Below are positions 1 to 64,000 of a stretch of DNA of 64,000 nucleotides, piece by piece. The first letter of the stretch is position 1. Every line of letters begins with the position of its first letter. This stretch comes from Candidatus Bathyarchaeota archaeon (GTDB lineage Archaea; Thermoproteota; Bathyarchaeia; Bathyarchaeales; Bathycorpusculaceae). The stretch is taken from the NCBI GenBank assembly GCA_026014685.1, contig JAOZHW010000003.1, positions 35,995 through 99,994 of the forward strand. Reading direction: 5' to 3'. Below the pieces are notes generated by a model that worked only from the letters and a program-made list of their open reading frames with translations, ran no database searches and had not been told where the DNA came from. The position numbers were made by a program, and so were the translations under genes.

Positions 1-2
1 TG

Positions 3-386
3 ACGAAAACCTACAAGTACGTAATCGTTGACTCCCCTGCAGGTTTAGAAAACCTCAATCGCCGCATAACCTCCGAGGTCAACGACATTTTTGACATATT
101 AGATCACTCTAAAAAGTCTCAAGATCATGTCAGACGTGCTTACAAAATAGCTAAAGAAGTTGACATGAAATTCGAAAACTTTTACTTAATTGGCGGCTAC
201 CGTTTTCCTTCAGAACTTGGCAAGCAGGCAGAAGAAGAGCTCAAATTCAAGTACTTAGGCAAAATTGAGGCTGACGAGCGTCTAGACGAGTTTGTTCTCA
301 ACGGTGAGTCGCTTTTAGACCTGCCAAACGACAACAAAGCCTACCTTTCAGTTAAGAAAATCCTTCAGACTTTGGGCTATTTGTAG
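3..386 (+). CDS. cooC: CooC/AcsF-type Ni-insertion ATPase, 5'-truncated by window edge
   Basis: Frame open from position 3; VIVDSPAGLENLNRR resembles the CooC DxxAGxE motif; lies directly upstream of cdhA. Confidence 0.8.
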   Translation, partial: TKTYKYVIVDSPAGLENLNRRITSEVNDIFDILDHSKKSQDHVRRAYKIAKEVDMKFENFYLIGGYRFPSELGKQAEEELKFKYLGKIEADERLDEFVLNGESLLDLPNDNKAYLSVKKILQTLGYL

Positions 387-559
387 TCCAAAATTCTTTT
401 ACATAATTTTTTTCAAACCTTGCATATCTAGTGGTACACCATGACTTTTGCCTAAGAAATCTAGGAAGGTTTAAAAAGATTGTAATCTGGATAACAGGTA
501 AACCTTTACAGAGGTTCTTCAATTTGACTAGTAAAAACGTCCATGTAAAAATAGACGAA

Positions 560-2869
560 ATGAAGACCAACGCTGGTCTCATTAAAAATCTCGAGTTATC
601 TATCGGCAAAGTTATCAACGACAACTATGCTGAGCCGATGGGTCCAACTCCAATGCCCTCCGTTACCGCCCTGCGAGATTGGGACATGAAACTTTTAACC
701 AAATACAAGCCCTTCTACATGCCCGACTGTGACTCATGTTGCCTTTGCACTTTTGGCAAATGCGACTTGACTGCCGGAAAACGCGGAGCATGTGGCTTAG
801 ACATCGCAGCCCAATCATCTCGTATCGTTATGATCGCTTGCGCCATCGGAGCCTCGTGCCACTCAGCACACTCACGCCATCTTGTCCATCACTTAATTGA
901 GAAGTATGGCCGAAGGCATCCCTTAGACATCGGTGGCTTAAACGTAAAAGTTGAAGCCCCAGTCACACGCCTTGTAACCGGTATCAAACCCGAAACACTC
1001 GGCGACCTCGACGATGTTTTAGCATATGTAGAAGAACAAGTTACCCAAATTCTTGCAACAGCCCACACAGGTCAAGAATCATGCAACCTTGACTTCGAAT
1101 CCAAAGCATTCCACATCGGCATGTGTGACCACGTGGGTATGGAAGTCGGTGACATCGCCCAGATTTCAACTTTGGGATATCCAAAGGCTGATCCTGAAGC
1201 GCCACTAGTCAAATTAGGTATCGCCAGCGTTGAACGCTCCAAGCCAGTTGTCATGTGCATCGGTCACAACGTCGTTCCATCAGTTGGCATCATTGACTAT
1301 GCAAAAGAAAAGAAAGTGGACGATAAAATCGAAGTAGTTGGCTTATGCTGCACAGCCCACGACATGACCAGATACTACAACCGCGCCAGAATCGTTGGTC
1401 CAATCAGCTGGGAACTTCGATTCATCCGTGCAGGATTAGCAGATGTCGTCGTCCTTGACGAACAATGCATCAGAACAGATGTTGCCGAAGAAGCAGCAAA
1501 AGTTAACACACCAGTCATAGCGGCATCTGAGAAGAACTGTGTTGGCTTCAAGAACCGCACAAACGACTCAACCGACGCCATCGTAGAAGACCTCGTCAGT
1601 GGCAAAGTCAAAGGTGTACTAATTCTTGACCCAGAAAAAGTCGGTGAAGTTGCAGTCCGTGTTGCCCAAGCAGTTGCTCCAATGCGCAAACGTAAAAACG
1701 TTCTCCCAAGCGTAGAGGAAGTTGTAGCAATCGCAAAGACTTGCACTCAATGCAAACAATGCCAACGCAACTGCCCACAAGACTACGCTATCCCAGCAGC
1801 CCTAAAGGCAGCCGCAGCAGGCGACCTATCTAAATTAACAGACCTCTACGAAGTCTGCATCGGATGTGGAAGATGTGAAAGCGCATGCCCACAAGGAATC
1901 ATGATCCACAGCCTCATCGTTAAAGCAGGCGAAAAATCGATGTACTGTGAAGACAACCTATGCCGCAGCGGCAGAGGTGCAGTCTCCGACGTCGAAATCC
2001 GCAACGTCGGTAGCCCAATCGTACTTGGAGAAATCCCCGGTATCGTAGCAATCGTTGGCTGCAGCAACTATCCAAAAGGCGGCAAAGACGTCTATGACAT
2101 AGCCAGAGAATTTGCCAGCAGACGATATATCGTCGTCCTCTCCGGATGCTCAGCCATGTCCGCAGGCAGCTACCGCAACAGCGAAGGCAAGACCCTCTAT
2201 GAAGAATTCCCAGGTGGATTCGAAGCAGGAGGAGTCAGCAACGTCGGCTCATGCGTCGCAAACAGCCACATCGCAGGTGCAGCCATCAAAGTAGCAAACA
2301 TCTTCGCAAAACGCCCACTAAGAGGCAACTATGAAGAAATTGCAGACTACATCCACAACCGTTTAGGTGCAGTCGGTTTAGCTTGGGGTGCATACAGTCA
2401 GAAAGCAGCCGCAATCGGCGCAGGCTTCTGGCGTTTAGGTGTACCAGTAGTGGTCGGTCCACACGGCAGCAAATACAGACGTATGTTGCTTGGCAGAAAA
2501 GAAGATCCCTCGAACTGGAATGTTCTAGATGCACGCACAGGCGAAACCGTCAACGTCGGCCCCGCACCAGAACACCTCTTCAACGTTGCAGAAACCAAAG
2601 AGGAATGCATCGTTCAAATCGCAAAACTCTGCTTCAGACCAAACGACACTTGGAAGGGACGCGCAGGCAAACTCAGCCACTACATCGACCTACACAAACG
2701 CTACATGGGAGTTATGCCAAACGATGTACACCTCTACGTCAGAACAATGGCTGATGTACCAATCACCCTCAAAGACGAAATCGGCAAGATCCTTGAAGCA
2801 AACAACTGGAAAGAAACAGTTATTCCGGACCCAACCTTGCTTCCTAGAATGGTCCGAAAGATGAAGTGA
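560..2869 (+). CDS. cdhA: ACDS/CODH complex alpha subunit
   Basis: CDSCCLCTFGKC, GASCHSAHSRHL, CIGHN, CCTAHD, two CxxCxxCxxxCP ferredoxin motifs, GSCVANSH. Start taken as ATG 560 rather than 431. Confidence 0.97.
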   Translation: MKTNAGLIKNLELSIGKVINDNYAEPMGPTPMPSVTALRDWDMKLLTKYKPFYMPDCDSCCLCTFGKCDLTAGKRGACGLDIAAQSSRIVMIACAIGASCHSAHSRHLVHHLIEKYGRRHPLDIGGLNVKVEAPVTRLVTGIKPETLGDLDDVLAYVEEQVTQILATAHTGQESCNLDFESKAFHIGMCDHVGMEVGDIAQISTLGYPKADPEAPLVKLGIASVERSKPVVMCIGHNVVPSVGIIDYAKEKKVDDKIEVVGLCCTAHDMTRYYNRARIVGPISWELRFIRAGLADVVVLDEQCIRTDVAEEAAKVNTPVIAASEKNCVGFKNRTNDSTDAIVEDLVSGKVKGVLILDPEKVGEVAVRVAQAVAPMRKRKNVLPSVEEVVAIAKTCTQCKQCQRNCPQDYAIPAALKAAAAGDLSKLTDLYEVCIGCGRCESACPQGIMIHSLIVKAGEKSMYCEDNLCRSGRGAVSDVEIRNVGSPIVLGEIPGIVAIVGCSNYPKGGKDVYDIAREFASRRYIVVLSGCSAMSAGSYRNSEGKTLYEEFPGGFEAGGVSNVGSCVANSHIAGAAIKVANIFAKRPLRGNYEEIADYIHNRLGAVGLAWGAYSQKAAAIGAGFWRLGVPVVVGPHGSKYRRMLLGRKEDPSNWNVLDARTGETVNVGPAPEHLFNVAETKEECIVQIAKLCFRPNDTWKGRAGKLSHYIDLHKRYMGVMPNDVHLYVRTMADVPITLKDEIGKILEANNWKETVIPDPTLLPRMVRKMK

Positions 2870-2885
2870 GTGGAGGAGAAAAAAC

Positions 2886-3428
2886 ATGTCCTGTGAACCA
2901 TGGCAATGTGCAGAAATCGCATCAACTAAAAAAGCAAACGTAATCCAAAAACCCGAGATAGCAGTCGCAATGATGAAGAAGGCTCAACGCCCTCTCCTCA
3001 TTGTAGGCAGCAACGTAACAGAAAGATGGATGGAAGGCAAACAAGCAATCGACTACATCATCGACCTCGCAAACGCATCAAAAATCCCCGTTGTAGCAAC
3101 AGCCCACATGGTCGGCGAATTCATCAAACGTGGCTACACTCCAGCAGCATTCTGGAACGCAATGGAAATCAGCCAACGCGTCTGCGACCCAACCTGGATG
3201 GGACTGGACGGCAAAGGACACCCAGACCTCGTCATCTACGTCGGCATGCCCTACTACATGGAAGCACTCATCTTAGCGGGCCTCAAACACTTCGCACCAG
3301 ACCTGAAAACCATGACCATCGACAACATGTACCATGTCCACGCAAGTTGGTCTTTCCCCAACGCAACCCTTGAAGAATGGGCTGCAAACCTCAAAGTAAT
3401 GACCTCAAAATTTAGTGGAGGAAACTAA
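2886..3428 (+). CDS. cdhB: ACDS complex epsilon subunit
   Basis: KKAQRPLLIVG, W.GLDG.G..DL, LKHFAP; position between cdhA and cdhC. Confidence 0.95.
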   Translation: MSCEPWQCAEIASTKKANVIQKPEIAVAMMKKAQRPLLIVGSNVTERWMEGKQAIDYIIDLANASKIPVVATAHMVGEFIKRGYTPAAFWNAMEISQRVCDPTWMGLDGKGHPDLVIYVGMPYYMEALILAGLKHFAPDLKTMTIDNMYHVHASWSFPNATLEEWAANLKVMTSKFSGGN

Positions 3429-3432
3429 GAAA

Positions 3433-4845
3433 ATGTCAATGTTTAAAGATATACCTGTAGATGTTGGCGTAATCTACGAAGGCGAACGTATCCGCAGAAA
3501 CGACATGCAAGTCGAACTCGGCGGACCAACAGTCAAACAAAAGTTTGAGTTGGCAAAAGTAAAACCCATGAACGAGATCGAAGACGGAAAAATCACCATC
3601 ATCGGTCCAGACTTAAAAGACCTAAAGGAAGGCGGCGCATATCCATTCGGCATTCTGATCGAAGCTGCAGGCGCAAAACTCGACGCAGGCCTTGAAGGTG
3701 TCCTTGAAAGGCGCATTCACGGCTACCTCAACTACATCGAAGGCTTCATGCACCTAAACCAGCGCTACGACATCTGGATACGCATCGGCAAAAAATCCTT
3801 CCAAAAAGGCTTAAACAGCTTTGAACCAATCGGCAAAGTACTCTACCGATTATTCAAGAGCGAGTTGCCAATCGTCGAGAAACTACAGGTTACCTTCATA
3901 ACCGACCCAGCAAAACTAGACGAAATGACCCCTGCAGCAATCCAAGCTTATGAAGCACGCGATGCAAAAGCCAGAGGCCTCAAAGACGCAGAAGTCAGCG
4001 AATTCTACGGTTGCGCACTCTGCCAATCATTCGCCCCAAGCCACGTCTGTGTCATCACACCACAAAGATACAGCAACTGCGGCGCCATCAGCTGGTTCGA
4101 CGGTAAAGCCTCCGCAAGCATCGACCCCAAGGGTCCAGTGTTCGCAATTCCAAGAGGCGAAATCATAAACGAAGAAAAAGGCGAATTCAGCGGCGTCAAC
4201 GAAGCCGCCAAGAAACGCAGCATGGGCGAAGTTAACCAAGTTTGGCTCTACACAGCCTTTGACCACCCACACACCTCCTGTGGATGCTTCGAAGCAGTAG
4301 CTTTCTACATCCCAGAAGTCGACGGCTTAGCAGTCGTACAACGCAACTTCAAAGGCGCAACCGTAAACGGTTTACCGTTCAGCACCATCGCTGACTCCGC
4401 AGCAGGCGGACGCCAAATCGACGGCTTCCACGGAATGTCCATCGAATACATGCGAAGCGCAAAGTTCTTCGCTGCAGACGGTGGATGGAACCGCATCGTT
4501 TGGGTGCCTAAAGAAGTTAAAGAAAAAGTCAAAGACTTCATCCCGAAAGACGTCGTCGACAAAATCGCAACCGAAGAAGACGCAAAGAACGTTGACGAAC
4601 TCAAAGCATTCCTCAAAGCAAAGAACCACCCAGTCGTCGCAAGATGGGAAGCAGAAGCAGCCCCCGAAGCAGCCGAAGCCGCAGCAATCACCGTTAACGA
4701 AGAAGCAGCAGGCACTATGATGCCAGTTGCAACAGCAGGTTCACTGCCAATCATGGCCGGCGGATTCAAGATCATACTCAAAGATGCAAAGATCTACGCC
4801 AACAAAGTCATCATCCAAACCGTCAAAGACGAAAAGAAGCAATAA
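3433..4845 (+). CDS. cdhC: ACDS complex beta subunit (acetyl-CoA synthase)
   Basis: YGCALCQSFAPSHVCVITP.R...CGAI and HTSCGCFE A-cluster ligands; start MSMFKDIP at 3433. Confidence 0.97.
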   Translation: MSMFKDIPVDVGVIYEGERIRRNDMQVELGGPTVKQKFELAKVKPMNEIEDGKITIIGPDLKDLKEGGAYPFGILIEAAGAKLDAGLEGVLERRIHGYLNYIEGFMHLNQRYDIWIRIGKKSFQKGLNSFEPIGKVLYRLFKSELPIVEKLQVTFITDPAKLDEMTPAAIQAYEARDAKARGLKDAEVSEFYGCALCQSFAPSHVCVITPQRYSNCGAISWFDGKASASIDPKGPVFAIPRGEIINEEKGEFSGVNEAAKKRSMGEVNQVWLYTAFDHPHTSCGCFEAVAFYIPEVDGLAVVQRNFKGATVNGLPFSTIADSAAGGRQIDGFHGMSIEYMRSAKFFAADGGWNRIVWVPKEVKEKVKDFIPKDVVDKIATEEDAKNVDELKAFLKAKNHPVVARWEAEAAPEAAEAAAITVNEEAAGTMMPVATAGSLPIMAGGFKIILKDAKIYANKVIIQTVKDEKKQ

Positions 4846-4850
4846 AACTG

Positions 4851-6086
4851 GTGAACTCTACGACTCACCACACTAACGACAAAAAAAAGGATGAGGGCCT
4901 GCAGTTAAGCGACGACTTGCTAGCTGCGCTGGCAAAGTTCAAAAAAATCGAGTTGGAAGACTTCCAGCTTGACGCCAAAGAACTGGAAATCCTCTTCGAG
5001 CCAGGCATGGCGGCAAACGTCCTGCCAAAACTCAAGCTTCCAGGCATAGCAGCAGTCGGCGGCAAACCAGCCAGCCTCCTCTCATCCCCCTTCCTACCCC
5101 CAATCGAGAAGTACCCCAACAGAATCGCAGAAGTCAAACTCGGCGCAACCAAAAGCGAAGGCGGCACACGCGGCAAAACAATCACCATCGGCGGAGAACT
5201 CTCTCCAGCTTTCTACACTTTTGAGAACCCAACACCACATAAACCAGCAGTAACCTTAGACGTTTTCGACATGGAAGTCCCCTTAAGCAAAGCCGTCAAG
5301 ATGCACGTCAAAGACGTCGTCGGCGACCCCGCAGCATGGGCGAAACTTGCAGTCGAAAAATTCGGCGCAGACATGGTAACAATGCACCTCATCAGCGTAG
5401 ACCCCCTACTCAAAGACGCCACCCCCAAAGACGCATGCAAAACCATAGAAAAAGTCCTGCAAGCAGTCGATGTACCCCTGGTAATCGGCGGATGCGGAGA
5501 CCCAGTAAAAGACACAGCCTTATTCGAAGAAGTATGCGCACAATTCCCAGGAGAACGCTTCCTAATCAGCTCCGTCACACGCGACATGGACGTCGAAAAA
5601 TGCGCGAAATTCATCAAGAAAGCAGGCCACGCAGTCCTCGCCTTCACACCAATGGACCTTAACTTTGCACGCGAACTAAACAGACACCTATTCGACAACC
5701 TATCACGCGAAGACATCATTATGGACTTAACAACCGCAGCCTTAGGTTACGGCTTAGACTACGCATTCACAAACATGGAACGCGCACGCATCGGCGGATT
5801 AATGGGTGACCTTGAATTGGCACAACCCATGAGCTCAGGCACAACCAACGCTTGGGCAGCCCGTGAAGCATGGCTTAAGATGTCAGCGGATTGGGAACCA
5901 CGCGAACTCAGAGGCCCACTATGGGAAGTCACCACAGCACTCACCTTGCTAACTGCAGGTGTCGACTTGTTCATGATGATGCACCCAGCTGCAGTAAAGA
6001 CCCTAAAAGACGTCACTAACTACCTGACAGCTAACAAGAAAGCAGACCCAGCCAAATTCCTCGACTGGGTCAAGGTAAAGGCTTAA
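4851..6086 (+). CDS. cdhD: ACDS complex delta subunit (small corrinoid Fe-S subunit)
   Basis: VKLGAT...GGTRG, VDVPLVIGG.G, ALGYGLDYAFTNMERARIGGLMGD, MMMHP. Confidence 0.96.
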   Translation: MNSTTHHTNDKKKDEGLQLSDDLLAALAKFKKIELEDFQLDAKELEILFEPGMAANVLPKLKLPGIAAVGGKPASLLSSPFLPPIEKYPNRIAEVKLGATKSEGGTRGKTITIGGELSPAFYTFENPTPHKPAVTLDVFDMEVPLSKAVKMHVKDVVGDPAAWAKLAVEKFGADMVTMHLISVDPLLKDATPKDACKTIEKVLQAVDVPLVIGGCGDPVKDTALFEEVCAQFPGERFLISSVTRDMDVEKCAKFIKKAGHAVLAFTPMDLNFARELNRHLFDNLSREDIIMDLTTAALGYGLDYAFTNMERARIGGLMGDLELAQPMSSGTTNAWAAREAWLKMSADWEPRELRGPLWEVTTALTLLTAGVDLFMMMHPAAVKTLKDVTNYLTANKKADPAKFLDWVKVKA

Positions 6087-6092
6087 GGAGAC

Positions 6093-7526
6093 ATGACTGA
6101 TATGGCAGAAAAGAAAAAAGGCGGATTAAAAGAACTCAGCCCAATCGCTATTTACAAGAACTTACCTAAAACCAACTGCAAAGAATGCGGCCAAGACAAC
6201 TGTATGGCTTTTGCCACAAAGATTGTCAACCGCGAAGTCGAACTTGAAGCATGCAAACCCCTGCTAAAACCTGAATACGCAAAACAGTACGCTACCTTAA
6301 AAGAACTCCTAAAACCCGCGGTTAAAGAAGTCGTCGTCGGTGTTGGCGATAAAGCCAAAAAAATCGGCGGCAAACTTGTCATGTACCGCCACGAACTCAC
6401 ATACAAGAACCCAACAGCTATCGCCATAGACGTAACCGACGAGATGCCAGAGAGTGAAATTGTTGCCCGCGTACAAAAGACCGAGAATTTCAGCTTCGAA
6501 TACATCGGCAACACCCTTAAACTCGACATGATCGCAGTCCGATGCACAAGCGACGACGCAGACAAATTCAAAGCATGCGTCAAAAAAGTCAGCGAAACAA
6601 CCAAGCTACCCATGATCCTCTGCGCCCTAAACCCACAAGTGATGGAAGCAGGCATCATGGCAGCACCCAAAGCACGCCCACTACTCTACGCCGCAACCGC
6701 ACAGAACTGGAAAGAAATGGCTGAACTCGCAATCATGTACGATGCACCACTAGTAGCATCTTCACCAAACGACCTAAACGGTTTAGCTTCACTGGCAAAA
6801 ACCTTGCAGGAATACGGCGTTAAAGACATCGTCCTAGACCCAGGCACCTTCGCAAACGAAGGCTTACAAGACACCCTGAACAACTTTACCATGCTACGAC
6901 GTGCAGCCACCAAAGCAGGCGACGAACTTGCTGGTTTACCACTACTCGGTATACCTATGGTTGCATGGGCAAACAAAGGCGACACCGCAGACGACCTCAT
7001 TAAATGGCGTGAATCATACATTGCATCCATGTTGGTTGTCCGCTACGCAGACGCACTTATCCTGCACGGCAACGACGGATGGAGCCTACTACCGCTCGCA
7101 GTGCTACGTCAAAACATCTACACTGACCCACGCAAACCAGTCGCAGTTGCACCAGGCCTCAAAGTCTTCGGCACCCCCGACGAAAACAGCCCAGTCATGT
7201 TCACAAGCAACTTCGCCTTAACCTACTACACAGTCGCCTCAGACATAGAAAGCAGCAAAACCAACGCCTACCTCATCGTAGTCGACGCAGAAGGTAGCGC
7301 TATCGACAGCGGAGTCGCAGGACGCAAACTAACCGCAGACAAAATCGCTGAAGCCATTAAAGCCAGCGGCGTCGAAAGCAAAGTTAAGCACCGCAAAATC
7401 ATCAGCCCAGGCAAAGCAAGCAGAATCAGCGGCGAAATCGAAGAACTCAGCGGCTGGAAAGTGCTGGTTGGACCACGCGACAGCAGCGAGATTCCGAAGT
7501 ACATCATCGATAAATGGCAACCATAA
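6093..7526 (+). CDS. cdhE: ACDS complex gamma subunit (large corrinoid Fe-S subunit)
   Basis: LPKTNCKECG..NCMAFA...C N-terminal Fe-S motif; YTDPRKP; TSNFALTY; VGPRDSS. Confidence 0.97.
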   Translation: MTDMAEKKKGGLKELSPIAIYKNLPKTNCKECGQDNCMAFATKIVNREVELEACKPLLKPEYAKQYATLKELLKPAVKEVVVGVGDKAKKIGGKLVMYRHELTYKNPTAIAIDVTDEMPESEIVARVQKTENFSFEYIGNTLKLDMIAVRCTSDDADKFKACVKKVSETTKLPMILCALNPQVMEAGIMAAPKARPLLYAATAQNWKEMAELAIMYDAPLVASSPNDLNGLASLAKTLQEYGVKDIVLDPGTFANEGLQDTLNNFTMLRRAATKAGDELAGLPLLGIPMVAWANKGDTADDLIKWRESYIASMLVVRYADALILHGNDGWSLLPLAVLRQNIYTDPRKPVAVAPGLKVFGTPDENSPVMFTSNFALTYYTVASDIESSKTNAYLIVVDAEGSAIDSGVAGRKLTADKIAEAIKASGVESKVKHRKIISPGKASRISGEIEELSGWKVLVGPRDSSEIPKYIIDKWQP

Positions 7527-7530
7527 ACCA

Positions 7531-7560
7531 TTCTTTTCTTCTTTTAATTTTTTATTTGAA
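7531..7560 (+). terminator. T-rich archaeal terminator after the cdh operon
   Basis: TTCTTTTCTTCTTTTAATTTTTTTATTT immediately after the cdhE stop. Confidence 0.55.
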
Positions 7561-7694
7561 CTTTTGCTTTATCTATTTTGGAAATTTTAATTTAATTAAC
7601 TTACAGGCTGTAAGTAAACACACCGCTACACTAAAAGCCGCATCATTATCTTGGTAGCTCCAGAAAACAGGTCCCTGCAGAGGCGGGTCACTTC

Positions 7695-7752
7695 TTTTAC
7701 GGCTTTATATAAGGGAGGGGAGGTCAGCTCAGAGACGTCGCGTGGTTTACGC
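7695..7752 (+). repeat. Dispersed ~58-bp intergenic cassette, copy 1 (TATA-GGGAGGGGAGG-GAGACGTCGCGTGGTTT)
   Basis: 49/58 identical by hand alignment to the reverse complement of 19407-19464; upstream of rubrerythrin. Confidence 0.85.
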
Positions 7753-7883
7753 GTCCGCGGATACGTTTTCGTATGCGCCTTTAAATAAGGATGCCTAAAG
7801 AAAAACCACAACAGAACACACGTGTTACTCTGGTAGCTAATTGCTTATAACTTCGTGTGGCATTAAATTTCTTGGTGATTTTA

Positions 7884-8387
7884 ATGACTAAAACTGATGA
7901 AAACCTAAAAGCTGCGTTTGCAGGCGAATCCCAAGCTAACCGCATGTACCTCGCCTTCGCCAAAGCAGCCGAACAAGAAGGCTTCCCCCAAATCGCTAAA
8001 CTCTTCAAAGCCGCCGCGGAAGCAGAAACCGTGCATGCCCACAACCACCTCCGCGTGATGGGTAAAGTAAAATCCACCCCCGAAAACCTCGAAGCAGCCG
8101 TTTCAGGCGAAACCTACGAATTCAAAACCATGTACCCACAATTCATCGAAGATGCAAAAGCAGAAGGTAACAAAAAAGCGCTGCAAAGCTTCGATTACGC
8201 TAACAAAGTCGAGCAAGTTCACGCAGGTCTCTACCAGAAAGCCATAGAAGCAGCCAAAACCAAAAAAGACCTCCCCTCAGCCGACATTTACGTTTGCCCA
8301 GTTTGCGGCGACACCTTCGAAGGTACCGCACCAGACAAGTGCCCCATCTGCGGAACACCTAAAGCGAAATTCACAAAAATCGCATAA
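7884..8387 (+). CDS. rbr: Rubrerythrin
   Basis: NLKAAFAGESQANRMY, EAETVHA, ETYE...MYP, EQVHA, C-terminal CPVCG...CPICG rubredoxin domain. Confidence 0.95.
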   Translation: MTKTDENLKAAFAGESQANRMYLAFAKAAEQEGFPQIAKLFKAAAEAETVHAHNHLRVMGKVKSTPENLEAAVSGETYEFKTMYPQFIEDAKAEGNKKALQSFDYANKVEQVHAGLYQKAIEAAKTKKDLPSADIYVCPVCGDTFEGTAPDKCPICGTPKAKFTKIA

Positions 8388-8476
8388 GGCGTTTATGCCT
8401 TATCTTTGTTTTTATTTTTTGATTTTGCACGTAGCGAAGTAGATAAACAAAAAATTTGGAAAAAGAAAGAATGGGT

Positions 8477-9667
8477 TTAGGCTTTGATTTTTTGAGCAAT
8501 CTGTTGCCCAAACTCAAAGCACTTCTTCAACTCGTCAGCTGTAGGAACCCACTTTAGCTCTACACCCTGCTCCACAACATCGAAGCCGAATTCTTTAGCC
8601 ATCTTTTCCATGCCCCGCACTGCGCCACCGCCCCAACCGTAGCTGCCGAAGAAGTACCAGGTTTTGCCTTTGGGTTTTAATCCGCCGATGTAGGTTAAGA
8701 ACGCGCCAAGCGAGGGGAACATGCCGTTGTTTAGGGTTGGTGAACCGACGATTACGGCTTTTGCGTCCACGATTTCGGTGACGACATCGGTGTTGTCGGT
8801 GCAGCGAAGCTTGAGCAGCTTGACTTCGACGTCTTCGCTGGCTAAGCCATCTTCGATTGCTCTGGCCATTTTGTCGGTGCTGCCCCACATAGTATCAAAC
8901 ACGATGACTGCTTTGTTTTTCACACATTTGCCTGTGCACCAATCCATGTAGGCGTTGACGATTTTCATGGGGTCTTTGCGCCATATGACACCGTGACTTG
9001 GGCCGATGATGTCGATGGGTAACTTCATGGCGACGACTTCTTGGATTTTCTTAACGATAAGCGGCGAGAAAGGCGTGAGAATGTTCGCGTAGTAGGTGAC
9101 TGCTTCTTCCATGAGGACATGCTGGTCGACTTCGTCGTCGAAACGTCCGCTACTGGCAAAGTGTTGCCCAAACGCGTCGTTTGGTAAGAGGATTTTGTCT
9201 TCAGGGATGTAGGTGAACATGCTGTCAGGCCAGTGAAGCATCGGCGCTTCCAAGAAGGTGAGGGTTTTCTTTCCGAGTTTTATGGTGTCGCCTGACTTTA
9301 CGATTTCAACGCGCTCGAATTCTGCGCCGTAGTGTTTGATGAGTTCCTCTTTGCCTCTGGAGGTTGAGTAGATTTTGGCTTGAGGCGCAAGTTTGGCGAT
9401 TATTGGCAGACTGCTTGAGTGATCCATCTCCACGTGGTTTACGATGATGTAGTCAAGTTTGTCAAGGTTCGTGTGTTCTTTGATGTGTTCGACGAGTTCG
9501 TTGGCGAACGGAAGCTTTACCGTGTCAACGAGCGCGGTTTTTTCGTCAGAAACTAAGTAGGCGTTGTAGGTGGTGCCGCGGCTGGTGATGTATCCGTGGA
9601 AGTCACGTATGTTCCAGTCGACGACGCCAACCCAGTTAACTCCGTCTTTGAGGGTTACTTTGGTCAT
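8477..9667 (-). CDS. fprA: Flavodiiron protein (FprA family)
   Basis: GTTYNAYL, NHVEMDHS, HWPDSM, DAFGQH, PSHG, flavodoxin domain TMWGST; start MTKV at 9667. Confidence 0.95.
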   Translation of the reverse strand: MTKVTLKDGVNWVGVVDWNIRDFHGYITSRGTTYNAYLVSDEKTALVDTVKLPFANELVEHIKEHTNLDKLDYIIVNHVEMDHSSSLPIIAKLAPQAKIYSTSRGKEELIKHYGAEFERVEIVKSGDTIKLGKKTLTFLEAPMLHWPDSMFTYIPEDKILLPNDAFGQHFASSGRFDDEVDQHVLMEEAVTYYANILTPFSPLIVKKIQEVVAMKLPIDIIGPSHGVIWRKDPMKIVNAYMDWCTGKCVKNKAVIVFDTMWGSTDKMARAIEDGLASEDVEVKLLKLRCTDNTDVVTEIVDAKAVIVGSPTLNNGMFPSLGAFLTYIGGLKPKGKTWYFFGSYGWGGGAVRGMEKMAKEFGFDVVEQGVELKWVPTADELKKCFEFGQQIAQKIKA

Positions 9668-9823
9668 TGATTTACACTCCAAAACAAGTTGAAAATTTGT
9701 TAGAAGACTCATCACTGAAAGCTCTTATATTGATTTCGTCGATGCATGCTTAAACTGTATGGTTATATGCAGGAGCAAACACAATATTTTCCTGTTGCCA
9801 CCGTAAAGTGTGGAGGAATAATT

Positions 9824-10468
9824 TTGAGTTTACTGCCTGAAGACAAAAAACAGCTCTTACGGAACGATTTCAAACAGAAACTTGTTGATCCAGTCAAAAT
9901 CGTCGTTTTCACTCAAGAATTGGAGTGCCGCTACTGTAACGAAACAAGAAAACTAGCCGAAGAATTTCCTTCCTTAAGCGACAAAATTACAACTGAAGTC
10001 TACGACTTCGTTAAAGACCAAGATAAAGCTAAAGAACTTGGCATCGAGCGGATTCCCGCGTTGGCGGTCATCGGGAAGCAGGATTATGGGGTAAGATATT
10101 ATGGTGTACCTTATGGGTATGAGCTCCAGACGTTGATTGAAGCCATAGTTAACGTCTCAAAAGGCACAACTGACCTCTCTGAAAAAACCCGCACCATCCT
10201 AAAAGACGTCAAAACACCTGTAAACATCAAAGTCTTCGTCAGCTTAACCTGTCCGCACTGCCCCGGAGCTGCAGCTATAGCCCACAAACTCGCCATCGAA
10301 AGCAACCTCATCCGAGCCGAAGTCATAGAGGGCAGCGAGTTCCCCGACTTAACCCTCAAATACAACGTCATAGGCGTTCCCAAAGTAATCGTGAACGATA
10401 AAGTGGATTTTGTCGGCGAATTCAACGAAGACCTTTTCGCTGAGCACGTGGTGTTGGGTGCATTCTAA
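9824..10468 (+). CDS. Protein disulfide oxidoreductase (two thioredoxin folds)
   Basis: CRYC and CPHC motifs, RIPA and GVP cis-Pro loops; TTG start after GGAGG. Confidence 0.9.
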   Translation: MSLLPEDKKQLLRNDFKQKLVDPVKIVVFTQELECRYCNETRKLAEEFPSLSDKITTEVYDFVKDQDKAKELGIERIPALAVIGKQDYGVRYYGVPYGYELQTLIEAIVNVSKGTTDLSEKTRTILKDVKTPVNIKVFVSLTCPHCPGAAAIAHKLAIESNLIRAEVIEGSEFPDLTLKYNVIGVPKVIVNDKVDFVGEFNEDLFAEHVVLGAF

Positions 10469-10500
10469 AAAGTAGAATTAAAAAAGGAAAATGATGCGGT

Positions 10501-10743
10501 TTAGTGGTTGTGTTTGCATCCGCAGCCGCAACTGTGGTCGGTTGGTTCGTCGCCTTCGTGGTGGTGATGGTGCTTGTGGTGCTGGTCCTCTGAGACTTCT
10601 GCGCCTAAGTAGAGTTCAGGTTCTTCTTCGAAGGCTTTCTTGCAGCCTAACGCACAAAAATAGTAGGTTTTGCCTTTGTAGACTGTCTTGAACTTTGCTG
10701 TCCGCTCATCTACATCCATGTTACAAACTAAATCTTTCGCCAT
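10501..10743 (-). CDS. YHS/TRASH domain metal chaperone with His/Cys-rich tail
   Basis: KDLVCNMDV...YKGKTYYFCALGCKKAF; tail HHKHHHHH...CGCGCKHNH; directly downstream of copA. Confidence 0.85.
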   Translation of the reverse strand: MAKDLVCNMDVDERTAKFKTVYKGKTYYFCALGCKKAFEEEPELYLGAEVSEDQHHKHHHHHEGDEPTDHSCGCGCKHNH

Positions 10744-10780
10744 AAATTTTTCACCTCCCAAACCAACGTTATTGTGTTAC

Positions 10781-13210
10781 TTAGAGTTTTGGTTTAAACC
10801 GCCGCAGAAGCGACGCATTGGTTACGACGGTAACGGAGCTGCTTGCCATCGCCGCCGCAGCATATACGGGGTCAAAGAGCACGCCTAACAACGGGTAGAA
10901 TACGCCTGCCGCCAGCGGAATCAAAGCGGCGTTGTAGAAGAATGCCCAGAACAGGTTTTGGCGGATTTTGCGCATGGTAGCTTGGCTGAGTTGTATGGCT
11001 ACGACTACGTCTCGTAAGTCGTTTTTAATCAGAACTATGTCGCCTGTTTCCATGGCAACATCTGTTCCACTGCCTACTGCGATGCCGATGTTTGCCTGCG
11101 CTAACGCTGGAGCATCGTTTATGCCGTCACCCACCATCGCTACCACTTTGCCCTCAGCCTGCAGCCGTTTGATTTCGTTAGCTTTTTCACTTGGCAAAAC
11201 CTCTGCCAAAACGCGGTCAACGCCAACTTGGGCTGCGATGGCTTGAGCAGTTCGCTGGTTGTCACCTGTTAGCATGATTACTTCCAGTTTCATCTGCTTT
11301 AGCGCTCGGACAGCTTCGGCAGAATGCTCTTTCACAGTATCCGCAACTGCGATTAATCCTACTGTTTTGCCGTCAACTGCCATGAGCATCACGGTTTTGC
11401 CTTGGTTCTCCAACGCAGTCATTTTTGCTTCAACTTGGTTTATGTCGATGTTGTTGGTTTCCATGAGTTTGCGGTTGCCCAGCAGAACCGCTGAGCCGCT
11501 GATTTTGACTTCGACGCCTTGCCCGGGAACGGCAATGAAATCTTCGGGGTCATCGATTTTTTCTCCGTTTGCGGTGGCTTTTTTGACTATGGCTGCGCCT
11601 AATGGGTGTTCGGAGTTCTTTTCTGCTATGGCTGCGTACTGGAGAAGTTGGTTTTGTGTTAGGGGTTTGTCGGTTTCAGCGGCGATTATGTCGGTGACTT
11701 CGGGTTCGCCTTTGGTTATGGTGCCTGTTTTGTCGAATACGACTGTTCGAAGCTTGTGTGCGGTTTCTAGTGCTTCGCCGCTTTTGATTAGGATGCCGTT
11801 TTCTGCACCTTTTCCGACACCGACCATGATGGCTGTCGGAGTTGCCAACCCCAACGCGCATGGGCAAGCAACAATCAAAACGGCAATGAATACGGTTAAC
11901 GAGAAAATTAGGTTTTCACCGACCAAGAAATACCACGCTAACGCCGACAGAGTGGCGACTGTTATGATGGCTGGAACGAAGTAGCCAGACGCAATGTCGG
12001 CTAATCTCTGCACAGGCGCCTTCGAACTCAAAGCGTCTTCGACTAAGCGGATGATTTGGGCAAGCGCGGTGTCTTTGCCGACTTTGGTGGCTTGGAACTT
12101 GAGCATGCCCGTCTTGTTCATGGTGGCACCGATAACTTGGTCGCCTTTGCGCTTCTCAACAGGTATGCTTTCGCCCGTGATGACCTTCTCGTCCACGCCA
12201 GAGTAGCCCTCAATGACCGTGCCGTCTACTGGGATTTTCTCGCCTGGACGCACAACGATGATGTCGCCGACTTGTACCTCTTCTGCAGGCAACTCGATTT
12301 CTACGCCTTCGCGGATGACCCTTGCCGTTTTGGCTTGGAGCCCCATGATTTTGCGGATGGCTTCTGAGGTGCGACCTTTGGCGATGGCGTCTAAGAGTTT
12401 GCCTGCTAAAATGAAAGAAATTATCATGGTGGATGTGTCGAAGAAGACTGCTGCATGGTGAAAGATGTGGGGGGCGAAGGTGACTATGGTGCTGTAGATC
12501 CACGCTGTGGAGGTGCCCATGGCGATTAGGGTGTCCATGTTGGCGGTTTTGTTGCGTAACCCCTTGTATGCGCCGACGTAGAAGGTCCAGCCGATGATGA
12601 ACTGAACGGGTGTGGCTAAGAGGAACATCAAGATGTTGGTTTGCTCCATGGGTAACGGAGGGAACCACATCAAAAGCATGATGGGGATGGTTAATGCGAC
12701 GCTGACCGCCAAGAGCAGTTTGAGGCGTCTGATGTGGCGTTGGCGTGCTTTGGCTTCGGCGTCTTGGACTGATTTCTGCTGAGGCTCAACCACTTCGTAG
12801 CCAACGTCGCGGATGATTTTTTTGATTGCCGCTAAGCTGATCTGCTCAGAATTGTACTCAACCAAAACGCGCTCGGTTGCAAAGTTGACGACGGCACTGT
12901 AGACGCCTTCTTTGGCGTTGAGTGCTTTTTCTATGGTTTTGGCGCAGTTGATGCAGGTCATTCCACCGACTTGGAGGCTGACTTTTTCATGGATAACTTG
13001 GTAACCCGTTTGGGTTATGGTGTCCTCTATGGTTTTCTGGTCGACCACGTCGGGGTTGTAGTCGATGAGGGCTTTCTCTGCGGCTAAATTGACGGTGGCT
13101 TGGGTTACGCCGTTGAGTTTTTTGAGGGCTTTCTCTATGGTCCGTGCGCAGTTTATGCAGCTCATACCGCCGATGTTGAGAACGATTTTTTTGGTTTTCT
13201 GCTGGCTCAT
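10781..13210 (-). CDS. copA: Cu(I)-translocating P1B-type ATPase
   Basis: Two GMxCxxC HMA domains, [29 protein letters not shown] and MxxSS transmembrane motifs. Confidence 0.96.
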
Positions 13211-13352
13211 TGGCTTGCCTCCGCTTGTGCCTTGTTGTATTTAGGGTTTCGGCAACGATATAAGTATTTCTTTATAAGATATATCTTTTAATTAAAGTAG
13301 TATGCTAAAACCCACCCAACAAACAACAAAACAAAAAAAGAAAACCAAAAAA

Positions 13353-13628
13353 CTACTCTATACGCTTAATGATATGATACCCAAACTGCGTCTTAACCGG
13401 ACCAGAAACCTGCCCCTTCTGCAACTCAAAAGCCGCTTTCTCAAACTCCTTAACCATCTTGCCCCTTGTGAAGGTGCCAAGGTCACCGCCTTTCTTGCCT
13501 GACGAACAAAGCGAAACTTGTTTGGCGACTTCGCCGAATTTTTCGCCTTTGTCTAGGCGGGCTTTTACGTTGTTGGCTTCTGTTAGGGTTTTGACGAGTA
13601 TGTGGCAACAGTGGACTTTGGTTGACAT
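13353..13628 (-). CDS. Single-domain parvulin peptidyl-prolyl isomerase
   Basis: HILVK, SLCSSGKKGGDLG.F.RG.MV.EFE.AAF, PVKTQFGYHIIK. Confidence 0.93.
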   Translation of the reverse strand: MSTKVHCCHILVKTLTEANNVKARLDKGEKFGEVAKQVSLCSSGKKGGDLGTFTRGKMVKEFEKAAFELQKGQVSGPVKTQFGYHIIKRIE

Positions 13629-13740
13629 GGTTAATGGTTAGGTTGGTTTGGCATATAACTCTTACTTGCAGATTTAAAGTTGAAATTGTGGTTTTTTGGT
13701 CGATTTTATTGGTTTGGCTAAATCTTTAATGGTGAAGTTC

Positions 13741-13839
13741 ATGGTTGTGTCTGCAGAATTTGCATGTAACTGTAAAAAATCTCACTCGCAAACAAGCTGT
13801 TACTTCGAACTTCGAAGTAAGTGGGGCAGATACTGTTAA
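13741..13839 (+). CDS. Possible 32-aa Cys-rich small protein
   Basis: GGTGA Shine-Dalgarno 5 nt before ATG; MVVSAEFACNCKKSHSQTSCYFELRSKWGRYC. Confidence 0.3.
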   Translation: MVVSAEFACNCKKSHSQTSCYFELRSKWGRYC

Positions 13840-13865
13840 AGCAAAAGCACCCATAACTGTTAGCT

Positions 13866-13976
13866 ATGGAATCCACCAACGTCATCCTAAACATCGACGA
13901 GGAACAAAACCTCGACCGCGCCACAGCAGAGCAACTGGCAAAAATAATCGAGTTTCTGCTCAACATAGAAGACTAA
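13866..13976 (+). CDS. Possible 36-aa acidic helical small protein
   Basis: MESTNVILNIDEEQNLDRATAEQLAKIIEFLLNIED; host-like codons (ATC, GAC, AAC, CTC). Confidence 0.45.
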   Translation: MESTNVILNIDEEQNLDRATAEQLAKIIEFLLNIED

Positions 13977-14083
13977 ACCGTTTTTAGAAATCGAACATTC
14001 AAGTCTAGTTTCTCGGCATTTTCAGGCAGCTCACTATCTACAGAAACTTCCAAAAAAGTGGAGTGAGGGAATTTTGATTCCCT

Positions 14084-15232
14084 TTAAACTTTGTAGTACT
14101 TAGCGTAGATAACTATACCAACAGCTAAGATGCCAATACACGACCCCAACACTACCGCGAAGTCGATTATCACGGTTGGGCTTGTGATCGCTGCGCCACG
14201 CAGAAACAGTGAAGTTAAGGCGTCTGTGACGTAGTAGCTTGGAACTGCTTTGCCTGCAACCTCCGCAGCACCCGACAGCGATGCGCCTACGAATGTGCCC
14301 AGAAACATTTGCGGTAACAGGAACAGGAAACTCAACCCTGTGGCGGCGCCTGAGGTTTTTGCGATTGACGCGGTGATTAAGCCGAAGCCGACGTTTGAAA
14401 GCGAGAACACCAAAACCAGTATGAACGCGAAGGCATAGTCGGGTAAGCCGATGTTGGGTCTGAAGCCTAAAGCATAAACCATCCCGAACATGATTGCGCA
14501 CTGGATTAGGGCAATAATCAAGTAGGAAGTAACTTGGCTGGCCATGAATTCGGTGGGTGTTGTTGGGGATATGCGTATTCGTTTCATCATGCCGTTTTCT
14601 CGGTCGCCAGTGAACGACTGCGCAACTATCATAATCATAAAGACCGAAGCAAACGTGAACATACCCGGAGCAAAGTAATCAAACGCAGAAACCTGCTTCA
14701 CTTCCAAAGAGGCAGTTTGCAGCTGAATTGGGCTTTGATGGGCTGGCTGGTTTTGGTCAGTGATGCCGTTGAGGACTTGCTGGATGATTGGCGGAATTGC
14801 TTGGGTTGCAACCATTGACCCCTTATCCAGGTACAAGGCGACTGTGGCGTTGACCCATTTGCTGGAATCCTCTGGTGCAGCGTAATAGGATGTGATGCTT
14901 TCGCTGAAGCTTTCAGGAACAATTATGGCTGCTTGGATTTTTCCCTGACTTAAATCCGTCTGGACAGTTTGATTATCCCCGTATGCAGTAACTTTAAGCA
15001 TGGTTACGTTCGATAAGCTGTCGGTGAAGGTTTCTGACCATTGGCTGTTGTTTAAGTCGACGATGCCGACTTGATATGTTACAGTTTGCCCGCCGCCAAC
15101 GCCTCCAAATGACAAACCGAAAGCCAGCACAAACACTACTGGAAACAGGAAAATCATGAATAACGCCGCTGGTTCCCGAACGGTTTTCTTAAGTTCTTTC
15201 TTGGTTAACGCAAATATCCTCTGGGTTTTCAT
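14084..15232 (-). CDS. ABC-2 type exporter permease
   Basis: N-terminal TM, large extracellular loop, YFAPG, five C-terminal TMs, PSYY..DAL. Confidence 0.9.
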   Translation of the reverse strand: MKTQRIFALTKKELKKTVREPAALFMIFLFPVVFVLAFGLSFGGVGGGQTVTYQVGIVDLNNSQWSETFTDSLSNVTMLKVTAYGDNQTVQTDLSQGKIQAAIIVPESFSESITSYYAAPEDSSKWVNATVALYLDKGSMVATQAIPPIIQQVLNGITDQNQPAHQSPIQLQTASLEVKQVSAFDYFAPGMFTFASVFMIMIVAQSFTGDRENGMMKRIRISPTTPTEFMASQVTSYLIIALIQCAIMFGMVYALGFRPNIGLPDYAFAFILVLVFSLSNVGFGLITASIAKTSGAATGLSFLFLLPQMFLGTFVGASLSGAAEVAGKAVPSYYVTDALTSLFLRGAAITSPTVIIDFAVVLGSCIGILAVGIVIYAKYYKV

Positions 15233-15979
15233 TTAGACTTCCTCCCGCATGTTTCTGCCCGTTAACTGGATGAAAACTTCCTCGAGGTTCTTGACGTGGT
15301 TTTTCGCGATGAGTTCTTTAGGTGTACCCAACGCGATGAGTTTGCCATGGTCGATTATGCCCACTCGGTTACATAGCTGCTCTGCTTCTTCCATGTAATG
15401 AGTTGTCAGGATGATGGTTTTGCCCTTTGTGTTTTGTTCTTTGATGAAATCCCAAACAGCATGGCGGGACTGTGGATCCATGGCTACTGTTGGTTCATCC
15501 AGAAATGCAATTTCGGGGTCATGGATTAATGCGAGTGCTAAGCTGAGGCGCCGTTTCATGCCTCCACTGTACTTAGCCGTTAACCGCTTTGCGTCTTCGG
15601 TTAGTCCCATCTTTGACAGCAGCATGGTGCTTCTTTCTTTGATGGTTTTTTTGTTCAGGCAGTAGAGGTTTCCGAATAACTCAAGGTTCTCTTTGCCCGT
15701 CAAGTAGGGGTAGATTGCGGTTTCTTGGATGCAGACGCCGATGAGCTCCTTGACTTTCTGTGCATCTTTTTGTGTGTCGTAGCCTTTGATTTGAGCTGTT
15801 CCACTTGTAGGTTTTATTAGCCCACACATAATGCTGATGGCTGTGGTTTTGCCTGCTCCGTTGGGTCCAAGCAACCCGAAAAGTTCTCCTCTATTAACTT
15901 GCAGCGTGAGGTTGTCGAGTGCAAGTTTATCCTCGTACTTTTTTGTGAGGTTTTTGATTGTTATTGCTTGTTCACTCAT
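15233..15979 (-). CDS. ABC transporter ATP-binding protein
   Basis: GPNGAGKTT Walker A, YSGGMKRR signature, FLDEPT Walker B, LTTHYM. Confidence 0.96.
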   Translation of the reverse strand: MSEQAITIKNLTKKYEDKLALDNLTLQVNRGELFGLLGPNGAGKTTAISIMCGLIKPTSGTAQIKGYDTQKDAQKVKELIGVCIQETAIYPYLTGKENLELFGNLYCLNKKTIKERSTMLLSKMGLTEDAKRLTAKYSGGMKRRLSLALALIHDPEIAFLDEPTVAMDPQSRHAVWDFIKEQNTKGKTIILTTHYMEEAEQLCNRVGIIDHGKLIALGTPKELIAKNHVKNLEEVFIQLTGRNMREEV

Positions 15980-16108
15980 GTTGGATTTCTCCTGTTGGGT
16001 TAATTGGTTTGTGAGAATTTAGTTTCATGTTTACCAGTTGATTACGAAAAGGGCGTTAGTGTTGGCTGTTTGTTCTGTTTTTTACTTTAGTTGGTTAAAA
16101 AAGTGGAA

Positions 16109-17000
16109 CTAGGGTATTTCGTCGCGCCAAATAGGGAAAATGGATCCTGCATAGATAACGTTTGGGACCACAAATTGAACTGCAGGGTTTTGCTCTATGG
16201 TTTCACGGGTTTCTTTGAGTTCTTTGCTTGTCGGTGTCCAAACCATAAAGAAGTAGCTGTTTGGGATGTTGCTGAAGCTCCAGTAAAAGAGCGTGTTGGG
16301 ATAGTGCTTCTGGAGAATTTGATTGGCTGAGTTGGGGTTGGAGTCGTTTTTTAGGTTGATGTGAAAGACACTCATTATGTCGTTAGCCACGTCTGGATAC
16401 CAGTCGATGGAGAATTGCACAAGGAAGTTTTTTGTCATGTATGCAAGTCTGCGGCTAACCGTTTTAGCTGACGCCCCCACTTCTTCAGCGATGTCTGCGG
16501 TCGCTTTGCGCGAATTGTCTTTTAGGGCACGGATGATTTTGTAATCTAATTCAGAGTTTTGTCTTAATATTCATCGCTGTAATGTTGGGCGGTATCGGGG
16601 AATTGGTTAACCCCACAGTCACTTCGGGCATCTCAGCGTTTTCCCTAACAAAGCGGACAAGACCGTCTAGTTCTGCAAGATGTTTTAAGTAGGCGCCTAT
16701 GTAGAGGCTGTTTCCTCCCGCGACCGCTAACCAGTAGATCGCGCCTTGCTTTGCAAGTTTAGTTTTAAGGTTGTTTATGGAGTTGGTTTTGGATGTGCCA
16801 TAGATTAATATGTGGATAGCAGGTTTAGCGACGAGGCTGAGTGTAGTGTTGAAGCGTCGGATTATGCCTAAGTCAATCATGGATTGGATGCGGTTGTGTA
16901 CGGCGGTTACTGATAAATCGAGTTTTTCGGCGAGTTCGCGGTATGGCATTCTGGAGTTCGCTAAGAGAAGTTGGCAGAGTATGACGTCGTTTTTATCCAT
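16109..17000 (-). pseudogene. Tandem double Lrp/AsnC regulator interrupted by a frameshift near 16550
   Basis: First unit MDKNDVILCQLLLANSRMPYRELAE stops at TGA 16551; second unit SELDYKIIRALKDNSRKATADIAEEVG continues in the +1 frame with no own start. Confidence 0.8.
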
Positions 17001-17091
17001 GGCTCTATCAGGAGCTATTTAGGCGGTGCCAGTATTTATAGCTCTTAGCAGATTCCCCTTCTTTGGTTTACAGTCAGTTAACTTACCCGTT

Positions 17092-17148
17092 TTTTTCTAT
17101 ATAATGGAGAGGGGGTCAACGGTAGAGCAGCAGCGTGGTTCCCGCTGC
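17092..17148 (+). repeat. Dispersed cassette, degenerate copy 4
   Basis: CTATATAATGGAGAGGGGGTC...AGAGCAGCAGCGTGGTTCCCGCTGC; hairpin GCAGCG-TGGTTCC-CGCTGC at 17130-17148. Confidence 0.5.
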
Positions 17149-17282
17149 GGGCGCTATAGCAAGATATCGCTACAAACCCACACCTTAAGCCGTAACAGTT
17201 ATTGAAAAACCCAGATAGCAGTTAACTAAAAAAGGTTGTTTAATAAAAGGGAAATTCTCTCAGCAAATGAGAGACTACGTTT

Positions 17283-17462
17283 TTACTCGATTACCTGAAT
17301 TGCACCTTCAGGACATTGTGCTTCACAAGCTCTACAAACCAAGCATTCACTTTCCTTGGTTGGAGTAGCCTTGCCGTTTTTGATTTCATAAACACTGACA
17401 GGGCAAGTGTTGACACAAGTCTCGCATCCAGTGCATTTAGGATCGACAACAATTTTTACCAT
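17283..17462 (-). CDS. 2x[4Fe-4S] ferredoxin, 59 aa (absent from ORF track)
   Basis: Hand translation MVKIVVDPKCTGCETCVNTCPVSVYEIKNGKATPTKESECLVCRACEAQCPEGAIQVIE; two CxxCxxCxxxCP motifs. Confidence 0.95.
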   Translation of the reverse strand: MVKIVVDPKCTGCETCVNTCPVSVYEIKNGKATPTKESECLVCRACEAQCPEGAIQVIE

Positions 17463-17520
17463 TTTTGTCTTACCTCACTGCTATAGTTTTTCAAAAAGCG
17501 GCTGGGTAAAATAAAAGGAT

Positions 17521-19323
17521 TTAGGTGGCACGCCTGATTTTTTCACGTAAACGAGACAGGATTCCGTTTATAGCTGAATCAGCTTTATCTCGCATCTTTT
17601 GCGAGTCCGCCACACTGCGCCTGTAGGTTTCAAGCGAAATTTCCCCTTTCCGCCGTTGTGCCTCATAGATTTTTATGTCTTCTTCAGCCTCAGCTAAATC
17701 CGCTTCAGCTAAATCCAGTTGTCGCACCATATCCGCATGCGAACCACCTGCAGCCAAAAACACCGCTCTCCAACGATCAACGTTCAATTTCAGGTTTGCT
17801 AAGCGGGTTTCCACGGCGTTTCGCTGCAGTTTGTATTGGCTTCTTTGGATTTTGCCCTTCTGAGCCTGCACATCCAACGCTTTGAGTTCAGCAATCGCCA
17901 GCCGCTTACTTTCATATGCTTCTAAGAAGGCTTTGAGAGATGCTAAATCGATGGGTTGACCAGCTTTAACTGTCTCGAGCGCTGGGATTTCTATGGGTTG
18001 CTCCGCCAGTTGCTGAGACCTTGCCCGATAAGTTGGCTCTTTAGGTCTAATTTTTCTGTATCCAACAGCACCTGCACAAACAGCTACAGCTATCAGTGCA
18101 GCCCAAAAGGTCGGTCTAAAAGATACCCAAACAGGGTTATAGCTAAAAGACAAGTGCAGGCTAGTTTGTTGAGGCGTCAAGTTGTCTACGTAGCTTACGC
18201 TGTTTTGTGTAACCGTAAGTGTATCTTGGAAGGTTTGACGTATCAAAGTTGAATTTAGGTCCAACTCTGAAACATCTGGGTCAATTATGGTTGCACCTTC
18301 AGGCAGATTAAATGTCACCGAAGCGTAGTTGACGATGTAGTGGTAATTGGGGAAGAACTCAAAATTCACCAACGTGTATTGGCCGCCAACCAAAGTGGCG
18401 CTCGGCAAGGTATACTGCAATGAGAGGCTGGTGGATTTTTCTTTGTCAATGAAAGCCGTTAAAGTTACGTTCACCAGCGTTGTGCGGCTGGTTTGGGAAA
18501 GGGTTTCCCCGAATTGGAGGGCATTTCCGTTTGCATCTTTAACGGCTATGTTTGAGGCTTCAAACGGTAAACTTATCAAGAGAGCACTTACGGGTGAAAC
18601 AGGGGATTTGCCCGTTATGCGGTAAACTTCTGTGACTGATACTTCACCTTTGGGGTTTATGGTGACTTGGCGATCTAGGCTGTCGACGCTGATTAACTGC
18701 AAAGAACCAAGGGGCACTTTAACTGTGGCTTTGCCCACCGAATACGTGTAAGCCGCCAAGTCTGGGGCTAAATAGTTGACTGTGTTAACTTTTTCTCCGT
18801 CTCTAGAAATCGTGACACTTGTAGGTGTGCTTGGAAAGGTGACTGTTACGTTGCAGAGTCCAACTGTTTGAGTTAAACTGGGGTAAGCAGGGTAATCTAT
18901 GGTAAAGTTGCCGCCTCCCCCGTCTTCAACACGACTGTTAGAGAGAACAAACACCACGTTGAAAACGCTTGGAGCCTCTCCGTTGAAATCAACTTCGACA
19001 GCGTAGAATCCACCGCGGTCCCCAAGAGGCACACCCAAATGCACTCTAAACATGCGAGTTTCATCATAAGCGAATACCTTGAGAACGTCTACACTGTACT
19101 TTAGGGGCAATCCGATGAGAAAACTTTCAGGCACTTGACCTGAAACGTAGATCCTATCTTGCACAATCATGTGACCAGAATACATGACCTCTACGTGGTG
19201 ATCAACCCGACTAATGCTGTAACCGCTGTCTTGTGCAGAAACCACGCTGCCCAGCAAAAGCGACGGCCCAAAGGCACCTAAAACCAAGATAGCAATCAAC
19301 AGTAAGATGTGGGGTCGATTCAC
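17521..19323 (-). CDS. Ribophorin-I (OST1/RPN1)-like membrane protein
   Basis: Signal peptide, two repeated beta-rich units (..RVDHHVEV.. / ..SLDRQVTINPKG..), one TM, helical cytosolic tail. GTG start after GGTGA chosen; ATG 19389 is an alternative. Confidence 0.6.
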   Translation of the reverse strand: MNRPHILLLIAILVLGAFGPSLLLGSVVSAQDSGYSISRVDHHVEVMYSGHMIVQDRIYVSGQVPESFLIGLPLKYSVDVLKVFAYDETRMFRVHLGVPLGDRGGFYAVEVDFNGEAPSVFNVVFVLSNSRVEDGGGGNFTIDYPAYPSLTQTVGLCNVTVTFPSTPTSVTISRDGEKVNTVNYLAPDLAAYTYSVGKATVKVPLGSLQLISVDSLDRQVTINPKGEVSVTEVYRITGKSPVSPVSALLISLPFEASNIAVKDANGNALQFGETLSQTSRTTLVNVTLTAFIDKEKSTSLSLQYTLPSATLVGGQYTLVNFEFFPNYHYIVNYASVTFNLPEGATIIDPDVSELDLNSTLIRQTFQDTLTVTQNSVSYVDNLTPQQTSLHLSFSYNPVWVSFRPTFWAALIAVAVCAGAVGYRKIRPKEPTYRARSQQLAEQPIEIPALETVKAGQPIDLASLKAFLEAYESKRLAIAELKALDVQAQKGKIQRSQYKLQRNAVETRLANLKLNVDRWRAVFLAAGGSHADMVRQLDLAEADLAEAEEDIKIYEAQRRKGEISLETYRRSVADSQKMRDKADSAINGILSRLREKIRRAT

Positions 19324-19406
19324 CGAATTCACCAAACAGCGGTTTAGTTTTAGTGTTAGGTTACGTTGTTTATTTACTTTTACCGACATCTCAAAATGCG
19401 TTGCAG

Positions 19407-19464
19407 GCGAAAACCACGCGACGTCTCAGCGTCTACCTCCCCTCCCTTATTTAAAGACGGAAAA
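19407..19464 (-). repeat. Dispersed cassette, copy 2
   Basis: Reverse complement TTTTCCGTCTTTAAATAAGGGAGGGGAGGTAGACGCTGAGACGTCGCGTGGTTTTCGC; upstream of the RPN1-like gene. Confidence 0.85.
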
Positions 19465-19521
19465 ATTCAGTCATCTCGAGGTTAATGGCCCATGCTGCTG
19501 TCAGCTGCGGTTATTGGTTTG

Positions 19522-19902
19522 CTATTTTTCGCGGCAGAAGAAGCATTTTTCTGCCCAGTCTTTAGGCATTTCCTGCTGGCATTTGGGGCACATCAAACCC
19601 AGTTCGCGGATGGTTGTGCAGGTTTGGCAGAAGAGTTCTAGTACTTGGGTTTTGTTTGTTGGTTCTTTTACCAGTGTTGTAACCATTTGGTTGATTAGGT
19701 CTTTGATTTGGTGGCTGTTTTCGAGGGTTAGGTGGTTGCCGCGTTCGCGTCCGAGGTAGCGGCTGACGGCGGATTGGGATAAGCCGAGGAGGTCGGCGGT
19801 TTGTTTTTCTGTTAAGCCGTGGTTTTCTATTATGGTGCGTGCCATTATGGCTTTGACTGCTGGGAGGACTGTTTTGACTCCTACTTCGCATGGTAGTATC
19901 AA
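19522..19902 (-). CDS. Archaeal HTH transcriptional regulator (COG2522-like) with Cys-rich C-terminus
   Basis: PCE...K.VLPA.K..MA, LTEKQTADLLGLSQSAVSRYL HTH; CQTC, CPKC, CFFC. Confidence 0.8.
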   Translation of the reverse strand: MILPCEVGVKTVLPAVKAIMARTIIENHGLTEKQTADLLGLSQSAVSRYLGRERGNHLTLENSHQIKDLINQMVTTLVKEPTNKTQVLELFCQTCTTIRELGLMCPKCQQEMPKDWAEKCFFCREK

Positions 19903-19948
19903 GGTTTCACCTGAATATTGGTTATTTTGTGGGGTAACTTATTTAAGT

Positions 19949-19981
19949 ATGACGCATGTCATTAAATATGACGCGTGTCAA
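19949..19981. promoter_or_regulatory. Two tandem palindromic operators TGAC-N4-GTCA next to a TATA box
   Basis: ATGACGCATGTCAT (19949-19962) and ATGACGCGTGTCAA (19968-19981) adjacent to TTATTTAA, between divergent regulator genes. Confidence 0.7.
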
Positions 19982-20064
19982 GACGGGTTAGCAGTTGTAT
20001 TAAACACCTAAGCACACCATACCTCCACTTCCTCCCGCCTGACACCGCCAAGGAGACCAAACAA

Positions 20065-21009
20065 ATGGGTAACGTCCTCCAATCTTCCCCCGACAGCCAC
20101 AAAAAAGACCTCGCCACTATGCTAAAAACACTCGACGCTGAATGCCGCAACTGTGCACCCACCTCACCACTCGAATGCATCAACCGCTGCCAAGCCTATA
20201 AACTCAAAAATGAACTTCGCAAACTCAACCAAACAATGGAGAACCCAAACTACCTAAAAGAACTCTTCAACGTACTTAAAAACGAAACTCGGCTCCACAT
20301 ATTAAAAGCCATAGCAGACGGCAAATACTCCGTCAGCCAGCTTCAGCAGGAACTCAAAAAAACTGGCCGCACCCACAGCCAAGAAACCATAAACGAAGAG
20401 TACCTTCAACCTCTTCTGGCAGTGGGCTTAGCTAACGAATCATGCGACGAATACTACGCCACACACTTCGGCGGCCGCCTAACAGAAGTCCTCGGTGTTT
20501 TTCCTGAATTCGCTGAAGTTTTGCCTGCGCGTTCGGAGTGCCATGAAGAAACCCTGCTCAGATCGCTTTTGGCTGGCCCAAAAACCTTTGAAGAAATAGA
20601 AACCGTAATTTCCCCCAAAGTTGCATCACGCATCCTGAAACGTTTACGTGAAGTCGGGTTAATAGAAACACCCGAAGACCGAGATTACATATTCTTTTTC
20701 CGCTCCAAACGTGACCCTTCACTTGAGACTTTGTCAGAAACAGAACGAAAAGTCTACGACAGCATCCCAAATGAGGGCATATCCGCAGGTAAACTGTCCA
20801 GAGAAACTCAGCTATCCACACGTAGAATCTACAAGTACCTCAGAGGCTTAAAGGGGAAAAAACTGGTTTTCGTAAGAAAAACCCCCAAAGCATACGGCTT
20901 AACCTGCAAAGGCGAAACCTTAGCTTCAGTTCTTGAAGGTATGCATGAAATAGTTGAGGAAACGTGGAATTCTTCCCAAAAAGTCTTCCACGCCGCCGAA
21001 AACTCTTAA
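20065..21009 (+). CDS. Multi-winged-helix protein with N-terminal 4-Cys motif
   Basis: CRNC...CINRC, then repeated wHTH-like units (ETRLHILKAI, TFEEIE...ASRILKRL, ERKVYDSI...IYKYLRGL..K.LV). Confidence 0.7.
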   Translation: MGNVLQSSPDSHKKDLATMLKTLDAECRNCAPTSPLECINRCQAYKLKNELRKLNQTMENPNYLKELFNVLKNETRLHILKAIADGKYSVSQLQQELKKTGRTHSQETINEEYLQPLLAVGLANESCDEYYATHFGGRLTEVLGVFPEFAEVLPARSECHEETLLRSLLAGPKTFEEIETVISPKVASRILKRLREVGLIETPEDRDYIFFFRSKRDPSLETLSETERKVYDSIPNEGISAGKLSRETQLSTRRIYKYLRGLKGKKLVFVRKTPKAYGLTCKGETLASVLEGMHEIVEETWNSSQKVFHAAENS

Positions 21010-21026
21010 CTCCACTTTTTTGTGTT

Positions 21027-21509
21027 TTAGCCGCCGCCCGGTGCGCCATGGAATGGTACATTCTCCCAGAGCATCTTCCACCAGTCGTCTTCGGTTATGG
21101 TTTCGCCTTTAACGATGATTTCAAGGGTCATCTTGAGCATGGCGTGGTGGCGGATTTCGTCTTCGAGGATGGCTTTTAGGAGGAAAACGACTTTTTTGTT
21201 TTCGATTTCGGGGATTTTTTCTTTGAGTACTTTGATGAGTTTGGCTTCTATGTCGATGTGTTTTTGGATGAGTTCCCGCTGCGTGTCTAGGTCACCTTGG
21301 GTTAAAGCTGTCGATGCACTTGTCAGTAGAGTAATCGCTGAAGTGTAAAGCTCAGCGTGCTTAACCGAATCCAGAGATACCCCTTTTAGAACGCCTTTAA
21401 CCGCGGGGTTCTTCATATCCACGATAGCTTTCTCTAGTGATTCTACGATTTCTTTTTCTACGTTAACTTGATTTTTCAAGAAATCAAGAAGCTCTTTTTT
21501 TGGTTCCAC
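21027..21509 (-). CDS. Ferritin-like (di-iron carboxylate) protein
   Basis: Duplicated helix pairs with E...DSVKH and E...DEIRH motifs. Confidence 0.8.
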   Translation of the reverse strand: MEPKKELLDFLKNQVNVEKEIVESLEKAIVDMKNPAVKGVLKGVSLDSVKHAELYTSAITLLTSASTALTQGDLDTQRELIQKHIDIEAKLIKVLKEKIPEIENKKVVFLLKAILEDEIRHHAMLKMTLEIIVKGETITEDDWWKMLWENVPFHGAPGGG

Positions 21510-21533
21510 ACAAAATCCTCCAATCGATAGGTG

Positions 21534-21977
21534 TTAAGCGGTGTTCATCAAGGTTTCGGAAATCTTTTTGCCAAGCTCTCTGCAGGCGTCGAGTGCTGTT
21601 TGGTCAGGAATGTATTTGGCAAGTACCGTCGGTTCGACGATTTGCATTTCAAACTCTTGTTTCATAATGTCAAGAACAATCTTTGGCGCTTCCCCACTCC
21701 AACCATAGGAGCCAAACGCCGCAGCAAGTTTACCTTTGAGATTCAAGTTTTGGGCTGAGGCTTCTTCGAAGAGGTTCTTGAAGTCGATTGGTATTTCTTT
21801 TCTGTAAGTCGGCGCTCCCAAAGCTATCGCGTCATAATTGGTTAATTCTTGTGCGTCCACGTGGTAGTTGACATCCACTTCGACACCATTTACGCTCTGG
21901 GCGCCTTCAGCCACAGCTTTCGCCATCTTTTCAGTGTTCCCACTGCGACTATAATACAAAACAAGTAATTTCTTCAT
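21534..21977 (-). CDS. Flavodoxin
   Basis: YYSRSGNTEKMA FMN loop, GAPTY, AFGSYGWSGEA. Confidence 0.92.
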   Translation of the reverse strand: MKKLLVLYYSRSGNTEKMAKAVAEGAQSVNGVEVDVNYHVDAQELTNYDAIALGAPTYRKEIPIDFKNLFEEASAQNLNLKGKLAAAFGSYGWSGEAPKIVLDIMKQEFEMQIVEPTVLAKYIPDQTALDACRELGKKISETLMNTA

Positions 21978-22058
21978 ACCCTAAAATAGGCTTGGAAAAT
22001 ATTTCAATATTGTGTTTGCCTGCTTGAAAACCTCAAAAGAGGCAGAAAAGACAGAACC

Positions 22059-22313
22059 TCAAGCGGCTTTCCTACCCGCAAGCTTCCTTTTTGCTCTACT
22101 ATTTTTCTTTGCTCTATTGCTTCTGCTTTCACCACCTTTTCTGCCGATCTCCTGATAAAACTTGGAACCACGCTGCTCAGCCACAGTTTCGCCACCTTTC
22201 TTGCCGATGGCGCGGTAAAATTCTGGGCCTCTCTCGCTGGCAACTTTTCTTCCGCCGATTCTTCCAGCTTCTTGTCGGGTCATTTTTCTTTTTTGCTCAG
22301 TTTTCATCGCCAA
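22059..22313 (-). CDS. KGG/GsiB-like stress protein (array gene 6)
   Basis: MTRQEAGRIGG, EFYRAIGKKGG, FYQEIGRKGG; GGAGGTGA Shine-Dalgarno. Confidence 0.88.
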   Translation of the reverse strand: MAMKTEQKRKMTRQEAGRIGGRKVASERGPEFYRAIGKKGGETVAEQRGSKFYQEIGRKGGESRSNRAKKNSRAKRKLAGRKAA

Positions 22314-22367
22314 AAATTATTCACCTCCAAAGATTCAGGTCTGAAATTACTTTAACCAATTATACGT

Positions 22368-22384
22368 CTTAAGGGTATGTGGCT
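22368..22384 (-). promoter_or_regulatory. KGG-cluster promoter motif, copy 1
   Basis: Coding strand AGCCACATACCCTTAAG, about 55 nt upstream of the 22313 start. Confidence 0.55.
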
Positions 22385-22409
22385 TTCATGGGGCAACCAC
22401 AAAACAGGT

Positions 22410-22691
22410 TTATTGAATTTTGCCGATTTCTTTAGTTATATCGATGGGTGAGTTGTAGGTTTTTTCTGGCAATCTGTTGATGACGTTCATGACATCGTCG
22501 GGTGCATCCTTGGTTTGGGCGTTGTTAACTAACTTCTCTTTTTCTGCAGGGTAATGCATACCCTTTAGGTACTTCTCCACGATGGCGGGGCTTACATGTC
22601 CTGCTTTGCCGCTTCGGTCAGTGTATTGGCGTCTTGTGCCTCTGCCCTGCCCGATTCCTCTACGCCGTGTAGTGATTGTTTGTTCACTCGT
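22410..22691 (-). CDS. DUF2795-family protein, apparently starting at ACG (absent from ORF track)
   Basis: VSPAIVEKYLKGMHYPAEKEKLVNNAQTKDAPDDVMNVINRLPEKTYNSPIDITKEIG; GGAGGTGG then 6 nt then ACG-AGT-GAA, preceded by an in-frame TAA. Confidence 0.8.
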   Translation of the reverse strand, partial: TSEQTITTRRRGIGQGRGTRRQYTDRSGKAGHVSPAIVEKYLKGMHYPAEKEKLVNNAQTKDAPDDVMNVINRLPEKTYNSPIDITKEIGKIQ

Positions 22692-22755
22692 GATTTACCA
22701 CCTCCAAAAATGTTCAAATAAAATCTCAAAGTAACATGTTAATTTGAATGCTAAC

Positions 22756-22926
22756 TTATCTTTCTTCGAATTCTCTTCCTTGCTCAATGAGTCTTCTTAC
22801 TTTTTGTCCCCCTTTATGACCGATTTCACTGTAGAATTCTTCACCATGGGTTCTAGCGGTTTTTTCTCCACCCATTCGACCTGCTTCTTGTACAGTCATC
22901 TTTCCCTTCCTTCGATTTTCAGACAA
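22756..22926 (-). CDS. KGG/GsiB-like stress protein, 56 aa (array gene 5, absent from ORF track)
   Basis: LSENRRKGKMTVQEAGRMGGEKTARTHGEEFYSEIGHKGGQKVRRLIEQGREFEER; GGAGGTGA then TTG. Confidence 0.9.
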   Translation of the reverse strand: MSENRRKGKMTVQEAGRMGGEKTARTHGEEFYSEIGHKGGQKVRRLIEQGREFEER

Positions 22927-22951
22927 ACAAACTCACCTCCACAAACATCAA

Positions 22952-23131
22952 TCATCTATCTTCTTGCTCTTTTCCTTCCTTGATTAGCCGTTGAACCCTC
23001 AGTCCACCCTTATGCCCAATTTCTTCATAGAACTCCCTGCCATGCGTCTCCGCGGTCCTTCGACCTCCCTTGTGCCCTCCTAATCGCCCTGCTTCCGCCA
23101 CCGTCATAGTTCCCTTCCTTTTTTGAGCCAA
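22952..23131 (-). CDS. KGG/GsiB-like stress protein (array gene 4)
   Basis: MTVAEAGRLGG...THGREFYEEIGHKGG; GGAGGTGA-5nt-TTG. Confidence 0.9.
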   Translation of the reverse strand: MAQKRKGTMTVAEAGRLGGHKGGRRTAETHGREFYEEIGHKGGLRVQRLIKEGKEQEDR

Positions 23132-23194
23132 CAATTTCACCTCCACTAAAACAAGTCACCCACAAAGGGTTCCCTGAACTGGTTTGACCTCTAC

Positions 23195-23446
23195 TTATCC
23201 TTCTTCGTACTGTTTGCCTTCTTGGATTAGTCGGCGGACTCTTTGTCCTCCTCTGTGTCCTGCTTCTTCTAGGCTGGTTTTGCCTCTTGCTTCAGGTGTA
23301 CCCTCATGCTGTTTGGCCCGTTCGGAGCCGCCTTTGCTGCCGATTTCACTGTAGAATTCAGGGCCGTGAGTTTGAGCCGTTTTTTCACCACCTAAACGAC
23401 CTGCTTCTTCTACAGTCATTTTTCCTTTTCTTCTGTCTGCGCTCAA
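23195..23446 (-). CDS. KGG/GsiB-like stress protein (array gene 3)
   Basis: MTVEEAGRLGG..THGPEFYSEIGSKGG..EEAGHRGG; GGAGGTGA-5nt-TTG. Confidence 0.9.
   Translation of the reverse strand: MSADRRKGKMTVEEAGRLGGEKTAQTHGPEFYSEIGSKGGSERAKQHEGTPEARGKTSLEEAGHRGGQRVRRLIQEGKQYEEG
23241..23366. repeat. 126-bp perfect direct repeat, copy A
   Basis: Base-for-base identical to 23914-24039. Confidence 0.95.
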
Positions 23447-23511
23447 ACATTTCACCTCCAAAAAAGTCGTACGGTAGCTTTCTACTCAATGACCTAGCTT
23501 AGAACAAGCTT

Positions 23512-23528
23512 CTTAAACGTATGTGGCT
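23512..23528 (-). promoter_or_regulatory. KGG-cluster promoter motif, copy 2
   Basis: Coding strand AGCCACATACGTTTAAG, about 66 nt upstream of the 23446 start. Confidence 0.55.
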
Positions 23529-23618
23529 GTCCATAAACAGCAACAGCCAACAATACAAGCTAGCCTTAGAGATACACCTACATTACAAAAAAATAACCGA
23601 TTTTTAGATTGCTTTAGT

Positions 23619-23807
23619 TTATTCTTTTTCGCGGGCTTTACCCTGCTCCACAAGTTTGCGGACACGTTGCCCTCCTTTTGGTCCGCCAATCCTTCCGCCT
23701 TTACGTCCAATTTCACTGTAGAATTCTTCGCCATGCGTCTGCGCGGTTTTTAGTCCTCCGCGGCGTCCAGCCTCTTCAACAGTCATTTTTCCACGTTTTT
23801 CCTCCAA
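23619..23807 (-). CDS. KGG/GsiB-like stress protein (array gene 2)
   Basis: MTVEEAGRRGG..THGEEFYSEIGRKGG; GGAGGTGA-5nt-TTG. Confidence 0.9.
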   Translation of the reverse strand: MEEKRGKMTVEEAGRRGGLKTAQTHGEEFYSEIGRKGGRIGGPKGGQRVRKLVEQGKAREKE

Positions 23808-23864
23808 AAATGTCACCTCCCCTAAACTATCGACCTAAAAACAGAGCCTTCAAAACAGGGCTGC

Positions 23865-24188
23865 TTATTCTCTTCCTTCCCGTTCCTTCCCCGCTTGAAT
23901 CAGTCGGCGAACCCTTTGTCCTCCTCTGTGTCCTGCTTCTTCTAGGCTGGTTTTGCCTCTTGCTTCAGGTGTACCCTCATGCTGTTTGGCCCGTTCGGAG
24001 CCGCCTTTGCTGCCGATTTCACTGTAGAATTCAGGGCCGCGTTCTGCTGAGACTTTTTCGCCGCCTTTGCGTCCGATTTCTTCGTAGAATTCGCGTCCGT
24101 GTGTGGCTGCGGTTTTTTGTCCGCCTTTCCTTCCTGCTTCGGCAACGGTCATTTTGCCCTTTCTGGTTTCTTCTGTTCGTGTACTCAA
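23865..24188 (-). CDS. KGG/GsiB-like stress protein (array gene 1)
   Basis: Four (K/R)GG units; GGAGGTGA-5nt-TTG. Confidence 0.9.
   Translation of the reverse strand: MSTRTEETRKGKMTVAEAGRKGGQKTAATHGREFYEEIGRKGGEKVSAERGPEFYSEIGSKGGSERAKQHEGTPEARGKTSLEEAGHRGGQRVRRLIQAGKEREGRE
23914..24039. repeat. 126-bp perfect direct repeat, copy B
   Basis: Identical to 23241-23366. Confidence 0.95.
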
Positions 24189-24247
24189 AAAATTCACCTC
24201 CTACTAAACGATGGAAAAGCTAACAAGATATTTGCCGAATAACCGCT

Positions 24248-24264
24248 CATAAAGATATGTTGTT
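24248..24264 (-). promoter_or_regulatory. KGG-cluster promoter motif, degenerate copy 3
   Basis: Coding strand AACAACATATCTTTATG, about 60 nt upstream of the 24188 start. Confidence 0.45.
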
Positions 24265-24438
24265 GTCGCATGGCAGTAACATACCAAGCTAGCCATAGAA
24301 ACACACTTGTAGACTTGTGCTGTTGGCGTGCTTTTTTCTTCTACTTCTCCTATACAGCCAAAAAACAACAGAGAAAACCGTCTGTTTCAGCAATTTAAAT
24401 ATCGGGCAGGGTTGAACTACTATGTTGCTGAGTGCACC

Positions 24439-25923
24439 ATGAAGGTTCTCCTCGTCAACCCGCCGCAGACATTCTACCCCGGCTCAGACCCACCCGCAGG
24501 CAACCTGCCCTTGGGTTTAATGTACATAGCTGCGGTGCTCCAGAAAAACGGTTACGCAGTGGAGATTTTGGATACGTTTATGGCAGGTGCGGAGTTTGAG
24601 GAAAAAAACGGCGAATCAGTAACCATCGGGTTCCCCCTTAAGCGAATTGAAGAGGAAATCCGAAGCAGAAACCCTGACATAGTGGGCATCGCGGGGCCCT
24701 TCACCAGTCAAATCGGCCACGCCATCGCCGTCAGCAAAGCCGCCAAAGACGCCAACCCAAACATCCTAACCGTGGTCGGCGGACCCCACGTCACCTTGGT
24801 TCCCAAAGAGTTCCTCGAAGAAGCCCAATCAGTGGACATTGCTGTAGCAGGCGAAGGCGAATATGGCATGCTGGAAATCGCCCAACACTTCGAAGGCAAA
24901 AAACCGCTCAGCGAAATCAAAGGAATCGCGTACCGCCAAAACGGCACCGTCGCCGTCAACGAACGACGACCCTTCATCGAAGACCTCGACGAATTGCCAT
25001 ACCCCGCCTACGACTTGGTAGACATGGAGCAGTATCTTGGACCAAGCAAGATTGGCTACCGCAGTTTTCAAAAACGAGCCATCTCGATGATTACCAGTAG
25101 GGGGTGTCCGTTTAACTGCTGTTTCTGCTCGGTGCACCTGCATATGGGTAAGGGGTTCCGTGCACACAGCGCCAAATACGTCCTCGACCACATCCAACAC
25201 GTCGTAGACAAGTACAAGGTCAAAAACATCTTCTTCGAAGACGACAACCTAACCCTTGATTTGAAACGCTTCGAAGCCATCTGCGACGGCATAATCACGC
25301 GGAAAATCAGAATCGGCTGGGAAACCCCCAACGGCGTCCGAGCCGACCGCCTCACCTTGGAGTTGCTTAGGAAGATGAAGCAGTCAGGCTGCAAAAGCGT
25401 GTTCGTCGGCGTGGAATCGGGCGACCAGCAAATCCTCGACAAAGTGGTCTGCAAAAGCCTCGACCTCAACCGCGTGGTCGAATTCGCCAAGAACGCCAAA
25501 GAAGTCGGCTTAAAAACAGGCGCCTTCTACATCATCGGGTTCCCGGGAGAAACAAAGCAGAATATGCAGCGCACCGTCGATTTTGCCCTTGAAATGAAGC
25601 GTAAATACGATGTGGGTATGCACTTGTTTGCGGCGACCCCATCTTATGGCACACGGCTCTATGAGGAGTGTAAGGCTAAAGGGTATATCGCTGCGGATTT
25701 GTCGTGGAACAGTTTTGCACAAGCCCGCCAAGCAAGAGGGCTCCCTTTGATTACCACAGATGAGTTTACGCCTGCAGAAGTCAAAGAGATCGCTGCTAAA
25801 GCGTTGGCAGAATACAAAAAAATACACCTGATCAATCTGGCGAAGCACCCCACTAAGGCACTTAAGACAGCGTTCGATCAGCCACAGCTGATCTGGAAAT
25901 ACCTCAAAAACTTACCGCCATAA
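24439..25923 (+). CDS. B12-binding radical SAM protein
   Basis: MKVLLVNPP, PLGL.YIAAVL, VGGPH, GEGE, TSRGCPFNCCFC, VGVESG, IIGFPGET. Confidence 0.93.
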   Translation: MKVLLVNPPQTFYPGSDPPAGNLPLGLMYIAAVLQKNGYAVEILDTFMAGAEFEEKNGESVTIGFPLKRIEEEIRSRNPDIVGIAGPFTSQIGHAIAVSKAAKDANPNILTVVGGPHVTLVPKEFLEEAQSVDIAVAGEGEYGMLEIAQHFEGKKPLSEIKGIAYRQNGTVAVNERRPFIEDLDELPYPAYDLVDMEQYLGPSKIGYRSFQKRAISMITSRGCPFNCCFCSVHLHMGKGFRAHSAKYVLDHIQHVVDKYKVKNIFFEDDNLTLDLKRFEAICDGIITRKIRIGWETPNGVRADRLTLELLRKMKQSGCKSVFVGVESGDQQILDKVVCKSLDLNRVVEFAKNAKEVGLKTGAFYIIGFPGETKQNMQRTVDFALEMKRKYDVGMHLFAATPSYGTRLYEECKAKGYIAADLSWNSFAQARQARGLPLITTDEFTPAEVKEIAAKALAEYKKIHLINLAKHPTKALKTAFDQPQLIWKYLKNLPP

Positions 25924-25972
25924 AATTTTGCTCAAAATTGGATTGAGACAAAAAATTATTGCTTCACTGTTC

Positions 25973-26788
25973 CTAATTGTTGCTTCTCCCAATTAAAAAC
26001 GGTTGCATTTCACCATGTAAACTAATCTGTCGATAGTAAACTGTACATTTATAGTTTAAAGTAACAAGGATATTTTCGATTCTCTGTTTTTCTTCGGTAA
26101 ACGTGTTGGCTGCTTTACCAATTTGCTTGTGAACTTCGATAATTAAAACTGGCTTGTTTTTTGTAATGGTGTCTTTAGCGCCTTGCAATATTGGTGTTTC
26201 GTATCCTTCTGTGTCTATTTTGATCACGCCTACGTCGGAAAAGTTAAGGCTGTCTAATTTTCGAACTGGGACATCAATTGTTTCCCCTCCAGGCAGGTTG
26301 ACTTCTTCATCCATAGTTCCTGTCACAGCAAACGGGGTAATCCCTAAACGACCCGAGCTATCTCTGTCTCCTATAGCGTACGGGAATGGGTGAATCTGTG
26401 GGAATTTTTTAGCTCTCTGTTTTAGAATTCGGAATGCTTTAGGCATTGGCTCATACGCATAGACTTCACGCCCTTTTTTAGCAACAAGAAGGGTCCAATT
26501 GCCAACGTTTGCTCCAACATCAACGAGGCACTTTCCTGGTTCAGGGATTATGTATTCTTTGAGGAAGTCTTCGCTGCCCTCGTCATCCCCTTCGTCAGAG
26601 AAATCGTCAACTTTGCTAAAAACATCATAAACGGCTCTGGGAAAAGGAATTCTTCTACGATTAAGTACGCGGAGAATGATGTTCAGGATCATGAATGCAT
26701 CTTTTTTGTTTATAACTATGTCGTCGATTTGTAGCTGTGCCTTTTTGATGTATGTTGACATGATTAATAGTTTGTCTGTGGGAAGCAT
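25973..26788 (-). CDS. FkbM-family SAM methyltransferase
   Basis: VDVGANVG, AYEP, IKIDTEGYE..ILQG. Confidence 0.9.
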   Translation of the reverse strand: MLPTDKLLIMSTYIKKAQLQIDDIVINKKDAFMILNIILRVLNRRRIPFPRAVYDVFSKVDDFSDEGDDEGSEDFLKEYIIPEPGKCLVDVGANVGNWTLLVAKKGREVYAYEPMPKAFRILKQRAKKFPQIHPFPYAIGDRDSSGRLGITPFAVTGTMDEEVNLPGGETIDVPVRKLDSLNFSDVGVIKIDTEGYETPILQGAKDTITKNKPVLIIEVHKQIGKAANTFTEEKQRIENILVTLNYKCTVYYRQISLHGEMQPFLIGRSNN

Positions 26789-26859
26789 ATAACGTTATGT
26801 CTTACTGAGCAAAAATTGCGCCCGATTCTAATTCATGTTAATACTCTGTCTGGTAGGGA

Positions 26860-26883
26860 GGTGGCGGGCCCGCTGGTATTCGA
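26860..26883 (-). repeat. Displaced tRNA-Arg 3' fragment (att-like direct repeat)
   Basis: GGTGGCGGGCCCGCTGG (26860-26876) equals 29300-29316; match extends to 24 bp with 2 mismatches into the T-loop. Confidence 0.9.
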
Positions 26884-26893
26884 CAGCCCTGAC

Positions 26894-26907
26894 ACGAATT
26901 TATCCTG
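26894..26907. repeat. Left inverted repeat of the island
   Basis: ACGAATTTATCCTG is the exact reverse complement of 29280-29293. Confidence 0.85.
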
Positions 26908-27628
26908 TTGCCGCTTGATTACTGTTTAAGCTGGTTGCTAAACACCGAAAGTTGATGGTTCTCCGAATTTTATTCTTAGCCTTTAATTTAATAAAAAACA
27001 CGCCGACAGCCACTATGCCAAGTGTTAAAACCACTGCAACGACATAAGGAAATAGCGCTAAATCTGATGACATTTCAGAGCCTGTCGTCTCTTTTTTATC
27101 GTCTATTTTGGCGTTAGTGTTATCAGGTATATTTTCACCATTTACGTTAAAATGTATTGTACTGCTGTCTAGCCCGATATTATTGTTAGAGTTTGGAAAT
27201 TCATATCTAGCATAAACAGTGATATTATGAGGGCCAATAGGCATGTCGGGTAGAGTTGTATATCCACTAATTAAGTGATATGAAAATATCGAGATAGAGG
27301 TTTTACCATCAGCATCCGTATACTCTAGAGGTACTGGAGTTACTTTGATGCCTACGGTTGTATTTTTTTCTCCATCAATGCTGTAAACAAACTCTATATC
27401 CGATTGCTCTGGTTTAAGAAAACTCTTGACTGAGAAGTTAAGGGTTAGAGGTTGAGAAATATATGTTATGTTTGATGGTGAAGTGATGTTGATAGGTGAT
27501 ACAAGGATGAATGCTTTACCCTCAGGGGTATGTTGTGCAGCCGTAGTTTGATTCTCAATCGATAAAGTGGCTGAGAAACCTAATACAAGTAGAGCAAGCC
27601 AGATTGTAATTTTTTTCAATCTTAGCAC
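26900..27628 (-). CDS. Secreted, C-terminally anchored protein with Ig-like domain
   Basis: Signal peptide, INITSPSNITY...YSIDG...GPHNITVYA, C-terminal TM followed by basic residues; stop lies inside the left inverted repeat. Confidence 0.7.
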   Translation of the reverse strand: MLRLKKITIWLALLVLGFSATLSIENQTTAAQHTPEGKAFILVSPINITSPSNITYISQPLTLNFSVKSFLKPEQSDIEFVYSIDGEKNTTVGIKVTPVPLEYTDADGKTSISIFSYHLISGYTTLPDMPIGPHNITVYARYEFPNSNNNIGLDSSTIHFNVNGENIPDNTNAKIDDKKETTGSEMSSDLALFPYVVAVVLTLGIVAVGVFFIKLKAKNKIRRTINFRCLATSLNSNQAATG

Positions 27629-27764
27629 CTAACACTGTTATAAAAAAGGTCTTATTTAATTCTAATTAAGGAACACTTTGTTCCAAACGAGGAACATATT
27701 TCTTTTTCCACTTCTATAAAAAAAGGGTTTAGGGCAAGTAAGCAAATAAGCATGCCAAGTCTAT

Positions 27765-28481
27765 CTATGTGTTTGTGAACCATAACATATCCGCTAAAAG
27801 GTCATTGTAAATACATTGATCGCCCATCATAGTGTTACAGCCAACGGCGGCGTACTTATACGTAGTTGATGTATAACCGACATAGTGATATGCCCACGAA
27901 TTGATCAGTTGTGTATAACCGATAGGTTCCCAACTCCAGTCTAAACCGCTGTTACTACCCCAGACTATGATGTAGTTACCTGTATGTCCGGGTCCTGTAG
28001 GCCCAAGTTTGCCATAGACGTAGACTTGCCCAAATGAATAGTCATAGCTTAGTCGCCCCGCTATACCTGCCCCTTGATTAAGACCAGTCGTTAAAAACCT
28101 TGTATAGTCATAGTTGATGGAACCGCCAAGAATACCGTTAGGGTTAATCACCTGGCCACCGTACAAGGGTTCTATTTTAGTCAGGTACGTCAAATAGCTT
28201 GGATTAACCGTTAAAGCAGAGGGCTGGAATTTCAAAACAGCGCCATTTGTGTCCGCAATCATTTTTTCCCTTAGCTCGATTTGCTTTATCCATAAACCTC
28301 GAATTTCAGCTAATTTAGCGTCAGTTGCATTAGGATACATCAAAGCAATTGATCCTTCGATAAAATCTGGCAAAACTTTTTCGCTCTTTATGGTTGCCGC
28401 TTCTACAGCAGTTAAGCTACTAGCCAATAGTGCTGCTGAAAGAATGACTACGAGGACAAGCTTAACTTTTTGCATTCTCAA
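27765..28481 (-). CDS. Secreted hypothetical protein
   Basis: Signal peptide ending AVEA, GGAGGTGA Shine-Dalgarno, aromatic/Gly-rich beta C-terminal half. Confidence 0.7.
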   Translation of the reverse strand: MRMQKVKLVLVVILSAALLASSLTAVEAATIKSEKVLPDFIEGSIALMYPNATDAKLAEIRGLWIKQIELREKMIADTNGAVLKFQPSALTVNPSYLTYLTKIEPLYGGQVINPNGILGGSINYDYTRFLTTGLNQGAGIAGRLSYDYSFGQVYVYGKLGPTGPGHTGNYIIVWGSNSGLDWSWEPIGYTQLINSWAYHYVGYTSTTYKYAAVGCNTMMGDQCIYNDLLADMLWFTNT

Positions 28482-28631
28482 TTTATCTTCACCTCCCCTC
28501 CTTTATTATCGCTCAGAAGCAGATGATACAAATGATTTTTTGATTTCTTTTAAATTTTTATGTTAATCATATAACATAAGATGTCAACGCTCAAAGATAA
28601 CCTTCTGAGGTAAGCATCGCTTTTTGTATAT

Positions 28632-28909
28632 TTACATGCTGCTGATGGAAAAGAAATGTCCCGGACGAGAGAGTTTACGGTAGACTAGGATTATGTGCCG
28701 CCGCAAAATTCGTTTGGAAGTACTTCAACGGGACTGCCTGCAACTGCCGAACCTGAAACCTCTCAACCTACGATAAATACTGGATAATCGATAGATGCAG
28801 GTAGCTTTCAACCTCTGGAAAACCCTGGACATACATCATAGTTTGTGTTTCAGTATCTTTATTGGCGGGTCTATATGGATTCGGAAAAAATCTAAAAAGG
28901 CCCGTATAG
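28632..28909 (+). pseudogene. Decayed 3' end of a membrane-anchored surface protein gene
   Basis: ADGKEMSRTREFTVD*DYVPP...TAEPETSQPT...* then frameshift to PWTYIIVCVSVSLLAGLYGFGKNLKRPV*. Confidence 0.55.
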
Positions 28910-28950
28910 AGGCTTAAGATGAAGATTAGCTATAACTAGGTAAGATAACG

Positions 28951-29079
28951 TTGAGGCTCAAAGGCTTGTTTTTAGTAGTCATTATAATCATTGCAAGTTT
29001 AGCTTTCATCTATGCGCAGTCTGTTGCACAAATGGGCATCCATATTCAGCTTTTCCACCAGACGACATTAACCCAATAG
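28951..29079 (+). pseudogene. Signal-peptide-only gene remnant (42 codons)
   Basis: LRLKGLFLVVIIIIASLAFIYAQSVAQ followed by an early stop. Confidence 0.4.
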
Positions 29080-29279
29080 CTTCCTTGGAAAAAACACGCT
29101 AAAGTATCCACAAGCGGAACAATTATTCCCATATCATATAAATGCGAGACGTGCAGCGCTGAGTCTAAACGTTATTGGTACGGAAAAAGACCAAAAGTTG
29201 TTTCTGCTTCTTAAATTCTCGGCGACAAAGTATTACGACCCTCAACCAACATAAAAAAGAAAAGGGAAGGTTTGTTGTG

Positions 29280-29293
29280 CAGGATAAATTCGT
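29280..29293. repeat. Right inverted repeat of the island
   Basis: CAGGATAAATTCGT, ending 6 nt before the tRNA-side direct repeat. Confidence 0.85.
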
Positions 29294-29301
29294 TTGGGGG
29301 G

Positions 29302-29380
29302 TGGCGGGCCCGCTGGGATTTGAACCCAGGATTCTCGGCTCCGGAGGCCGATGCCTTAATCCGTGCTAGACTACGAGCCC
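29302..29380 (-). tRNA. tRNA-Arg(CCG), CCA encoded, no intron
   Basis: GGGCTCG/CGGGCCC acceptor stem, TCGGC-CTCCGGA-GCCGA anticodon arm, CTGGG-TTCAAAT-CCCAG T arm. Confidence 0.97.
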
Positions 29381-29426
29381 ACAACGCAGAACCAAACATG
29401 CAAAGAACATTTAAAGCTAACCCAGC

Positions 29427-29927
29427 TTACTCTTGGATTAACTCTTCATCTATCCACCAAGCTTTCTTCTTTCCCGACCGTTCTCCAGCATAGTATTCGA
29501 TGATGGCTTTTCCCGCCTGTTTCTTGCTGTTCTTCTCGATCTTCTGCAGCCTGTTGAGCACCAGCCAGCGGTTAACTTTGAGGTAATCCGCCAATTCGGG
29601 GGTAGTGGCTGATTTATAATTCATTAGGTACTCGATGATTTTGCGGTCTAAGTCGTCGGTGGCGTATTGGTAGGGGTTGATTTTACCATGCTGGAAGGTG
29701 AGAATGTCGAGGTCGGCGAGGTACTTTTTGATTTGCCCAAACTGCTCTTCAAGTTGCTGCATGCGGGTTTCGAGGGCTAAGAGTTTGTCGGGTTTGGGGG
29801 TTTTCTGCAGTTTCTCGGCGATGGCTTCACGGATAAAGTTGCTTCGGTCGCCTTCGGGGATGCGTAGAGCGATTTCTTGGTAGACTTCTTCGGGGAGTTT
29901 GACGGTGACGATTCTGGGTTCAGTCAT
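29427..29927 (-). CDS. Ribbon-helix-helix + coiled coil + winged-helix DNA-binding protein
   Basis: IVTVKLPEEVYQEI...DRSNFIREAI; LDRKIIEYL...TTPELADYL.VNR..VLNRL. Confidence 0.75.
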   Translation of the reverse strand: MTEPRIVTVKLPEEVYQEIALRIPEGDRSNFIREAIAEKLQKTPKPDKLLALETRMQQLEEQFGQIKKYLADLDILTFQHGKINPYQYATDDLDRKIIEYLMNYKSATTPELADYLKVNRWLVLNRLQKIEKNSKKQAGKAIIEYYAGERSGKKKAWWIDEELIQE

Positions 29928-30091
29928 GTTTAGCCCTTGACTGGCTATTATGTGGGGTTTTGTATTTCAGTTTTCCCCAAACCACCAAAAATTTCAGCAA
30001 GGCAACAGAAAATCGTTTACGGCAATTACGGTTTTGGTTTAAGCAATAAACGATTTATTTAAGTAAAACATGATACAGGACACGGTGAGCA

Positions 30092-31009
30092 ATGTTGACC
30101 GATTGGTCTAAAAAGGATTTGCTGATTTTAGCGTTTGATCATCGAGCATCTTTTATCGAGAAACTATTCGGAATCAAAGGCCGACCCCCAACACCTGAGG
30201 AGAAAAAGAAAATTCAGGAAGCTAAAGAAATAATTTTTGAAGGCTTCAAGCTGGCGCTCAACAAAAAGGTCCCCAAAGACATCGCAGGACTTTTGGTTGA
30301 TGAAGAATTCGGCGCAACCATCCTCTCCGAAGCCAAAAAGGAAGGCTTCAACTTCGCCATGCCCGCAGAGAAGTCAGGTCAAGACGAATTCGACTTCGAA
30401 TACGGCAGCCAATACAGCCGCCACATCGAAGAATTCGACCCCACCTTCCTCAAAGTGCTGGTACGCTACAACCCAGAAGGTGACGCCGCCATGAACAAGC
30501 GCCAACTCAAGCGTCTAAAGGAACTAAGCGACTACCTCGCCAAAACAAAGCGACCCTTCCTATTCGAACTCATCGTCCCCGCAACCTCCGCGCAGTTGGC
30601 ATCGCTGGGCGGTTCCAAAGAGCGATATGACCTTGAACTTCGCCCCAAACTCATGTGTGAAAGCCTAAAGCAAATCCAAGACGGCGGCGTGGAACCAGCC
30701 ATCTGGAAACTTGAAGGCGTCGAAGACCCCGCCAACGCTAAAGCCATCGTTAAACAAGCTCAGGCAGGCGGACGCAAAGCGGGCGTCATCACCTTGGGAC
30801 GCGGCGAATCCAAAGACAAAGTCAAAGAGTGGCTTGCAGTCGGAGCCAAAATCCCCGGCATCATCGGCTTCGCAGTGGGCAGAACAATCTTCTGGGATCC
30901 CCTCGTCGAGTTCCGAGCTGGCAAAGCAACACGTAGAGAAGCGGTTGAGAAAATCGCCCAGAACTACATGGAGTTTGTAGAACTCTGGCAAAACGAGAGG
31001 AAAAAGTGA
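30092..31009 (+). CDS. DUF2090 / LacD-like class I aldolase (TIM barrel)
   Basis: LAFDHR, KVLVRYNP, LFELIVP, WKLEG (candidate Schiff-base Lys), LGRG, GFAVGRTIF. Confidence 0.8.
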   Translation: MLTDWSKKDLLILAFDHRASFIEKLFGIKGRPPTPEEKKKIQEAKEIIFEGFKLALNKKVPKDIAGLLVDEEFGATILSEAKKEGFNFAMPAEKSGQDEFDFEYGSQYSRHIEEFDPTFLKVLVRYNPEGDAAMNKRQLKRLKELSDYLAKTKRPFLFELIVPATSAQLASLGGSKERYDLELRPKLMCESLKQIQDGGVEPAIWKLEGVEDPANAKAIVKQAQAGGRKAGVITLGRGESKDKVKEWLAVGAKIPGIIGFAVGRTIFWDPLVEFRAGKATRREAVEKIAQNYMEFVELWQNERKK

Positions 31010-31998
31010 CCAATATGACATCTCTTCGATCTCTTGGGCCATCCTTAATTCGCATAACCACCGCTGGAGCCGTCGGAGCAGCATTACACATCGGCAAAGG
31101 CGACCCCGACATGGTGGATCAAACCGCCCTAGATTTCTCAAGGGCAGTCATGAATCAAATGGAAATCGACGGCGAAGTCATCTGTTGCGAAGGACCCAAA
31201 GACAACGCGCCCGCTTTTAACAACCGTGAAAAAGTCGGCACGGGTAACGGTCCCAAAGTGGAGTTCGTTATCGACCAAGTGGACGGCACAACTGCTACGA
31301 GCAAGGGCAAAAAAGACGCCATCTCAACCTTGGCTTGTGCCCCTGTAGGTTGCCTCCAAGTTTTGCCTGATGATGGCTACTACTTTAAAGTTGCAACTAA
31401 TGGTGTTGCAAAAGGAAAAATCAACCTTGACATGTCTATTGAAGAAATAGTAACAACCATCGCTACACTCAAGAAGCGACCTTTAGCGAATTTCACTGTT
31501 ATCATGCTGGAAAGACCTCGACATGACGAATTGCTTGCACGCCTTAGAAAGATGGGTGTACGCATCATCTTGATCGCTGACGGAGACATCGCAGGCGCCA
31601 TCGTAACCTGCTTGCCTGATTCAGGTGTGGATTTGTTGGTTGGTGCAGGTGCAGGAGCAGAAGCCACCATCGCCGCGACCGCAGTGAAATGCCTCGGAGG
31701 GACGATGCTTGTTAAGGTTTGGAAGGACAAAAAAGACGATCCCAATAGAATGGCACGCCTTGAAGCTGCAGGCGTAGACATAAACAAGACTTACACTGAA
31801 AACGAGTTAGCTAAAGGCAACGAGATGATTTTTGCTGCATCAGGCATCACTAAAGGCGAAATGCTCGACGGCGTGCGGTTCATTCAGGGTGGCGCAAAAG
31901 TTCAATCGCTCTGCACACGGTTGCCCAGCGGAACCATCGAGTGGTCCTCGACGATTCTGAAGTTCAAAGAGCACCCAGTTTACAAGCAAATAACCTAA
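31006..31998 (+). CDS. glpX: Class II fructose-1,6-bisphosphatase, divergent
   Basis: EG..D.AP, EKVGTG, DxxDGT, RPRH, DGDIAGA, E.TIAA.A.KCLGG; 4-bp overlap with the aldolase stop. Confidence 0.88.
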   Translation: MTNMTSLRSLGPSLIRITTAGAVGAALHIGKGDPDMVDQTALDFSRAVMNQMEIDGEVICCEGPKDNAPAFNNREKVGTGNGPKVEFVIDQVDGTTATSKGKKDAISTLACAPVGCLQVLPDDGYYFKVATNGVAKGKINLDMSIEEIVTTIATLKKRPLANFTVIMLERPRHDELLARLRKMGVRIILIADGDIAGAIVTCLPDSGVDLLVGAGAGAEATIAATAVKCLGGTMLVKVWKDKKDDPNRMARLEAAGVDINKTYTENELAKGNEMIFAASGITKGEMLDGVRFIQGGAKVQSLCTRLPSGTIEWSSTILKFKEHPVYKQIT

Positions 31999-32069
31999 AA
32001 ATTTTATTTGGGGTTTTATTCCCCAACCTTCTTTTCATCTAAAAAAGAAAAAAACGGTAATCGCTAGAT

Positions 32070-32741
32070 TTAGCTGTGGTTTTGCACGTGGCCTCCGTGA
32101 GGGTGCGTGTGTGGGTGCTCGTGGGTTTGCCCGTCCTCGTGGGTGTGCGCATGTACATGTTCATTTTCTGGTGCTGCTTGGTCTTCGGGAAACACTTGCC
32201 CAGTTAACTGAGCCAACTCACGGTACCTCTGCTCTACTATATCGTGGAGTTGTTTTCTTAGCGCTTCGCCTGATACGTTGCGTTGCTTGAGCAGAGCCGT
32301 TTTCTTAACTAACTCTTCGTCGCCAAGTCCCTTAAACCAATTCTCAAAGTCTCCGCGTTTAAAGTGGAACTCGACTGAGATGATGTCTGCTTTTTCTATT
32401 TTTCCGACAAAATCACGTAGGTTGTGGGCGTGCATGCTGAGGGGTTTGCCGACGGTGGCGTAGAAGTGGAAGGATTTGTCATGTGGGGCGTAAGCGAGGA
32501 TGGATGTGGCTTTCTCTTTTGTGATTTCAGGAATACCGAGCGCTTTTTTGCCTGCTGCGGTTATGACGTAGAGTCCTTTTTCTGGACTAGAAACGTAGCC
32601 CATGCGTTGAAGTCCCAAGAGGTGCATCATTACTGGCTGGAACTCTTTATGGGCATCTTTAGCGATATCCATAGCTTTCATCGGTTTATCCAATAGAAGC
32701 ATGGATTGGAGAATTTCCAATTTAATAGGTGATAAACTCAT
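32070..32741 (-). CDS. wHTH + DUF5752-like domain protein with His-rich tail
   Basis: N-terminal wHTH (..GYV....G.Y.IT..GK..L); FHFY...A..L.DF...SVEFH..RGDF..W...GD.EL; HVHAHTH...HEHPHTHPH. Confidence 0.7.
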   Translation of the reverse strand: MSLSPIKLEILQSMLLLDKPMKAMDIAKDAHKEFQPVMMHLLGLQRMGYVSSPEKGLYVITAAGKKALGIPEITKEKATSILAYAPHDKSFHFYATVGKPLSMHAHNLRDFVGKIEKADIISVEFHFKRGDFENWFKGLGDEELVKKTALLKQRNVSGEALRKQLHDIVEQRYRELAQLTGQVFPEDQAAPENEHVHAHTHEDGQTHEHPHTHPHGGHVQNHS

Positions 32742-32919
32742 CTTTGGGCACCTTGCCTCTTAGTTGGTTATGTGTTTCAGTCTAATCAAAGTTTTCCCCA
32801 AACCCTACAGAAACCATGAGCAATCTCTTGGTTTTTAGGCAGCATCTCAGGGTTGGGTTAGGTAAAGCTTTAGTACAGAGGCGTCCACTGCTAAATGGAT
32901 AAATGGTGACATTCAAAGC

Positions 32920-34170
32920 ATGAAGATAGCTGTTTTTGTCTATGAATATCCACCTAAAATCGTAGGTGGACTCGGCACCTACGCTGCGGAGATCACCCGC
33001 AAATTCGTCCTCAACGACCACGACGTAACTGTCTTCACAATGAACGACGACGAAGGCTCCATGCCAACCCGAGAAATCTGGCGCGGCATCGAAATCCACC
33101 GTCCTCTACACATAGATATCTCTGACTCGCTTCCCGACGTCATATCTGAAGACATTAAAAAGTGGGGGCGCGGACAGCAATTCTTCGGCAAACTCATGGT
33201 TTACAATTACCTATCTGCTGCAAAGCTTGTTAACGAATTAATCAAGCAAGAATGTATGAAGTACGATGTTGTTGTTGCCCATGACTGGCTCTCTGCGATG
33301 GGCGGCGTAACCGTTAAGCGTGAAACTAACTTGCCTTTTGCGTTTCATGTGCACTCTACTGAAAAAGGGCGCACTATGGGCAACGGTTCAGGTGTTGTTA
33401 GTAACATCGAGTTGCGGGCTGGTCTTATGGCTGACATGGTGGTCACCGTTTCCTACGCCATGAAAGATGAACTTATCGGGCTTGGTTTTCCACGCGATAA
33501 AATACAGGTCAGCTACAACGGCGTAGATCCGCAGAAGTACAATCCTGAAAACGTTTCAAAAGAGGACATTGCTCGTATCCGTGCTAAATACGGCATCAAA
33601 GACGACGAGTACATGATTCTCTTCTTAGGCCGACTCGTAGTCGTCAAAGGCGTAGATAAACTCATTATGGCTATGCCTCACATCTTATCAAAAATTCCCA
33701 AAGCAAAACTTGTCATTGTCGGCGTTGGCGACTTGCAGGAGTACCTCACTAACCTTACTCAGATAACCAAGATGGGTGACTTCGTCAAGTTCTGCTATGA
33801 CTTCATCCCCGAAGAAGAACGCATACGCCACTACGCAGCATGCGACATCGCAGTTTTCCCCAGCCTCTATGAACCGTTTGGCATCGTTGCCCTTGAAGCC
33901 ATGAGCATGGAAAAACCCGTCGTCGTTGGCGCGGCAGGCGTGAGCGGTATGCGTGAAATCGTCATCTGCTGCGGACCTGAACAATGCGGCTACCACATCG
34001 ACCCCAACAACCCAAGCGATATCGCATGGGGAGTCACCAGCGCTCTGGAAAGTCCAGAGTGGAGTAAAACACTTGGTAAAAACGGCAGAAAACGCGTTCT
34101 AGCAGAGTTTACATGGAACAAGATCGCTGAGAAAACCGTTAAGCTCTACGAAACCATCTCTAAACGGTAA
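32920..34170 (+). CDS. GT4 glycosyltransferase (archaeal glycogen-synthase-like)
   Basis: EYPP.IVGGLG, HDWL, HSTE.GR, FLGRL...KG, PSLYEPFGIVALEAM. Confidence 0.9.
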   Translation: MKIAVFVYEYPPKIVGGLGTYAAEITRKFVLNDHDVTVFTMNDDEGSMPTREIWRGIEIHRPLHIDISDSLPDVISEDIKKWGRGQQFFGKLMVYNYLSAAKLVNELIKQECMKYDVVVAHDWLSAMGGVTVKRETNLPFAFHVHSTEKGRTMGNGSGVVSNIELRAGLMADMVVTVSYAMKDELIGLGFPRDKIQVSYNGVDPQKYNPENVSKEDIARIRAKYGIKDDEYMILFLGRLVVVKGVDKLIMAMPHILSKIPKAKLVIVGVGDLQEYLTNLTQITKMGDFVKFCYDFIPEEERIRHYAACDIAVFPSLYEPFGIVALEAMSMEKPVVVGAAGVSGMREIVICCGPEQCGYHIDPNNPSDIAWGVTSALESPEWSKTLGKNGRKRVLAEFTWNKIAEKTVKLYETISKR

Positions 34171-34175
34171 ACGCT

Positions 34176-34790
34176 TTGTCTGAAAGCTTTGATTTAAAAC
34201 GTCGAGTTGCACGGGAAGCCGCAACCCTTCTCTATTTTGGTGCTGAAAAAGAATACAAACAAGCTAAAGAGAAAGCCGCGCAAACTTTGGGCTCAAACTT
34301 TTTGCCCTCAAACCTCGAAGTGGCCTTGGAATTGGACAAAATTGCTGAGGAAAACGAGGGAGAGAAACGTAAAGCACGCTTAATCGAGATGCGTCAGGAG
34401 GCTTTGGATGTGATGCGGTTGCTGTCGGCGTTTTGTCCAGTGCTAATTGGTAGTGTCTGGCGCGGAACCATAAAACAGGGCAGTGACATCGACATCGCCG
34501 TCTATACGGATAATCCTGAACTGGTTCTTTTGGCTTTGAAAGCAGGCGGAATCAAAATAACTAAAACTCAGTGGACAACAGTCAACAAACAAGGCGCCAC
34601 TTTGGAGTCCTACCACATCTACGCCCAAACCACCGCCAAGCATGGCTTGGAAATCGTTGCTCGACGCAGTGAGGAAGCGGGGAAGAAGCGGCGCTGCGAA
34701 ACCTTCGGAGACGAACTCAAAGGCCTCAACATTCTGCAGCTTGAAAAAGTCTTGCAGACGCACCCAACGAGGCAATTTATACCTCAATAA
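34176..34790 (+). CDS. Pol-beta-family nucleotidyltransferase domain protein
   Basis: IGSVWRG....SDIDIAV motif after a helical N-terminal domain. Confidence 0.8.
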   Translation: MSESFDLKRRVAREAATLLYFGAEKEYKQAKEKAAQTLGSNFLPSNLEVALELDKIAEENEGEKRKARLIEMRQEALDVMRLLSAFCPVLIGSVWRGTIKQGSDIDIAVYTDNPELVLLALKAGGIKITKTQWTTVNKQGATLESYHIYAQTTAKHGLEIVARRSEEAGKKRRCETFGDELKGLNILQLEKVLQTHPTRQFIPQ

Positions 34791-34865
34791 CTCCTGAAAA
34801 CAATGTTTATCCATCAAAAAAGGACTTAAACCACCAAAACCAATCCTAGACTCAGCTGATGCCAG

Positions 34866-35270
34866 ATGGAAAAGAAAGACCTCAAAAAAATGTTCCCCCA
34901 TCTCTACGAAGAACTCCAATCAGGCGACGTCAAAGTCTCAATCAACGGCATACGTAAGAATGCGGCTGAGGCAGAGGGCGAAGTGGAGGGATGTGGCTGC
35001 GACGAGTGGCATGAAGGCGAAGAGGACCTGGAACAGTGCACTGAGACTCCTGATAAGCTGCGGCATTTTAACCCGCAAGCGGTGGATTTTCTGCGCAGAT
35101 GTGACACCGAAGCGCAGGCTGAGGAGATAATTGCTTACTTGGAAAAGAAGGGTGAAATCACCAAAGAATACGCCAAAGAGTTAAGGTGTCAACTCAAAAA
35201 GGACGGCGTGCGGGTTTTTGGGCCTAAAAAAGAAGAAAACCATTACTTCCGTGAAGGCGGAATTTACTAA
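34866..35270 (+). CDS. DUF2095 family protein
   Basis: K.MFPHL..EL; DFLRRCDT..QA.EII.YLEKKGEIT.EYA..LR..L.K.GVR.FG.KK. Confidence 0.8.
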   Translation: MEKKDLKKMFPHLYEELQSGDVKVSINGIRKNAAEAEGEVEGCGCDEWHEGEEDLEQCTETPDKLRHFNPQAVDFLRRCDTEAQAEEIIAYLEKKGEITKEYAKELRCQLKKDGVRVFGPKKEENHYFREGGIY

Positions 35271-35497
35271 GCCCGTGCCCTTTCTACATTTTCTTCCTAC
35301 ATCAACTCTTAACAGAACGCATACGATAAGAATCGAGCCTAAACAAAATCTTGTATCTGCCTTTCTCTGTTGAGTTAAATTCTCTAGTTAACCGGTATTT
35401 TTCTTCATTACTGGTTATTATGTTGGGTTTTTTGTAGTTGTTGAGAAAAATATTAATGCATCTTAACCTGAAAAACTCTTTTGGGAGAAGGTGTAAA

Positions 35498-35704
35498 TTG
35501 ATCGCAACGGGTGAGACACTGTTTGTGTGTCCAAGGTGCGGTAAACCAACGTTGTCGGTGCATAGGAAAACCTATGAGCGAACCGTGATTTTCAATTGTA
35601 GCAGTTGCCGCCTAAACTCAGAGTTTGAACCATCTAAGGAAGCCTACTTTGACGCTGCTGCAAGCTGGCAAGAATTCACTGCACAGCAAAAACACGCAAA
35701 ATAA
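35498..35704 (+). CDS. Elf1-like zinc-ribbon protein (paralog 1)
   Basis: LFVCPRCG...LSV......CSSC; TTG start after GGAGAAGGTG. Confidence 0.6.
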   Translation: MIATGETLFVCPRCGKPTLSVHRKTYERTVIFNCSSCRLNSEFEPSKEAYFDAAASWQEFTAQQKHAK

Positions 35705-35871
35705 ACCGTTTACGTTTTGAGCTGCCGACTCTTAGGGATGCCCAAAGCATAGACTATTCCATATCTCTTGGTTGGTTGCGCGTACTCTATAGTTTTTTTA
35801 GATTATTGGTGAAACTATTAAGAGCCAAAACACGTTGATACATTTGCCAACATACATCTCCAAGGGTGCAC

Positions 35872-35953
35872 TGCTGGCGAATCAGGCGTTTACTTTCCAG
35901 ATTAGGTTTCAGCCATTTTACACCTGCCCTGCTAAACGCTGAATTCGCCAGCA
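35872..35953. other. Long intergenic hairpin / inverted repeat
   Basis: TGCTGGCGAATCAGGCGTTTA pairs with TAAACGCTGAATTCGCCAGCA (about 20 bp, two 1-nt bulges) around a 40-nt loop. Confidence 0.6.
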
Positions 35954-36033
35954 AATTCTATTCTCCAAAAAATTGGCAGTCGTTGAGGTTTGGTGTGGAT
36001 GGCAAGACTTAATTATTAATTGCCGCCTATGAG

Positions 36034-36711
36034 TTGCCATTTAAGGTGACACAGCAAGTGAAAGCTATAATCTTTGGAGCGCCAGGCGCAGGCAAAGGCA
36101 CCTATTCTTCAAGGTTGCAGAATCAGCTTGGCGTAGACGTTATCGCTATGGGCGACATTTTCCGTGAATCCGTAAAACAAAATTCCCCTCTGGGTAAAAA
36201 AGTCAAAAGCTACGTCGAAAAAGGAGCACTTGTCCCCGACGACGTGGTGATTGAGGTTCTAAAGGAACGCTTAAGCCGTGTACCCAAAGGCAAAGGCTTT
36301 CTGCTTGATGGTTTTCCACGCACAACTGAGCAAGCAGACGCTTTGGAAGGTATCACCAAAATCGACGTCATACTACAGTTGGATGTGCCAGACGACATTA
36401 TAATCGCCCGTTTATCCTCTCGTCGTGTATGCAAAAAATGCGGTGAAGTCTACAACATCCGTTTCCTCAAACCTAAAAAAGAAGGTATATGCGACAAATG
36501 CGGCGGAGAACTCTACCAACGTGCAGACGACAACGAAGAAGTCATCAAAAACCGCCTGCAAGTCTACAAAAACCAAACCGAACCACTCATAGCTTACTAC
36601 AAGAAAAAGAAGGTTCCCTTTGTCGTTTCAACCACCAAGTCGCTGGATTCGCCACCTGACCCGATGGTTGCCAAGATGCTTGAGGAACTAAAGAAACTAA
36701 AAATCAGCTAA
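36034..36711 (+). CDS. adk: Adenylate kinase (long LID, Zn-binding)
   Basis: GAPGAGKGT, GALVPDD, GFLLDGFPRT, RRVCKKC...CDKC, RADD. Confidence 0.95.
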   Translation: MPFKVTQQVKAIIFGAPGAGKGTYSSRLQNQLGVDVIAMGDIFRESVKQNSPLGKKVKSYVEKGALVPDDVVIEVLKERLSRVPKGKGFLLDGFPRTTEQADALEGITKIDVILQLDVPDDIIIARLSSRRVCKKCGEVYNIRFLKPKKEGICDKCGGELYQRADDNEEVIKNRLQVYKNQTEPLIAYYKKKKVPFVVSTTKSLDSPPDPMVAKMLEELKKLKIS

Positions 36712-37175
36712 ATATCGAGGATAAACTCCAAAACCACCCGTTCAGGTTCGCGGATAACCACCATCAAATGGTATGTTACCGCTTTAACGCCTACTTTCTG
36801 CGGGTGCTTTTTGGGGTCAAACTTTTCTCCCCAAACCTTTGCCGTGAACTTAAATTTTTCAGCGGTTTCTTTCCAGTCAACGATTTGGAATCGACTGTAG
36901 AGCATGCCGTCAGTTTCAAACTTCACCAGCAAAGCTTCCAGCCAGTTATACAGCAACGCGTATTGGTCTTCTGCTTCTACTTCTATGGTTTCCTCTGTAG
37001 TCTGCGCGATTTTGTCGCTGTTAGTCATGGTTTCAAACATGGCAAGCGCCGCGTTTTCGTAGGCTTGCTCCATGCTTGTTCCAAACGCACGGACATAGAC
37101 GTCAGCGGTATGCTCCAGAAACTCAAATCGCCCCGCAAACTTTTCTGGTTTTACAACTTTTTCAGGCTGCTTCAT
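36708..37175 (-). CDS. Archease
   Basis: FEFLEHTADV, VKAVTYH, FILDI. Confidence 0.95.
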   Translation of the reverse strand: MKQPEKVVKPEKFAGRFEFLEHTADVYVRAFGTSMEQAYENAALAMFETMTNSDKIAQTTEETIEVEAEDQYALLYNWLEALLVKFETDGMLYSRFQIVDWKETAEKFKFTAKVWGEKFDPKKHPQKVGVKAVTYHLMVVIREPERVVLEFILDI

Positions 37176-37231
37176 GCCAAATCAACTGTTAGATACAAAG
37201 AAGAAGGAAGGGAAATAAAAAGTAATGCCGC

Positions 37232-38275
37232 CTAAAAGAATTTGGAGGCTTTGTGGATGGCTGCGGCGGCGAGTTTGGCGCTGTTTTCGATGTCCGATAA
37301 GCTGAGCATGCCGACGGGGCTGTGAATGTAGCGTGTGGGGATGGATATGGTTCCGCTTGGGATGCCCTGCCGAGTGATGGAAATGCGTGCTGCATCAGTG
37401 CTGCCCATCAAGCCTGATTCCAGTTGTACAGCGATTTTTTCTTCTTCCGCGGTATCTCTGAACCAACGCAGAATTTTGGGGTGAGTAATCAAGCCTGAAT
37501 CACTAATCGTCAATGCGGGTCCTTTACCCATCTTGACGGTGGTGTCAAACTCGCGCACGCCTGGCACGTCACCTGCGATGGTTACATCTAAAACGATGGC
37601 GAGGTCAGGGTCAACGCCGAAAGCCGCAGTTGCTGCACCACGTAAACCGACTTCTTCTTGCACGGTGCCCACTGCGTAGACGGTGCAGTCGGTTTTTTTG
37701 AGTAGCCTCATGATTTCAATCATGGTGGCGCATCCTGCGCGGTTGTCAAAGGCTTTTCCCATCACAACGTCTGAACCCATTTTTGTGTATGTAACATCGA
37801 AGGCAACTGGGTCGCCGACGGCTATGCCCATTTTGGTGACTTCTTCTTTGTTTGCTGCGCCGACGTCGATGAAGAGGTCGTCGTAGTTTAGGATTTTTTT
37901 GCGGTCCTCCTCTTTTTGTATATGTGGCGGTTTTGATCCGATGACGCCGGGGTAACATGTGTTTTTGCTAAAGACCCTGACTTTCTGTGCGGGAAGAATG
38001 CGGTCGTCGATTCCGCCCATTTTGCTGAATTGGAGAAAGCCCTCTTTGTTGATGGTTTTAACCATTAAGCCAACTTCATCCATGTGAGCGGCAAGCATGA
38101 TTTTAAGGCCGCTGGGTTTGCCTTTTTTGATGGCTATGACGTTTTCCATTCGGTCGATTTTGATTTCGTCTGCGTATGGCTTTAACATCTCAGCCATAAG
38201 GTCGCAGACCTGGTTTTCTCTGCCTGTGACTCCGCAGGCGTTGGAGAGTTTTTCTAAGTTTTGGTTCAGGGACAA
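37232..38275 (-). CDS. M42 family (TET-like) aminopeptidase
   Basis: AAHMDEVG, KAFDNRAG, TVQEEVGLRGA, DVT, STDA, IPTRYIHSP. Confidence 0.93.
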   Translation of the reverse strand: MSLNQNLEKLSNACGVTGRENQVCDLMAEMLKPYADEIKIDRMENVIAIKKGKPSGLKIMLAAHMDEVGLMVKTINKEGFLQFSKMGGIDDRILPAQKVRVFSKNTCYPGVIGSKPPHIQKEEDRKKILNYDDLFIDVGAANKEEVTKMGIAVGDPVAFDVTYTKMGSDVVMGKAFDNRAGCATMIEIMRLLKKTDCTVYAVGTVQEEVGLRGAATAAFGVDPDLAIVLDVTIAGDVPGVREFDTTVKMGKGPALTISDSGLITHPKILRWFRDTAEEEKIAVQLESGLMGSTDAARISITRQGIPSGTISIPTRYIHSPVGMLSLSDIENSAKLAAAAIHKASKFF

Positions 38276-38431
38276 TTTGGTGCCTTCCGTGATTTGGTTG
38301 TTAATGGGTTGATAGGTTTATTATTAAACGGTTGCGGTTGATGCAGATGTTTTTTTCCTAATGGATGTTTTTTCCTTTATGGTTGGATAACTTTTTTATC
38401 TTACTTTTAGGTATTACTTTTTGGTGAGATT

Positions 38432-38662
38432 TTGGTTCAATCTGTGACTGTTTCCACAAAAATCCCCAAACAACTCAAAGAAAAAATACACCGCCTCAAA
38501 ATCAAACCCTCCAAAATCCTACGCAAAGCCCTTGAAGACGAAGTCAAAAAAAGAGAAGTCGAAGAACTAAAAAAAGAAATCGCCAACCTCAAACCAACAC
38601 TCGAAAAAATAACAATGACTGACGTCATTAAATGCATACGAGAAGACCGTGACAGCCGATGA
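38432..38662 (+). CDS. vapB: VapB-like antitoxin (RHH)
   Basis: TVSTKIP..LKE...I..S.ILRKALE.EV, IREDRD; 4-bp overlap with the PIN gene. Confidence 0.8.
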   Translation: MVQSVTVSTKIPKQLKEKIHRLKIKPSKILRKALEDEVKKREVEELKKEIANLKPTLEKITMTDVIKCIREDRDSR

Positions 38663-39054
38663 AGTACCTCTTTGACGCTTCAGCCATCTTTAAAGCCATA
38701 AAAGAAAACAAAATCGAAGCCCTCGCAGGCAACTACACAATAGAGTTAGCAAGATACGAGTTGGGCAACATCCTCTGGAAAGAGCACACCTTACACGCCA
38801 CGCTATCAGAGCAAGAAGCAAAAGCCTTAGCAAAAACCGTCAATCACACCCTCTCCATAATGGGCATAATAGAAACCGTCGGCTACGAAGAAGAGATTCT
38901 GCAAACAGCCATAAACCAAAAAATCACCTACTACGACGCCTCATACGCTCACATAGCCAAAACAAAGCAACTAAAATTCATAACCGAAGACACTCGACTA
39001 ATCAAAAAGATAACCCCCACAACAAACATCACATCACTCGACGATGTCACTTGA
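38659..39054 (+). CDS. vapC: VapC PIN-domain toxin
   Basis: YLFDASA, YELGN, YDASY, ITEDT.L acidic tetrad. Confidence 0.9.
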   Translation: MKYLFDASAIFKAIKENKIEALAGNYTIELARYELGNILWKEHTLHATLSEQEAKALAKTVNHTLSIMGIIETVGYEEEILQTAINQKITYYDASYAHIAKTKQLKFITEDTRLIKKITPTTNITSLDDVT

Positions 39055-39147
39055 TAGCTTGGTTGTTAGATATAACAAGCAGTTATTCTACGTCGGAAAT
39101 GTTTATGCAGTAAGACTCTTTTAGACACACCATCTAAGGCGATATAG

Positions 39148-40068
39148 TTGCATACGAAGAAAATCGGAAAGAACCTCTATCAAGTTGAATTAGACACAGG
39201 CGGCATTAAGCAACTTATCTGCAGCTACATCATAGCTGGCCCTAAACCGATGCTTGTTGAAGCAGGCCCAACCAACTCAGTGCCCAACCTTCTAAGCGGC
39301 ATACAAGAGCTGGGCATAGCGCCCCAAGCTATCGAGTACGTCGCCGTTACCCACATTCACCTTGACCACGGCGGAGGCGCAGGCACCCTACTCAAGCACC
39401 TGCCTAACGCTAAAGTCCTTGTTCACCCCCGCGGCGCACCCCACATGATTGACCCTGAACGCCTCTGGCCTTCTTCACAAGCAGTTTTGGGGTTTGTTAG
39501 CGAAATCTTCGGCAAACCTGAACCTGTTTCCAAAGACCGTGTAGTTTCCCTCACAGAAGGCACCTTTGAATTGGGTGCTGGCGGCAACCTATCAGTGCTC
39601 GAGACGGTTGGGCATGCTTCGCATAACTTGAGTTTCTTTGAGTCGTTCAATGGTGGGGTTTTTCCTGGCGATGCAGCGGGAACGTTTTTGCCTGATTGTG
39701 GGGTGGTAGTTCCGACGACTCCGCCGCCGTTCCACCTTGAAGCGGCATTAGCTTCGTTGGATAAACTCATCGCGCTTAACCCAACCGTGCTGTATTTTAG
39801 TCACTTCGGTATCGCAGACAACGCCGTGGAACGCCTCAAAGCCTACAAGGTGCAGTTGCAGTTGTGGGCAGACATCGCCGAAGCAGGCGTCAAGGCAGGT
39901 CTGAGTTTGGAGCAAATCCGCGACAACATAGTCGCCCAAGACCCCGTCATGACCCAAATCAGTGACTACGTCAAAGCTCATCAAATCTACAAGAAAACCG
40001 TGCTCGAAAACTGTGTCCGCGGCTTCATCGAATACGCCAAAACCAAACAGAGCAAGCCGCAGTCATAA
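39148..40068 (+). CDS. MBL-fold metallo-hydrolase
   Basis: THIHLDHGGGAG, GHASH, GDAAG, SHFG. Confidence 0.92.
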   Translation: MHTKKIGKNLYQVELDTGGIKQLICSYIIAGPKPMLVEAGPTNSVPNLLSGIQELGIAPQAIEYVAVTHIHLDHGGGAGTLLKHLPNAKVLVHPRGAPHMIDPERLWPSSQAVLGFVSEIFGKPEPVSKDRVVSLTEGTFELGAGGNLSVLETVGHASHNLSFFESFNGGVFPGDAAGTFLPDCGVVVPTTPPPFHLEAALASLDKLIALNPTVLYFSHFGIADNAVERLKAYKVQLQLWADIAEAGVKAGLSLEQIRDNIVAQDPVMTQISDYVKAHQIYKKTVLENCVRGFIEYAKTKQSKPQS

Positions 40069-40111
40069 ACGTTATAACATCCAACATCTTTTGTTTGGGT
40101 CGGTGAAAGGA

Positions 40112-41593
40112 ATGGGTGAAAGTGAAAGTAGACCCGCGCCTGAGCGGGTTCCCATAGAGAAAGTTAACGATTACATGTGGCAGATCCCCAAGTATAAATC
40201 CGCCATGCACGTTCCAGGCGTTATTTTTGCCAATCAGGCACTTTTAGAGAAAATGCAAACCGACCGCACACTGTGGCAATGCAGCAACGTCGCACAATTA
40301 CCAGGCATCTACAAACATGCAGTTACGTTGCCTGATGGTCATGAAGGTTACGGTTTCCCCATCGGTGGAGTCGCAGCGACGGATGCAGAAAACGGTGTGA
40401 TTAGTCCTGGCGGCGTCGGTTACGACATAAACTGTGGCGTTCGGCTTCTAGCAACTAATCTATCCGATAAAGATATCCGCCCCAAACTTGCCCCTCTATC
40501 CGAAAGCATCTTTCGCAACGTGCCCTCAGGGTTGGGCAGCAGACGTAAAGACCTAACCATATCCAACCGCGACCTAGAAGCCCTCGCCGTCGAAGGCGTC
40601 CAGTGGCTTATTGACCGTGGGTTTGGTTGGGCAGAGGACGCTAAACACTGCGAAGAAAACGGCCGCATGAAAAACGCCAACCCGGACAAGGTTTCGCAGA
40701 CTGCTAAAAACCGTGGGCTTTCACAGATTGGCACGTTAGGATCAGGTAATCACTTCCTTGAAATTCAGAAAGTGGACAAAATCTTCAACCCTAAAACCGC
40801 TAAAGCTTTCGGGTTAACCCATGAAGGGCAAGTCACGGTTATGATTCACTGTGGTAGCCGTGGATACGGACACCAAGTCTGCAGCGACTACCTCCGCGTC
40901 ATGGAGCACGCCGTCCAGAAATACAAAATCAGCCTCCCCGACCGCGAACTCGCCTGCGCTCCTGGTAACAGTCAAGAAGCCAGAGACTACCTTGAAGCCA
41001 TGGCATGCGCAGTTAACTATGCCTTCTGCAACCGTCAAGCCATCATGCACTGGGTTCGCCAGAGCTTCCAGCAAGTGTACGGGCAAGACCCCGAGAAATT
41101 CGGCTTAAAACTCGTCTACGACGTAGCTCACAACATCGCCAAAATAGAAACCCACGATGTCGGCGAAGGAATGCAGAAAAAGGTGATGGTTCACCGCAAA
41201 GGTGCAACCCGCGCTTTCCCTGCAGGCCACCCCGACGTCCCCGAAGACTACCGCAGCGAAGGACAACCAGTTCTCATTCCGGGCAGCATGGGCACCAGTT
41301 CATGGGTGCTGGTTGGGACACAGAAAGCGATGGATTTGAGTTTTGGTTCAACAGCGCACGGTGCAGGTAGAATGATGAGTCGTTCAGCAGCTAAACGGCA
41401 ATTCTGGGGTGGAGACATAAAAAGTAGCCTCGAAAAACGCGGCATTGCTGTCCGAGCGGCAAGTGCCTCAGTGTTAGCCGAGGAAGCCGACCCCGCCTAC
41501 AAGAACGTGGATATGGTTGCGGAGGTCAGCCACCAAATCGGAATCGCAACCAAAGTTGCGCGGTTGACTCCTTTGGCTGTCGTCAAAGGCTAA
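40112..41593 (+). CDS. rtcB: RNA-splicing ligase RtcB
   Basis: PDGHEGYGFPIGG, GYDINCG, GTLGSGNHF, HCGSRG, HRKGAT, PGSMG, STAHGAGR, EEADPAYK; start ATG 40112. Confidence 0.97.
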   Translation: MGESESRPAPERVPIEKVNDYMWQIPKYKSAMHVPGVIFANQALLEKMQTDRTLWQCSNVAQLPGIYKHAVTLPDGHEGYGFPIGGVAATDAENGVISPGGVGYDINCGVRLLATNLSDKDIRPKLAPLSESIFRNVPSGLGSRRKDLTISNRDLEALAVEGVQWLIDRGFGWAEDAKHCEENGRMKNANPDKVSQTAKNRGLSQIGTLGSGNHFLEIQKVDKIFNPKTAKAFGLTHEGQVTVMIHCGSRGYGHQVCSDYLRVMEHAVQKYKISLPDRELACAPGNSQEARDYLEAMACAVNYAFCNRQAIMHWVRQSFQQVYGQDPEKFGLKLVYDVAHNIAKIETHDVGEGMQKKVMVHRKGATRAFPAGHPDVPEDYRSEGQPVLIPGSMGTSSWVLVGTQKAMDLSFGSTAHGAGRMMSRSAAKRQFWGGDIKSSLEKRGIAVRAASASVLAEEADPAYKNVDMVAEVSHQIGIATKVARLTPLAVVKG

Positions 41594-41710
41594 ACACTTT
41601 TTTCCTTTTCTTTTCATCAGCCACCATATAGTTTAGTTACTGAAAATTAATATCCAGATAATCCCAATCATTAAATAGCGATTTTTTCTGCGCTACCTGA
41701 GGCATTAGAA

Positions 41711-42349
41711 ATGAAGGATGAATGTGGCATATGCGGCAGAGTCATGCGCACCACCTACATGCGGCAGTGTCAACGCTGCAAGAAAATGTTCTGCCGCGAC
41801 TGCATGACCCCAGATGTGGCGACAGGCGACCCTATGTCGATGCTATGCCTCCACTGTGCCCGACGCATCGTTTCCCCCAGAACCGTCAGCAAATACGCAG
41901 GTCTGGAAAGTCACCTCAAATTCCGAGCTGCATTCACGGATTTGGTTACGCTTAAGTTTGCACGCATCGACGGCTTAATCGGCAGCAACCTTCCGATGGC
42001 GGCTTACCGTGACCCGCTTTGGTGGAGTAACACTTCGTCGAGTGCGCATGCTAAGGCGTGGCTGGATGCGGGGTGGGAAGTGCAGGAAGTCAACCTCAAA
42101 GAGGGTACAGTGACTTTCAAAAAAGTCCGCACCTTGCCGCGTAAACCTAAAAAGAAAAGCCTCGAAATCACTCAGCCTTTCACTCCTGTTCCCGTGCGCC
42201 CTTTGCGGTCCTCAAAGAAACCCTCAAACACTAGAGTGTCAAAACTCTACGCTCGAATCAAAAACCTTGAACGCCAACGCAACATGCGCCAACCCATCAG
42301 GGGTATGAAGGGCAAGTCGCAGTATCAGAAGCGGCTTTTCAAGGAATAA
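41711..42349 (+). CDS. Zinc-finger protein fused to a DUF7662-like domain and basic tail
   Basis: CGIC..CQRC..CRDC..CLHC; SKY..L..HL...TL.F..I..LIG..LP..A....WW.N...HA.AW..AGW.V. Confidence 0.65.
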   Translation: MKDECGICGRVMRTTYMRQCQRCKKMFCRDCMTPDVATGDPMSMLCLHCARRIVSPRTVSKYAGLESHLKFRAAFTDLVTLKFARIDGLIGSNLPMAAYRDPLWWSNTSSSAHAKAWLDAGWEVQEVNLKEGTVTFKKVRTLPRKPKKKSLEITQPFTPVPVRPLRSSKKPSNTRVSKLYARIKNLERQRNMRQPIRGMKGKSQYQKRLFKE

Positions 42350-42392
42350 AACCAAATAAGCCCCTTAGCGCTTAACAGTAAAGAGATACTTC

Positions 42393-42920
42393 ATGCCTGA
42401 ACGCACAGTAGATTTAGATGTTGTGCAAGCTTTCGAGAAACTCAAAACCCGCCTCACCGAGAAGGACTGCACAATAATCTCCGAAACCCCGCCCCATCAG
42501 CTTCTATTTGGACAGGGCTCGCTTTGGGGTATCATGCCTAAAACAGCTAAAAAAACCATAAACCTAACCCTACAATCAGAAGGCAACAAAACCAAAATAT
42601 CTTTCACCAGCAAGTTAGCAAAAGACTGGAAAAACATCACCATCATCGGCTGCATCTTAGCGGCTGTTTTGGTGGCAGTGTGCGTTTGGATGGCGCTGGA
42701 TTTGGGAGCTTTTCTGGGGGATGGCAACCCAAGCTTCTGGAGTTGGCTGGTAACCTCGCATGATCAAGTCGAATTCTCTGCAGGTGAAGCCTTCATCAAC
42801 CTTGCATGGGGGCTAACAATTTTCCTCTCAGTAATCATCGCCCTAGAAGCCGCCGTTTACATCTACTGCCATGCAAAAATCGACACCTTCGCAGAAGAAA
42901 CCCTCAGCACACTATCTTAA
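42393..42920 (+). CDS. Hypothetical membrane protein (2 TM)
   Basis: Soluble alpha/beta N-terminus followed by two hydrophobic helices. Confidence 0.75.
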   Translation: MPERTVDLDVVQAFEKLKTRLTEKDCTIISETPPHQLLFGQGSLWGIMPKTAKKTINLTLQSEGNKTKISFTSKLAKDWKNITIIGCILAAVLVAVCVWMALDLGAFLGDGNPSFWSWLVTSHDQVEFSAGEAFINLAWGLTIFLSVIIALEAAVYIYCHAKIDTFAEETLSTLS

Positions 42921-44041
42921 GCTATTTGTTTGCCGCATTTTTCACAGAACGCCGCGTAATCCTTGTTTCCTGCTCCACAGTGACTGCAAGTTTTTCCTTC
43001 GCCTTCAATGTTCTCTAAACTGGTTGAGGCAACGGGCGGTGGTGGAGACGCGGAAACTGATGCAGATGCGGCGGGTCTGGGGCGTCTAGCAGACCAAACT
43101 GTTAGAGCAATCGAAGCTCCAATCGCAAAAACAATCACCACAAACAACGCAGGATTCTCCGAAACCAAATTGAACGATAGAGGCATAACTGGCTGCAATG
43201 AGGGATCAGTTAAGTTGGTGTCGTCGGTTCGGGTCGGGGTGGGTCGCTGTGTAGGTCCAGAAGAAGTGACAGGTGCCTGTGTGGGGCTTGATTTCGGCGG
43301 CACCACAACAATGGTTGGGGTGTATTGTTTGGTTTCGTCTATATCGTAGAGGTATGCGCTTTTTCCTGTGAATTCGATGGGTAGCTGTCCAATTTTGAAG
43401 TTGTTGCCTGTGGTTTCACAGTAATAGTATGTTTTGTTTGAACCCACAGGGTGCTCCCAGTATGTGCCCCGTAAACCGCTACCTAAGATGCCCACGGCGT
43501 AGTGGTTTGTTGGGTTTATGTAGATGGTGCCAAAACCCATGATGATGGTTAAAGTTGCAAAGAGAATCGAGGTGTCTTCACAGTCACCGCCGTCGTCTAC
43601 CAACGTTTCGATGGGGAACCTTGGATACTCATTGTACCCTGCGGTTACGTTGTCGGAGGTGTAGGGTAAACTCTGCACAAACGCTAAGACGAAGCTGACT
43701 TTGTCATAGGAGCCATACCCCATTTGGGTGGCGGTTTCGTTGAGTTTGTCAGCCAGCATTCTTACATAGTGGTCATAAGTGGTAGTTAAAAAACCATAAC
43801 CAACTGGGCCATCACGGGTTCGCCGATAGAGAGAAACCTGCTTGTAATCCTCATAGAGTTCTTTGGGGATGTTTAAAGTCCAAGTCCAATGGTGACCATC
43901 GTAGTCCCAAGCAAAATTCTTCTCGATGTACTCAACATTTTGGGCGCCTACAGGCATGGAGCAAATCATGGAGGAAGCTATAATGAAGACTAAGGTTACG
44001 GTTACGGAGACTTTTAGGGGCCTTAACTTGAGGCTATTCAT
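42917..44041 (-). CDS. Transglutaminase-like surface protein with TM and C-terminal zinc ribbon
   Basis: Signal peptide, FVQSLPY, GDCED, HYAVG, YYCETT; TM; CSHC...CEKC. Confidence 0.85.
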   Translation of the reverse strand: MNSLKLRPLKVSVTVTLVFIIASSMICSMPVGAQNVEYIEKNFAWDYDGHHWTWTLNIPKELYEDYKQVSLYRRTRDGPVGYGFLTTTYDHYVRMLADKLNETATQMGYGSYDKVSFVLAFVQSLPYTSDNVTAGYNEYPRFPIETLVDDGGDCEDTSILFATLTIIMGFGTIYINPTNHYAVGILGSGLRGTYWEHPVGSNKTYYYCETTGNNFKIGQLPIEFTGKSAYLYDIDETKQYTPTIVVVPPKSSPTQAPVTSSGPTQRPTPTRTDDTNLTDPSLQPVMPLSFNLVSENPALFVVIVFAIGASIALTVWSARRPRPAASASVSASPPPPVASTSLENIEGEGKTCSHCGAGNKDYAAFCEKCGKQIA

Positions 44042-44118
44042 CTTTTGATCCTTTGCCTTCTATGATGAAACCTCTAGGGTTTAAAAGTTCTCCCAAACCA
44101 AACTTTTTAGGGAACTGT

Positions 44119-44553
44119 TCAACGCGACCAAGTAATCAAGCTGACGCAGGAAACCGCTACAAGACACGCCAAAACCGCCACCAAAACATAGGAGAAAGCA
44201 GCCAAAACCGAAAGGACACCCAACACCACTGGAACAGGCAACAAAACAGCGTAAAGAAAAACAACCAAACCCAACCTGTTGCCCACGCTTCCCTTTTTGA
44301 GGTTTCCTCTGCCGAAGAAAACCCCTGCTAACCTGCCAAACCCGCTGGTGCACGATTTGCAGTTGTAGCAGCTGCTGCAGCCAAGCCGCCGCAGAATAAC
44401 AAAAACCATAAACGCCAAAAAACCAAGGTACAGCCAACCGTACAGTTGGTTATAAAATCCCACAGTTAAGGCAGCAAGCAGCACCCAAGCCAGCAGTGCC
44501 AAGTTGGATGTAACCAGAAAGTTGCGGTTGAAATCCAGTTTTTCTTCACTCAA
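44119..44553 (-). CDS. Small 4-TM protein with CxxCxxCxxC loop
   Basis: LRRLGCSSCYNCKSCTSGFG between TM2 and TM3. Confidence 0.75.
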   Translation of the reverse strand: MSEEKLDFNRNFLVTSNLALLAWVLLAALTVGFYNQLYGWLYLGFLAFMVFVILRRLGCSSCYNCKSCTSGFGRLAGVFFGRGNLKKGSVGNRLGLVVFLYAVLLPVPVVLGVLSVLAAFSYVLVAVLACLVAVSCVSLITWSR

Positions 44554-44566
44554 AAATTTGTCCAGC

Positions 44567-44872
44567 TTAGCTTGGTTTCTCTGGGGAGGGTGGTTTCTGT
44601 TTTATTATGCCGTAACTCTGTTTCTTCCATGCGTCACGGAACTTGTTGTAGTAATCTACGCCTTGAAACACAGGTGCATAGGCAAGTTCCCATTCTAAGC
44701 CGCATTTGCAGACTGCGTATGCTTTTTTGTTTTTTGTGTCCACGAACATTTGGAGGACTTCTTTGCGGCATTTTGGGCAGTAGTAGGGGCCGTTGACCAT
44801 CTGTTTTGCGTCTTTGGTTAGGATTTTCATGCGGCTGGCAGCGATTTTATGCAGGTCCTTGTCGGAACTCAT
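44567..44872 (-). CDS. Elf1-like zinc-ribbon protein (paralog 2)
   Basis: YYCPKC...VD.K.KKAYAVC.CG...P..Q.VDYYNKF.D; start MSSDK at 44872. Confidence 0.65.
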   Translation of the reverse strand: MSSDKDLHKIAASRMKILTKDAKQMVNGPYYCPKCRKEVLQMFVDTKNKKAYAVCKCGLEWELAYAPVFQGVDYYNKFRDAWKKQSYGIIKQKPPSPEKPS

Positions 44873-45154
44873 GTTTAAGTTGGTGTACGTAGAGTTAGAT
44901 ATAGTATTCCATTTTTGAACCGAAAATTTGTCTATCAATATTGGTGTCGGCTTGTTTGATTGTTCCACGGGAAGTTGAGGTTATAATATTCTCTGTCCAT
45001 GCCACTGCAGAGTATTGTTATACAATATTGACAGGTTTATGTTAGCAATCAAGGCAGACTTTTTTAGTGTTTATCCGTGTTTTTTGTATGATAAATGTTA
45101 AATAGGTTCATATCGGGGCAAGTTTTCATCAAACTTGGAGAGTTGGCAGGGTAA

Positions 45155-45280
45155 ATGGCTGCGTGTCCCAACTGCGGAGAAGAAGTCGAGAAACCCTCAA
45201 AAGTCTTAAAGAACCGCTTTTTCAGTGTAGAACGCTACAACTGCGAAAAATGTCACTTTATGTTCAAAAAAACCAGCTAA
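45155..45280 (+). CDS. 41-aa zinc-ribbon protein, possibly Cren7-like (absent from ORF track)
   Basis: MAACPNCGEEVEKPSKVLKNRFFSVERYNCEKCHFMFKKTS. Confidence 0.75.
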   Translation: MAACPNCGEEVEKPSKVLKNRFFSVERYNCEKCHFMFKKTS

Positions 45281-45295
45281 ACCACACCCGTGGAG

Positions 45296-45655
45296 TCAGC
45301 ATAAAAGCAGATTAACGCTGCAGTTGGCGTATCCTCTATCAATGTATCCTTCAGCGGCTTTTTTCATAAACTCGTACTCGCTTTCAAAAACAAAGTTGTA
45401 ACTCAACAAATCCAAAAACAGGTGCCCTAACGCCACCCTCAAGAAATCCGTAAGCTCCGCCTCATCAGTTGAGCCGCTTTTCTTTACAATCCACTCCTTA
45501 ACCTCTTCGACGTTGATGTTTGCGTAAATGCGGCGGCCTCTTTCTTGGTTGAAACTACCCATCCAGTCATGGACTATGGTGTAGTCTTTGTTGCTGATGG
45601 TTCCTGTTCGTCGGAGGTAGTCGTCGAAGACTAAATGGAGTCTGGTCTGGGGCAC
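45296..45655 (-). CDS. Hypothetical protein with spaced His/Asp residues
   Basis: MP...H ... VHDW ... GHLFLD. Confidence 0.65.
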   Translation of the reverse strand: MPQTRLHLVFDDYLRRTGTISNKDYTIVHDWMGSFNQERGRRIYANINVEEVKEWIVKKSGSTDEAELTDFLRVALGHLFLDLLSYNFVFESEYEFMKKAAEGYIDRGYANCSVNLLLC

Positions 45656-45880
45656 GCCAAATCACGTATTGGGCAGATAAGTTGTAATGTGATGTGATTT
45701 AATTTAACTATTATGAATTTGAAATATTCTTGTAGCTCAATGTGTTTTGATGAATTTTAAACGATAAAAGCCCGCATTTTAACGGTTGATGGGTTAATCC
45801 CCATGTTGGCGCCCTCATTAGAAAGGGACTGCAATAAACTTAAATTACGCTTAGCTAATGGAAATACAGCAATATTGTAT

Positions 45881-45959
45881 GCGGCCGTCGTCTAGTCTGG
45901 TTTAGGACTTTAGCCTTCCAAGCTAATGATCCCGGGTTCAAATCCCGGCGACCGCACCA
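45881..45959 (+). tRNA. tRNA-Gly(TCC), CCA encoded
   Basis: TTAGC-CTTCCAA-GCTAA anticodon arm, CCGGG-TTCAAAT-CCCGG T arm; acceptor stem has a C5-A68 mismatch. Confidence 0.96.
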
Positions 45960-45975
45960 ACCACCCTTGCTTAGC

Positions 45976-46013
45976 GGCTTTATTTAAAGGGAGGAGGTCT
46001 TGGTAGAGCAACA
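45976..46013 (+). repeat. Dispersed cassette, partial copy 5
   Basis: GGCTTTATTTAAAGGGAGGAGGTCTTGGTAGAGCAACA, 16 nt after the tRNA-Gly CCA; shares GGTAGAGCA with copy 4. Confidence 0.45.
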
Positions 46014-46133
46014 AAGAATACTTGTTTACATTCGGTATTGTTTGAAGAGACCGTTTAACAGTCGCAAAGCCAACTTTGAGGGAGCGAAAAGGTGAAATGT
46101 CACAGTGAATAATACAGAGGCAGGTGAAATTTG

Positions 46134-46334
46134 ATGAGTGAGCAACCAAACATGGCAACCATCCAACTAAACGGTGATAAACAGAACTTCATCATCGACA
46201 AAAAAGACTTCAAAACCGGAAGCAGAGGCTACTATGGAACAGGTAAAATGGTGGCTGGCGGCAAAAAATACCAAATCAGCATCCAAGTAGTCGAAATCGG
46301 CTCAAAACCGAAACCAGAAGAAAAGAAAAAATAA
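46134..46334 (+). CDS. Small basic beta-rich hypothetical protein
   Basis: KKDFKTGSRGYYGTGK...KYQISIQVVEIGSK; AGGTGA Shine-Dalgarno. Confidence 0.8.
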   Translation: MSEQPNMATIQLNGDKQNFIIDKKDFKTGSRGYYGTGKMVAGGKKYQISIQVVEIGSKPKPEEKKK

Positions 46335-46349
46335 TTACCCTTTTTTAGT

Positions 46350-46832
46350 TTACGGCAAAACCGCCGCGTTAACTATAACAACTTCTTTTAGGGGACGGTC
46401 GTTTCGGTTGGTCGCCACTTTCCCGATTGCGTCAACCACATCCATTCCAGAGATGACTTTGCCGAATTGGGGGTGCTTGGTGTCAAGGTAATTGTTGTTG
46501 ACTATGTTTATGAAGAATTGGCTGCTGCCCGTGTTCGGTCCCGCGTTTGCCATGGCGATGGTGCCTCGGTCGTTGCGGTTTTTGCGTGTGAACTCGTCTT
46601 TGATTTCGGGTATGGCGGGGTCGCCGTATCCTGTTCCTGTGGGGTCGCCGCCTTGAATCATGAATTCGTCGATGACGCGGTGAAATATGGTGCCGTTATA
46701 GGTGCCTTTTGAGACGAGGTTTTTGAAGTTGCCTGTTGTTATGGGCATGTCGTTTCGGAGCTGGATGGTTATGTCGCCCATGTTGGTGTGAAGCAAGATT
46801 TTAGTTCCATTTGTATACTCGTTTTCTGCCAT
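46350..46832 (-). CDS. Cyclophilin-type PPIase, cytoplasmic
   Basis: FHRVI..FMIQGGDPTG.G, AMANAGPNTGSSQFFIN, LD.KH..FG.V..G. Confidence 0.95.
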   Translation of the reverse strand: MAENEYTNGTKILLHTNMGDITIQLRNDMPITTGNFKNLVSKGTYNGTIFHRVIDEFMIQGGDPTGTGYGDPAIPEIKDEFTRKNRNDRGTIAMANAGPNTGSSQFFINIVNNNYLDTKHPQFGKVISGMDVVDAIGKVATNRNDRPLKEVVIVNAAVLP

Positions 46833-46923
46833 AATAATCGCCTATACCAAATAACTATGACTGCTATTATGCCTATTGTTTAGGTTTATAAGGAAAAAAT
46901 TTTAGATAAAAAAATTGAAACGG

Positions 46924-47574
46924 TTAGCTAACTATTGATGCACGTATAATGGTGACTGGATTGACAGGTAAACTCATTTCACCATTCATAGCAGGGTTTT
47001 CAGTTACGGGTGCATTAGCTATTGCGTCAACAACATCTTGACCTGCAATTACCGTTCCAAACACCGTGTATGTGTCGTCGAAGCCTGCGTATCGTTTAAC
47101 TCCACTGTTATCCACGGTGTTTATGAAGAACTCGCTTGTGGCAGAATTCGGTTGACTGGTTTTCGCCATGGCTATAGTGTATTTGGTGTTGTGGTTGTCG
47201 GTGCCTATTTCATCTTTTATAGGTGCAACATAGCTGTTTACTCGTCCGCCTTGAATCATGAAACTCGAAATCACTCGGTGGAAGGTTGTGTTGTCGTATT
47301 TGCCTTCTTTGACCAGATTGATAAAGTTGCCTGACGTGATGGGTTTGTCGGTTCTTAAATCTATGGTTATGTTTCCTGCGGTGGTTTGAAGTAAAACTTT
47401 AGTTGGAGCAATCGATGCCGGAGCGGAGTTAAACAACCCTGAACCAGCTAACACCCCAAAAACTATAACAACCACTGCTATGACGCCGAGTGCTATCCAG
47501 GTGGATTTGTTGGAGTTGCGTTTCTGCAGTTGCTTTTTAGGTGGCAGGTTTTTTTTCTTGTGTTTTGGAGCCAT
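46924..47574 (-). CDS. Cyclophilin-type PPIase with N-terminal membrane anchor
   Basis: Lys-rich N-terminus plus TM; FHRVISSFMIQGG, AMA.T..PNSATSEFFIN, YTVFG. Confidence 0.92.
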   Translation of the reverse strand: MAPKHKKKNLPPKKQLQKRNSNKSTWIALGVIAVVVIVFGVLAGSGLFNSAPASIAPTKVLLQTTAGNITIDLRTDKPITSGNFINLVKEGKYDNTTFHRVISSFMIQGGRVNSYVAPIKDEIGTDNHNTKYTIAMAKTSQPNSATSEFFINTVDNSGVKRYAGFDDTYTVFGTVIAGQDVVDAIANAPVTENPAMNGEMSLPVNPVTIIRASIVS

Positions 47575-47645
47575 GCCTCTGTAGTCTTCTGCTTTTCATA
47601 TAAAATTTTTCCCCAATCACTATAGAGAATCAGGTTAAGCTCTTT

Positions 47646-47698
47646 GAAATCACGCGACGTCTCTGCGCAGAGGTCCCCTCCCTTATTTAAAGGGTAAA
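47646..47698 (-). repeat. Dispersed cassette, copy 3
   Basis: Reverse complement CTTTAAATAAGGGAGGGGACCTCTGCGCAGAGACGTCGCGTGATTTC, 40/47 identical to copy 1; just past the initiator tRNA 3' end, upstream of the cyclophilin. Confidence 0.85.
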
Positions 47699-47724
47699 CG
47701 CAGGGTGGACTGGGGTTGTTGATT

Positions 47725-47803
47725 TGGTAGCGGGGAATAGATTTGAACTATTGATCTCTGGGTTATGAGCCCAGCGGGTTGATCCTGGCTACCCCACCCC
47801 GCT
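47725..47803 (-). tRNA. Initiator tRNA-Met(CAT)
   Basis: A1-U72 pair (AGCGGGG/CCCCGCT), CTGGG-CTCATAA-CCCAG with three G-C pairs, CCA encoded. Confidence 0.96.
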
Positions 47804-47932
47804 ACGTTTCTGTATACCTAAAACGGTTGGGTGCAACTATTACTTGAAATGTCGAATATTAATAGTTTCTTTTTCGTTGCTCAGCAAAAGCATTTTAGTG
47901 TCGAATATATCTCATAGGCTGGATGAAACTCG

Positions 47933-48604
47933 ATGGATAAGCCGTATCTACGTAAACTTTCAAACCCCACCCTAGACAACCCAATCTTCGTACAGGGCTT
48001 ACCCGGATTCGGCAACGTGGGGCGTATTGCGGCTCATCTGCTGATAAAATTCTGCGACGCCAAACCCTTCGCCGAACTCTACTCACCTTCATTCCCCGAT
48101 TACATCTCCATAACCACCAAAGGCATCGCACATCTACCCCGCTACGAATTCTACTATGCACCTATGGAGAAAAACAACCTCGTAATCATGACTGGCGAAA
48201 TCCAGCCTAGCTTCGACGACGTCGTAGCCCATTACATGGTTTGCGAGTCAGTGATTGATTTTGTGCAGGAAATAGGCTGCCAATTTCTAGTTACCATGGG
48301 CGGCGTCCCCATAACTGAGGACAAAACACAGGTGTTCATAGCTGCCACTTCGCCCCGTTTAGCGACAGAATTCATGGAAAAAGGCGGCGTCATCTACAGC
48401 AAAGGCCGAATCGTCGGCGGCACAGGTTTAACTTTGGCGTTGGCTAAGGAACGTAAAATCGACGGCGTCAGCCTATTGGGCACAACAATGGGTTTCAAGG
48501 CTGATAAGGGCGCTGGTTTTCTAGTTTTCAAGTTTTTGATGAAGGCGTTGGGAAAAGAGATAAAAGAAGGTTTGGCTGAAAACAATCAGCCTGAAGAGCA
48601 ATAA
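47933..48604 (+). CDS. PAC2-family proteasome assembly chaperone
   Basis: QGLPGFGNVGRIAA, LYSPSFP, GEIQP, TMGG, GRIVG..GL. Confidence 0.9.
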   Translation: MDKPYLRKLSNPTLDNPIFVQGLPGFGNVGRIAAHLLIKFCDAKPFAELYSPSFPDYISITTKGIAHLPRYEFYYAPMEKNNLVIMTGEIQPSFDDVVAHYMVCESVIDFVQEIGCQFLVTMGGVPITEDKTQVFIAATSPRLATEFMEKGGVIYSKGRIVGGTGLTLALAKERKIDGVSLLGTTMGFKADKGAGFLVFKFLMKALGKEIKEGLAENNQPEEQ

Positions 48605-48605
48605 G

Positions 48606-48845
48606 GTGCGCGATGGGATGACACAAACTGAAAACCTGCAAGTAAGCGGTATGGATTCAAAATTCTCCAAAATAGCCTTAACCCTTTTGACTGTTCTGTT
48701 GCTCTTTTTAGGTCCAACATACGTTCCGTACCTATTGACTAGCGTGGGCTTAGAATACTTTGCTTCCATCGGGTTGGGCTTTGTGTTCTTTGTCGTTGGC
48801 TTAGTTATGCTGGTTTATTTGATCCGCAAAAAAGTCATAACCTAA
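48606..48845 (+). CDS. Small 2-TM membrane protein
   Basis: Two hydrophobic helices around GPTY; immediately after PAC2. Confidence 0.7.
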   Translation: MRDGMTQTENLQVSGMDSKFSKIALTLLTVLLLFLGPTYVPYLLTSVGLEYFASIGLGFVFFVVGLVMLVYLIRKKVIT

Positions 48846-48984
48846 ACTTTTTCCGTTTTTAGAAATTTTGCCTCAGATACCCTAGAGTGCATCATTCAAT
48901 CAGCTTTTTAGATTCTTCATCGGCACCAAACAAGGACTAAACCTGTTTAATTAACCATTTCTTCTAAGCCCAAAAGAAGCACGT

Positions 48985-49263
48985 CTATCGGTAAGCTATC
49001 CCCATACGTTTCATGAAATCCAAAACTTGCTCGTATTCGACGAGGAACTGCCTGCCTTTATCTGTAAGTTTGCATGAAGTTTGATCTTCAATTAAACCTA
49101 AATCACAAAGTTCACTGATGTAGGTTTTTAACCTGTCAAAAGGAACATTGATATGCACTTGAACTCGAGTTAACACTATTTTTTCTTCTTTGCTTTCAGC
49201 TTGGAGTACCGCCAAGAGGTCGCCATAGATTTTTAATCGATCTCTACGCGCGATTTTTTTCAA
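48985..49263 (-). CDS. Stand-alone winged-helix regulator (module 1)
   Basis: RRD.LKIYGDLL...NVPFDRLKTYI.EL..LGLI....LT.KG..L; start overlaps the 7TM stop by 4 bp. Confidence 0.88.
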   Translation of the reverse strand: MKKIARRDRLKIYGDLLAVLQAESKEEKIVLTRVQVHINVPFDRLKTYISELCDLGLIEDQTSCKLTDKGRQFLVEYEQVLDFMKRMGIAYR

Positions 49264-49973
49264 CTAATTCCCCTTTTGACGCAATGGAAGGACTTGCAAG
49301 ATATTATCAGAAATATCGCTAAACCCATCCAGCGAATCGCCAAAGCTGACCACCAAGCCGTCATGCTTGCATCTAAAGCATAGATTATCAAAGCATACTG
49401 GCTTACTGCGAGGAAAATGTAGCCGAAGGGTATCCACAGGGTTCCCGGGTCAGGTTTTTCAATATGACTTCTTAATGTATGAGCACAAAGATAAACAAGA
49501 CATACAAGGTTAAACACCCTTGTAAACGAGCTTGTAAGTGAATAGCTTGGTAGGTCAACGACTGGAATGTTTGTAATTACAAAGAAAGTCAACAGAGAGG
49601 CAAGTAGAAGCACCAACGTAACGTTCCAAAGTTTTCTTCTGCTGTTTTCTACGCTTTTTCTAGAGAAATAGTAGGTTACACAGAGGAACACAAAAGCGTA
49701 GCTTCTTAGGATAAGTTGAAAGTATATTGTTCCGTTACCAAACAAGTACGGTTGATAATATACCAGAGCGGATAGTGCGTAGGTTGCTCCGAGGAATCCA
49801 AATCCAAGTGGAAGTCCAAGGTAGCGGCTTTCCTTGGTGAATTGGTATGGTTTAACCATGAATCTGACAAGAATAAAGCATATCACTGCTGAGGTAACTT
49901 CGTAGGCAATTCGGAATGTTTGTAACTCATAAGGATCCATTGACCAATTCACCGAGTTTTGTGTTTTTAACAA
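49260..49973 (-). CDS. 7-TM membrane protein (module 1)
   Basis: Seven hydrophobic helices; KPY..T.E.RYLGLPLGFGFLG, HTLRSH...DP.T.WIP. Confidence 0.85.
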   Translation of the reverse strand: MLKTQNSVNWSMDPYELQTFRIAYEVTSAVICFILVRFMVKPYQFTKESRYLGLPLGFGFLGATYALSALVYYQPYLFGNGTIYFQLILRSYAFVFLCVTYYFSRKSVENSRRKLWNVTLVLLLASLLTFFVITNIPVVDLPSYSLTSSFTRVFNLVCLVYLCAHTLRSHIEKPDPGTLWIPFGYIFLAVSQYALIIYALDASMTAWWSALAIRWMGLAIFLIISCKSFHCVKRGIS

Positions 49974-50001
49974 TCTTGTCTGGTTTAACTAATATTTTGC
50001 C

Positions 50002-50016
50002 CTCACGATAGGTGAG
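50002..50016. promoter_or_regulatory. Palindromic operator CTCAC-GATAG-GTGAG, copy a
   Basis: Identical 17-mer CTCACGATAGGTGAGTG also at 51340 and 54231; 29 nt upstream of the 49973 start. Confidence 0.8.
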
Positions 50017-50057
50017 TGCCGCAAATGTTATCACCATCCACCTCAACAAAAAAACCT

Positions 50058-50336
50058 TCATTGATATGCTAAACCCATACGTTTCATGAAATCAAGTACA
50101 CTTTCGTATTCCTTTAGGTACTGTTTGCCTTTTTCCGTTAGCTTCAATGAATTTTCATCCTCAATTAAGCCCAATCCACCCAGCTCAGTAATGTACGTTT
50201 TTAAGCGGTCAAAGGGAACGTTTAATCTCACTTGAACGCGTGTTAGGACAACTTTGTCTTTGCCTGTTTCCTCGTTTAGTATGGAGAGGAGGTCTCCGTA
50301 AATTTTTAGTTTATCCCTACGAGCGATCCGCTTCAT
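50058..50336 (-). CDS. Stand-alone winged-helix regulator (module 2)
   Basis: Close paralog of 48985-49263 with identical NVPFDRLKTYI segment. Confidence 0.88.
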   Translation of the reverse strand: MKRIARRDKLKIYGDLLSILNEETGKDKVVLTRVQVRLNVPFDRLKTYITELGGLGLIEDENSLKLTEKGKQYLKEYESVLDFMKRMGLAYQ

Positions 50337-51006
50337 CGATTCCTCCCCTCTTTGTTGCCCTATAGAATGTTCGATACGCCACGTACAGAAAGACCGCTAA
50401 AGCGATAAGGCGGGCTGTTAAGCCACCTACAAAAGCGACCCCGTAAAGATAGTTCTCGTCTGCAGCCCTGATTAACTGTGAATACTGACTTACCGAGAGC
50501 ATTATAAATCCTAGCGGTATCCAAATCGTGGTTGGATCTAGAGATTTTAGGTGACTTCTAAGCGTATGGACGCAAATGTACGCTAAGCAAACTAAGGCAA
50601 GTATTCTGAGGAAGATGCCAAAGCCTGCAGTTATCCCCAAAGCCAAGAGGGGCGCGCTAAACAGCCACAAAAACCAAGTTGTTAAGCCGACTATTATTGC
50701 GCTAAGAATAATTACCCAGATGAAGCGGCTGTTTTTTGAGGGTTTTTTTGAGAAATAATATGTGAACGCGAGAAACACAAATGCGAATGTTCTCATGACA
50801 ACTGAGACAGTTCCCAACCCATTTATCGGGTAAATGATTCCTATGGCTAGGATTGTTTCTGCGACACCAAGAAAGCCGAATCCGAGTGGTAAGCCAAGGT
50901 ATCTTTCTTCTCTTGTGAGGCCATAGGGCTTTATCATGTACCTTAAGAGAATAAAGTACATTACTGCTGACGCTATCTCGATTGCAAACCTAGGAGCCTC
51001 ATACAT
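50317..51006 (-). CDS. 7-TM membrane protein (module 2)
   Basis: Paralog of 49260-49973; overlaps the wHTH start by 20 bp. Confidence 0.85.
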   Translation of the reverse strand: MYEAPRFAIEIASAVMYFILLRYMIKPYGLTREERYLGLPLGFGFLGVAETILAIGIIYPINGLGTVSVVMRTFAFVFLAFTYYFSKKPSKNSRFIWVIILSAIIVGLTTWFLWLFSAPLLALGITAGFGIFLRILALVCLAYICVHTLRSHLKSLDPTTIWIPLGFIMLSVSQYSQLIRAADENYLYGVAFVGGLTARLIALAVFLYVAYRTFYRATKRGGIDEADRS

Positions 51007-51339
51007 GGTGCTAATTTATTTAAGGTTTGACGCTTATTTTGTTTTTCCCTAATTGAAACTTTTCTGTATTTAATTCATTGATTATTTGGTTTACGCACAT
51101 TAAGTGAGTTAGGGCATACTAAACTGCCTTTGAAAAACGTAAAATTTTCCTCAGAATTCAGCGTGTGTTGCCTTATCATTTAATGCTTAACTATTTTTGT
51201 AAGGTCGGCGTTTGTTCATTAAAAAATATGTCACATCGCTTATAGTAATTGTTGGTTTTTGGGAGTCAATGTCTGCTTAGCGTTTCTTTTTTGTCCTGTC
51301 AGTGGTCGGTTGGAGGATTTGGAGGATTATTTAACTTTC

Positions 51340-51354
51340 CTCACGATAGGTGAG
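51340..51354. promoter_or_regulatory. Palindromic operator, copy b
   Basis: Ends 6 nt before TTATAA (51361), upstream of the 51409 start. Confidence 0.85.
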
Positions 51355-51408
51355 TGAGTCTTATAACTGCTTTTCGTTAACTTGCATGAATACAAAGGAG
51401 AAATAAAA

Positions 51409-54102
51409 ATGCAAAATGAAAATCAATCTGCAAAAAAGAAAATATACTTTTCAATCGCAGCTCTTCTAATGCTGTCAATGGCTATTCCATTGACTACCCT
51501 ACAAACAGCTAGTGCTCACACACCAGCATGGCAAATCGTTTCATATGCATACATTTCTGCAGCTCCAAGCCCAGTTGGCGTAGGCCAAGAAGTCTACGTA
51601 TTCGTATGGGTTGACACACCCTTCGCAGGCGCATTAGTAACAAACGACATTCGACGGCACAACTATAAACTTGTAATCACAGACCCAGACGGCCAAAACT
51701 CAACTCAAACTTGGGCTAGAGTTGAAGACACCACAGGTGTCCAAGCATACTCATTCACACCAAACAAAGTCGGAAACTACACATTGTCATTCTACTATCC
51801 AGGTGAAAAATACGTCTGGAACACCGTTAACACTCCAGGACTTTCAGCAGCAAACGCTCTCTTCGAAAACGACACATTCCTCCCAGCTTCAGCAATAAGA
51901 ACCCTCGAAGTAACCGAAGAACAAGTACCACCACCTTCAAGCGGCGCTCCACTTCCAACTGAATACTGGACACGACCTATAAACGGCCAAAACAGTAACT
52001 GGTACGTAATTTCCTCTAACTGGCTAAACGCCCCCTACATCCGCTCAGGCGCTACTTCAACTGGCGGTGCAGGATACGGCAGATTCCAAAAAGACGGCGC
52101 AGGCCCAGAAACATCCCACATAATGTGGACTAAACCCATACAATGGGGCGGTGTCGTCGGCGGAACCAACACCATGAACTTAGGTGAAGGCTACTACACA
52201 GGCAGCTCCTACAACCCAAGATTCGCAAACGCAATCATCATGCACGGAACTCTCTTCTACCAAGAGCCATGGGGCAACTCAGGCGGAGGCGGCGACTACG
52301 TTTCAGTAGACCTGCTAACAGGTAAAGAGAACTGGCGCATAAATACAACCGCTACAGGCGTAAACCTAACACCAAGCTTTGGCTACCTATACGGCTTTGA
52401 AGACGGCAACCAGCATGGTGTATTACCAAACGGTTTACTCATCGCATCCACAACAGCTTACACTGGTCTTGGCACAGTTTGGAGAGCATATGATGCCCGA
52501 ACAGGTGTACTAACAAACTTCAACCTAACCAACGTTCCCTCAGGCTCAGCAGCATCAGCCACACTGGCAGCTAACTCCGCAAACGGTGCATCAGCAGCAG
52601 GTCCAAGAGGCGAATACCTAATCTACTCATTAACCAACCTCGGCACCACAGCAAACCCAAGCTACTATCTAATGCAGTGGAACTCTTCCAAGTATCATCA
52701 ACTCGCAGCAGGCCAAATCGGCGCAGGCAACTGGTATCCATCTTCAGCAAACCCAGGATTCAACGCAACCGATGTCCGTATGTACGACTGGAATGTATCC
52801 CTGCCAACTGTTAAAGGGCAAGGTTGGACGATCTTTAGAGACGCTATCGTCGGTGATCGTATACTCCTCGTCCAAGGTAGCATGGGAACAGGTCCAAGAA
52901 CAGAAGGCTTCGGCGCAAACATAACTGCAGTAAGCGTTAACCCAGACAGCAAAGGCCAAATCCTCTGGACAAAGTACTACGCACCAGCTCCTGGAAACGT
53001 AACTAGAGCAATCATAGCAGTCGACGCAGAAGCAGGCACATTTGTCACAGAAGACAAAGAAACCCTACAACTAAACGGTTTCAGTCTCGCCAACGGAAAC
53101 CACGTTTGGACAGCAGAAACTCCAGTCGTTGAATGGGATACTCTTCGAAGAGACACCCTTAGCGCGTATGGTAAACTATACGCTGCAGGCTACGACGGCA
53201 TAGTTTACTGCTATGACGACGCAACAGGCAAATTACTATGGACTTATGGCAACGGCGGTCCAGGTAACTCCACTTTCGCAGGCTTAGACACAGTCTACGG
53301 ACACTACCCAGTATTCATCGACGTCATCGCAGACGGCAAAGTCTACATCGGAACAACCGAGCACTCACCCGACCAACCACTCTACAAAGGCTCAATATAC
53401 GCATGCATGAACGCAACCACCGGCGAAGAAATCTGGACCCTAACAGGTATGGGCTCCGGTATGTACGTCGGACAAAACGACCTCGTCGCAGACGGCTACT
53501 TCGTATTCCTAAACATCTACGACATGCAGATCTACACACTCGGCAAAGGTCCAAGTAAACTAACCGTTGAAGCACCTCTCGCCGCAGTAACTGAAGGTCA
53601 AAGCATAGTCATCCGCGGAACCATAACCGACATCTCAGCTGGCACAAAACAGAACGAGCAAGCAGCTAGATTCCCCAACGGCGTTCCATGTGTCTCTGAC
53701 TCAAGCATGCAAGGTTGGATGGAATACGTCTACATGCAGCAAGCATGCCCAACAGACGTAACAGGCGTCCAAATCAACCTCGCAGTCTTAGACGCTAACG
53801 GCAACTACCGAAACATCGGCACAACCACAAGTGACGGAAGCGGAACCTACAGCTACCAATGGAAACCAGACATCCCGGGCAAATACGTAGTAGTTGCAAC
53901 CTTTGCAGGCACAAACGCATACTATGGTTCATCAGCCCAAACTGCTTTTGCAGTTGACGAAGCCCCAGCAACTCCAACTCCACAAGCCACACAACCTCCA
54001 TCAGCAGCTGACCTCTACATCCTCCCCGGCATTGCAGGCATAATCGTCACCATTATCTTGGTCGGCGCAGCCATAATACTCCTGCAAAGAAAACGCCCAT
54101 AA
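51409..54102 (+). CDS. Large surface protein: Ig-like + PQQ-like beta-propeller + Ig-like + C-terminal anchor (paralog 1)
   Basis: Signal peptide, repeated D..TG...W motifs, Pro/Thr linker, TM, RKRP; AAGGAG Shine-Dalgarno before ATG 51409. Confidence 0.85.
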   Translation: MQNENQSAKKKIYFSIAALLMLSMAIPLTTLQTASAHTPAWQIVSYAYISAAPSPVGVGQEVYVFVWVDTPFAGALVTNDIRRHNYKLVITDPDGQNSTQTWARVEDTTGVQAYSFTPNKVGNYTLSFYYPGEKYVWNTVNTPGLSAANALFENDTFLPASAIRTLEVTEEQVPPPSSGAPLPTEYWTRPINGQNSNWYVISSNWLNAPYIRSGATSTGGAGYGRFQKDGAGPETSHIMWTKPIQWGGVVGGTNTMNLGEGYYTGSSYNPRFANAIIMHGTLFYQEPWGNSGGGGDYVSVDLLTGKENWRINTTATGVNLTPSFGYLYGFEDGNQHGVLPNGLLIASTTAYTGLGTVWRAYDARTGVLTNFNLTNVPSGSAASATLAANSANGASAAGPRGEYLIYSLTNLGTTANPSYYLMQWNSSKYHQLAAGQIGAGNWYPSSANPGFNATDVRMYDWNVSLPTVKGQGWTIFRDAIVGDRILLVQGSMGTGPRTEGFGANITAVSVNPDSKGQILWTKYYAPAPGNVTRAIIAVDAEAGTFVTEDKETLQLNGFSLANGNHVWTAETPVVEWDTLRRDTLSAYGKLYAAGYDGIVYCYDDATGKLLWTYGNGGPGNSTFAGLDTVYGHYPVFIDVIADGKVYIGTTEHSPDQPLYKGSIYACMNATTGEEIWTLTGMGSGMYVGQNDLVADGYFVFLNIYDMQIYTLGKGPSKLTVEAPLAAVTEGQSIVIRGTITDISAGTKQNEQAARFPNGVPCVSDSSMQGWMEYVYMQQACPTDVTGVQINLAVLDANGNYRNIGTTTSDGSGTYSYQWKPDIPGKYVVVATFAGTNAYYGSSAQTAFAVDEAPATPTPQATQPPSAADLYILPGIAGIIVTIILVGAAIILLQRKRP

Positions 54103-54230
54103 ATCAAGAAAAGACTAAAATCCTCTCTCTTTCTTCTTTTTTTAGTTGCAAGCAGCCCAAAAATGAATTTTAGGGCATTCTGCAGGGTTAATGTGGTTTT
54201 TTAGGGTTTTTTGTGGCTTCTTTAACTTTG

Positions 54231-54245
54231 CTCACGATAGGTGAG
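54231..54245. promoter_or_regulatory. Palindromic operator, copy c
   Basis: Ends 6 nt before TTATTA (54252), the same spacing as copy b. Confidence 0.85.
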
Positions 54246-54305
54246 TGAATCTTATTAGCCGTTAAGCGCCTCTAAGGTAGTCACAAAATAGGAGAAAGAA
54301 AAAAC

Positions 54306-57017
54306 ATGAAAACTCAAAAAACATTAGCCTTAATTGCGTTTGTACTAATCGCAAGCATGGCCATAACAGCAATTTCAGCGCCATTCGCAAAAGCACAAAC
54401 TTCAGGTCAAATGAAATCCTTTGCATACCTCATCGTCGAACCCAATCCAGTCGGCGTAGGCCAAACAACCTACGTCGCCATGATGGTTGATGTGCCACTA
54501 CCTGGATCGTCCGAAGCAAACGACATCAGAAGACATAACTACAAACTAACCATTACCGCACCAGACGGTAAAGTAACGACAAAAACATGGGCAGTAGTTG
54601 CAGATACTACAGGTGTCCAGTCAACTGCATTCACACCCGATCAAGTAGGTAACTACACCTTCTTCTTCGAATACCCAAACCAAAACTACACATGGACCAC
54701 AGGAACCTACCTTGTTAACACAGCATACACTGGCGTTATCTTCCTAGGTTGCAACGCAACAGCAACTCTCACTGTCCAAGAAGATCCAGTTCCATACACC
54801 GCAAACTCACCTCTTCCAACTGAATACTGGACAAGACCCATCTACGGCGAAGACTCAAACTGGTACGTAGTCGGTTCACATTGGCTCGGCAGTGGCAGTT
54901 CCTATACTGCAGCTAGCAGCAACTACTTTGGTTCATTCCAACAAGGCGGTATGAACCTCTGGCAGCAAGGTGGAACCGGCCCAGATAGTCCACACATTGT
55001 CTGGACAACTCCACTTGAAGACGGAGGCGTCGTCGGCGGAATCAACACTGGTATCGAGGGAGCAACCTTCTACTCAGGCGGTTCATATGAAGGCAGATTC
55101 CAAAACGCACTCATAGTCAACGGCAGATTATACTACAAAGCACCCCTAAGCGACCAAGTCAGCGTTACTGCGACTGGCGGAGGCGCTTACATATGCAGAG
55201 ACTTACGTACAGGCGAAATCATCTGGACAAATGACAACATAAACCCAACATTCGGCGAACTCTACTGCTATGAATCACCCAACCAACACGGAGTAATTCC
55301 AAACGGCTACCTATGGCAAGCAGTAACCCCTTCAGGGTCAGTAACAAACCAAACATGGATTGCTTGGGACGCTCTAACCGGTAAATGGCTATTTAACATC
55401 ACCGACGTTCCAGTAACCTCAGCAACCACAACCCCCAACATGTCAAGTGCAATCGCTTACACAAATCAAGGTGAAATTGTCAAATACATCCTAAGTTACA
55501 ACCGAACAGCAAAGACTGGTTGGTTGGCGCTTTGGAATTGGACTTGTGCCCAGGGAGTACCACCAACTACGACCGGTACTGGTGGTGTTCAAGCAGGCAT
55601 GAATGGAACAGGCACCAACTTCCTACAATTCCGACCCGTCGGCAAAGTCATCAATGCAAGCACCGCATACTCATGGAACGTCACCATAACAGCAGACTTA
55701 ACCGGTACGCTTTCATCACAAGTTCCGACAATCCAGTATGTACTACCAGGAGATATACTGCTTGGAACAACGCCATCTTTAGCACCAGGTGTTCTATCCT
55801 TAAGAGGTACAGTTGACCCGTACCAAGTATGGACACTAAGCTTAGCTGAAGACAACAAAGGCGCACTACTCTGGAAGAAATCATACAATGCACCATCAGG
55901 TAACATGACACTCAACCTCGGCCCAATCGATCCAGTAAACCGCGTTTGGACAACAACCACAGCAGAAGACATGCAATACCAAGGCTACAGTCTAGCTAAC
56001 GGAAACAAACTATGGGAAACCGACATGAAAGTCCGACCAATGCAATTCTTCAGCAGCGGCTCAGGTGCAGGTCAAAGATGTGTAACCGCATACGGAAACC
56101 TCTATACACAAGGCTTCGGCGGCGAAATCTTCTGCATCGACACAAACACAGGCAAAGTCGTCTGGAAATATAACAACACAAGCGGCGGCGTCGACACATC
56201 TTGGGGCTTAATCCCAACATTCATCGGCGTAATCGCTGACGGAAAAGTCTACGCCTTCAACAACGAACACTCACCAAACAGCCCGCTATACAAAGGCTAC
56301 AGCATCTATTGCATCAACGCAACTACTGGCGAAGAAATCTACAAGATGCTCTCTTGGTCAGGCCAAACAGGCGGCCAAGGTCTAAGCACACAGATTCTAG
56401 CAGACGGAACATTAGTCTACTACAACTACTACGACAACCAACTCTACGCAATCGCTAAAGGTCCAAGCCAAACCACAGTAACAGCAGGACCGAAAGTAAC
56501 CGAGCTAGGTCAAAAAGTCCTAGTTGAAGGTACAGTAATAGACATCTCAGCAGGCACAAAACAAACCGAGCAAGCAGCAAGATTCCCAAGCGGTGTTCCA
56601 GCAGTCTCTGACGCAAGCCAAGCAGCCTGGATGGAATACGTCTATATGGACCAGCCACGTCCAACAGACGCTACAGGTGTTCCAGTGACAGTTAGCGTAG
56701 TCGACCCCAACGGCAACTACTACGTTGTCGGCACAGCTACAAGTGACTCCAACGGCGCTTTCAAGGTTGTATTCACTCCAGAAGTACCAGGAGTATACAC
56801 CGTGATGGCAAACTTTGCAGGCTCCGCTTCATACTATGGTTCACATGCAACAACAGCCGTCTACGTTGACGAAGCACACGCAACAGCAACTCCACAAGCA
56901 ACAAAAGAACCAACAGCAGCTGACTTATACTTCGTACCCGCAATTGCAGGGCTATTCGTCTTAGTCATCATAGTACTAGCATTGCTAGTAGTTTTGATGA
57001 TGAAAAAACGTCCATAA
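54306..57017 (+). CDS. Large surface beta-propeller protein (paralog 2)
   Basis: Shares PVGVGQ, DIRRHNYKL.IT.PDG, LPTEYWTRPI, EHSP, ISAGTKQ.EQAARFP with paralog 1. Confidence 0.85.
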   Translation: MKTQKTLALIAFVLIASMAITAISAPFAKAQTSGQMKSFAYLIVEPNPVGVGQTTYVAMMVDVPLPGSSEANDIRRHNYKLTITAPDGKVTTKTWAVVADTTGVQSTAFTPDQVGNYTFFFEYPNQNYTWTTGTYLVNTAYTGVIFLGCNATATLTVQEDPVPYTANSPLPTEYWTRPIYGEDSNWYVVGSHWLGSGSSYTAASSNYFGSFQQGGMNLWQQGGTGPDSPHIVWTTPLEDGGVVGGINTGIEGATFYSGGSYEGRFQNALIVNGRLYYKAPLSDQVSVTATGGGAYICRDLRTGEIIWTNDNINPTFGELYCYESPNQHGVIPNGYLWQAVTPSGSVTNQTWIAWDALTGKWLFNITDVPVTSATTTPNMSSAIAYTNQGEIVKYILSYNRTAKTGWLALWNWTCAQGVPPTTTGTGGVQAGMNGTGTNFLQFRPVGKVINASTAYSWNVTITADLTGTLSSQVPTIQYVLPGDILLGTTPSLAPGVLSLRGTVDPYQVWTLSLAEDNKGALLWKKSYNAPSGNMTLNLGPIDPVNRVWTTTTAEDMQYQGYSLANGNKLWETDMKVRPMQFFSSGSGAGQRCVTAYGNLYTQGFGGEIFCIDTNTGKVVWKYNNTSGGVDTSWGLIPTFIGVIADGKVYAFNNEHSPNSPLYKGYSIYCINATTGEEIYKMLSWSGQTGGQGLSTQILADGTLVYYNYYDNQLYAIAKGPSQTTVTAGPKVTELGQKVLVEGTVIDISAGTKQTEQAARFPSGVPAVSDASQAAWMEYVYMDQPRPTDATGVPVTVSVVDPNGNYYVVGTATSDSNGAFKVVFTPEVPGVYTVMANFAGSASYYGSHATTAVYVDEAHATATPQATKEPTAADLYFVPAIAGLFVLVIIVLALLVVLMMKKRP

Positions 57018-57281
57018 GGTGAAAACGTTGAATCAATCAACTTTCCCTCCTTTTCTTTGTTTGAATCTGGCTTTAGAAGCTGGGGCTGAGAGGGTTTCTG
57101 GTTTAAATTCACGATGTTGCGATCGTGGTTTTTCATTTTTCTTTTCTCCTTAAGAAGAATTATGACCCAGAAACCCCAGCAAACCCCCAAAAAACTGCTT
57201 TTATCTTGTTTCGAGGGTTTAGTTAGAATACACTTCCAGAATACATAAGGCATATAGGTTATAGCTAAAAGAATAATTTCT

Positions 57282-57848
57282 ATGCAGGATAGCCGTTCTA
57301 GAATTCCCGAAGCTCTGAAAAGTGAAGAGGCTAAGCGCACAACCATAATTTTAGAGCCTGCAGAACGCGCATACGTAGAGCACCTTATCAAGGAGGGCAA
57401 GGAACCTGGCATAAAGGCCCTCATCTCGAAAATGCTTGACATCTACAAAAACCTAAACGTAGATGACTGGCAGTTCCCAGGCGAGTATTACTGTGGAATC
57501 AGCCGCATAGCAATCATAAACGTGGAACTCATAAACATCTTCACTCAGTACCTGCCTAAAGAAAAATTTCATGAAGTCGGATCACGCATGGGTGAAGCCC
57601 TTAAGGTTTCAATGCAATCTACCCTTGGTATAGACTCGTCAAACAAGGAAAATTGGGAAGCCATCTTTAAACGCCTAAAAATCCAAGGCTTAGGAGACTT
57701 ATACTTAAAAGACCGCTTCCTCCTCATTAAGTCGCCTGTCATCAGCGAATGCGAAATATGGAAGGGCCTGCTTGAAGGCTTGTTAACTACTAAACTTGAA
57801 ACCAAAAACGCTATGCCTCCACTGGTTTTCGAAATAAAACAGCATTAA
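57282..57848 (+). CDS. Putative regulator: RHH-like N-terminus + V4R/HNOB-like ligand-binding domain
   Basis: KRTTIIL...ERAYV beta-alpha-alpha pattern; G.RMG...L...G.G.L...KG.LEG.L V4R-like pattern. Confidence 0.55.
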   Translation: MQDSRSRIPEALKSEEAKRTTIILEPAERAYVEHLIKEGKEPGIKALISKMLDIYKNLNVDDWQFPGEYYCGISRIAIINVELINIFTQYLPKEKFHEVGSRMGEALKVSMQSTLGIDSSNKENWEAIFKRLKIQGLGDLYLKDRFLLIKSPVISECEIWKGLLEGLLTTKLETKNAMPPLVFEIKQH

Positions 57849-58082
57849 GTAGCGCCTGTGCTTGTTCGACAGTTAAATATTGGTGGACAAGTTTTATATG
57901 GGAGACAGGTGTTGTGGTGTCGTTTAGTGACGTATGATGAGGGATTGCGTTCATACAAGGCGATTGCCTTCATTGAAAGCTTAACGAAAACATATTGTAA
58001 ATTAGACGCAACCCCGCAGCGAAACGTTCTATCAAAAACAAAAAACCCCAGAATACTCTCTAAATGTTATGGTGAAAATGTT

Positions 58083-59081
58083 ATGGATAAACTAAAATTT
58101 GCAATACCAAAAGGTTCATTAGAAAAAGCAACGGCGGAATTCTTCTCTAAATCAGGCTTCAAAATCGGCGCTTCAGACCGAACATACCGCCCCAGCATAA
58201 ACGACCCCCAAATTGAAATGAAAGTTCTGCGTCCCCAAGAAATCCCCGTGTTCGTCAGCGAAGGTCTCCAAGACATAGGCATAACAGGCGAAGATTGGGT
58301 GAAAGAAAACCGCGCAGATGTCGAAATCCTCCAAAACCTCGAGTACGGTAAAATCCGTCTCGTCATCGCGGTCCCCAAAAGTGTTCCTGAAGGCACTACA
58401 CTGGGGCAATTCATGGAGTCCGTTTGGGCGCAGGGCAGAAACTTCCGCGTCAGCACCGAATACCTAAACATCGCCTCAGAATTCCTCAAAAGCACCCCCG
58501 AATACCAGAAACGATTCGGCAATAGCGAGCCGATGCTGGTTACGCCTTGGTGGAGAAAAGGCGATAACCCCCGCGCCAAAATCTTCCTCTCATTTGGGGC
58601 AACCGAGGCTAAGCCACCAGAAAACAGCGACTGCATCATGGACGTCACCGAAACAGGCACCACAATAGAAGCCAACAACCTCCGCATCATCCAAACAGTC
58701 CTCACTTCCTCAGCGGTTCTAATCGCCAACAAAAAAGCCTTGGAAGACCCTGAAAAACGCGAAAAAATCTTCGACATAGTCGCACTCCTCAAAGGCGTCG
58801 TGGATGGCTCTAAGCGGATACACATCTTTGTTAACGTCAAAAAAGAAAACCTCCAAAAGCTTCTAACAGAGCTGCCAGCGCTGAAGAACCCGACGATTTC
58901 TCCACTCGCAGACGACGCCTGGGTGGGCGTAAATACAGTCATAGAGAAGGACTGCTTCATCGGGTTGCTGCCGAAAATCCGCAAGTTAGCACAGGGCTTG
59001 GTGGTGTTTGAACCGCGGCAGGTGTTGGCGCTGGATGAGATTGAACGGAGAAAAGAAGGTCAATGCAAAAAGGCCTCATAA
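58083..59081 (+). CDS. hisG: ATP phosphoribosyltransferase (long form)
   Basis: FAIPKGSL, RPQEIP, DIGITGED, SFGATEA.P, DVTETG.T; start ATG 58083. Confidence 0.96.
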   Translation: MDKLKFAIPKGSLEKATAEFFSKSGFKIGASDRTYRPSINDPQIEMKVLRPQEIPVFVSEGLQDIGITGEDWVKENRADVEILQNLEYGKIRLVIAVPKSVPEGTTLGQFMESVWAQGRNFRVSTEYLNIASEFLKSTPEYQKRFGNSEPMLVTPWWRKGDNPRAKIFLSFGATEAKPPENSDCIMDVTETGTTIEANNLRIIQTVLTSSAVLIANKKALEDPEKREKIFDIVALLKGVVDGSKRIHIFVNVKKENLQKLLTELPALKNPTISPLADDAWVGVNTVIEKDCFIGLLPKIRKLAQGLVVFEPRQVLALDEIERRKEGQCKKAS

Positions 59082-60361
59082 AGGTTTGGGAATCAAAACA
59101 GTTACCCTCTGACTGGTTTAAGCGCCAGCAGGTGGACCAAAAAGCCACTGCTGACCTTGAAGCCAACGTCAAAACCATCCTAAACCAAGTTAAAACCGAA
59201 GGCGACAAGGCACTCATAGAGTTCGCGCAGAAATTCGACAAAGCCCAACTCACAGCAGCCACGCTCAAAGCCAGCCCCGAAGAAATTAAAGACGCCTACA
59301 CCCAAGTTACCAAAGAACAAGTCGCCGCCATCGAGTTCATGAAGCAACGCGTAAGCGTCTTCCAAAAGCAACTGCTCGCAAACACCGAAGTGAAAGCCTT
59401 CAACGAGGGCATCATGGTTCAAACCGTGCTACGCCCCATCGAAAGCGTCGGCTGCTACGTTCCCGGTGGACAAGCCGCTTACCCAAGCACAGTTGTGATG
59501 ACTGCCTTGGTAGCCAAGATTGCTGGTGTACCCAGGATTGTTGTCTGTTCGCCTTCTGATGCAGCGGGCAAAGTTAACCCGCTGGTATTGGTTGCCTCAG
59601 ATATCTGCGGCGTAGATGAGGTCTACAAGGTTGGCGGAGCTCAAGCGATCGCGGCATTGGCGTACGGCACAGAAACTATAGCGCCAGTCCGTAAAATCGT
59701 TGGGCCAGGCAGCAAATACGTAACCATGGCCAAAGTTCTCGTATCTCAAGATGTTGCCATCGACATGCCCGCAGGTCCCAGTGAAGTTCTTATCTTAGCC
59801 GACCAATATGCCGACGCACGCTTGATCGCCGCTGACATGATCTCGCAAGCTGAGCACGGCACAGACAGCGTCGCCGCCCTGATAACTCCATCAGCGAAAC
59901 TGGCTCATGAAGTCCAAGACAACCTCTTCAAAATGGCTGCCTCTGCGCCTCGTGCTGAAAAAGTCGTCGATTCCTTATCCAAATACGGCTTCATAATCGT
60001 CTGCACAGACATTGACGAAGCAGTAAAACTCACAAACCAATTCGCCGCGGAACACCTTGAAGTCATGGCTAACGACGCTCAGAAACTCTCCGAGAAACTC
60101 GTCGCAGGCCTCATCCTCATCGGACCAAACAGCCCCGTCGCACTCAGCGACTACGCAAGCGGAACCAACCATGTGCTTCCCACCGGCGGCTTCGCACAGG
60201 CATTCTCAGGTTTATCCGCGATTGATTTCATGCGTCGAGTCAGCATAGCCGAGTGTTCACGTGAGGCACTGGAAAAAGTTAAAGCCCAAATCAAAGTCTT
60301 AACTGACACCGAAAACCTCCCCAATCACTACAGAGCCATAGAGGTACGGTTCCAAAAATGA
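59063..60361 (+). CDS. hisD: Histidinol dehydrogenase
   Basis: GCYVPGG, GGAQAIAALAYG, DMPAGPSE, QAEH, EHLE, DY.SGTNHVLPT. Confidence 0.97.
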   Translation: MQKGLIKVWESKQLPSDWFKRQQVDQKATADLEANVKTILNQVKTEGDKALIEFAQKFDKAQLTAATLKASPEEIKDAYTQVTKEQVAAIEFMKQRVSVFQKQLLANTEVKAFNEGIMVQTVLRPIESVGCYVPGGQAAYPSTVVMTALVAKIAGVPRIVVCSPSDAAGKVNPLVLVASDICGVDEVYKVGGAQAIAALAYGTETIAPVRKIVGPGSKYVTMAKVLVSQDVAIDMPAGPSEVLILADQYADARLIAADMISQAEHGTDSVAALITPSAKLAHEVQDNLFKMAASAPRAEKVVDSLSKYGFIIVCTDIDEAVKLTNQFAAEHLEVMANDAQKLSEKLVAGLILIGPNSPVALSDYASGTNHVLPTGGFAQAFSGLSAIDFMRRVSIAECSREALEKVKAQIKVLTDTENLPNHYRAIEVRFQK

Positions 60362-61476
60362 GCGCATCCTACCAAACCTGGTTAAAGCAGAAGCTGGCGA
60401 AACTGCAAGCTATAGACTGCTACTCTGCAGGCGTCACGCCCGAAGGTTTAGCGGAGCAACTCGGCGTTGACCTCTCAAAAATCGTCAAACTAAACTTTAA
60501 CGAAAACCTCTTCGTTGACCGCGCCCGCCAAACCGCGTTGATGAAGGAACTCGCCGAAGAAATCGACTTGCGCATGTACCCCGAAGACGAAGAAGCCAAA
60601 CTCCGAGACAAACTCACAGACTATATAGGTGTCCCAGCGGATTACTTGGCGATTAGCAATGCAGGTGACGAATTAATCGACCGCATAGTACGCCTCTTCA
60701 TCGAAAAAGGCGAGGCGGCGGTTTCGTTTGAACCGACGTTTGCGATTCCACGATTGTGCGTGAAGCGCCAAGAAGGCGCATACGTATCGGTACCGTTAAA
60801 GGGCGATTTCCAACTTGACGTCGAGGGCATGCTCAAAGCATTTTCGGACAAAACCCGCTTGCTCTATCTCTGCTCACCCAACAATCCCACATCCAACCAA
60901 ATGAACCCTGACGACGTTGAGAAACTCGTCAAAGCCTTCCCTGGAATCGTCATCCTAGACGAAGCTTATGGCGAATTCGCTGACTACAGCTTTGTACCAC
61001 GCATTCGAGAGTTCCCGAACATGGTTATTCTGCGGACGTTTTCCAAGGCGTTTGGTTTGGCGATGCTACGGTTGGGTTACGCCGTTGCAAACCCAGAATT
61101 AGCAAAAGTGATACGCGAAAAAGCGCCTCTTCCCTATCCAGTTTCTGGCTTCACCATACGCATGGGCATCAAGATGCTCGAAAACATGGAAATAATGCGG
61201 AACGCTGTTTCTGCGTTGGTGGCGGAGCGGGGAAAATTCATAAAAGCACTCAATCAAATAGAAGGAGTACAAGCATTCCCCTCCCAAGCAGATTTCGTCC
61301 TAATCAACACCAAAAAACCCGCAGAAGAAGTCTACACGGCTCTACTCAAACGGGGCATTATGCTAAAGAAATGGGGTAAACTACTCCAATACGACAACTG
61401 CTTCCGCGTCACAGTGGGGTTGCCTGAAATGAACGCCAAACTAATCGAAGCACTAAAACAAATTCAAAGTGACTAA
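60358..61476 (+). CDS. hisC: Histidinol-phosphate aminotransferase
   Basis: KLNFNEN, YP, SPNNPT, LDEAY.EF, LRTFSKAFGLA.LRLGY. Confidence 0.96.
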   Translation: MSASYQTWLKQKLAKLQAIDCYSAGVTPEGLAEQLGVDLSKIVKLNFNENLFVDRARQTALMKELAEEIDLRMYPEDEEAKLRDKLTDYIGVPADYLAISNAGDELIDRIVRLFIEKGEAAVSFEPTFAIPRLCVKRQEGAYVSVPLKGDFQLDVEGMLKAFSDKTRLLYLCSPNNPTSNQMNPDDVEKLVKAFPGIVILDEAYGEFADYSFVPRIREFPNMVILRTFSKAFGLAMLRLGYAVANPELAKVIREKAPLPYPVSGFTIRMGIKMLENMEIMRNAVSALVAERGKFIKALNQIEGVQAFPSQADFVLINTKKPAEEVYTALLKRGIMLKKWGKLLQYDNCFRVTVGLPEMNAKLIEALKQIQSD

Positions 61477-61478
61477 AC

Positions 61479-62054
61479 ATGAGGACAGAAGAGGTTTACC
61501 GAAAAACCAAAGAAACCGAAGTAAAAGTCAAAGTCAACATAGACGGCGAAGGTAAAGCCCAAGTAGCCACAAACGTGCCGTTTTTAGACCACATGCTCAC
61601 CTCACTTGCCACACATAGCCTAATCGACATATCCGCTTCCGTTCAGGGCGACTTGGTGCACCACATGGTTGAAGACCTCGCGCTCGGCTTAGGCGAAGCC
61701 CTAAACAAAGCGCTAGGCACACGCGAAGGCATAGCCCGCTTCGGCAACGCAGCCGCCCCCATGGACGAATCACTGGCATTCGCTGCTGTTGATTTGGTCA
61801 AACGCCCCTACTTCAAAATAGACCTCAAACTCAGAGGCAAAAAAGTAGAAAACATGCCCACCGAAGACATCGTCCACTTCTATGAATCCCTCACACAAAC
61901 CCTACAAGCAAACGTGCACATCTTTGTTGAATACGGCGGCAACGACCACCACAAAGCAGAAGCCGCCACCAAAGCCTTTGCCCTCTCACTTCGCCAAGCC
62001 ACCACCATCGACCCCCGACGCAAAGGCGTACCCAGCTCAAAGGGCGTAATCTGA
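61479..62054 (+). CDS. hisB: Imidazoleglycerol-phosphate dehydratase
   Basis: R.TKET, FLDHML, HH.VED, PMDESL, NDHH.AEA. Confidence 0.97.
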   Translation: MRTEEVYRKTKETEVKVKVNIDGEGKAQVATNVPFLDHMLTSLATHSLIDISASVQGDLVHHMVEDLALGLGEALNKALGTREGIARFGNAAAPMDESLAFAAVDLVKRPYFKIDLKLRGKKVENMPTEDIVHFYESLTQTLQANVHIFVEYGGNDHHKAEAATKAFALSLRQATTIDPRRKGVPSSKGVI

Positions 62055-62659
62055 TGGCAAACGCAGTCATATTCGACTACGGCGTCGGAAACCTACTGAG
62101 CCTCAAAACGGCGCTTGAAAAAGCAGGCTTAACCGCCACCATAGGCACCACCTCCGCGGATTTAGCTAAAGCAGACGCCATCGCCCTGCCCGGTGTCGGA
62201 AGCTTCACAGCATCACTGGAAAGACTCGACAAAGTTAAAGACACCCTGCAAACCAAAGTTTCAGAGGGCACTCCGCTTTTAGGCATCTGTTTGGGGATGC
62301 AGTTGTTCTTTGAATCCAGCCAGGAAGGCCCAGGCAGCGGTTTATCATTCTTCAAAGGCACCGTCAAACAGTTACCTAGCACAGTCAAGGTGCCTCATAT
62401 GGGCTGGAACACACTCAACATCACACGCCCCAACGAACTCTTTGACGGCATCGCAGAAGGCACTTATGTCTACTTTGTGCACTCTCTTTACCCCGCCCCC
62501 GCAGATCCCGAAATCGTAGTCACAAAAACCGAGTACGGCACAACCTTTACCTCAGCAGTCGCCCAAAAAAACATCTACGGCACCCAATTCCACCCTGAAA
62601 AATCAGGAGACGCCGGGTTGGCGATTCTCAAAAACTTTGCTAAAACAGTGGTAAGGTGA
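62054..62659 (+). CDS. hisH: Imidazole glycerol phosphate synthase glutaminase subunit
   Basis: DYGVGNL.S, LPGVGSF, GICLGMQ, VPHMGWN, YFVHS, QFHPEKSG. Confidence 0.97.
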   Translation: MANAVIFDYGVGNLLSLKTALEKAGLTATIGTTSADLAKADAIALPGVGSFTASLERLDKVKDTLQTKVSEGTPLLGICLGMQLFFESSQEGPGSGLSFFKGTVKQLPSTVKVPHMGWNTLNITRPNELFDGIAEGTYVYFVHSLYPAPADPEIVVTKTEYGTTFTSAVAQKNIYGTQFHPEKSGDAGLAILKNFAKTVVR

Positions 62660-63390
62660 ATGTTATGCAGCTTATTCCCGCAATTGACCTTATGAGCGGC
62701 AAAATCGTTCGCTTAACCCGCGGGGAAGCCGAAACCGCTAAAAGCTACGAAGCCAAATTCGGTACCCCCCTCCAAGCCGCAGAGCGATGGAAAAGTGAGG
62801 GCGCAGGCAAACTTCACATCATCGACCTCGACGCCGCATTCAGCATAGGCGACAACCGAGCCGTCATTGCTGAAATCGCAAAAAACGTCTCGCTCCCCAT
62901 CCAAGTTGGCGGAGGTATTCGAAGCTATGAAACCGCAGAGAAACTTCTCAAAACAGGTATCGCCCAAGTTATACTCGGTTCTTTAGCGTTCAGCAACCCA
63001 GAGGTTATCCCGAAAATCCTCAATAGGTTCGGTAGAGACTCCGTCATTGTCGCCTTAGACAACCGGGATGGGCGTATCATGGTGGAGGGTTGGCAAACTG
63101 AAACTCCTCTGACCGTAGACGAAGCGCTGGAGAAGTACACGCAACTCGGTGTCCAAACCTTCCTGATAACTTCCATCGCTCAGGATGGCATGCTTAGCGG
63201 CCCAGACCTGCAAACCCTCAACGCAGCAACCCTGTTCCCTGAAGCTAAAATCATCGCAGCAGGCGGAATCGGCTCCATCGGAGACCTAACCGCACTAAAA
63301 CAGATCGGGTGTGAAGGGGCAGTGATCGGGAAAGCCCTATATGAGGGGCGTTTCACGTTAAAAGAAGCCTTAGCAAAGATAGGAGTTTGA
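62656..63390 (+). CDS. hisA: ProFAR isomerase
   Basis: IPAIDL..G..VRL, LHIIDLD.A, QVGGGIR, DG.LSGPD, GGI. ATG 62665 is an alternative start. Confidence 0.96.
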   Translation: MNVMQLIPAIDLMSGKIVRLTRGEAETAKSYEAKFGTPLQAAERWKSEGAGKLHIIDLDAAFSIGDNRAVIAEIAKNVSLPIQVGGGIRSYETAEKLLKTGIAQVILGSLAFSNPEVIPKILNRFGRDSVIVALDNRDGRIMVEGWQTETPLTVDEALEKYTQLGVQTFLITSIAQDGMLSGPDLQTLNAATLFPEAKIIAAGGIGSIGDLTALKQIGCEGAVIGKALYEGRFTLKEALAKIGV

Positions 63391-63393
63391 TAA

Positions 63394-64000
63394 ATGACCT
63401 TAGCTAAACGCATAGTGCCCTGCCTCGATGTTGATCACGGCAAAGTTGTAAAGGGCATAAACTTTCTGCAGCTCAAGCACGCAGGTGACCCCGTCGAGAT
63501 GGCGAAACGCTACAGCGACGAAGGCGCCGACGAACTCGTATTCCTCGACATCACCGCGTCACATGAGAAGCGCGACATCATGCGCCAATACGTGGAAGGT
63601 GTCGCCAAGGCTATCAGTATTCCGTTCACTGTCGGAGGAGGAATCCGCAACGTCTCAGATGCACGCCTCGTTCTCTGCAGCGGCGCCGACAAAGTATCGG
63701 TTAACACAGCTGCCATCGAAAACCCAAACGTGATAACCGAATTAGCTGACGTTTTCGGACGCCAATGCGTCGTAATCGCCATCGACGCCAAACGCAACCG
63801 CAACCCTACTGACGGAAAAATAATGATAGAAACCTCAGAAGGCAAAGTCTGGTTTGAAGTCAACACATACGGCGGCAGAAAACCAACAGGCATAGATGCA
63901 GTCGCGTGGGCAATGCAGGCTGAAAAGCTCGGTGCAGGAGAATTCTTGGTAACCTCTATGGATAAGGACGGCACGGAAGACGGCTACGACATCGAACTCA
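63394..64000 (+). CDS. hisF: Imidazole glycerol phosphate synthase cyclase subunit, 3'-truncated by window edge
   Basis: [59 protein letters not shown]. Confidence 0.97.

Follow-up and report, generated by a model that had tools for sequence, protein, structure and literature searches.

The window analysed here, a stretch of 64,000 nucleotides from a contig of a Candidatus Bathyarchaeota archaeon (JAOZHW010000003.1), contains an intergenic sequence of about 58 bp which recurs beside unrelated genes and opens with a TATA-like box. An earlier note had described five copies and had read them as a portable promoter with a structured 5' RNA, or else as a small repeated RNA or MITE-like element. 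The question is therefore what kind of element this is, and whether its conservation reflects transcription from the element, an RNA product or the binding of a protein.

Copies in the window

Three strong copies are present, at 7703-7748 (+), 19411-19456 (-) and 47647-47692 (-). The 13-mer GAGACGTCGCGTG and the 12-mer TAAGGGAGGGGA each have exactly three exact occurrences in the window, one per strong copy, with a chance expectation for exact 13-mers of about 0.002 in 128 kb; elsewhere in the window no match to either with fewer than 1-3 mismatches was found, and TTTAWATAAGG occurs only inside the cassettes. A repeat search of the window aligned 7695-7752 with 19407-19464 (58 nt, 84% identity) and 7703-7748 with 47647-47692 (46 nt, 87% identity). 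This agrees with the identity of about 84-85% claimed for these copies; the exact 13-mer and 12-mer lie where they had been placed, and the described layout of TTTAWATA, GGGAGGGGAGG and GAGACGTCGCGTGGTT is correct. Of two further copies called degenerate, the one at 17092 is a significant member of a sister type (type B, E=4e-9) and the one at 45976 is a weak match only (E=0.03, with a twin at the related locus L064). The copies and their parts are listed below.

7695-7752 (+): copy 1, module A (type A), from motif matches, repeat search and family alignment
7695-7702 (+): copy 1, T-rich edge
7703-7712 (+): copy 1, TATA box CTTTATATAA
7713-7724 (+): copy 1, G-box GGGAGGGGAGGT
7725-7731 (+): copy 1, variable N7
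7732-7744 (+): copy 1, box 2 GAGACGTCGCGTG, predicted start at G7732
7745-7749 (+): copy 1, GTTTA
7757-7778 (+): copy 1, hairpin of the long form, GCGGATACG-TTTT-CGTATGCGC; an internal G.G mismatch is conserved
7779-7825 (+): copy 1, second promoter-like module (P2) of type-B architecture: CTTTAAATAAGG, an A-rich stretch and ACAACAGAAC
17096-17148 (+): copy 4, type B, from a profile search (nhmmer)
17096-17105 (+): copy 4, TATA box TTCTATATAA, followed by the G-box TGGAGAGGGGGTC and, at 17124-17138, by AGAGCAGCAGCGTGG
17130-17148 (+): copy 4, local hairpin GCAGCG/CGCTGC
19411-19464 (-): copy 2, short type A; TATA box from 19456, G-box from 19446, box 2 at 19427-19415
45978-46016 (+): copy 5, weak type B (CTTTATTTAAAGGGAGGAGGTC...AGAGCAACAAAG); the E-value is that of the identical L064 copy over 1.1 Mb
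47647-47692 (-): copy 3, short type A with the G-box variant GGGAGGGGACCT; box 2 at 47663-47651

Copy 1 is a long form of the cassette, preceded by the CdhD gene, and its P2 module precedes the rubrerythrin start (7884/7885) by about 100 nt. Copy 4 faces the 3' end of a convergent ferredoxin gene. Copy 3 lies 43 nt beyond the 3' end of tRNA-Met, and copy 5 about 19 nt beyond that of tRNA-Gly, with a 66-aa ORF about 120 nt downstream of it. The flanking genes had been guessed correctly as rubrerythrin, cyclophilin (two genes) and a ribophorin-I-like gene, the last encoding a 622-aa protein whose relatives have Ribophorin_I matches; the Pfam check covered ten window proteins only, and all other neighbours mentioned below were identified by eye. 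An Rfam scan of the window gave no match besides its three tRNA genes.

The window contains further repeats of other kinds. An array of 4-6 diverged direct repeats at 22250-24220 (-), spaced about 366 nt (D1, D2, D4, D6, D8, D12), resembles tandem paralogous small genes with Shine-Dalgarno regions. At 51300-57020, tandem paralogous genes of about 905 aa have their upstream regions duplicated too, with a spacing of 2912 nt (families D3, D5, D9, D13). Between the divergent genes 19522-19902 (-) and 19975-21009 (+), the region 19903-19974 holds a near-palindromic TATA CTTAAATAAG common to both, flanked on each side by ATGACGC(A/G)TGTCAT-like repeats, which may be the operator of the adjacent HTH protein.

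A repeat family confined to one clade of Bathyarchaeia

The search for further copies in Bathyarchaeia which the earlier note had proposed was successful. An exact-pattern scan with one genome per species gave 14 matches in one MAG (JAMDCQ01, Candidatus Bathyarchaeota), one copy each in two further Bathyarchaeia, one in a MAG labelled as Methanocella and one chance match; a looser pattern scan of metagenome contigs gave 105 stretches. Once GC-rich chance matches were removed, the scan matches amounted to 84 distinct copies at 61 independent loci, all within a narrow Bathyarchaeia clade. The cassette of about 58 bp occupies intergenic positions at dozens of unrelated sites, its hosts being a few soil and sediment Bathyarchaeia, and the loci L034, L071 and L064 are near-identical to window copies 1, 2 and 3, respectively. 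In Rfam the element gave nothing at gathering score and nothing at E<=10. The repeat family is real and, judged by Rfam and the literature searched, previously undescribed.

On the contig from the Methanocella-labelled MAG (JBLNCY010000018.1, Methanocella sp.), a perfect type A cassette is accompanied by a type-B-like one. The proteins encoded there group with those of the Bathyarchaeia loci, and the contig was probably mis-binned rather than acquired by transfer. No viral copies were found in IMG/VR with two patterns, and a viral origin was rejected on these zero matches.

The type A consensus reads ttt.CTTTAWATAA-GGGAGGGGAGGT-N7-GAGACGTCGCGTG-RTTYC. Among the 80 standard copies the TATA box CTTTAWATAA is near-invariant (76-80 copies, or 79-80 where it is scored as a core-promoter element), and those G-box positions that were not forced by the search pattern are kept in 67-79. 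The G at the predicted start is found in all 80, preceded by T in 61. Near-invariant without being forced by the pattern are additionally the C and TTTA of the TATA box, AGGT, the opening G of box 2 and the TT after it, and the N7 between the conserved blocks is free to vary. Three copies (L003, L014 and L016) miss the TATA box and keep both other boxes. The profile search revealed the sister type B, TTCTATATATAA-(T/G)GGAG(A/G)GG..-AGAGCAGCAGCGTG, as well as hybrid cassettes with GAGAGGTGGCGTG or GAGAGATGGCGTG as box 2.

The copies fall into two discrete size classes. The short form ends 2-14 nt past box 2; the long form extends about 60-100 nt more and consists of a linker, the hairpin GCGGATACG-N4-CGTATGCGC and P2, a type-B-like module of TATA, G-run and initiator. 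The hairpin-plus-P2 part almost never occurs without an A or B module ahead, and modules also stand in tandem, as B-A in L008 and L078 and as A-B in L123 and L125. One hairpin-plus-P2-like stretch in the window at about 48690-48735 (-) (GGTACGGAACGTATG..CCTAAAAAGAGCAACAGAAC) has no type A or B module before it and faces the 3' end of a PAC2 gene.

The sequence of the N7 bears on how the copies arose. AGACGCT occupies this position at 18 unrelated loci, and orthologous pairs differ at 2-5 of the 7 positions, far above their flanks (L035 vs L077: AGACGCT/CAGCTTT); the variable positions are linked to one another. An N7 that is shared between unrelated loci and divergent at orthologous ones points to duplicative spread or ectopic conversion and not to convergence.

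At orthologous loci the cassette forms an island of conservation between unalignable flanks. When orthologues of the ribophorin-I-like gene were collected by protein and not by cassette pattern, one species had an intact type A and a decayed type B cassette, another a type A with two changes in box 2 and a decayed B, and the JAMDCQ MAG a single hybrid cassette; in the pattern-independent orthologues L123, L124 and L129 box 2 is decayed or replaced. The RtcB locus carries a type A cassette in L115 and none in the window or L130, and in L129, with a 98% identical RtcB, TATA and G-box are kept next to a different box 2. At the PhoU locus two species (L007, L022) have an antisense cassette just past the stop codon, and the more distant L131 and L132 have no cassette. 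The filled and unfilled RtcB and PhoU loci come from genomes too diverged for clean empty sites to be recognised. Judged from these loci, the cassette is gained and long kept, and it also decays or gets replaced.

No hallmarks of a transposon accompany this turnover. The left end CTTTAWATAAGGGAGGGG and the right end GCGTGRTTYC of the consensus, read directly, are not complementary, the sole inverted repeat being the internal long-form hairpin. The longest word shared by both flanks averages 4.76 nt, vs 4.59 +/- 0.13 in mismatched controls, so there is no sign of a target-site duplication. In the absence of terminal inverted repeats and target-site duplications the cassette is not a strict MITE, and the proposal of a MITE-like element is not borne out. 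That the two TATA boxes of the long form could be a target duplication is likewise unsupported: a comparison of about 11 copies by eye gave no clear association between their left and right A/T variants.

Another dispersed element, about 125 nt long, ..CCACAACCAG..(~65 nt)..C(T/G)GGTTGTTGTTGTGTATAG..TTTTC.GCAACAACAACTATAGAAAAA, was noticed at related loci. It is not present in the window, shows long-range and local complementarity and often adjoins type A cassettes; it also occurs in a 2.9-Mb Bathyarchaeia genome without the cassette, and Rfam gave no match (best E=0.84). Its positions are:

L012, 2660-2676 (-)
L014, 7051-7067 (-)
L020, 5998-6014 (+)
L037, 8956-8972 (-)
L123, 2693-2709 (+) and 5138-5154 (-)
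L127, 9523-9539 (+) and 12151-12167 (-)

Promoter-like anatomy and neighbouring genes

Archaeal core promoters combine an AT-rich TATA box of 8 bp with a pyrimidine-purine step about 21-25 bp downstream and a purine/A-rich BRE directly upstream. In the cassette, a TATA box is followed by such a step at a fixed distance: 20-21 nt separate TATA and T|G, with identical spacing in 81 of the 84 copies, and in type B and P2 17-20 nt separate TATA from AGAG/GAGA. This constancy in types A, B and P2 is what promoter geometry demands, and we count it for a promoter. The conserved block extends from about -36 to +14 relative to the predicted-start G, which is the region covered by the pre-initiation complex. 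A native-type BRE was not found, and the short form is not regularly followed by a transcription unit in the same orientation. Native promoters of these genomes have a G-run/A-run, GGGGAAAAC, GGGAGAAC or GGTAAAAG, ahead of TATA (e.g., GGGGAAAAC-TTTGATTAG and GGGAGAAC-TTTTAAAC); the cassette has TTTGTTC, TGCGGC or TACGGC at this place. Moreover, its stretch between TATA and start is G/C-rich, not A/T-rich.

Two native-type promoters were located between a window copy and the gene that it faces:

19367-19384 (-): native promoter GGTAAAAGTAAATAAACA of the ribophorin-I-like gene, downstream of copy 2 and outside the repeat
47597-47614 (-): native-type BRE/TATA GGGGAAAAATTTTATATGA, about 25 nt upstream of the cyclophilin ATG and downstream of copy 3

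The promoter GGTAAAAGTAAATAAACA is kept in all seven loci read, namely the window and its six orthologues L123-L128, down to about 50% protein identity; three of these orthologues, of about 50% identity, have no cassette. As this conserved native promoter lies between copy 2 and the gene, the cassette of copy 2 is an upstream add-on. The longer stretch GGTAAAAGTAAATAAACA..GACCTAAC (window 19340-19390 (-), L123-L128) is conserved at the nucleotide level at about 50% protein identity and is probably the native BRE/TATA together with the leader; the ORF probably starts further downstream than the called position 19389, since the relatives are called about 19 aa shorter.

The orientation of the short copies is random. 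Based on gene calls that are crude but conservative, their upstream and downstream neighbours are opposite/opposite in 10 cases, opposite/same in 15, same/opposite in 12 and same/same in 10. With each independent locus represented once and neighbours restricted to 150 aa or more, 19 large neighbours were co-oriented and 17 convergent. About a quarter of the short copies lie between convergent genes, and many aim directly at a large convergent gene whose stop codon is 8-75 nt away (HdrA-like, acyl-CoA-synthetase-like, RtcB and PhoU-like, from translations read by eye). Behind the long form, a co-oriented ORF of 60 aa or more was called in 23 of 32 cases, and these genes are often small: S8e, Sm-like and zinc-ribbon by eye, and rubrerythrin by Pfam. 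Neither the reading nor the clustering of the ORF translations revealed a theme shared by downstream or convergent genes, and no transposase-like or other gene family recurs within 3 kb of the copies.

Proximity to tRNA 3' ends, which had been pointed out for copies 3 and 5, holds for these two but is not general: only 2 of the 84 copies (window copy 3 and L074, the latter near two tRNA genes) have a tRNA gene within 400 nt, and window copy 3 alone lies directly past a tRNA 3' end. We thus rejected tRNA linkage as a family feature. Since the adjacency is not general, the idea that UGGU pairs with the ACCA end of tRNA has no support. As regards these tRNA genes, in the more distant relatives L126 (~1180-1280) and L127 (~9225-9325) the tRNA-Met beside PAC2 carries about 22 extra nt at the canonical intron position, which are missing from the window tRNA-Met (47725-47803). 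In L126, the box-2-like sequence GAGAGGCACGCGTGGTTTC follows tRNA-Met without TATA or G-box.

In three soil small-RNA metatranscriptomes (X25, X26, X29) many copies of the element occur at high depth as assembled contigs (Logan). The contigs end 4-6 nt outside the repeat, as is expected of breaks in a de Bruijn graph; because their ends coincide with the repeat edges, they are uninformative on transcription starts. The abrupt contig start at L017:1360 was discarded as a start site, being downstream of the Shine-Dalgarno sequence of the gene.

What remains of the portable promoter that had been proposed is the TATA/T|G geometry and a unit that has clearly been copied to unrelated sites in several genomes. 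That each cassette is simply the promoter of the gene it faces is not supported, because 19 co-oriented stand against 17 convergent neighbours and, at copies 2 and 3, a native-type promoter intervenes. We tentatively favour, at somewhat less than an even chance, a lineage-specific dispersed repeat which is a propagated promoter cassette with putative activity. The cassette would in effect comprise a whole archaeal core promoter in about 58 bp, namely the TATA box with a G-rich block immediately behind it, 7 bp of free sequence at the expected melting site, and the initiator with the first 18 or so transcribed bases; initiation and its position are inferred from this arrangement. The unit has been copied into many unrelated intergenic sites regardless of the neighbouring genes. 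TBP would bind CTTTAWATAA, and TFB and RNA polymerase would be positioned via the G-box and not via an upstream BRE. Transcription would start at the invariant G of GAGACGTCGCGTG (window 7732, 19427 and 47663), so that every transcript would open with the same leader. A gene downstream, already owning a promoter, would receive a second one further upstream; in the long form the cassette would be joined to the hairpin and a second promoter-like module, usually ahead of small genes. Where a gene end lies downstream, antisense or orphan transcripts could arise, or the cassette could be silent. Against a promoter role speak the missing BRE, the G/C-rich stretch before the start, the random orientation, the native-type promoters past copies 2 and 3, the three copies without TATA and the decayed or replaced box 2. 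In particular, random orientation of the short copies, with a quarter of them between convergent genes, would be odd for an active strong promoter.

Protein binding, RNA products and related repeats

Several of these points would be accommodated by a repeat of the REP/BIME kind. The REP/BIME mosaics of enterobacteria consist of short extragenic units of two sister types with linker motifs, in either orientation and often at gene ends, and the cassette resembles them in all these respects. TATA plus G-box and box 2 would then dock a sequence-specific protein, candidates being a trans-acting recombinase or transposase, a chromatin protein or an insulator protein; transcription would not be the function of the cassette, and its promoter likeness would be incidental or serve only TBP binding. 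This would fit the near-random gene arrangements around copies of random orientation, neighbours without a functional theme, the absent native-type BRE, the TATA-less copies that retain both boxes and the BIME-like mosaics A-hairpin-B, B-A (L008, L078) and A-B (L123, L125), and the identity of the boxes lies well above the needs of an ordinary promoter. REP units, however, are imperfect palindromes recognised by a RAYT transposase, whereas the short cassette has neither palindrome nor dyad and no such gene, nor any other recurring candidate partner, within 3 kb. In addition, the exact TATA-initiator geometry and the free 7 bp at the melting position would be coincidence. We regard protein binding of this kind as unlikely, though it is the strongest of the alternatives.

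A small-RNA or cis-leader family, in which the functional product is an RNA starting with GAGACGUCGCGUG, would account for the autonomous orientation, as for stand-alone RNA genes, and for the conservation of the first 18 or so transcribed bases. The long form would carry the GCGGAUACG/CGUAUGCGC hairpin, and the short form would be a conserved 5' tag followed by locus-specific sequence. The RNA structure described originally was a co-varying hairpin with a TGGTTYN loop. We tested its stem in 77 distinct copies by comparing CGCG of box 2 with the four bases past the 7-nt loop: 40.9% of the cells were paired, within the 31-46% of slid-partner controls, and double changes were absent among the 77 copies, the 5' arm being the invariant box 2. 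The predicted folds of the putative leaders are ordinary (z -1.2 to +1.4). With the stem test failed as well, the structured 5' RNA of the earlier note is not supported.

The long-form hairpin GCGGAUACG-N4-CGUAUGCGC is real. In 35 copies 89.6% of its cells are paired, vs 14-67% in slid controls; the loop is free, the internal G.G mismatch is conserved and three pairs show double changes. The inner stem has three G.U pairs on the cassette strand, with seven G.U/U.G cells across all eight pairs, and no A.C was seen in it; G.U and A.C were read by eye from the alignment, as the pairing count lumps remaining mismatches as 'other'. The G.U pairs, double changes and free loop speak for an RNA. The stem hardly varies, which leaves little covariation evidence, and an imperfect DNA palindrome explains the stem equally well. 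Further arguments against an RNA product are the absence of a terminator after the element and of an Rfam match, and the fact that the sequence after the tag is local flank, common to orthologues. An RNA as the functional product therefore appears improbable.

Specific RNA and peptide readings were rejected individually. A tRNA-derived origin finds no tRNA model match in the element. C/D box sRNAs carry a C box RUGAUGA near the 5' end and a D box CUGA near the 3' end; in the copies read directly, the second GA is missing from GUGAUUC/GUGGUUU, and CUGA does not follow consistently. An ORF from the GTG of box 2 has 18 codons in the window and in L017, but its frame shifts among other copies because the linker length varies, and GGAGGT has no start codon at a distance usable for a Shine-Dalgarno sequence. 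One known RNA was encountered at a related locus, a fluoride riboswitch (crcB motif, 38.7 bits) at L035 6639-6716 (-) on a Bathyarchaeia metagenome contig.

A regulon, in which the cassette is a common promoter or operator under one transcription factor or TFB paralogue and its similarity is due to selection and not copying, is quite improbable. In its favour, four species keep the cassette at the ribophorin-I-like gene, on its promoter side, the cassette is a conservation island amid diverged flanks, and some neighbours are redox/stress genes (rubrerythrin, flavodoxins, cyclophilins). Against it, a co-oriented gene is missing at half of the short copies, the downstream genes are by eye a random housekeeping sample (S8e, proteasome alpha, LysRS, PyrB, TrpE, shikimate kinase) with nothing in common on clustering, copies 2 and 3 are each followed by a native-type promoter, and convergence cannot produce an identical N7 at 18 loci.

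The propagated promoter cassette, the reading we prefer, has a proven counterpart in design. The halovirus HF2 contains class I repeats, 58-bp intergenic sequences with experimentally proven promoter activity, in which mutation of either the TATA block or the gamma block with its mapped start abolishes activity (Russ, Pfeiffer and Dyall-Smith, 2021, PMC8707807). Both elements are archaeal, about 58 bp long and dispersed in several intergenic copies, both have a TATA block and a second conserved block with more variable bases between, and in both the positions are conserved among related genomes. The HF2 repeats, however, are viral, stand in front of gene modules in consistent orientation and have a recognisable BRE as well as measured activity and starts, whereas the cassette is chromosomal and randomly oriented, without a native BRE or a viral copy found, and its promoter activity is predicted only. 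As a likeness of design, with no sequence homology claimed, the HF2 class I repeats are the closest proven analogue. Putative mobile promoters have also been documented in prokaryotes (Nijveen, Matus-Garcia and van Passel, 2012, PMC3575422). Like these, the cassette is a highly similar promoter-like unit beside non-homologous genes which has spread within and between related genomes, and it shares with both systems a near-identical unit with a conserved TATA block and a putative start-site block. Such mobile promoters and promoter-bearing repeats (Correia, ERIC, REPIN) can create transcription or redirect it. The cassette has neither the terminal inverted repeats and target duplications of Correia and MITE-type elements nor the palindromic structure of REPINs; bacterial promoter repeats are of the sigma-70 type and the cassette is of the archaeal TATA type. 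The family is thus a variant of already known promoter-like dispersed repeats.

A bolder version of the promoter cassette, which we consider rather improbable, would be a self-propagating start unit that both spreads and homogenises among intergenic sites without transposon hallmarks. The G-box would replace the BRE, possibly with a dedicated TFB paralogue, and orphan and antisense transcripts would share an 18-nt 5' tag which a dedicated factor could read.

Bathyarchaeia are abundant and barely cultured, and their promoter architecture and mobile DNA have hardly been explored. If active, the cassette would be a natural, compact and portable archaeal promoter with an unusual BRE-less G-box design, useful as a genetic part and as a tool for studying how the orientation of TFB is set. 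It would also represent promoter propagation in cellular archaeal chromosomes, for which the virus HF2 is the closest archaeal case in the searched literature. If it does not fire, the family would be an archaeal counterpart of the protein-binding repeats of the REP/BIME type. Either way, it is a clade marker and a source of breaks in metagenome assemblies.

Follow-up and report, generated by a model that had tools for sequence, protein, structure and literature searches.

What kind of genes are gathered at this archaeal locus, and why does each combine a very strong Shine-Dalgarno (SD) sequence with a weak start codon? Within the window, as the whole 64-kb stretch of DNA analysed here is called, six paralogous KGG (GsiB/Em-like) genes and one DUF2795 gene occupy positions 22059-24188 on the minus strand, an interval whose two ends coincide with the stop of the last gene (g1) and the TTG of the first (g7). 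A first-pass annotation made from the sequence alone had described such an array with the DUF2795 gene placed before the last gene, and this arrangement was confirmed. In order, and all on the minus strand, the genes are g7, encoding a KGG/GsiB-like hydrophilin of 107 amino acids (aa) (23865-24188); g6 (23619-23807; 62 aa); g5 (23195-23446; 83 aa); g4 (22952-23131; 59 aa); g3 (22756-22926; 56 aa); the DUF2795 gene (22410-22691; 93 aa if it starts at the ACG of 22691-22689); and the KGG/LEA_5-like g1 (22059-22313; 84 aa), with TTG as the start of all six KGG genes. The repeat units MTVxEAGRxGG and THGxEFYxEIGxKGG are present in the products as had been described. The 3' 172 nt of g5 are 91% identical to g7 in a repeat comparison within the window, and g4 and g7 share 73% identity in an alignment of the array proteins.

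The Pfam gathering score for KGG (PF10685; 20.4 bits) was passed by five of the six, namely g7 (55.4 bits), g3 (37.3), g1 (36.3), g5 (28.8) and g6 (20.8); g4 scored 17.2 bits, below the cut-off, yet is a clear paralogue of g7. The KGG/GsiB family assignment thus holds, the more so given the identity to Firmicutes proteins: plasmid-borne "general stress proteins" match 49-89% of g7, mostly at 36-56% identity and in one case at 60.7%. The proposed match to plant Em proteins stood only as a resemblance, seen for instance in the precomputed assignment of PF00477 to most g1 orthologues; no window protein reached the LEA_5 (PF00477) gathering score of 40 bits (g1 31.9, g7 25.1, g4 18.9). The DUF2795 protein matches its profile (PF11387) with 59.1 bits against a gathering score of 25, over positions 2-53 of 54, and NCBIfam contained no model matching any of the seven array proteins.

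Ahead of each of the six KGG genes stands GGAGGTGA, with an in-frame TTG 5-7 nt further on, as the first-pass annotation had noticed. The SD of g7, a perfect 8-nt match, lies at 24194-24201, and the others at 23813-23820, 23452-23459, 23137-23144, 22933-22940 and 22321-22328, all on the minus strand; the DUF2795 gene has its own SD, GGAGGTGG, at 22698-22705 on the same strand. Six of the eight copies of GGAGGTGA in the 64-kb window stand at KGG genes, and 346 of 363 copies in 841 kb of Bathyarchaeia sequence fall within the array; the coincidence of this SD with KGG genes exceeds chance. Ordinary genes of the window have SD matches of 3-6 nt and start mostly with ATG. Since the six SD and TTG units are copies of one duplicated unit, they are not independent observations within one genome. 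Across the best 80 of 450 species-level genome matches, the pairing of a strong SD with a weak start proved to be conserved and to extend, in the form of ACG, to the DUF2795 gene. Among their KGG genes the first start codon after the SD is TTG in 254 of 331, with 82/83 for g7 orthologues and 58/76 for those of g6; ATG takes its place in 15 of the 53 g5 orthologues and 10 of the 47 g3 orthologues. Given such ATG substitutions, which occur at DUF2795 starts as well, the weak codon appears to be favoured and not obligatory. Between the TTG and Met13, third codon positions are twice as variable, which indicates that those codons are translated. A leaderless start at the GTG within GGAGGTGA was considered and rejected: it is in frame only by chance spacing, in about half of the genes, and in g3, g1 and most DUF2795 genes it is cut off by a stop or lies in another frame.

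A shared promoter core, ACAnCnACATAnnTTTAdGA (BRE/TATA-like), lies before g7 (24247-24266), g5 (23511-23530) and g1 (22367-22386), all on the minus strand. The pattern has four matches in the window against 0.16 expected, and the g7 copy is nearly invariant among the best 80 of 450 genome matches; the three copies appear to drive g7-g6, g5-g4-g3-DUF2795 and g1, respectively. Just upstream of the g7 core, conservation marks an inverted repeat, GyATG-N7-CATGC (24268-24284, minus strand), which has a single site in the window, reads GCATGTTACTGCyATGC in most of the 80 loci (again the best 80 of 450) and is a candidate binding site for a regulator. Silent genes, named at the outset as a ground for abandoning the annotation's reading, were not what was found: RNA from the arrays of relatives is abundant in soil. 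Eight soil metatranscriptomes contain contigs of close relatives; their number in one run can exceed 200, their identity is 85-99%, and word depth on g7 reaches about 1900. These data are assembled contigs of related species, and for g6 and g5 the soil species diverge too far outside the repeat core for RNA 5' ends to be placed. In several runs the contigs of g7 orthologues, from relatives and not from this organism, end 0-5 nt upstream of the SD, placing the predominant RNA 5' end at 24201-24206 (minus strand). Illumina adapter is joined to contig ends at 24201, 24203 and 24204, additional ends fall at 24193 and about 24212, and in the eight runs depth gives out 2-5 nt upstream of the g7 SD and is about 0 over the equally conserved g7 promoter. 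The RNA end beside the SD could be the plain transcription start of a short-leader mRNA. An RNA thermometer or SD-sequestering g7 leader was rejected, as its folding is no better than that of shuffled sequence (z = +0.98).

GsiB of Bacillus subtilis, encoded by a single gene that begins with ATG and comprises five tandem repeats, offers the main point of comparison. It shares with the array proteins the sequence KMxxEEAGRKGG followed by (H/R)xxEFYxEIGxKGG units, and identity to a GsiB sequence is 42-56%. Both systems have an unusually strong SD. The array differs from gsiB in consisting of six short genes of 1-3 units each, with TTG starts and an archaeal promoter; its proteins are basic where GsiB is acidic, and they add a C-terminal GGQRVRRLIxxGK tail. 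The stability of gsiB mRNA depends on its strong ribosome-binding site (PMC7509114; Jurgen et al., 1998, via PMC7509114 and PMC3997798), and a strong SD can stabilise mRNA without translation (PMC7509114). Like the SD-type stabilisers of gsiB, aprE and ermC, the array has a very strong SD near the RNA 5' end, here one of 8 nt with RNA ends 0-5 nt upstream of it. Those stabilisers, however, are bacterial and act against RNase J or RNase E, and in the array the candidate stabiliser would be the translational SD of every cistron itself.

We give slightly better than even credence to an ancient stress island in which, as for gsiB, mRNAs are stabilised by their SD, initiation is rate-limited and the products are abundant hydrophilin protectants. 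The island, belonging to Bathyarchaeales (Bathycorpusculaceae-like), would comprise six GsiB/Em-type hydrophilins, small, basic, glycine-rich and largely disordered, together with a DUF2795 protein bearing an Arg/Gly-rich tail. Every cistron would pair an SD presumed to be fully complementary to the 3' end of 16S rRNA with a weak start, TTG or ACG. A 30S subunit would dock very tightly on the SD, at or within a few nt of the mRNA 5' end, and, by analogy with B. subtilis gsiB, would shield the mRNA from decay; the weak start codon would make productive initiation the slow step, one possibly dependent on initiation-factor fidelity. Long-lived mRNAs could in this manner sustain the synthesis of protectants in slow-growing or stressed cells. 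The combination of SD and weak start thus suggests a shared, so far undescribed control of translation or of mRNA stability. Weak or non-canonical starts are used for control elsewhere, as in the AUU of bacterial infC and the near-cognate ACG and CUG codons of eukaryotes. The array is like these in conserving a sub-optimal codon where AUG would be possible, but it lacks an evident autoregulatory logic of the infC type, since its products are not initiation factors. A bolder version of the same account, which we hold only tentatively and would not expect to be borne out in full, is that the Bathyarchaeales possess a translational code reserved for a regulon of dormancy or stress, written as a perfect 8-nt SD at the 5' end plus weak starts, including a true ACG in more than 50 species; mRNAs would be stored and protected by attached 30S subunits, and their translation would follow the condition of the initiation machinery (e.g., aIF1 stringency) and not transcription alone.

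It seems rather unlikely that these are ordinary highly expressed genes, in which the SD maximises translation and TTG has been copied by duplication and kept under weak constraint, with no special control. The paralogues do stem from a single ancestral unit that included the SD, the replacement of TTG by ATG in 10-15 orthologues of g3 and g5 occurred without gene loss, and metatranscriptome depth is high. Against this, TTG is all but fixed in g7 although nearby third positions vary in about 24-32% of orthologues and the DUF2795 block is close to saturated with synonymous differences (pS 0.69). The unrelated DUF2795 gene independently displays the same design, with a still weaker codon and an invariant third base. 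A gene built for maximal output should, moreover, start with ATG, as the window's other genes mostly do.

What the proteins do is a separate matter, and their composition bears on it. The KGG proteins contain 14-21% Gly, have GRAVY values of -1.30 to -1.49 and are without Cys or Trp, and the DUF2795 protein has 8.6% Gly and a GRAVY of -1.00, values within the composition range of hydrophilins (Gly >6%, high hydrophilicity). An AlphaFold2 (AF2) model of g7 consists of long helices of low confidence without a stable fold, the overall and topology scores both being low; that of the DUF2795 protein, predicted with fair confidence, shows a four-helix domain behind a disordered Arg/Gly-rich N-terminus. 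Plant Em proteins of LEA group 1 (PF00477) are likewise hydrophilic and Gly-rich with a repeat ending in GxKGG, but belong to another domain of life and are regulated differently. The likeness claimed to YciG and YmdF of Escherichia coli survived as membership of the KGG Pfam family; YciG resembles the array proteins only in the AGRKGG motif (E = 0.004) and lacks the EFYxEIG unit. By analogy with these distant relatives, the array proteins are most likely LEA-like molecular shields. That they should instead be nucleic-acid binders guarding chromatin or RNA as the alpha/beta-type small acid-soluble proteins (SASPs) of spores do is considered unlikely, though several features point that way: all seven are basic (pI 9.1-11.4), g1 (pI 11.4) has a very basic Lys/Arg tail, and the DUF2795 protein has a RRRGIGQGRGTRR N-terminus. 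The GGQRVRRLIxxGK tail also gives marginal matches to SASP (PF00269; gathering score 22 bits), with 22.1 bits for g5, 17.7 for g7 and 17.5 for g3, and PF00269 is precomputed on the homologue P0081. The g5 score, however, is that of the whole protein and no single stretch passes alone. The best fold matches of the DUF2795 model in Foldseek are winged-helix DNA binders, none significant (all E-values at least 1.2), and PDB sequence searches with the DUF2795 and KGG proteins gave no significant match. The usual view of GsiB/Em repeats is, further, one of chaperone-like protection and not of DNA binding. 

The start of the DUF2795 gene calls for separate treatment. From its SD to the conserved coding sequence there is no ATG, GTG or TTG, and the same holds for the interval from SD to HVSPA in 41 of 52 orthologues; the Pfam domain starts upstream of the first canonical start, and the open reading frame listing opens the gene at an internal GTG within that domain. 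An ACG, one base away from AUG, shows the comparative signature of a start. Of 52 orthologues, 50 have it where a start codon should stand relative to the SD and the other two have ATG there, and metagenome homologues opening "MS.Q" have ATG at exactly this position. The codon before it varies freely (20 different codons among orthologues), and the 25 codons upstream of the internal GTG are constrained, with a pN/pS of 0.18. ACG accounts for 9% of Thr codons in the window and is found at the three internal conserved Thr positions of DUF2795 in 0-20% of orthologues. ACG is, on this comparative evidence, probably the initiation codon of the gene. It is improbable that the gene starts at the internal GTG, at an internal Met or at a GTG lying in the SD, or that its product arises by frameshifting or reinitiation. 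Many homologues are annotated with canonical starts (VKTTS..., LEVE..., MEVK...) and the window has a GTG in the +1 frame 10 nt past the SD. The annotated starts, however, fall within or ahead of the SD in a frame that is not conserved, and a TGA supplied by GGAGGTGA stands in frame a short way upstream in many orthologues. The +1-frame GTG is missing from other species, and the open reading frame that it would begin upstream of DUF2795 was rejected as not conserved. The internal GTG would forgo 25 codons under purifying selection, and ACG and ATG interchange at a single fixed position. Gene callers evidently mis-annotate this gene by placing its start inside or ahead of its own SD; the SD/TTG and ACG points, if confirmed, would improve the annotation of Bathyarchaeia genomes.

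Almost all of the best 80 of 450 genome matches are labelled Bathyarchaeia or Bathyarchaeota. The paralogue order g7-g6-g5-(g4)-g3-DUF2795-g1 is common to these 80 loci, in which the array comprises 1-8 genes; g7 orthologues are 62-95% identical in protein sequence (median 91%), and g6, g4, g3 and g1 have 76, 24, 47 and 46 orthologues, respectively. The surroundings are shared as well, with synteny counted over the same 80 loci. Downstream lie a flavodoxin gene identified by Pfam match (21534-21977, minus strand; 61 loci), for which an exact-sequence look-up returned no record, and a ferritin-like candidate of 160 aa (21027-21509, minus strand; 71 loci) whose matches to Ferritin_2, Rubrerythrin, DUF892 and bfr are all sub-threshold; yciG of E. 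coli adjoins two ferritin-like DUF892 genes. A multi-wHTH (ArsR/TrmB-like) regulator (19975-21009, plus strand; 59 loci) is a candidate regulator of the array, and a divergent B12-binding radical SAM gene (24436-25923, plus strand; 74 loci) shares the upstream intergenic region. Given the common order, the neighbours, the identity among g7 orthologues and a G+C content (45.8%) equal to that of the flanks, the array is, as judged from these comparisons, old and vertically inherited within the Bathyarchaeia lineage, neither a local oddity nor a recent import. The notion of an expanded kit of probably bacterial origin is weakened by the same data, although an ancient transfer from bacteria may lie behind the array. 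Whether such arrays are common and vertically inherited across the TACK archaea had also been raised; for the Bathyarchaeia they are, TACK as a whole lying outside the comparison. Recent horizontal acquisition from bacteria is very improbable: KGG is a predominantly bacterial family, Firmicutes plasmids carry the g7 homologues noted above and one close homologue on a virus-like contig implies that array genes can move, but the G+C content matches the flanks, order and neighbours recur in as many as 74 of the 80 best-matching genomes out of 450, orthologues are 62-95% identical to one another but at most 61% identical to the bacterial matches, and the promoter is archaeal-looking and conserved. 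A scan of IMG/VR returned only three weak matches to array genes, suggesting that viruses rarely carry them.

Bathyarchaeia are among the most abundant archaea of soils, peat and sediments and hardly any have been cultivated; for them the array offers a tangible candidate for a persistence module, conserved and, it appears, strongly transcribed. Two comparative cases, both rarely documented in archaea, are provided as well: weak start codons favoured by selection after an extreme SD, and a probable ACG initiation codon. A literature search found no paper on the array in Bathyarchaeia, on a conserved array containing DUF2795 or on the SD/start signature, and none in which a conserved ACG start is described for archaea. 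Group 1 LEA-like proteins of archaea have themselves been reported before (Campos et al., 2013, discussed in PMC12904285), with five LEA-1/KGG-like copies in Methanocella paludicola (PMC12904285). Copy number, with habitat taken from record titles, is 4-6 in termite-gut metagenome-assembled genomes (MAGs) and only 1-2 in several soil MAGs; as termite-gut species keep 4-6 copies, the distribution does not point specifically to desiccation, and no relation of copy number to habitat emerges from it. One array-bearing contig assigned to a "Methanocella sp." MAG has neighbours of the Bathyarchaeia type and is probably mis-binned.

The array runs on the minus strand over exactly the span proposed in the first-pass annotation, from the stop codon of its last gene to the TTG of its first (22059-24188). 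In 5' to 3' order, its six KGG (GsiB/Em-like) genes are g7 (23865-24188, 107 aa), g6 (23619-23807, 62 aa), g5 (23195-23446, 83 aa), g4 (22952-23131, 59 aa), g3 (22756-22926, 56 aa) and g1 (22059-22313, 84 aa), with a DUF2795 gene (22410-22691, also minus strand) between the last two. Assignment of the small proteins to the KGG family was upheld, five of the six exceeding the curated Pfam threshold; g4 scored 17.2 against a threshold of 20.4 and shares 73% identity with g7. The DUF2795 protein falls firmly within its own Pfam family (59.1 bits). Alignment of the six recovered the repeat units described earlier, viz. one N-terminal (K)MTVxEAGRxGG followed by one to three THGxEFYxEIGxKGG, and a C-terminal GGQRVRRLIxxGK tail was recognized in five of them. 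Two of the relatives originally named fared less well: the LEA_5 model of plant Em proteins remained sub-threshold (maximum 31.9 bits vs 40; Pfam), and the part held in common with Escherichia coli YciG is limited to the AGRKGG motif. A GsiB sequence aligned with the array proteins at 42-56% identity; the nearest bacterial sequences seen were the 'general stress proteins' of Firmicutes plasmids, mostly at 36-56% identity with one at 60.7%. The E. coli yciG gene adjoins two ferritin-like DUF892 genes (yciF and yciE) and the array likewise has a ferritin-like candidate neighbor, its match being sub-threshold; this parallel suggests that KGG genes are repeatedly associated with ferritin-like ones. 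The KGG family in archaea is already known, since archaeal KGG/LEA-1-like proteins have been reported (Campos et al., 2013, as discussed in PMC12904285). Neither a conserved Bathyarchaeia array with DUF2795, nor its shared promoter, its near-exclusive combination of perfect Shine-Dalgarno (SD) and TTG, or an SD-adjacent RNA 5' end was found in the literature searched.

As had been noted from the sequence, each of the six KGG genes carries the perfect 8-nt SD GGAGGTGA 5-7 nt ahead of an in-frame TTG; presumably, this SD pairs over all 8 nt with the 3' end of archaeal 16S rRNA (the window itself holds no rRNA). The whole 64-kb window has just eight copies of GGAGGTGA, of which the KGG genes account for six. 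One of the remaining two lies ahead of a 238-aa ORF of unassigned product (27765-28481, minus strand; start TTG, or ATG two codons on), the N-terminus of which is hydrophobic and signal-peptide-like, and the second ahead of an 80-aa YHS-domain gene with an ATG start (10501-10743, minus strand) that has an 809-aa ORF just upstream. Elsewhere in the window, genes match the SD over 3-6 nt and for the most part start with ATG. Across 841 kb of Bathyarchaeia sequence, comprising the best 80 of 450 matching loci and the window, 346 of the 363 copies of GGAGGTGA are found at KGG or DUF2795 genes, and an ORF follows only three of the 17 others. Within this set, GGAGGTGA is carried by 283 of 331 KGG genes, and in 254 of the 331 the first in-frame start at a distance of 5-13 nt from GGAGG is TTG. 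By orthologue, TTG was counted in 82/83 for g7, 58/76 for g6, 33/53 for g5, 19/24 for g4, 32/47 for g3 and 28/46 for g1, its main substitute being ATG (15 g5 and 10 g3 cases). The SD/start-codon pattern is real and far from chance. The codons between the TTG and Met13, a conserved internal Met of the KGG proteins, are translated, since their third positions are about twice as variable (0.32) as the first and second (0.15 and 0.14). A GTG lying within the SD was ruled out as a general KGG start given that its frame relative to the ORF shifts with spacer length.

The DUF2795 gene probably departs further from convention. Its frame in the window opens at a TAA directly after its SD, GGAGGTGG, and contains no ATG, GTG or TTG before a GTG situated inside the Pfam domain. 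The consensus of its orthologues reads GGAGGTGA-N6-ACG-AGT; of 52 orthologues, 50 have ACG at start distance and two have ATG at the same position, and the codon preceding it is unconstrained (20 different codons). At three conserved internal Thr positions, ACG is used by 1/44, 10/50 and 0/46 orthologues, and it is the rarest Thr codon of the window (9%). A canonical start ahead of the conserved HVSPA motif is absent from 41 of the 52 orthologues, and the 25 codons upstream of this motif show a pN/pS of 0.18 with a pS of 0.69. Metagenome homologues with a canonical start often begin 'MS.Q', which places their ATG at the ACG position of the others. Taken from these comparisons, ACG is probably the DUF2795 start codon. 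Other database N-termini (VKTTS, LEVE, MEVK; P0121, P0124, P0125, P0135, P0139 and P0141 among others) come from GTG, TTG or ATG codons located within the SD or immediately before it and look like gene-caller artefacts; if ACG is the true start, the public DUF2795 orthologue annotations are systematically mis-annotated. No paper on an ACG start in archaea was found in the literature searched.

Over approximately 110 nt upstream of g7 (24189-24300, minus strand), the sequence hardly varies among the 80 species and is conserved beyond the neighboring proteins. This region contains, in order, an inverted repeat conserved in the same comparison (GCATGTTACTGCyATGC, GCATG-N7-CATGC; 24268-24284, minus strand), the BRE/TATA-like core ACAACAACATAnnTTTATGA, GAGCGGTTATTCGGC, a short AT-rich stretch and the SD. 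The core matches four times in the window vs 0.16 expected, three of these within the array. As the same core precedes g7, g5 and g1, three transcription units are suggested, g7-g6, g5-g4-g3-DUF2795 and g1, with operon structure deduced from spacer lengths and T-runs. A conserved wHTH gene (19975-21009) encodes a candidate regulator.

Soil metatranscriptomes hold many contigs with 85-99% identity to the KGG coding regions, and word depth on g7 of these relatives reaches ~1900; the exact source organism was in no RNA run examined. In eight runs, depth over the g7 5' region was uniform up to 24200-24206 and then fell to approximately zero over the promoter, which is equally conserved in the DNA. 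Illumina adapter is attached to several contigs that terminate at 24201-24204; further termini were seen at 24193 and ~24212, and a small number of low-depth contigs continue farther upstream. Given the drop in depth and the adapter junctions, the predominant g7 RNA has its 5' end 2-5 nt ahead of the SD, which is either a transcription start driven by the AT-rich stretch ~26 nt upstream or a processed, ribosome-protected end; from the TTTATGA box, a start near 24224 would be expected. Folding indicated an unstructured g7 leader. At the 5' regions of g5 and g6, the soil species are divergent.

In Bacillus subtilis, experiments have shown that the stability of gsiB mRNA depends on a strong ribosome-binding site, and more broadly an mRNA that lacks a start codon can still be stabilized by a strong SD close to its 5' end (PMC7509114, section 11; Jurgen et al., 1998, cited there and in PMC3997798). 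By the model best supported by our analysis, each cistron would combine an 8-nt SD at the RNA 5' end with a weak start codon, such that a 30S subunit that binds tightly and is slow to pass into elongation would shield the mRNA and meter protein output; this output might depend on start-codon stringency. The proteins themselves may act as LEA-like shields. They have computed pI values of 9.1-11.4, GRAVY of -1.3 to -1.5 and 14-21% Gly, and the AlphaFold model of g7 consists of long, low-confidence helices with no fold (pLDDT 64, pTM 0.24), hence its compatibility with a LEA-like disordered protein. That they bind nucleic acids instead is a live alternative, favored by their basic charge and a marginal SASP-like tail. 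The DUF2795 protein was modeled with an Arg/Gly-rich disordered N-terminus and a small four-helix domain, and gave zero significant matches to the PDB.

A genome scan with one genome per species found the 450 relatives. Of the best 80, which derive from peat, soil, sediment and termite gut, nearly all are labeled Bathyarchaeia or Bathyarchaeota, with Ca. Bathycorpusculum and 'Bathy-6' genomes among them; the lineage is that of the Bathycorpusculaceae, within Bathyarchaeales. Contigs labeled 'Methanocella sp.' (JBLNCY010000053.1) and 'Ca. Acidoferrum sp.' (DATIXS010000186.1), with arrays at 89-92% identity, are probably mis-binned since their neighbors are of Bathyarchaeia type (wHTH, ferritin-like and flavodoxin in the former, radical SAM in the latter). 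Arrays of the 80 loci contain one to eight KGG genes in the recurring order g7-g6-g5-(g4)-g3-DUF2795-g1, which is complete in 13 loci (window included) and lacks only g4 in 11; 12 have only g7-g6 and seven only g7. Neighbors are a divergent B12-radical-SAM gene (74/80), a 160-aa ferritin-like candidate (21027-21509, minus strand; 71/80), flavodoxin (61/80) and the multi-wHTH regulator (59/80). The array G+C (45.8%) equals that of its surroundings, and g7 orthologues, at a median of 91% identity, are more conserved than the neighboring enzymes (67-80%). From this shared order and neighborhood, the G+C match and the conservation of g7, the array predates the radiation of its carrier species and is vertically inherited, with lineage-specific losses and gains. 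Nothing in its order, neighbors or G+C supports a recent import from bacteria.

For the 160-aa neighbor, the only matches (Ferritin_2, Rubrerythrin, DUF892 and bacterioferritin) were sub-threshold. Between g5 and g7, the 3' halves (23195-23366 and 23868-24039) have 172 nt in common at 91% identity, far above other paralogue parts, which suggests gene conversion or recent partial duplication. The C-terminal motif EEAGHRGGQRVRRLIQxGK matched alpha/beta-type SASP marginally in Pfam (22.1 bits for g5 vs a cut-off of 22) at g5 residues 52-79 (23195-23290) and g7 residues 75-101 (23865-23966), and PF00269 is precomputed for one metagenome homologue, P0081. A 65-kb virus-like contig (ENA contig_53344), with many small ORFs, PCNA, thymidylate synthase and DUF5131, encodes at 6001-6531 a 176-aa protein with 86% identity to g7; it is a head-to-tail fusion of g6-like and g7-like KGG proteins, and its gene starts with ATG without the GGAGGTGA/TTG signature.

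Follow-up and report, generated by a model that had tools for sequence, protein, structure and literature searches.

A small island at a tRNA-Arg(CCG) gene of Bathyarchaeia as the probable remnant of a tyrosine-integrase element

Introduction

What produces an island that is bounded by direct repeats and by inverted repeats and has no recombinase gene between them? Such a layout is found in the 64,000-nucleotide stretch of Bathyarchaeia DNA analyzed here (further referred to as the window), next to a tRNA-Arg(CCG) gene. Bathyarchaeia are abundant archaea of sediments and digesters. An earlier note on this sequence compared the island with casposons and suggested that it is either a minimal cassette mobilized in trans that shuttles surface-protein genes or a collapsed larger element. 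Coordinates of all features are listed in Table 1.

Table 1. Features of the island and of its immediate surroundings (window coordinates)
Feature	Position	Strand	Comment
Separate low-GC insertion/deletion segment with an FkbM-type methyltransferase gene (25973–26788)	25912–26855	−	PF05050
DR-L, distal att copy, element-type version of the tRNA 3'-end	26856–26883		exact core 26860–26876
IR-L, integrase-proximal (P) arm	26894–26907		includes the stop codon of the integrase (ACA GGA TAA, minus strand)
Integrase 3'-end remnant (tyrosine integrase pseudogene, 5-nt deletion)	26900–~26985	−	alignments to L050
Cargo 2, exported protein, 242 aa	26900–27628	−	signal peptide, C-terminal transmembrane anchor
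Cargo 1, secreted protein, 238 aa	27765–28481	−	probable start ATG at 28475
Segment without long ORF or detectable homology, ~760 nt	28482–29241
Retained element end, P' arm, ~60 nt	29242–29301		contigs in X15, X16, X19 and X20 match through the tRNA
IR-R, tRNA-proximal (P') arm	29280–29293		ATTCG 9 nt from the last tRNA base
DR-R, tRNA-proximal att copy	29296–29323		exact core 29300–29316
tRNA-Arg(CCG), intact integration target	29302–29380	−	ARAGORN; Rfam tRNA 56.4 bits

Results

Repeats at the island ends

The direct repeat GGTGGCGGGCCCGCTGG is present in two exact copies, the right one being the 3'-end of tRNA-Arg(CCG); attB lies within this end of the gene. With extension the repeat covers 28 nt at 89% identity. 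When up to three mismatches are permitted, these two copies are the only matches in the 64 kb (0.07 expected), and the 17-bp exact repeat reported previously is thus not a random one. The 3'-ends of the remaining two tRNAs of the window have no repeat copies. The GC content of the island is 0.38–0.41 versus 0.47–0.50 in the flanks.

Inside the direct repeats, the sequence ACGAATTTATCCTG of IR-L is matched exactly over 14 bp by its reverse complement in IR-R. The pair can be extended outward to 27 nt at 81% identity. Among approximately 19,900 pairs of 60-mers drawn at random from the window, no inverted match as long as 14 nt occurred. The pair is thus exact, as described earlier, and non-random. 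When extended, it had also been described as nearly abutting the direct repeats; the arms are asymmetric and lie 6 and 10–17 nt away from them. IR-R might have arisen from the integrase tail found at the left end (see below), duplicated in inverted orientation, but no similarity extends inward beyond the 14-mer, and conservation of the arm in the P' arms of relatives rules this out as well.

Empty sites and the insertion hotspot

Contigs from runs X1 and X2 join position 25911 to position 29292, so that a radical-SAM gene (rSAM) is directly beside the tRNA gene; in the X2 contig, rSAM is about 96% identical to that of the window. Hence an empty tRNA-Arg site, which the earlier note proposed to look for, does exist in close relatives. 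The segment with the methyltransferase gene lies outside the element: it is absent from a 97%-identical relative, where rSAM is joined straight to position 26856.

Of 80 Bathyarchaeia loci, 50 keep the synteny of rSAM and tRNA-Arg. Among these 50, the two genes are separated by anything between 14 bp and 8.5 kb, and extra fragments of the tRNA 3'-end are present in many. The tRNA-Arg(CCG) gene is an insertion hotspot across the 80 Bathyarchaeia genomes. In distant lineages rSAM is directly beside the tRNA (L054 and, at a distance of 14–29 bp, L038, L043, L045, L047, L048 and L073). Other loci (L020, L030, L072, L095) hold integrase-less islands with surface proteins, bounded by tRNA 3'-end fragments, and in L091, L035 and L019 tandem arrays with extra att copies occupy the same site.

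Integrase-bearing relatives

The left end of the island, from 26860 to approximately 26985, consists of an attachment site and the last ~85 nt of a gene encoding a 477-aa tyrosine integrase. Positions 26862–26963 are 83% identical over 107 nt to the att site and the integrase 3'-end of locus L050. There, the same DR-L, spacer and IR-L are followed by the intact gene, whose stop codon is within IR-L. The L050 protein matches PF00589 (1.4e-7; residues 211–384) and the phrog_1 integrase (1e-10), and the motifs GAFREE, VHSLRKY and GHTVDTY, candidates for the catalytic R...HxxR...H...Y residues, were spotted in it by eye only. The integrase is also present in metatranscriptomes (X25, X33). The earlier note had overlooked this remnant.

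The integrase gene is intact in L050, L066 (JBNIDP010000001.1) and L101–L108. All intact relatives terminate in ...caacaggataaattcgNNNcagggctgtcgaata-CCAGCGGGCCCGCC, and in every one of them, whatever the locus, the core, in its DR-L version, follows the integrase gene. IR-L is identical or has a single mismatch in L050 and L101–L108. In these loci, the 14-mer, which the earlier note suggested searching for together with att, has the tyrosine integrase as its neighboring gene. In L107 (ERZ27297509 k141_2061840) the element occupies the same rSAM locus as the window island. Both L050 and L107 are integrated beside rSAM, with the integrase at full length and the core beginning 17 nt after its stop codon. 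Five further IMG/VR loci with integrase homologues (L096–L100) have neither a tRNA nor an Arg-type core, and viral contigs contain no match to the exact pattern of the P arm plus core. Pfam, PHROGs and PDB sequence searches assigned no function to element proteins of 596, 123, 124 and 323 aa.

The right end of the island corresponds to the opposite end of this element family in metagenome contigs. Matching contigs adjoin tRNA-Arg in four runs (X15, X16, X19, X20); one of them, record 9 of X16, spans 29242–29384 with four differences from the window. Among the integrase-bearing loci L050, L066 and L101–L108, each taken with a 10-kb flank, none is a complete element with both ends. Since none of them reaches the tRNA-proximal end, IR-R of the intact element is seen via short metagenome contigs only.

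The joined form and the arm motifs

Run X20, from a digester, contains a 45-nt unitig, AATTCGTTTGGGGGG+TGGCGGGCCCGCTGGTATTCGACAGCCCTG, at depth 5.3, in which window positions 29287–29316 are joined to 26877–26891. The depths of the attL contig and of the integrase-side contig in the same run are 7.9 and 11.1, respectively. By its sequence, the unitig corresponds to the attP predicted for the element when circular or in tandem; it fits a circle and a tandem array equally, and an intact as well as a deleted copy. No circular joint of the island itself was seen in runs X1–X4, and at the L050 junction runs X15–X18 showed nothing but the integrated form. The circular junction that the earlier note proposed to look for is thus matched by joined ends, circular or tandem, at the level of the family, and not for the window island. 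Given that the joined form has a single tRNA-like core, the repeat is an att core rather than a target-site duplication.

The joined attP, together with island ends that match the element family, leads us to read the inverted repeats as attP arms; they are conserved motifs flanking the core. In diverged relatives (runs X19, X20) the motif CAG(G)AT(A/G)AATTCG of IR-R retains its 9-nt spacing, the spacer being different in sequence and the same in length. In 76 junctions, ATTCG precedes the core by 9–10 nt in 9 of its 12 upstream occurrences, and CGAAT follows it by 18–20 nt in 10 of 14 occurrences. A second family of ends keeps just these pentamers, at unchanged distances. The arms may be recombinase-binding sites. 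As the integrase-proximal arm overlaps the coding sequence, part of its conservation could stem from coding. Intact elements of the L050 type would be expected to carry the CAGGATAAATTCG arm at the tRNA-proximal end and to terminate in CAG(G)ATAAATTCG at a distance of about 9 nt from tRNA-Arg.

Contents of the island

According to ORF and Pfam analysis, no intact recombinase gene is present between the repeats, and tblastn found no match to the integrase in the window. The previous statement that there is no recombinase holds for an intact gene; the ~85-nt 3'-end of one is present. With just this tail retained, the window copy is a remnant and not a functional member of the family.

Two ORFs in the island are longer than 100 codons. 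Both encode proteins with signal peptides, as would be required of the two exported cargo proteins noted before, and neither has a Pfam match. Cargo 1 gave no match in PHROG searches either. In its AlphaFold2 model (pLDDT 84.6), an N-terminal part made of helices precedes a C-terminal beta-sandwich that resembles carbohydrate-binding modules. Foldseek retrieved folds of the CBM6/29/32 and discoidin types at E 8e-5, with TM 0.55–0.6 on target. Cargo 1 is read as a secreted, CBM-like protein; 11 homologues of it were found. Cargo 2, a membrane-anchored surface protein, has many N-x-S/T sequons. Its last ~28 codons are a read-through into the integrase remnant, and its C-terminus ...NQAATG* is common to the L050 integrase.

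Homologues of cargo 2 are encoded in L011 (54% identity) and L003 (47%). L003 is another integrase-less island, bounded by repeats of a tRNA-Glu 3'-end, and it contains both cargo genes. In L011, the cargo pair adjoins a degenerate integrase-3'/att end. Look-ups by exact sequence returned nothing for the cargo proteins and only an 885-bp contig for the neighboring HTH gene. Alignment of the cargo revealed no relatives among viral contigs or GTDB genomes and just three loci in JGI metagenomes.

The region 28482–29300 had been described as containing decayed surface-gene fragments. Six-frame and nucleotide searches with 28470–29305 as query, run against every collected locus and the remainder of the window, found no homology that would confirm this. 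Within the segment that precedes the right arm there is a second copy of AAATTCGTTTGG (28706–28717), and 28618–28718 has partial 80% matches to unrelated contigs.

Discussion

Origin of the island

The island is most probably (we estimate the probability as roughly 0.85) the decayed remnant of an element from a Bathyarchaeia-specific integrative family with a ~477-aa tyrosine integrase. The attP of such an element would have recombined with the 3'-end of tRNA-Arg(CCG) within the minimal shared core GGCGGGCCCGCTGG (up to 25 bp are common in this lineage), placing one core copy at each end as a direct repeat. The attP arms, with the core between them, would look like terminal inverted repeats once the element was integrated. 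A later internal deletion would have taken out the integrase and replication-type genes and left ~85 nt of the integrase 3'-end on the distal side, ~60 nt of the other arm on the tRNA side and the two-gene cargo. We infer that integration came before deletion and that the cargo survived owing to its usefulness for the host. The previously suggested collapse of a larger element is supported by the integrase tail on the left, the family's other arm on the right and the empty site in relatives.

The same collapse might have produced a unit that still functions, that is, a non-autonomous cassette that carries surface-protein genes from one bathyarchaeon to another and is excised and re-integrated by an L050-type integrase acting in trans or, as in CIMEs, by accretion with an incoming element. 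We consider this unlikely. Its recombination sites do look intact (core 17/17, inverted repeat 14/14) with the rest of the parent element gone; the same cargo recurs between the tRNA-Glu repeats of L003 and beside the degenerate end in L011; further integrase-less surface-protein islands are present at the hotspot; and run X1 holds an L050-like integrase 3'-end together with window-like sequence. However, no joined or moved integrase-less copy was seen, with no circular joint in X1–X4, and the sample that provided the attP unitig, X20, contains an intact element. The ends of the L011 copy are degenerate. Integrated elements normally decay by losing the integrase while useful cargo is kept, and this accounts for the same facts. 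Equally doubtful is the broader proposal that the tRNA-Arg(CCG) site serves as a platform where integrase-less units, bounded by att cores with conserved ATTCG/CGAAT arms and mostly encoding secreted or surface proteins, are gained, stacked and lost via L050-type integrases acting in trans; the island would then be a live non-autonomous cassette.

The inverted repeat could also act in RNA rather than in DNA. If the integrase transcript of the circular form ran on past its stop codon through the core and IR-R, a 14-bp stem with an oligo-U tract behind it would serve as an episome-only terminator or stability hairpin. The reconstructed attP transcript is predicted to fold (−29.7 kcal/mol, z −2.1) with this stem present in the minimum-energy structure as well as in the centroid, and the T-rich tract TTTTCTTTTTT that follows IR-R on the integrase strand is conserved in the P' arms of relatives (AAAAAGAAAGGGGAAAA). 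Yet the loop is 40 nt long and the z-score modest, and archaeal termination requires oligo-T alone. Moreover, the second family of ends, with pentamers only at the same distances, suits protein-binding sites better than a stem. This function is improbable.

The nesting of inverted repeats within direct repeats around a cargo superficially resembles a casposon-like or other transposon-type element with terminal inverted repeats and target-site duplications at a tRNA end, and some casposons do target tRNA 3'-ends. The analogy fails, and we regard such an origin as very improbable: Cas1, polymerase and transposase are all absent from the island, the arms stand off the direct repeats at unequal distances, the element itself carries the core, of which the joined form has a single copy, and the gene adjacent to it in relatives encodes a tyrosine recombinase. 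An IS or MITE was rejected, given that the repeat is 17–28 bp of a tRNA and that autonomous relatives carry an integrase. That the island is an ancestral segment deleted in relatives between two chance repeats, which the empty site by itself would also fit, is hardly credible in view of the adjacency of rSAM and tRNA in distant lineages, the low GC content and the homology of the ends to integrase-bearing elements in other species with other flanks.

Significance

The puzzling combination of direct and inverted repeats without a recombinase is thus explained, under the decayed-element reading, as an element inserted by site-specific integration that has decayed in the standard way. The island is an ordinary kind of object, and the underlying biology is itself unsurprising; the family to which it is assigned has so far been undescribed. 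Our search of the literature on Bathyarchaeia yielded no description of small tRNA-Arg elements of this type. Its target (tRNA-Arg(CCG) with a B12 radical-SAM gene as neighbor), its attP layout and its integrase now define the family, which is widespread in Bathyarchaeia. The integrase/att pair and the mapped hotspot help in annotation of Bathyarchaeia genomes and in tracking of surface-protein gene flow, and the pair might in future serve as an integration tool.

Comparison with known systems

Casposons, some of which sit at tRNA 3'-ends, share with the island the presence of inverted and direct repeats; they differ in that the island has no Cas1, its repeat is an element-borne att core, and the enzyme of its relatives is a tyrosine recombinase.

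In phage lambda, Int and accessory proteins bind arm sites on either side of the attP core. The family described here has one inverted 14-bp pair 40 bp apart, the sites being putative, and no Xis-like gene was identified in it. As in lambda, a short identity core is accompanied by conserved arm motifs at fixed distances, which are split between attL and attR on integration.

Archaeal integrative elements with non-partitioning tyrosine integrases of the pNOB8 type, and integrase-less remnants of them, occur at tRNA genes; examples are integrated elements of Sulfolobus, Thermococcus and Thaumarchaeota. Unlike these, our family resides in Bathyarchaeia and has an integrase of ~477 aa whose stop codon is inside an attP arm motif, and the window copy is devoid of the integrase. 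Common to both are the tRNA 3'-end target, duplication of the att core as direct repeats, the position of the integrase gene beside att, where it stays intact after integration (L050, L107), and decay to att-flanked cargo.

A further parallel is provided by the cis-mobilizable elements (CIMEs), which derive from ICESt1/ICESt3 of Streptococcus thermophilus. The host here is an archaeon, the parent has no conjugation module, and mobilization of the island is putative. Like CIMEs, the island is enclosed by an attL and an attR that look functional and belong to a family with an integrase, has no recombination or transfer genes, would have originated by deletion, and belongs to a site where tandem arrays with extra att copies are formed (L091, L035, L019).

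Structure of the island and its flanks

An earlier note had described an island bounded by direct and inverted repeats at tRNA-Arg(CCG), and window-wide repeat searches together with a random-pair control bear this out. With three mismatches permitted, the tRNA 3'-end repeat has only two matches in the window, against 0.07 expected. The inverted repeat lies just within the direct repeats and lengthens outward to 27 nt at 81%; a 14-nt inverted match was seen in none of about 19,900 random 60-mer pairs drawn from the window. The GC content is 0.38–0.41 across 26–29 kb versus 0.47–0.50 in both flanks. The island contains two ORFs on the minus strand (238 and 242 aa), each with a signal peptide and neither with a Pfam match, while about 820 nt between the repeats have no long ORF.

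Features of the island and its surroundings (window coordinates)
Feature	Position	Strand	Remark
Direct repeat, exact: GGTGGCGGGCCCGCTGG	26860–26876; 29300–29316	plus	tRNA-Arg 3' end at 29300–29316
Direct repeat, extended	26856–26883; 29296–29323		28 nt, 89% identity
Inverted repeat, left arm: ACGAATTTATCCTG	26894–26907		14 bp, exact
Inverted repeat, right arm	29280–29293		reverse complement of the left arm
tRNA-Arg(CCG)	29302–29380	minus	ARAGORN and Rfam
Distal att copy with integrase remnant	26862–26963		83% identity to att and integrase 3' end of locus L050
FkbM-type methyltransferase gene	25973–26788	minus	inside low-GC segment 25912–26855, between the rSAM stop and the distal att copy
AAATTCGTTTGG, exact copies	28706–28717; 29286–29297		first copy 580 nt into the island
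No homology detected	28482–29241		

Empty site and integration hotspot

Joints were read from metagenome contigs (hot-spring and other runs) carrying parts of the window. The empty tRNA-Arg site in relatives, which the note had suggested looking for, was found in runs X1 and X2: position 25911, four codons ahead of the stop of the flanking B12 radical-SAM gene (rSAM), is joined via 11–12 nt to 29292, so that rSAM directly borders the tRNA. Over 499 nt, the X2 contig shares about 96% identity with the window. In another X1 contig, 97% identical, 25911 is joined to 26856, so that rSAM is followed by the distal repeat and the left end of the island, and the methyltransferase gene is absent. The right edge of the missing segment is the exact edge of the distal repeat; this segment is a separate low-GC insertion or deletion. 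A 72%-identical copy lies 3.3 kb from rSAM in locus L044.

The radical-SAM protein was searched against GTDB species representatives, yielding 80 Bathyarchaeia loci of the Bathy-6/Bathycorpusculum group (best protein identity 89%). In 50 of them rSAM is followed by tRNA-Arg(CCG) on the same strand. The gap between the rSAM stop and the tRNA end varies from 14 bp to 8.5 kb (up to 30 bp in 6 loci, 31–200 bp in 6, 0.2–1 kb in 16, 1–3 kb in 8, 3–6 kb in 7 and 6–10 kb in 7), and many loci, e.g. L020, L030, L069, L072, L090, L091 and L095, have at least one extra copy of the tRNA 3' end in between. Therefore tRNA-Arg(CCG) is a class-wide integration hotspot. The orthologous tRNA is 98–102 nt long in L061, L062, L067, L072, L073, L083, L085, L090 and L095, where ARAGORN reports 'tRNA-???' (ccgg); the insert near the anticodon (e.g. 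ggctaacccccgctttgagaagcgtccgg) looks like an intron.

Left end and the integrase family

In L050, a locus from another species (rSAM 76% identical), the core is followed by the same sequence as in the window, tattcgacagccctgacACGAATTTATCCTGttgccgcttgat. Then comes a minus-strand ORF of 477 aa, which is intact. This ORF is a predicted tyrosine recombinase: it matches PF00589 (1.4e-7), more weakly an archaeal phage integrase family, and a PHROG integrase (1e-10), and GAFREE, VHSLRKY and GHTVDTY motifs can be recognised by eye. The ORF's stop codon (ACA GGA TAA) falls within the 14-mer. In the window, homology to the integrase 3' end reaches approximately 26985, with a 5-nt deletion. The 242-aa ORF runs through this remnant up to the integrase's own stop, hence both proteins end in ...QAATG*. 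The homology thus shows that a recombinase gene was once present in the island.

The family comprises more than 950 database proteins, many labelled Bathyarchaeota. Close relatives (89–93% identical) occur in loci L101–L108, where the neighbours are either large surface proteins or a conserved module (genes of 123, ~597 and 124 aa) that L066 also has. The integrase that the note had proposed to seek beside the 14-mer and att exists in L050 and L101–L108. The integrase-bearing relatives share the ending ...caacaggataaattcgNNNcagggctgtcgaata-CCAGCGGGCCCGCC. Beyond the core, L107 continues into the end of a radical-SAM gene (cf. L048), so this is the same locus as that of the window island. The integrase is whole in the integrated state and so is of the non-partitioning type. 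About 0.9 kb past the att of the intact element, L101 (12379) and L102 (9858) carry a degenerate tRNA-3'-like fragment, TTAAATCCCAGCGGGTCCGCCA; no tRNA gene was found in these two loci, which may be rearranged or contain stacked remnants.

The L050 integrase region was found in many digester and bioreactor runs, two RNA runs among them. X25 and X33, both anaerobic-digester metatranscriptomes, contain roughly half of the words sampled from L050 11834–13400; therefore the element appears to be transcribed in situ.

Right end and attP arms

The integrase-bearing loci all stop short of the tRNA-proximal end, which is covered instead by metagenome contigs. Runs X15, X16, X19 and X20 have contigs that match the window over a stretch beginning at 29242 and taking in the tRNA (in X16, 29242–29384 with 4 differences), so the island's final ~60 nt, the right inverted-repeat arm included, are the genuine tRNA-proximal arm of the L050-type family. 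Its final 12 nt are AAATTCGTTTGG. Partial 80% matches of other metagenome contigs to 28618–28718 end directly after the internal copy of this 12-mer, at 28718; the copy could have been left behind by an older arm or an older stacked element.

Diverged relatives at the same tRNA end in X20 (...AACAGGATGAATTCGAGTCAAATA|TGGCGGG) and X19 (...AAAACAGATAAATTCGTGACAAAAA|TGGCGGG) differ in spacer sequence but retain both the motif of the arm and the 9-nt spacing. Pentamers were counted around 76 core copies in the window and the GTDB loci; the count takes in a second family of ends at the tRNA-Arg site (left GATGCGCTTAATTATTTAAGCGAATCCT, right AAGTACATATTCGCGCGGGGGT). Of 12 ATTCG occurrences within 60 nt, 9 are 9–10 nt upstream of GGCGGG; of 14 CGAAT occurrences, 10 are 18–20 nt past CTGG. 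Judged by this kept spacing, the inverted repeats are conserved features of the attP arms, and we infer that they bind the recombinase. Second-family left ends, which contain the hairpin GCGCTTAA/TTAAGCG, occur in L020, L030, L035, L069, L070, L072, L076, L090 and L091, and right ends in L027, L035, L037, L053, L058, L069 and L072; no integrase was found in islands with such ends.

A 45-nt unitig in X20 (depth 5.3), AATTCGTTTGGGGGG followed by TGGCGGGCCCGCTGGTATTCGACAGCCCTG, exactly equals window 29287–29316 joined to 26877–26891. It is the attP expected from ends joined via one core, in a circle or a tandem array. The depths of the attL-type and integrase-side contigs in this run are 7.9 and 11.1.

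Cargo and other islands

Only 11 homologues of the 238-aa protein were found in the databases. In its AlphaFold2 model (pLDDT 84.6) the N-terminal part is helical and the C-terminal part is a beta-sandwich, which resembles CBM6/29/32 carbohydrate-binding modules and discoidin domains (E 8e-5, target TM 0.55–0.6). The 242-aa protein is rich in N-x-S/T sequons and has a transmembrane anchor at its C-terminus.

The pair recurs in JGI contigs L002–L010 (68% and 47% identity) after tRNA-Glu(TTC), with two small wHTH genes and no integrase within the island. The closing boundary of this island in L003 is a repeat of the tRNA-Glu 3' end (8403–8442/11896–11935), 20 nt of which form an exact core. The wHTH pair is HVO_A0114-like and the island adjoins the rpl3 operon (L003 8352–11935; also L002 and L004–L010); an 18-nt imperfect inverted repeat (11877–11894/11949–11966) flanks the distal repeat in L003. 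The pair also occurs in L011/L012 (81% and 54% by tblastn), beside an IS and followed by a degenerate integrase-3'/att end. The IS (L011 2–1485) encodes a 434-aa DUF772/DDE transposase and a DUF2080 protein.

Other islands bounded by tRNA 3' fragments at the tRNA-Arg hotspot contain mainly surface or secreted proteins. Those at L020 11809–19416 and L030 12246–14259 have no integrase; they encode up to four paralogous PQQ-type beta-propeller proteins with a common N-terminus, RKRFxDFRxWCPQPP, alongside a small HTH gene.

Origin of the island

On the simplest account, tRNA-Arg first received an L050-type element; the integrase and replication-type genes would then have been lost through an internal deletion, with the host retaining the cargo. 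This supports the 'collapsed larger element' of the earlier note. Mobilisation of the integrase-less island in trans, in the manner of a cis-mobilisable element (CIME), is an unlikely alternative. In its favour, both sites are intact, the cargo is found again in another integrase-less tRNA island and an L050-like integrase tail co-occurs in X1; however, no joined form assignable to the deleted copy was found. A rival reading, also improbable, takes the inverted repeat for an RNA hairpin that would form in the 3' UTR of the integrase in the episomal form; the reconstructed transcript does fold with the 14-bp stem (z = -2.1), and an oligo-U tract comes next. The casposon analogy of the note fails and is rejected, given that the island, unlike a casposon, has no Cas1, its arms do not abut the direct repeats and its core is part of the element.

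In the papers found on Bathyarchaeia viruses and on Bathy-6 genomes, integrases come up only in connection with proviruses, and these small tRNA-Arg elements are not described. Elements that integrated at a tRNA and decayed until only att-flanked cargo was left are already a well-known kind.
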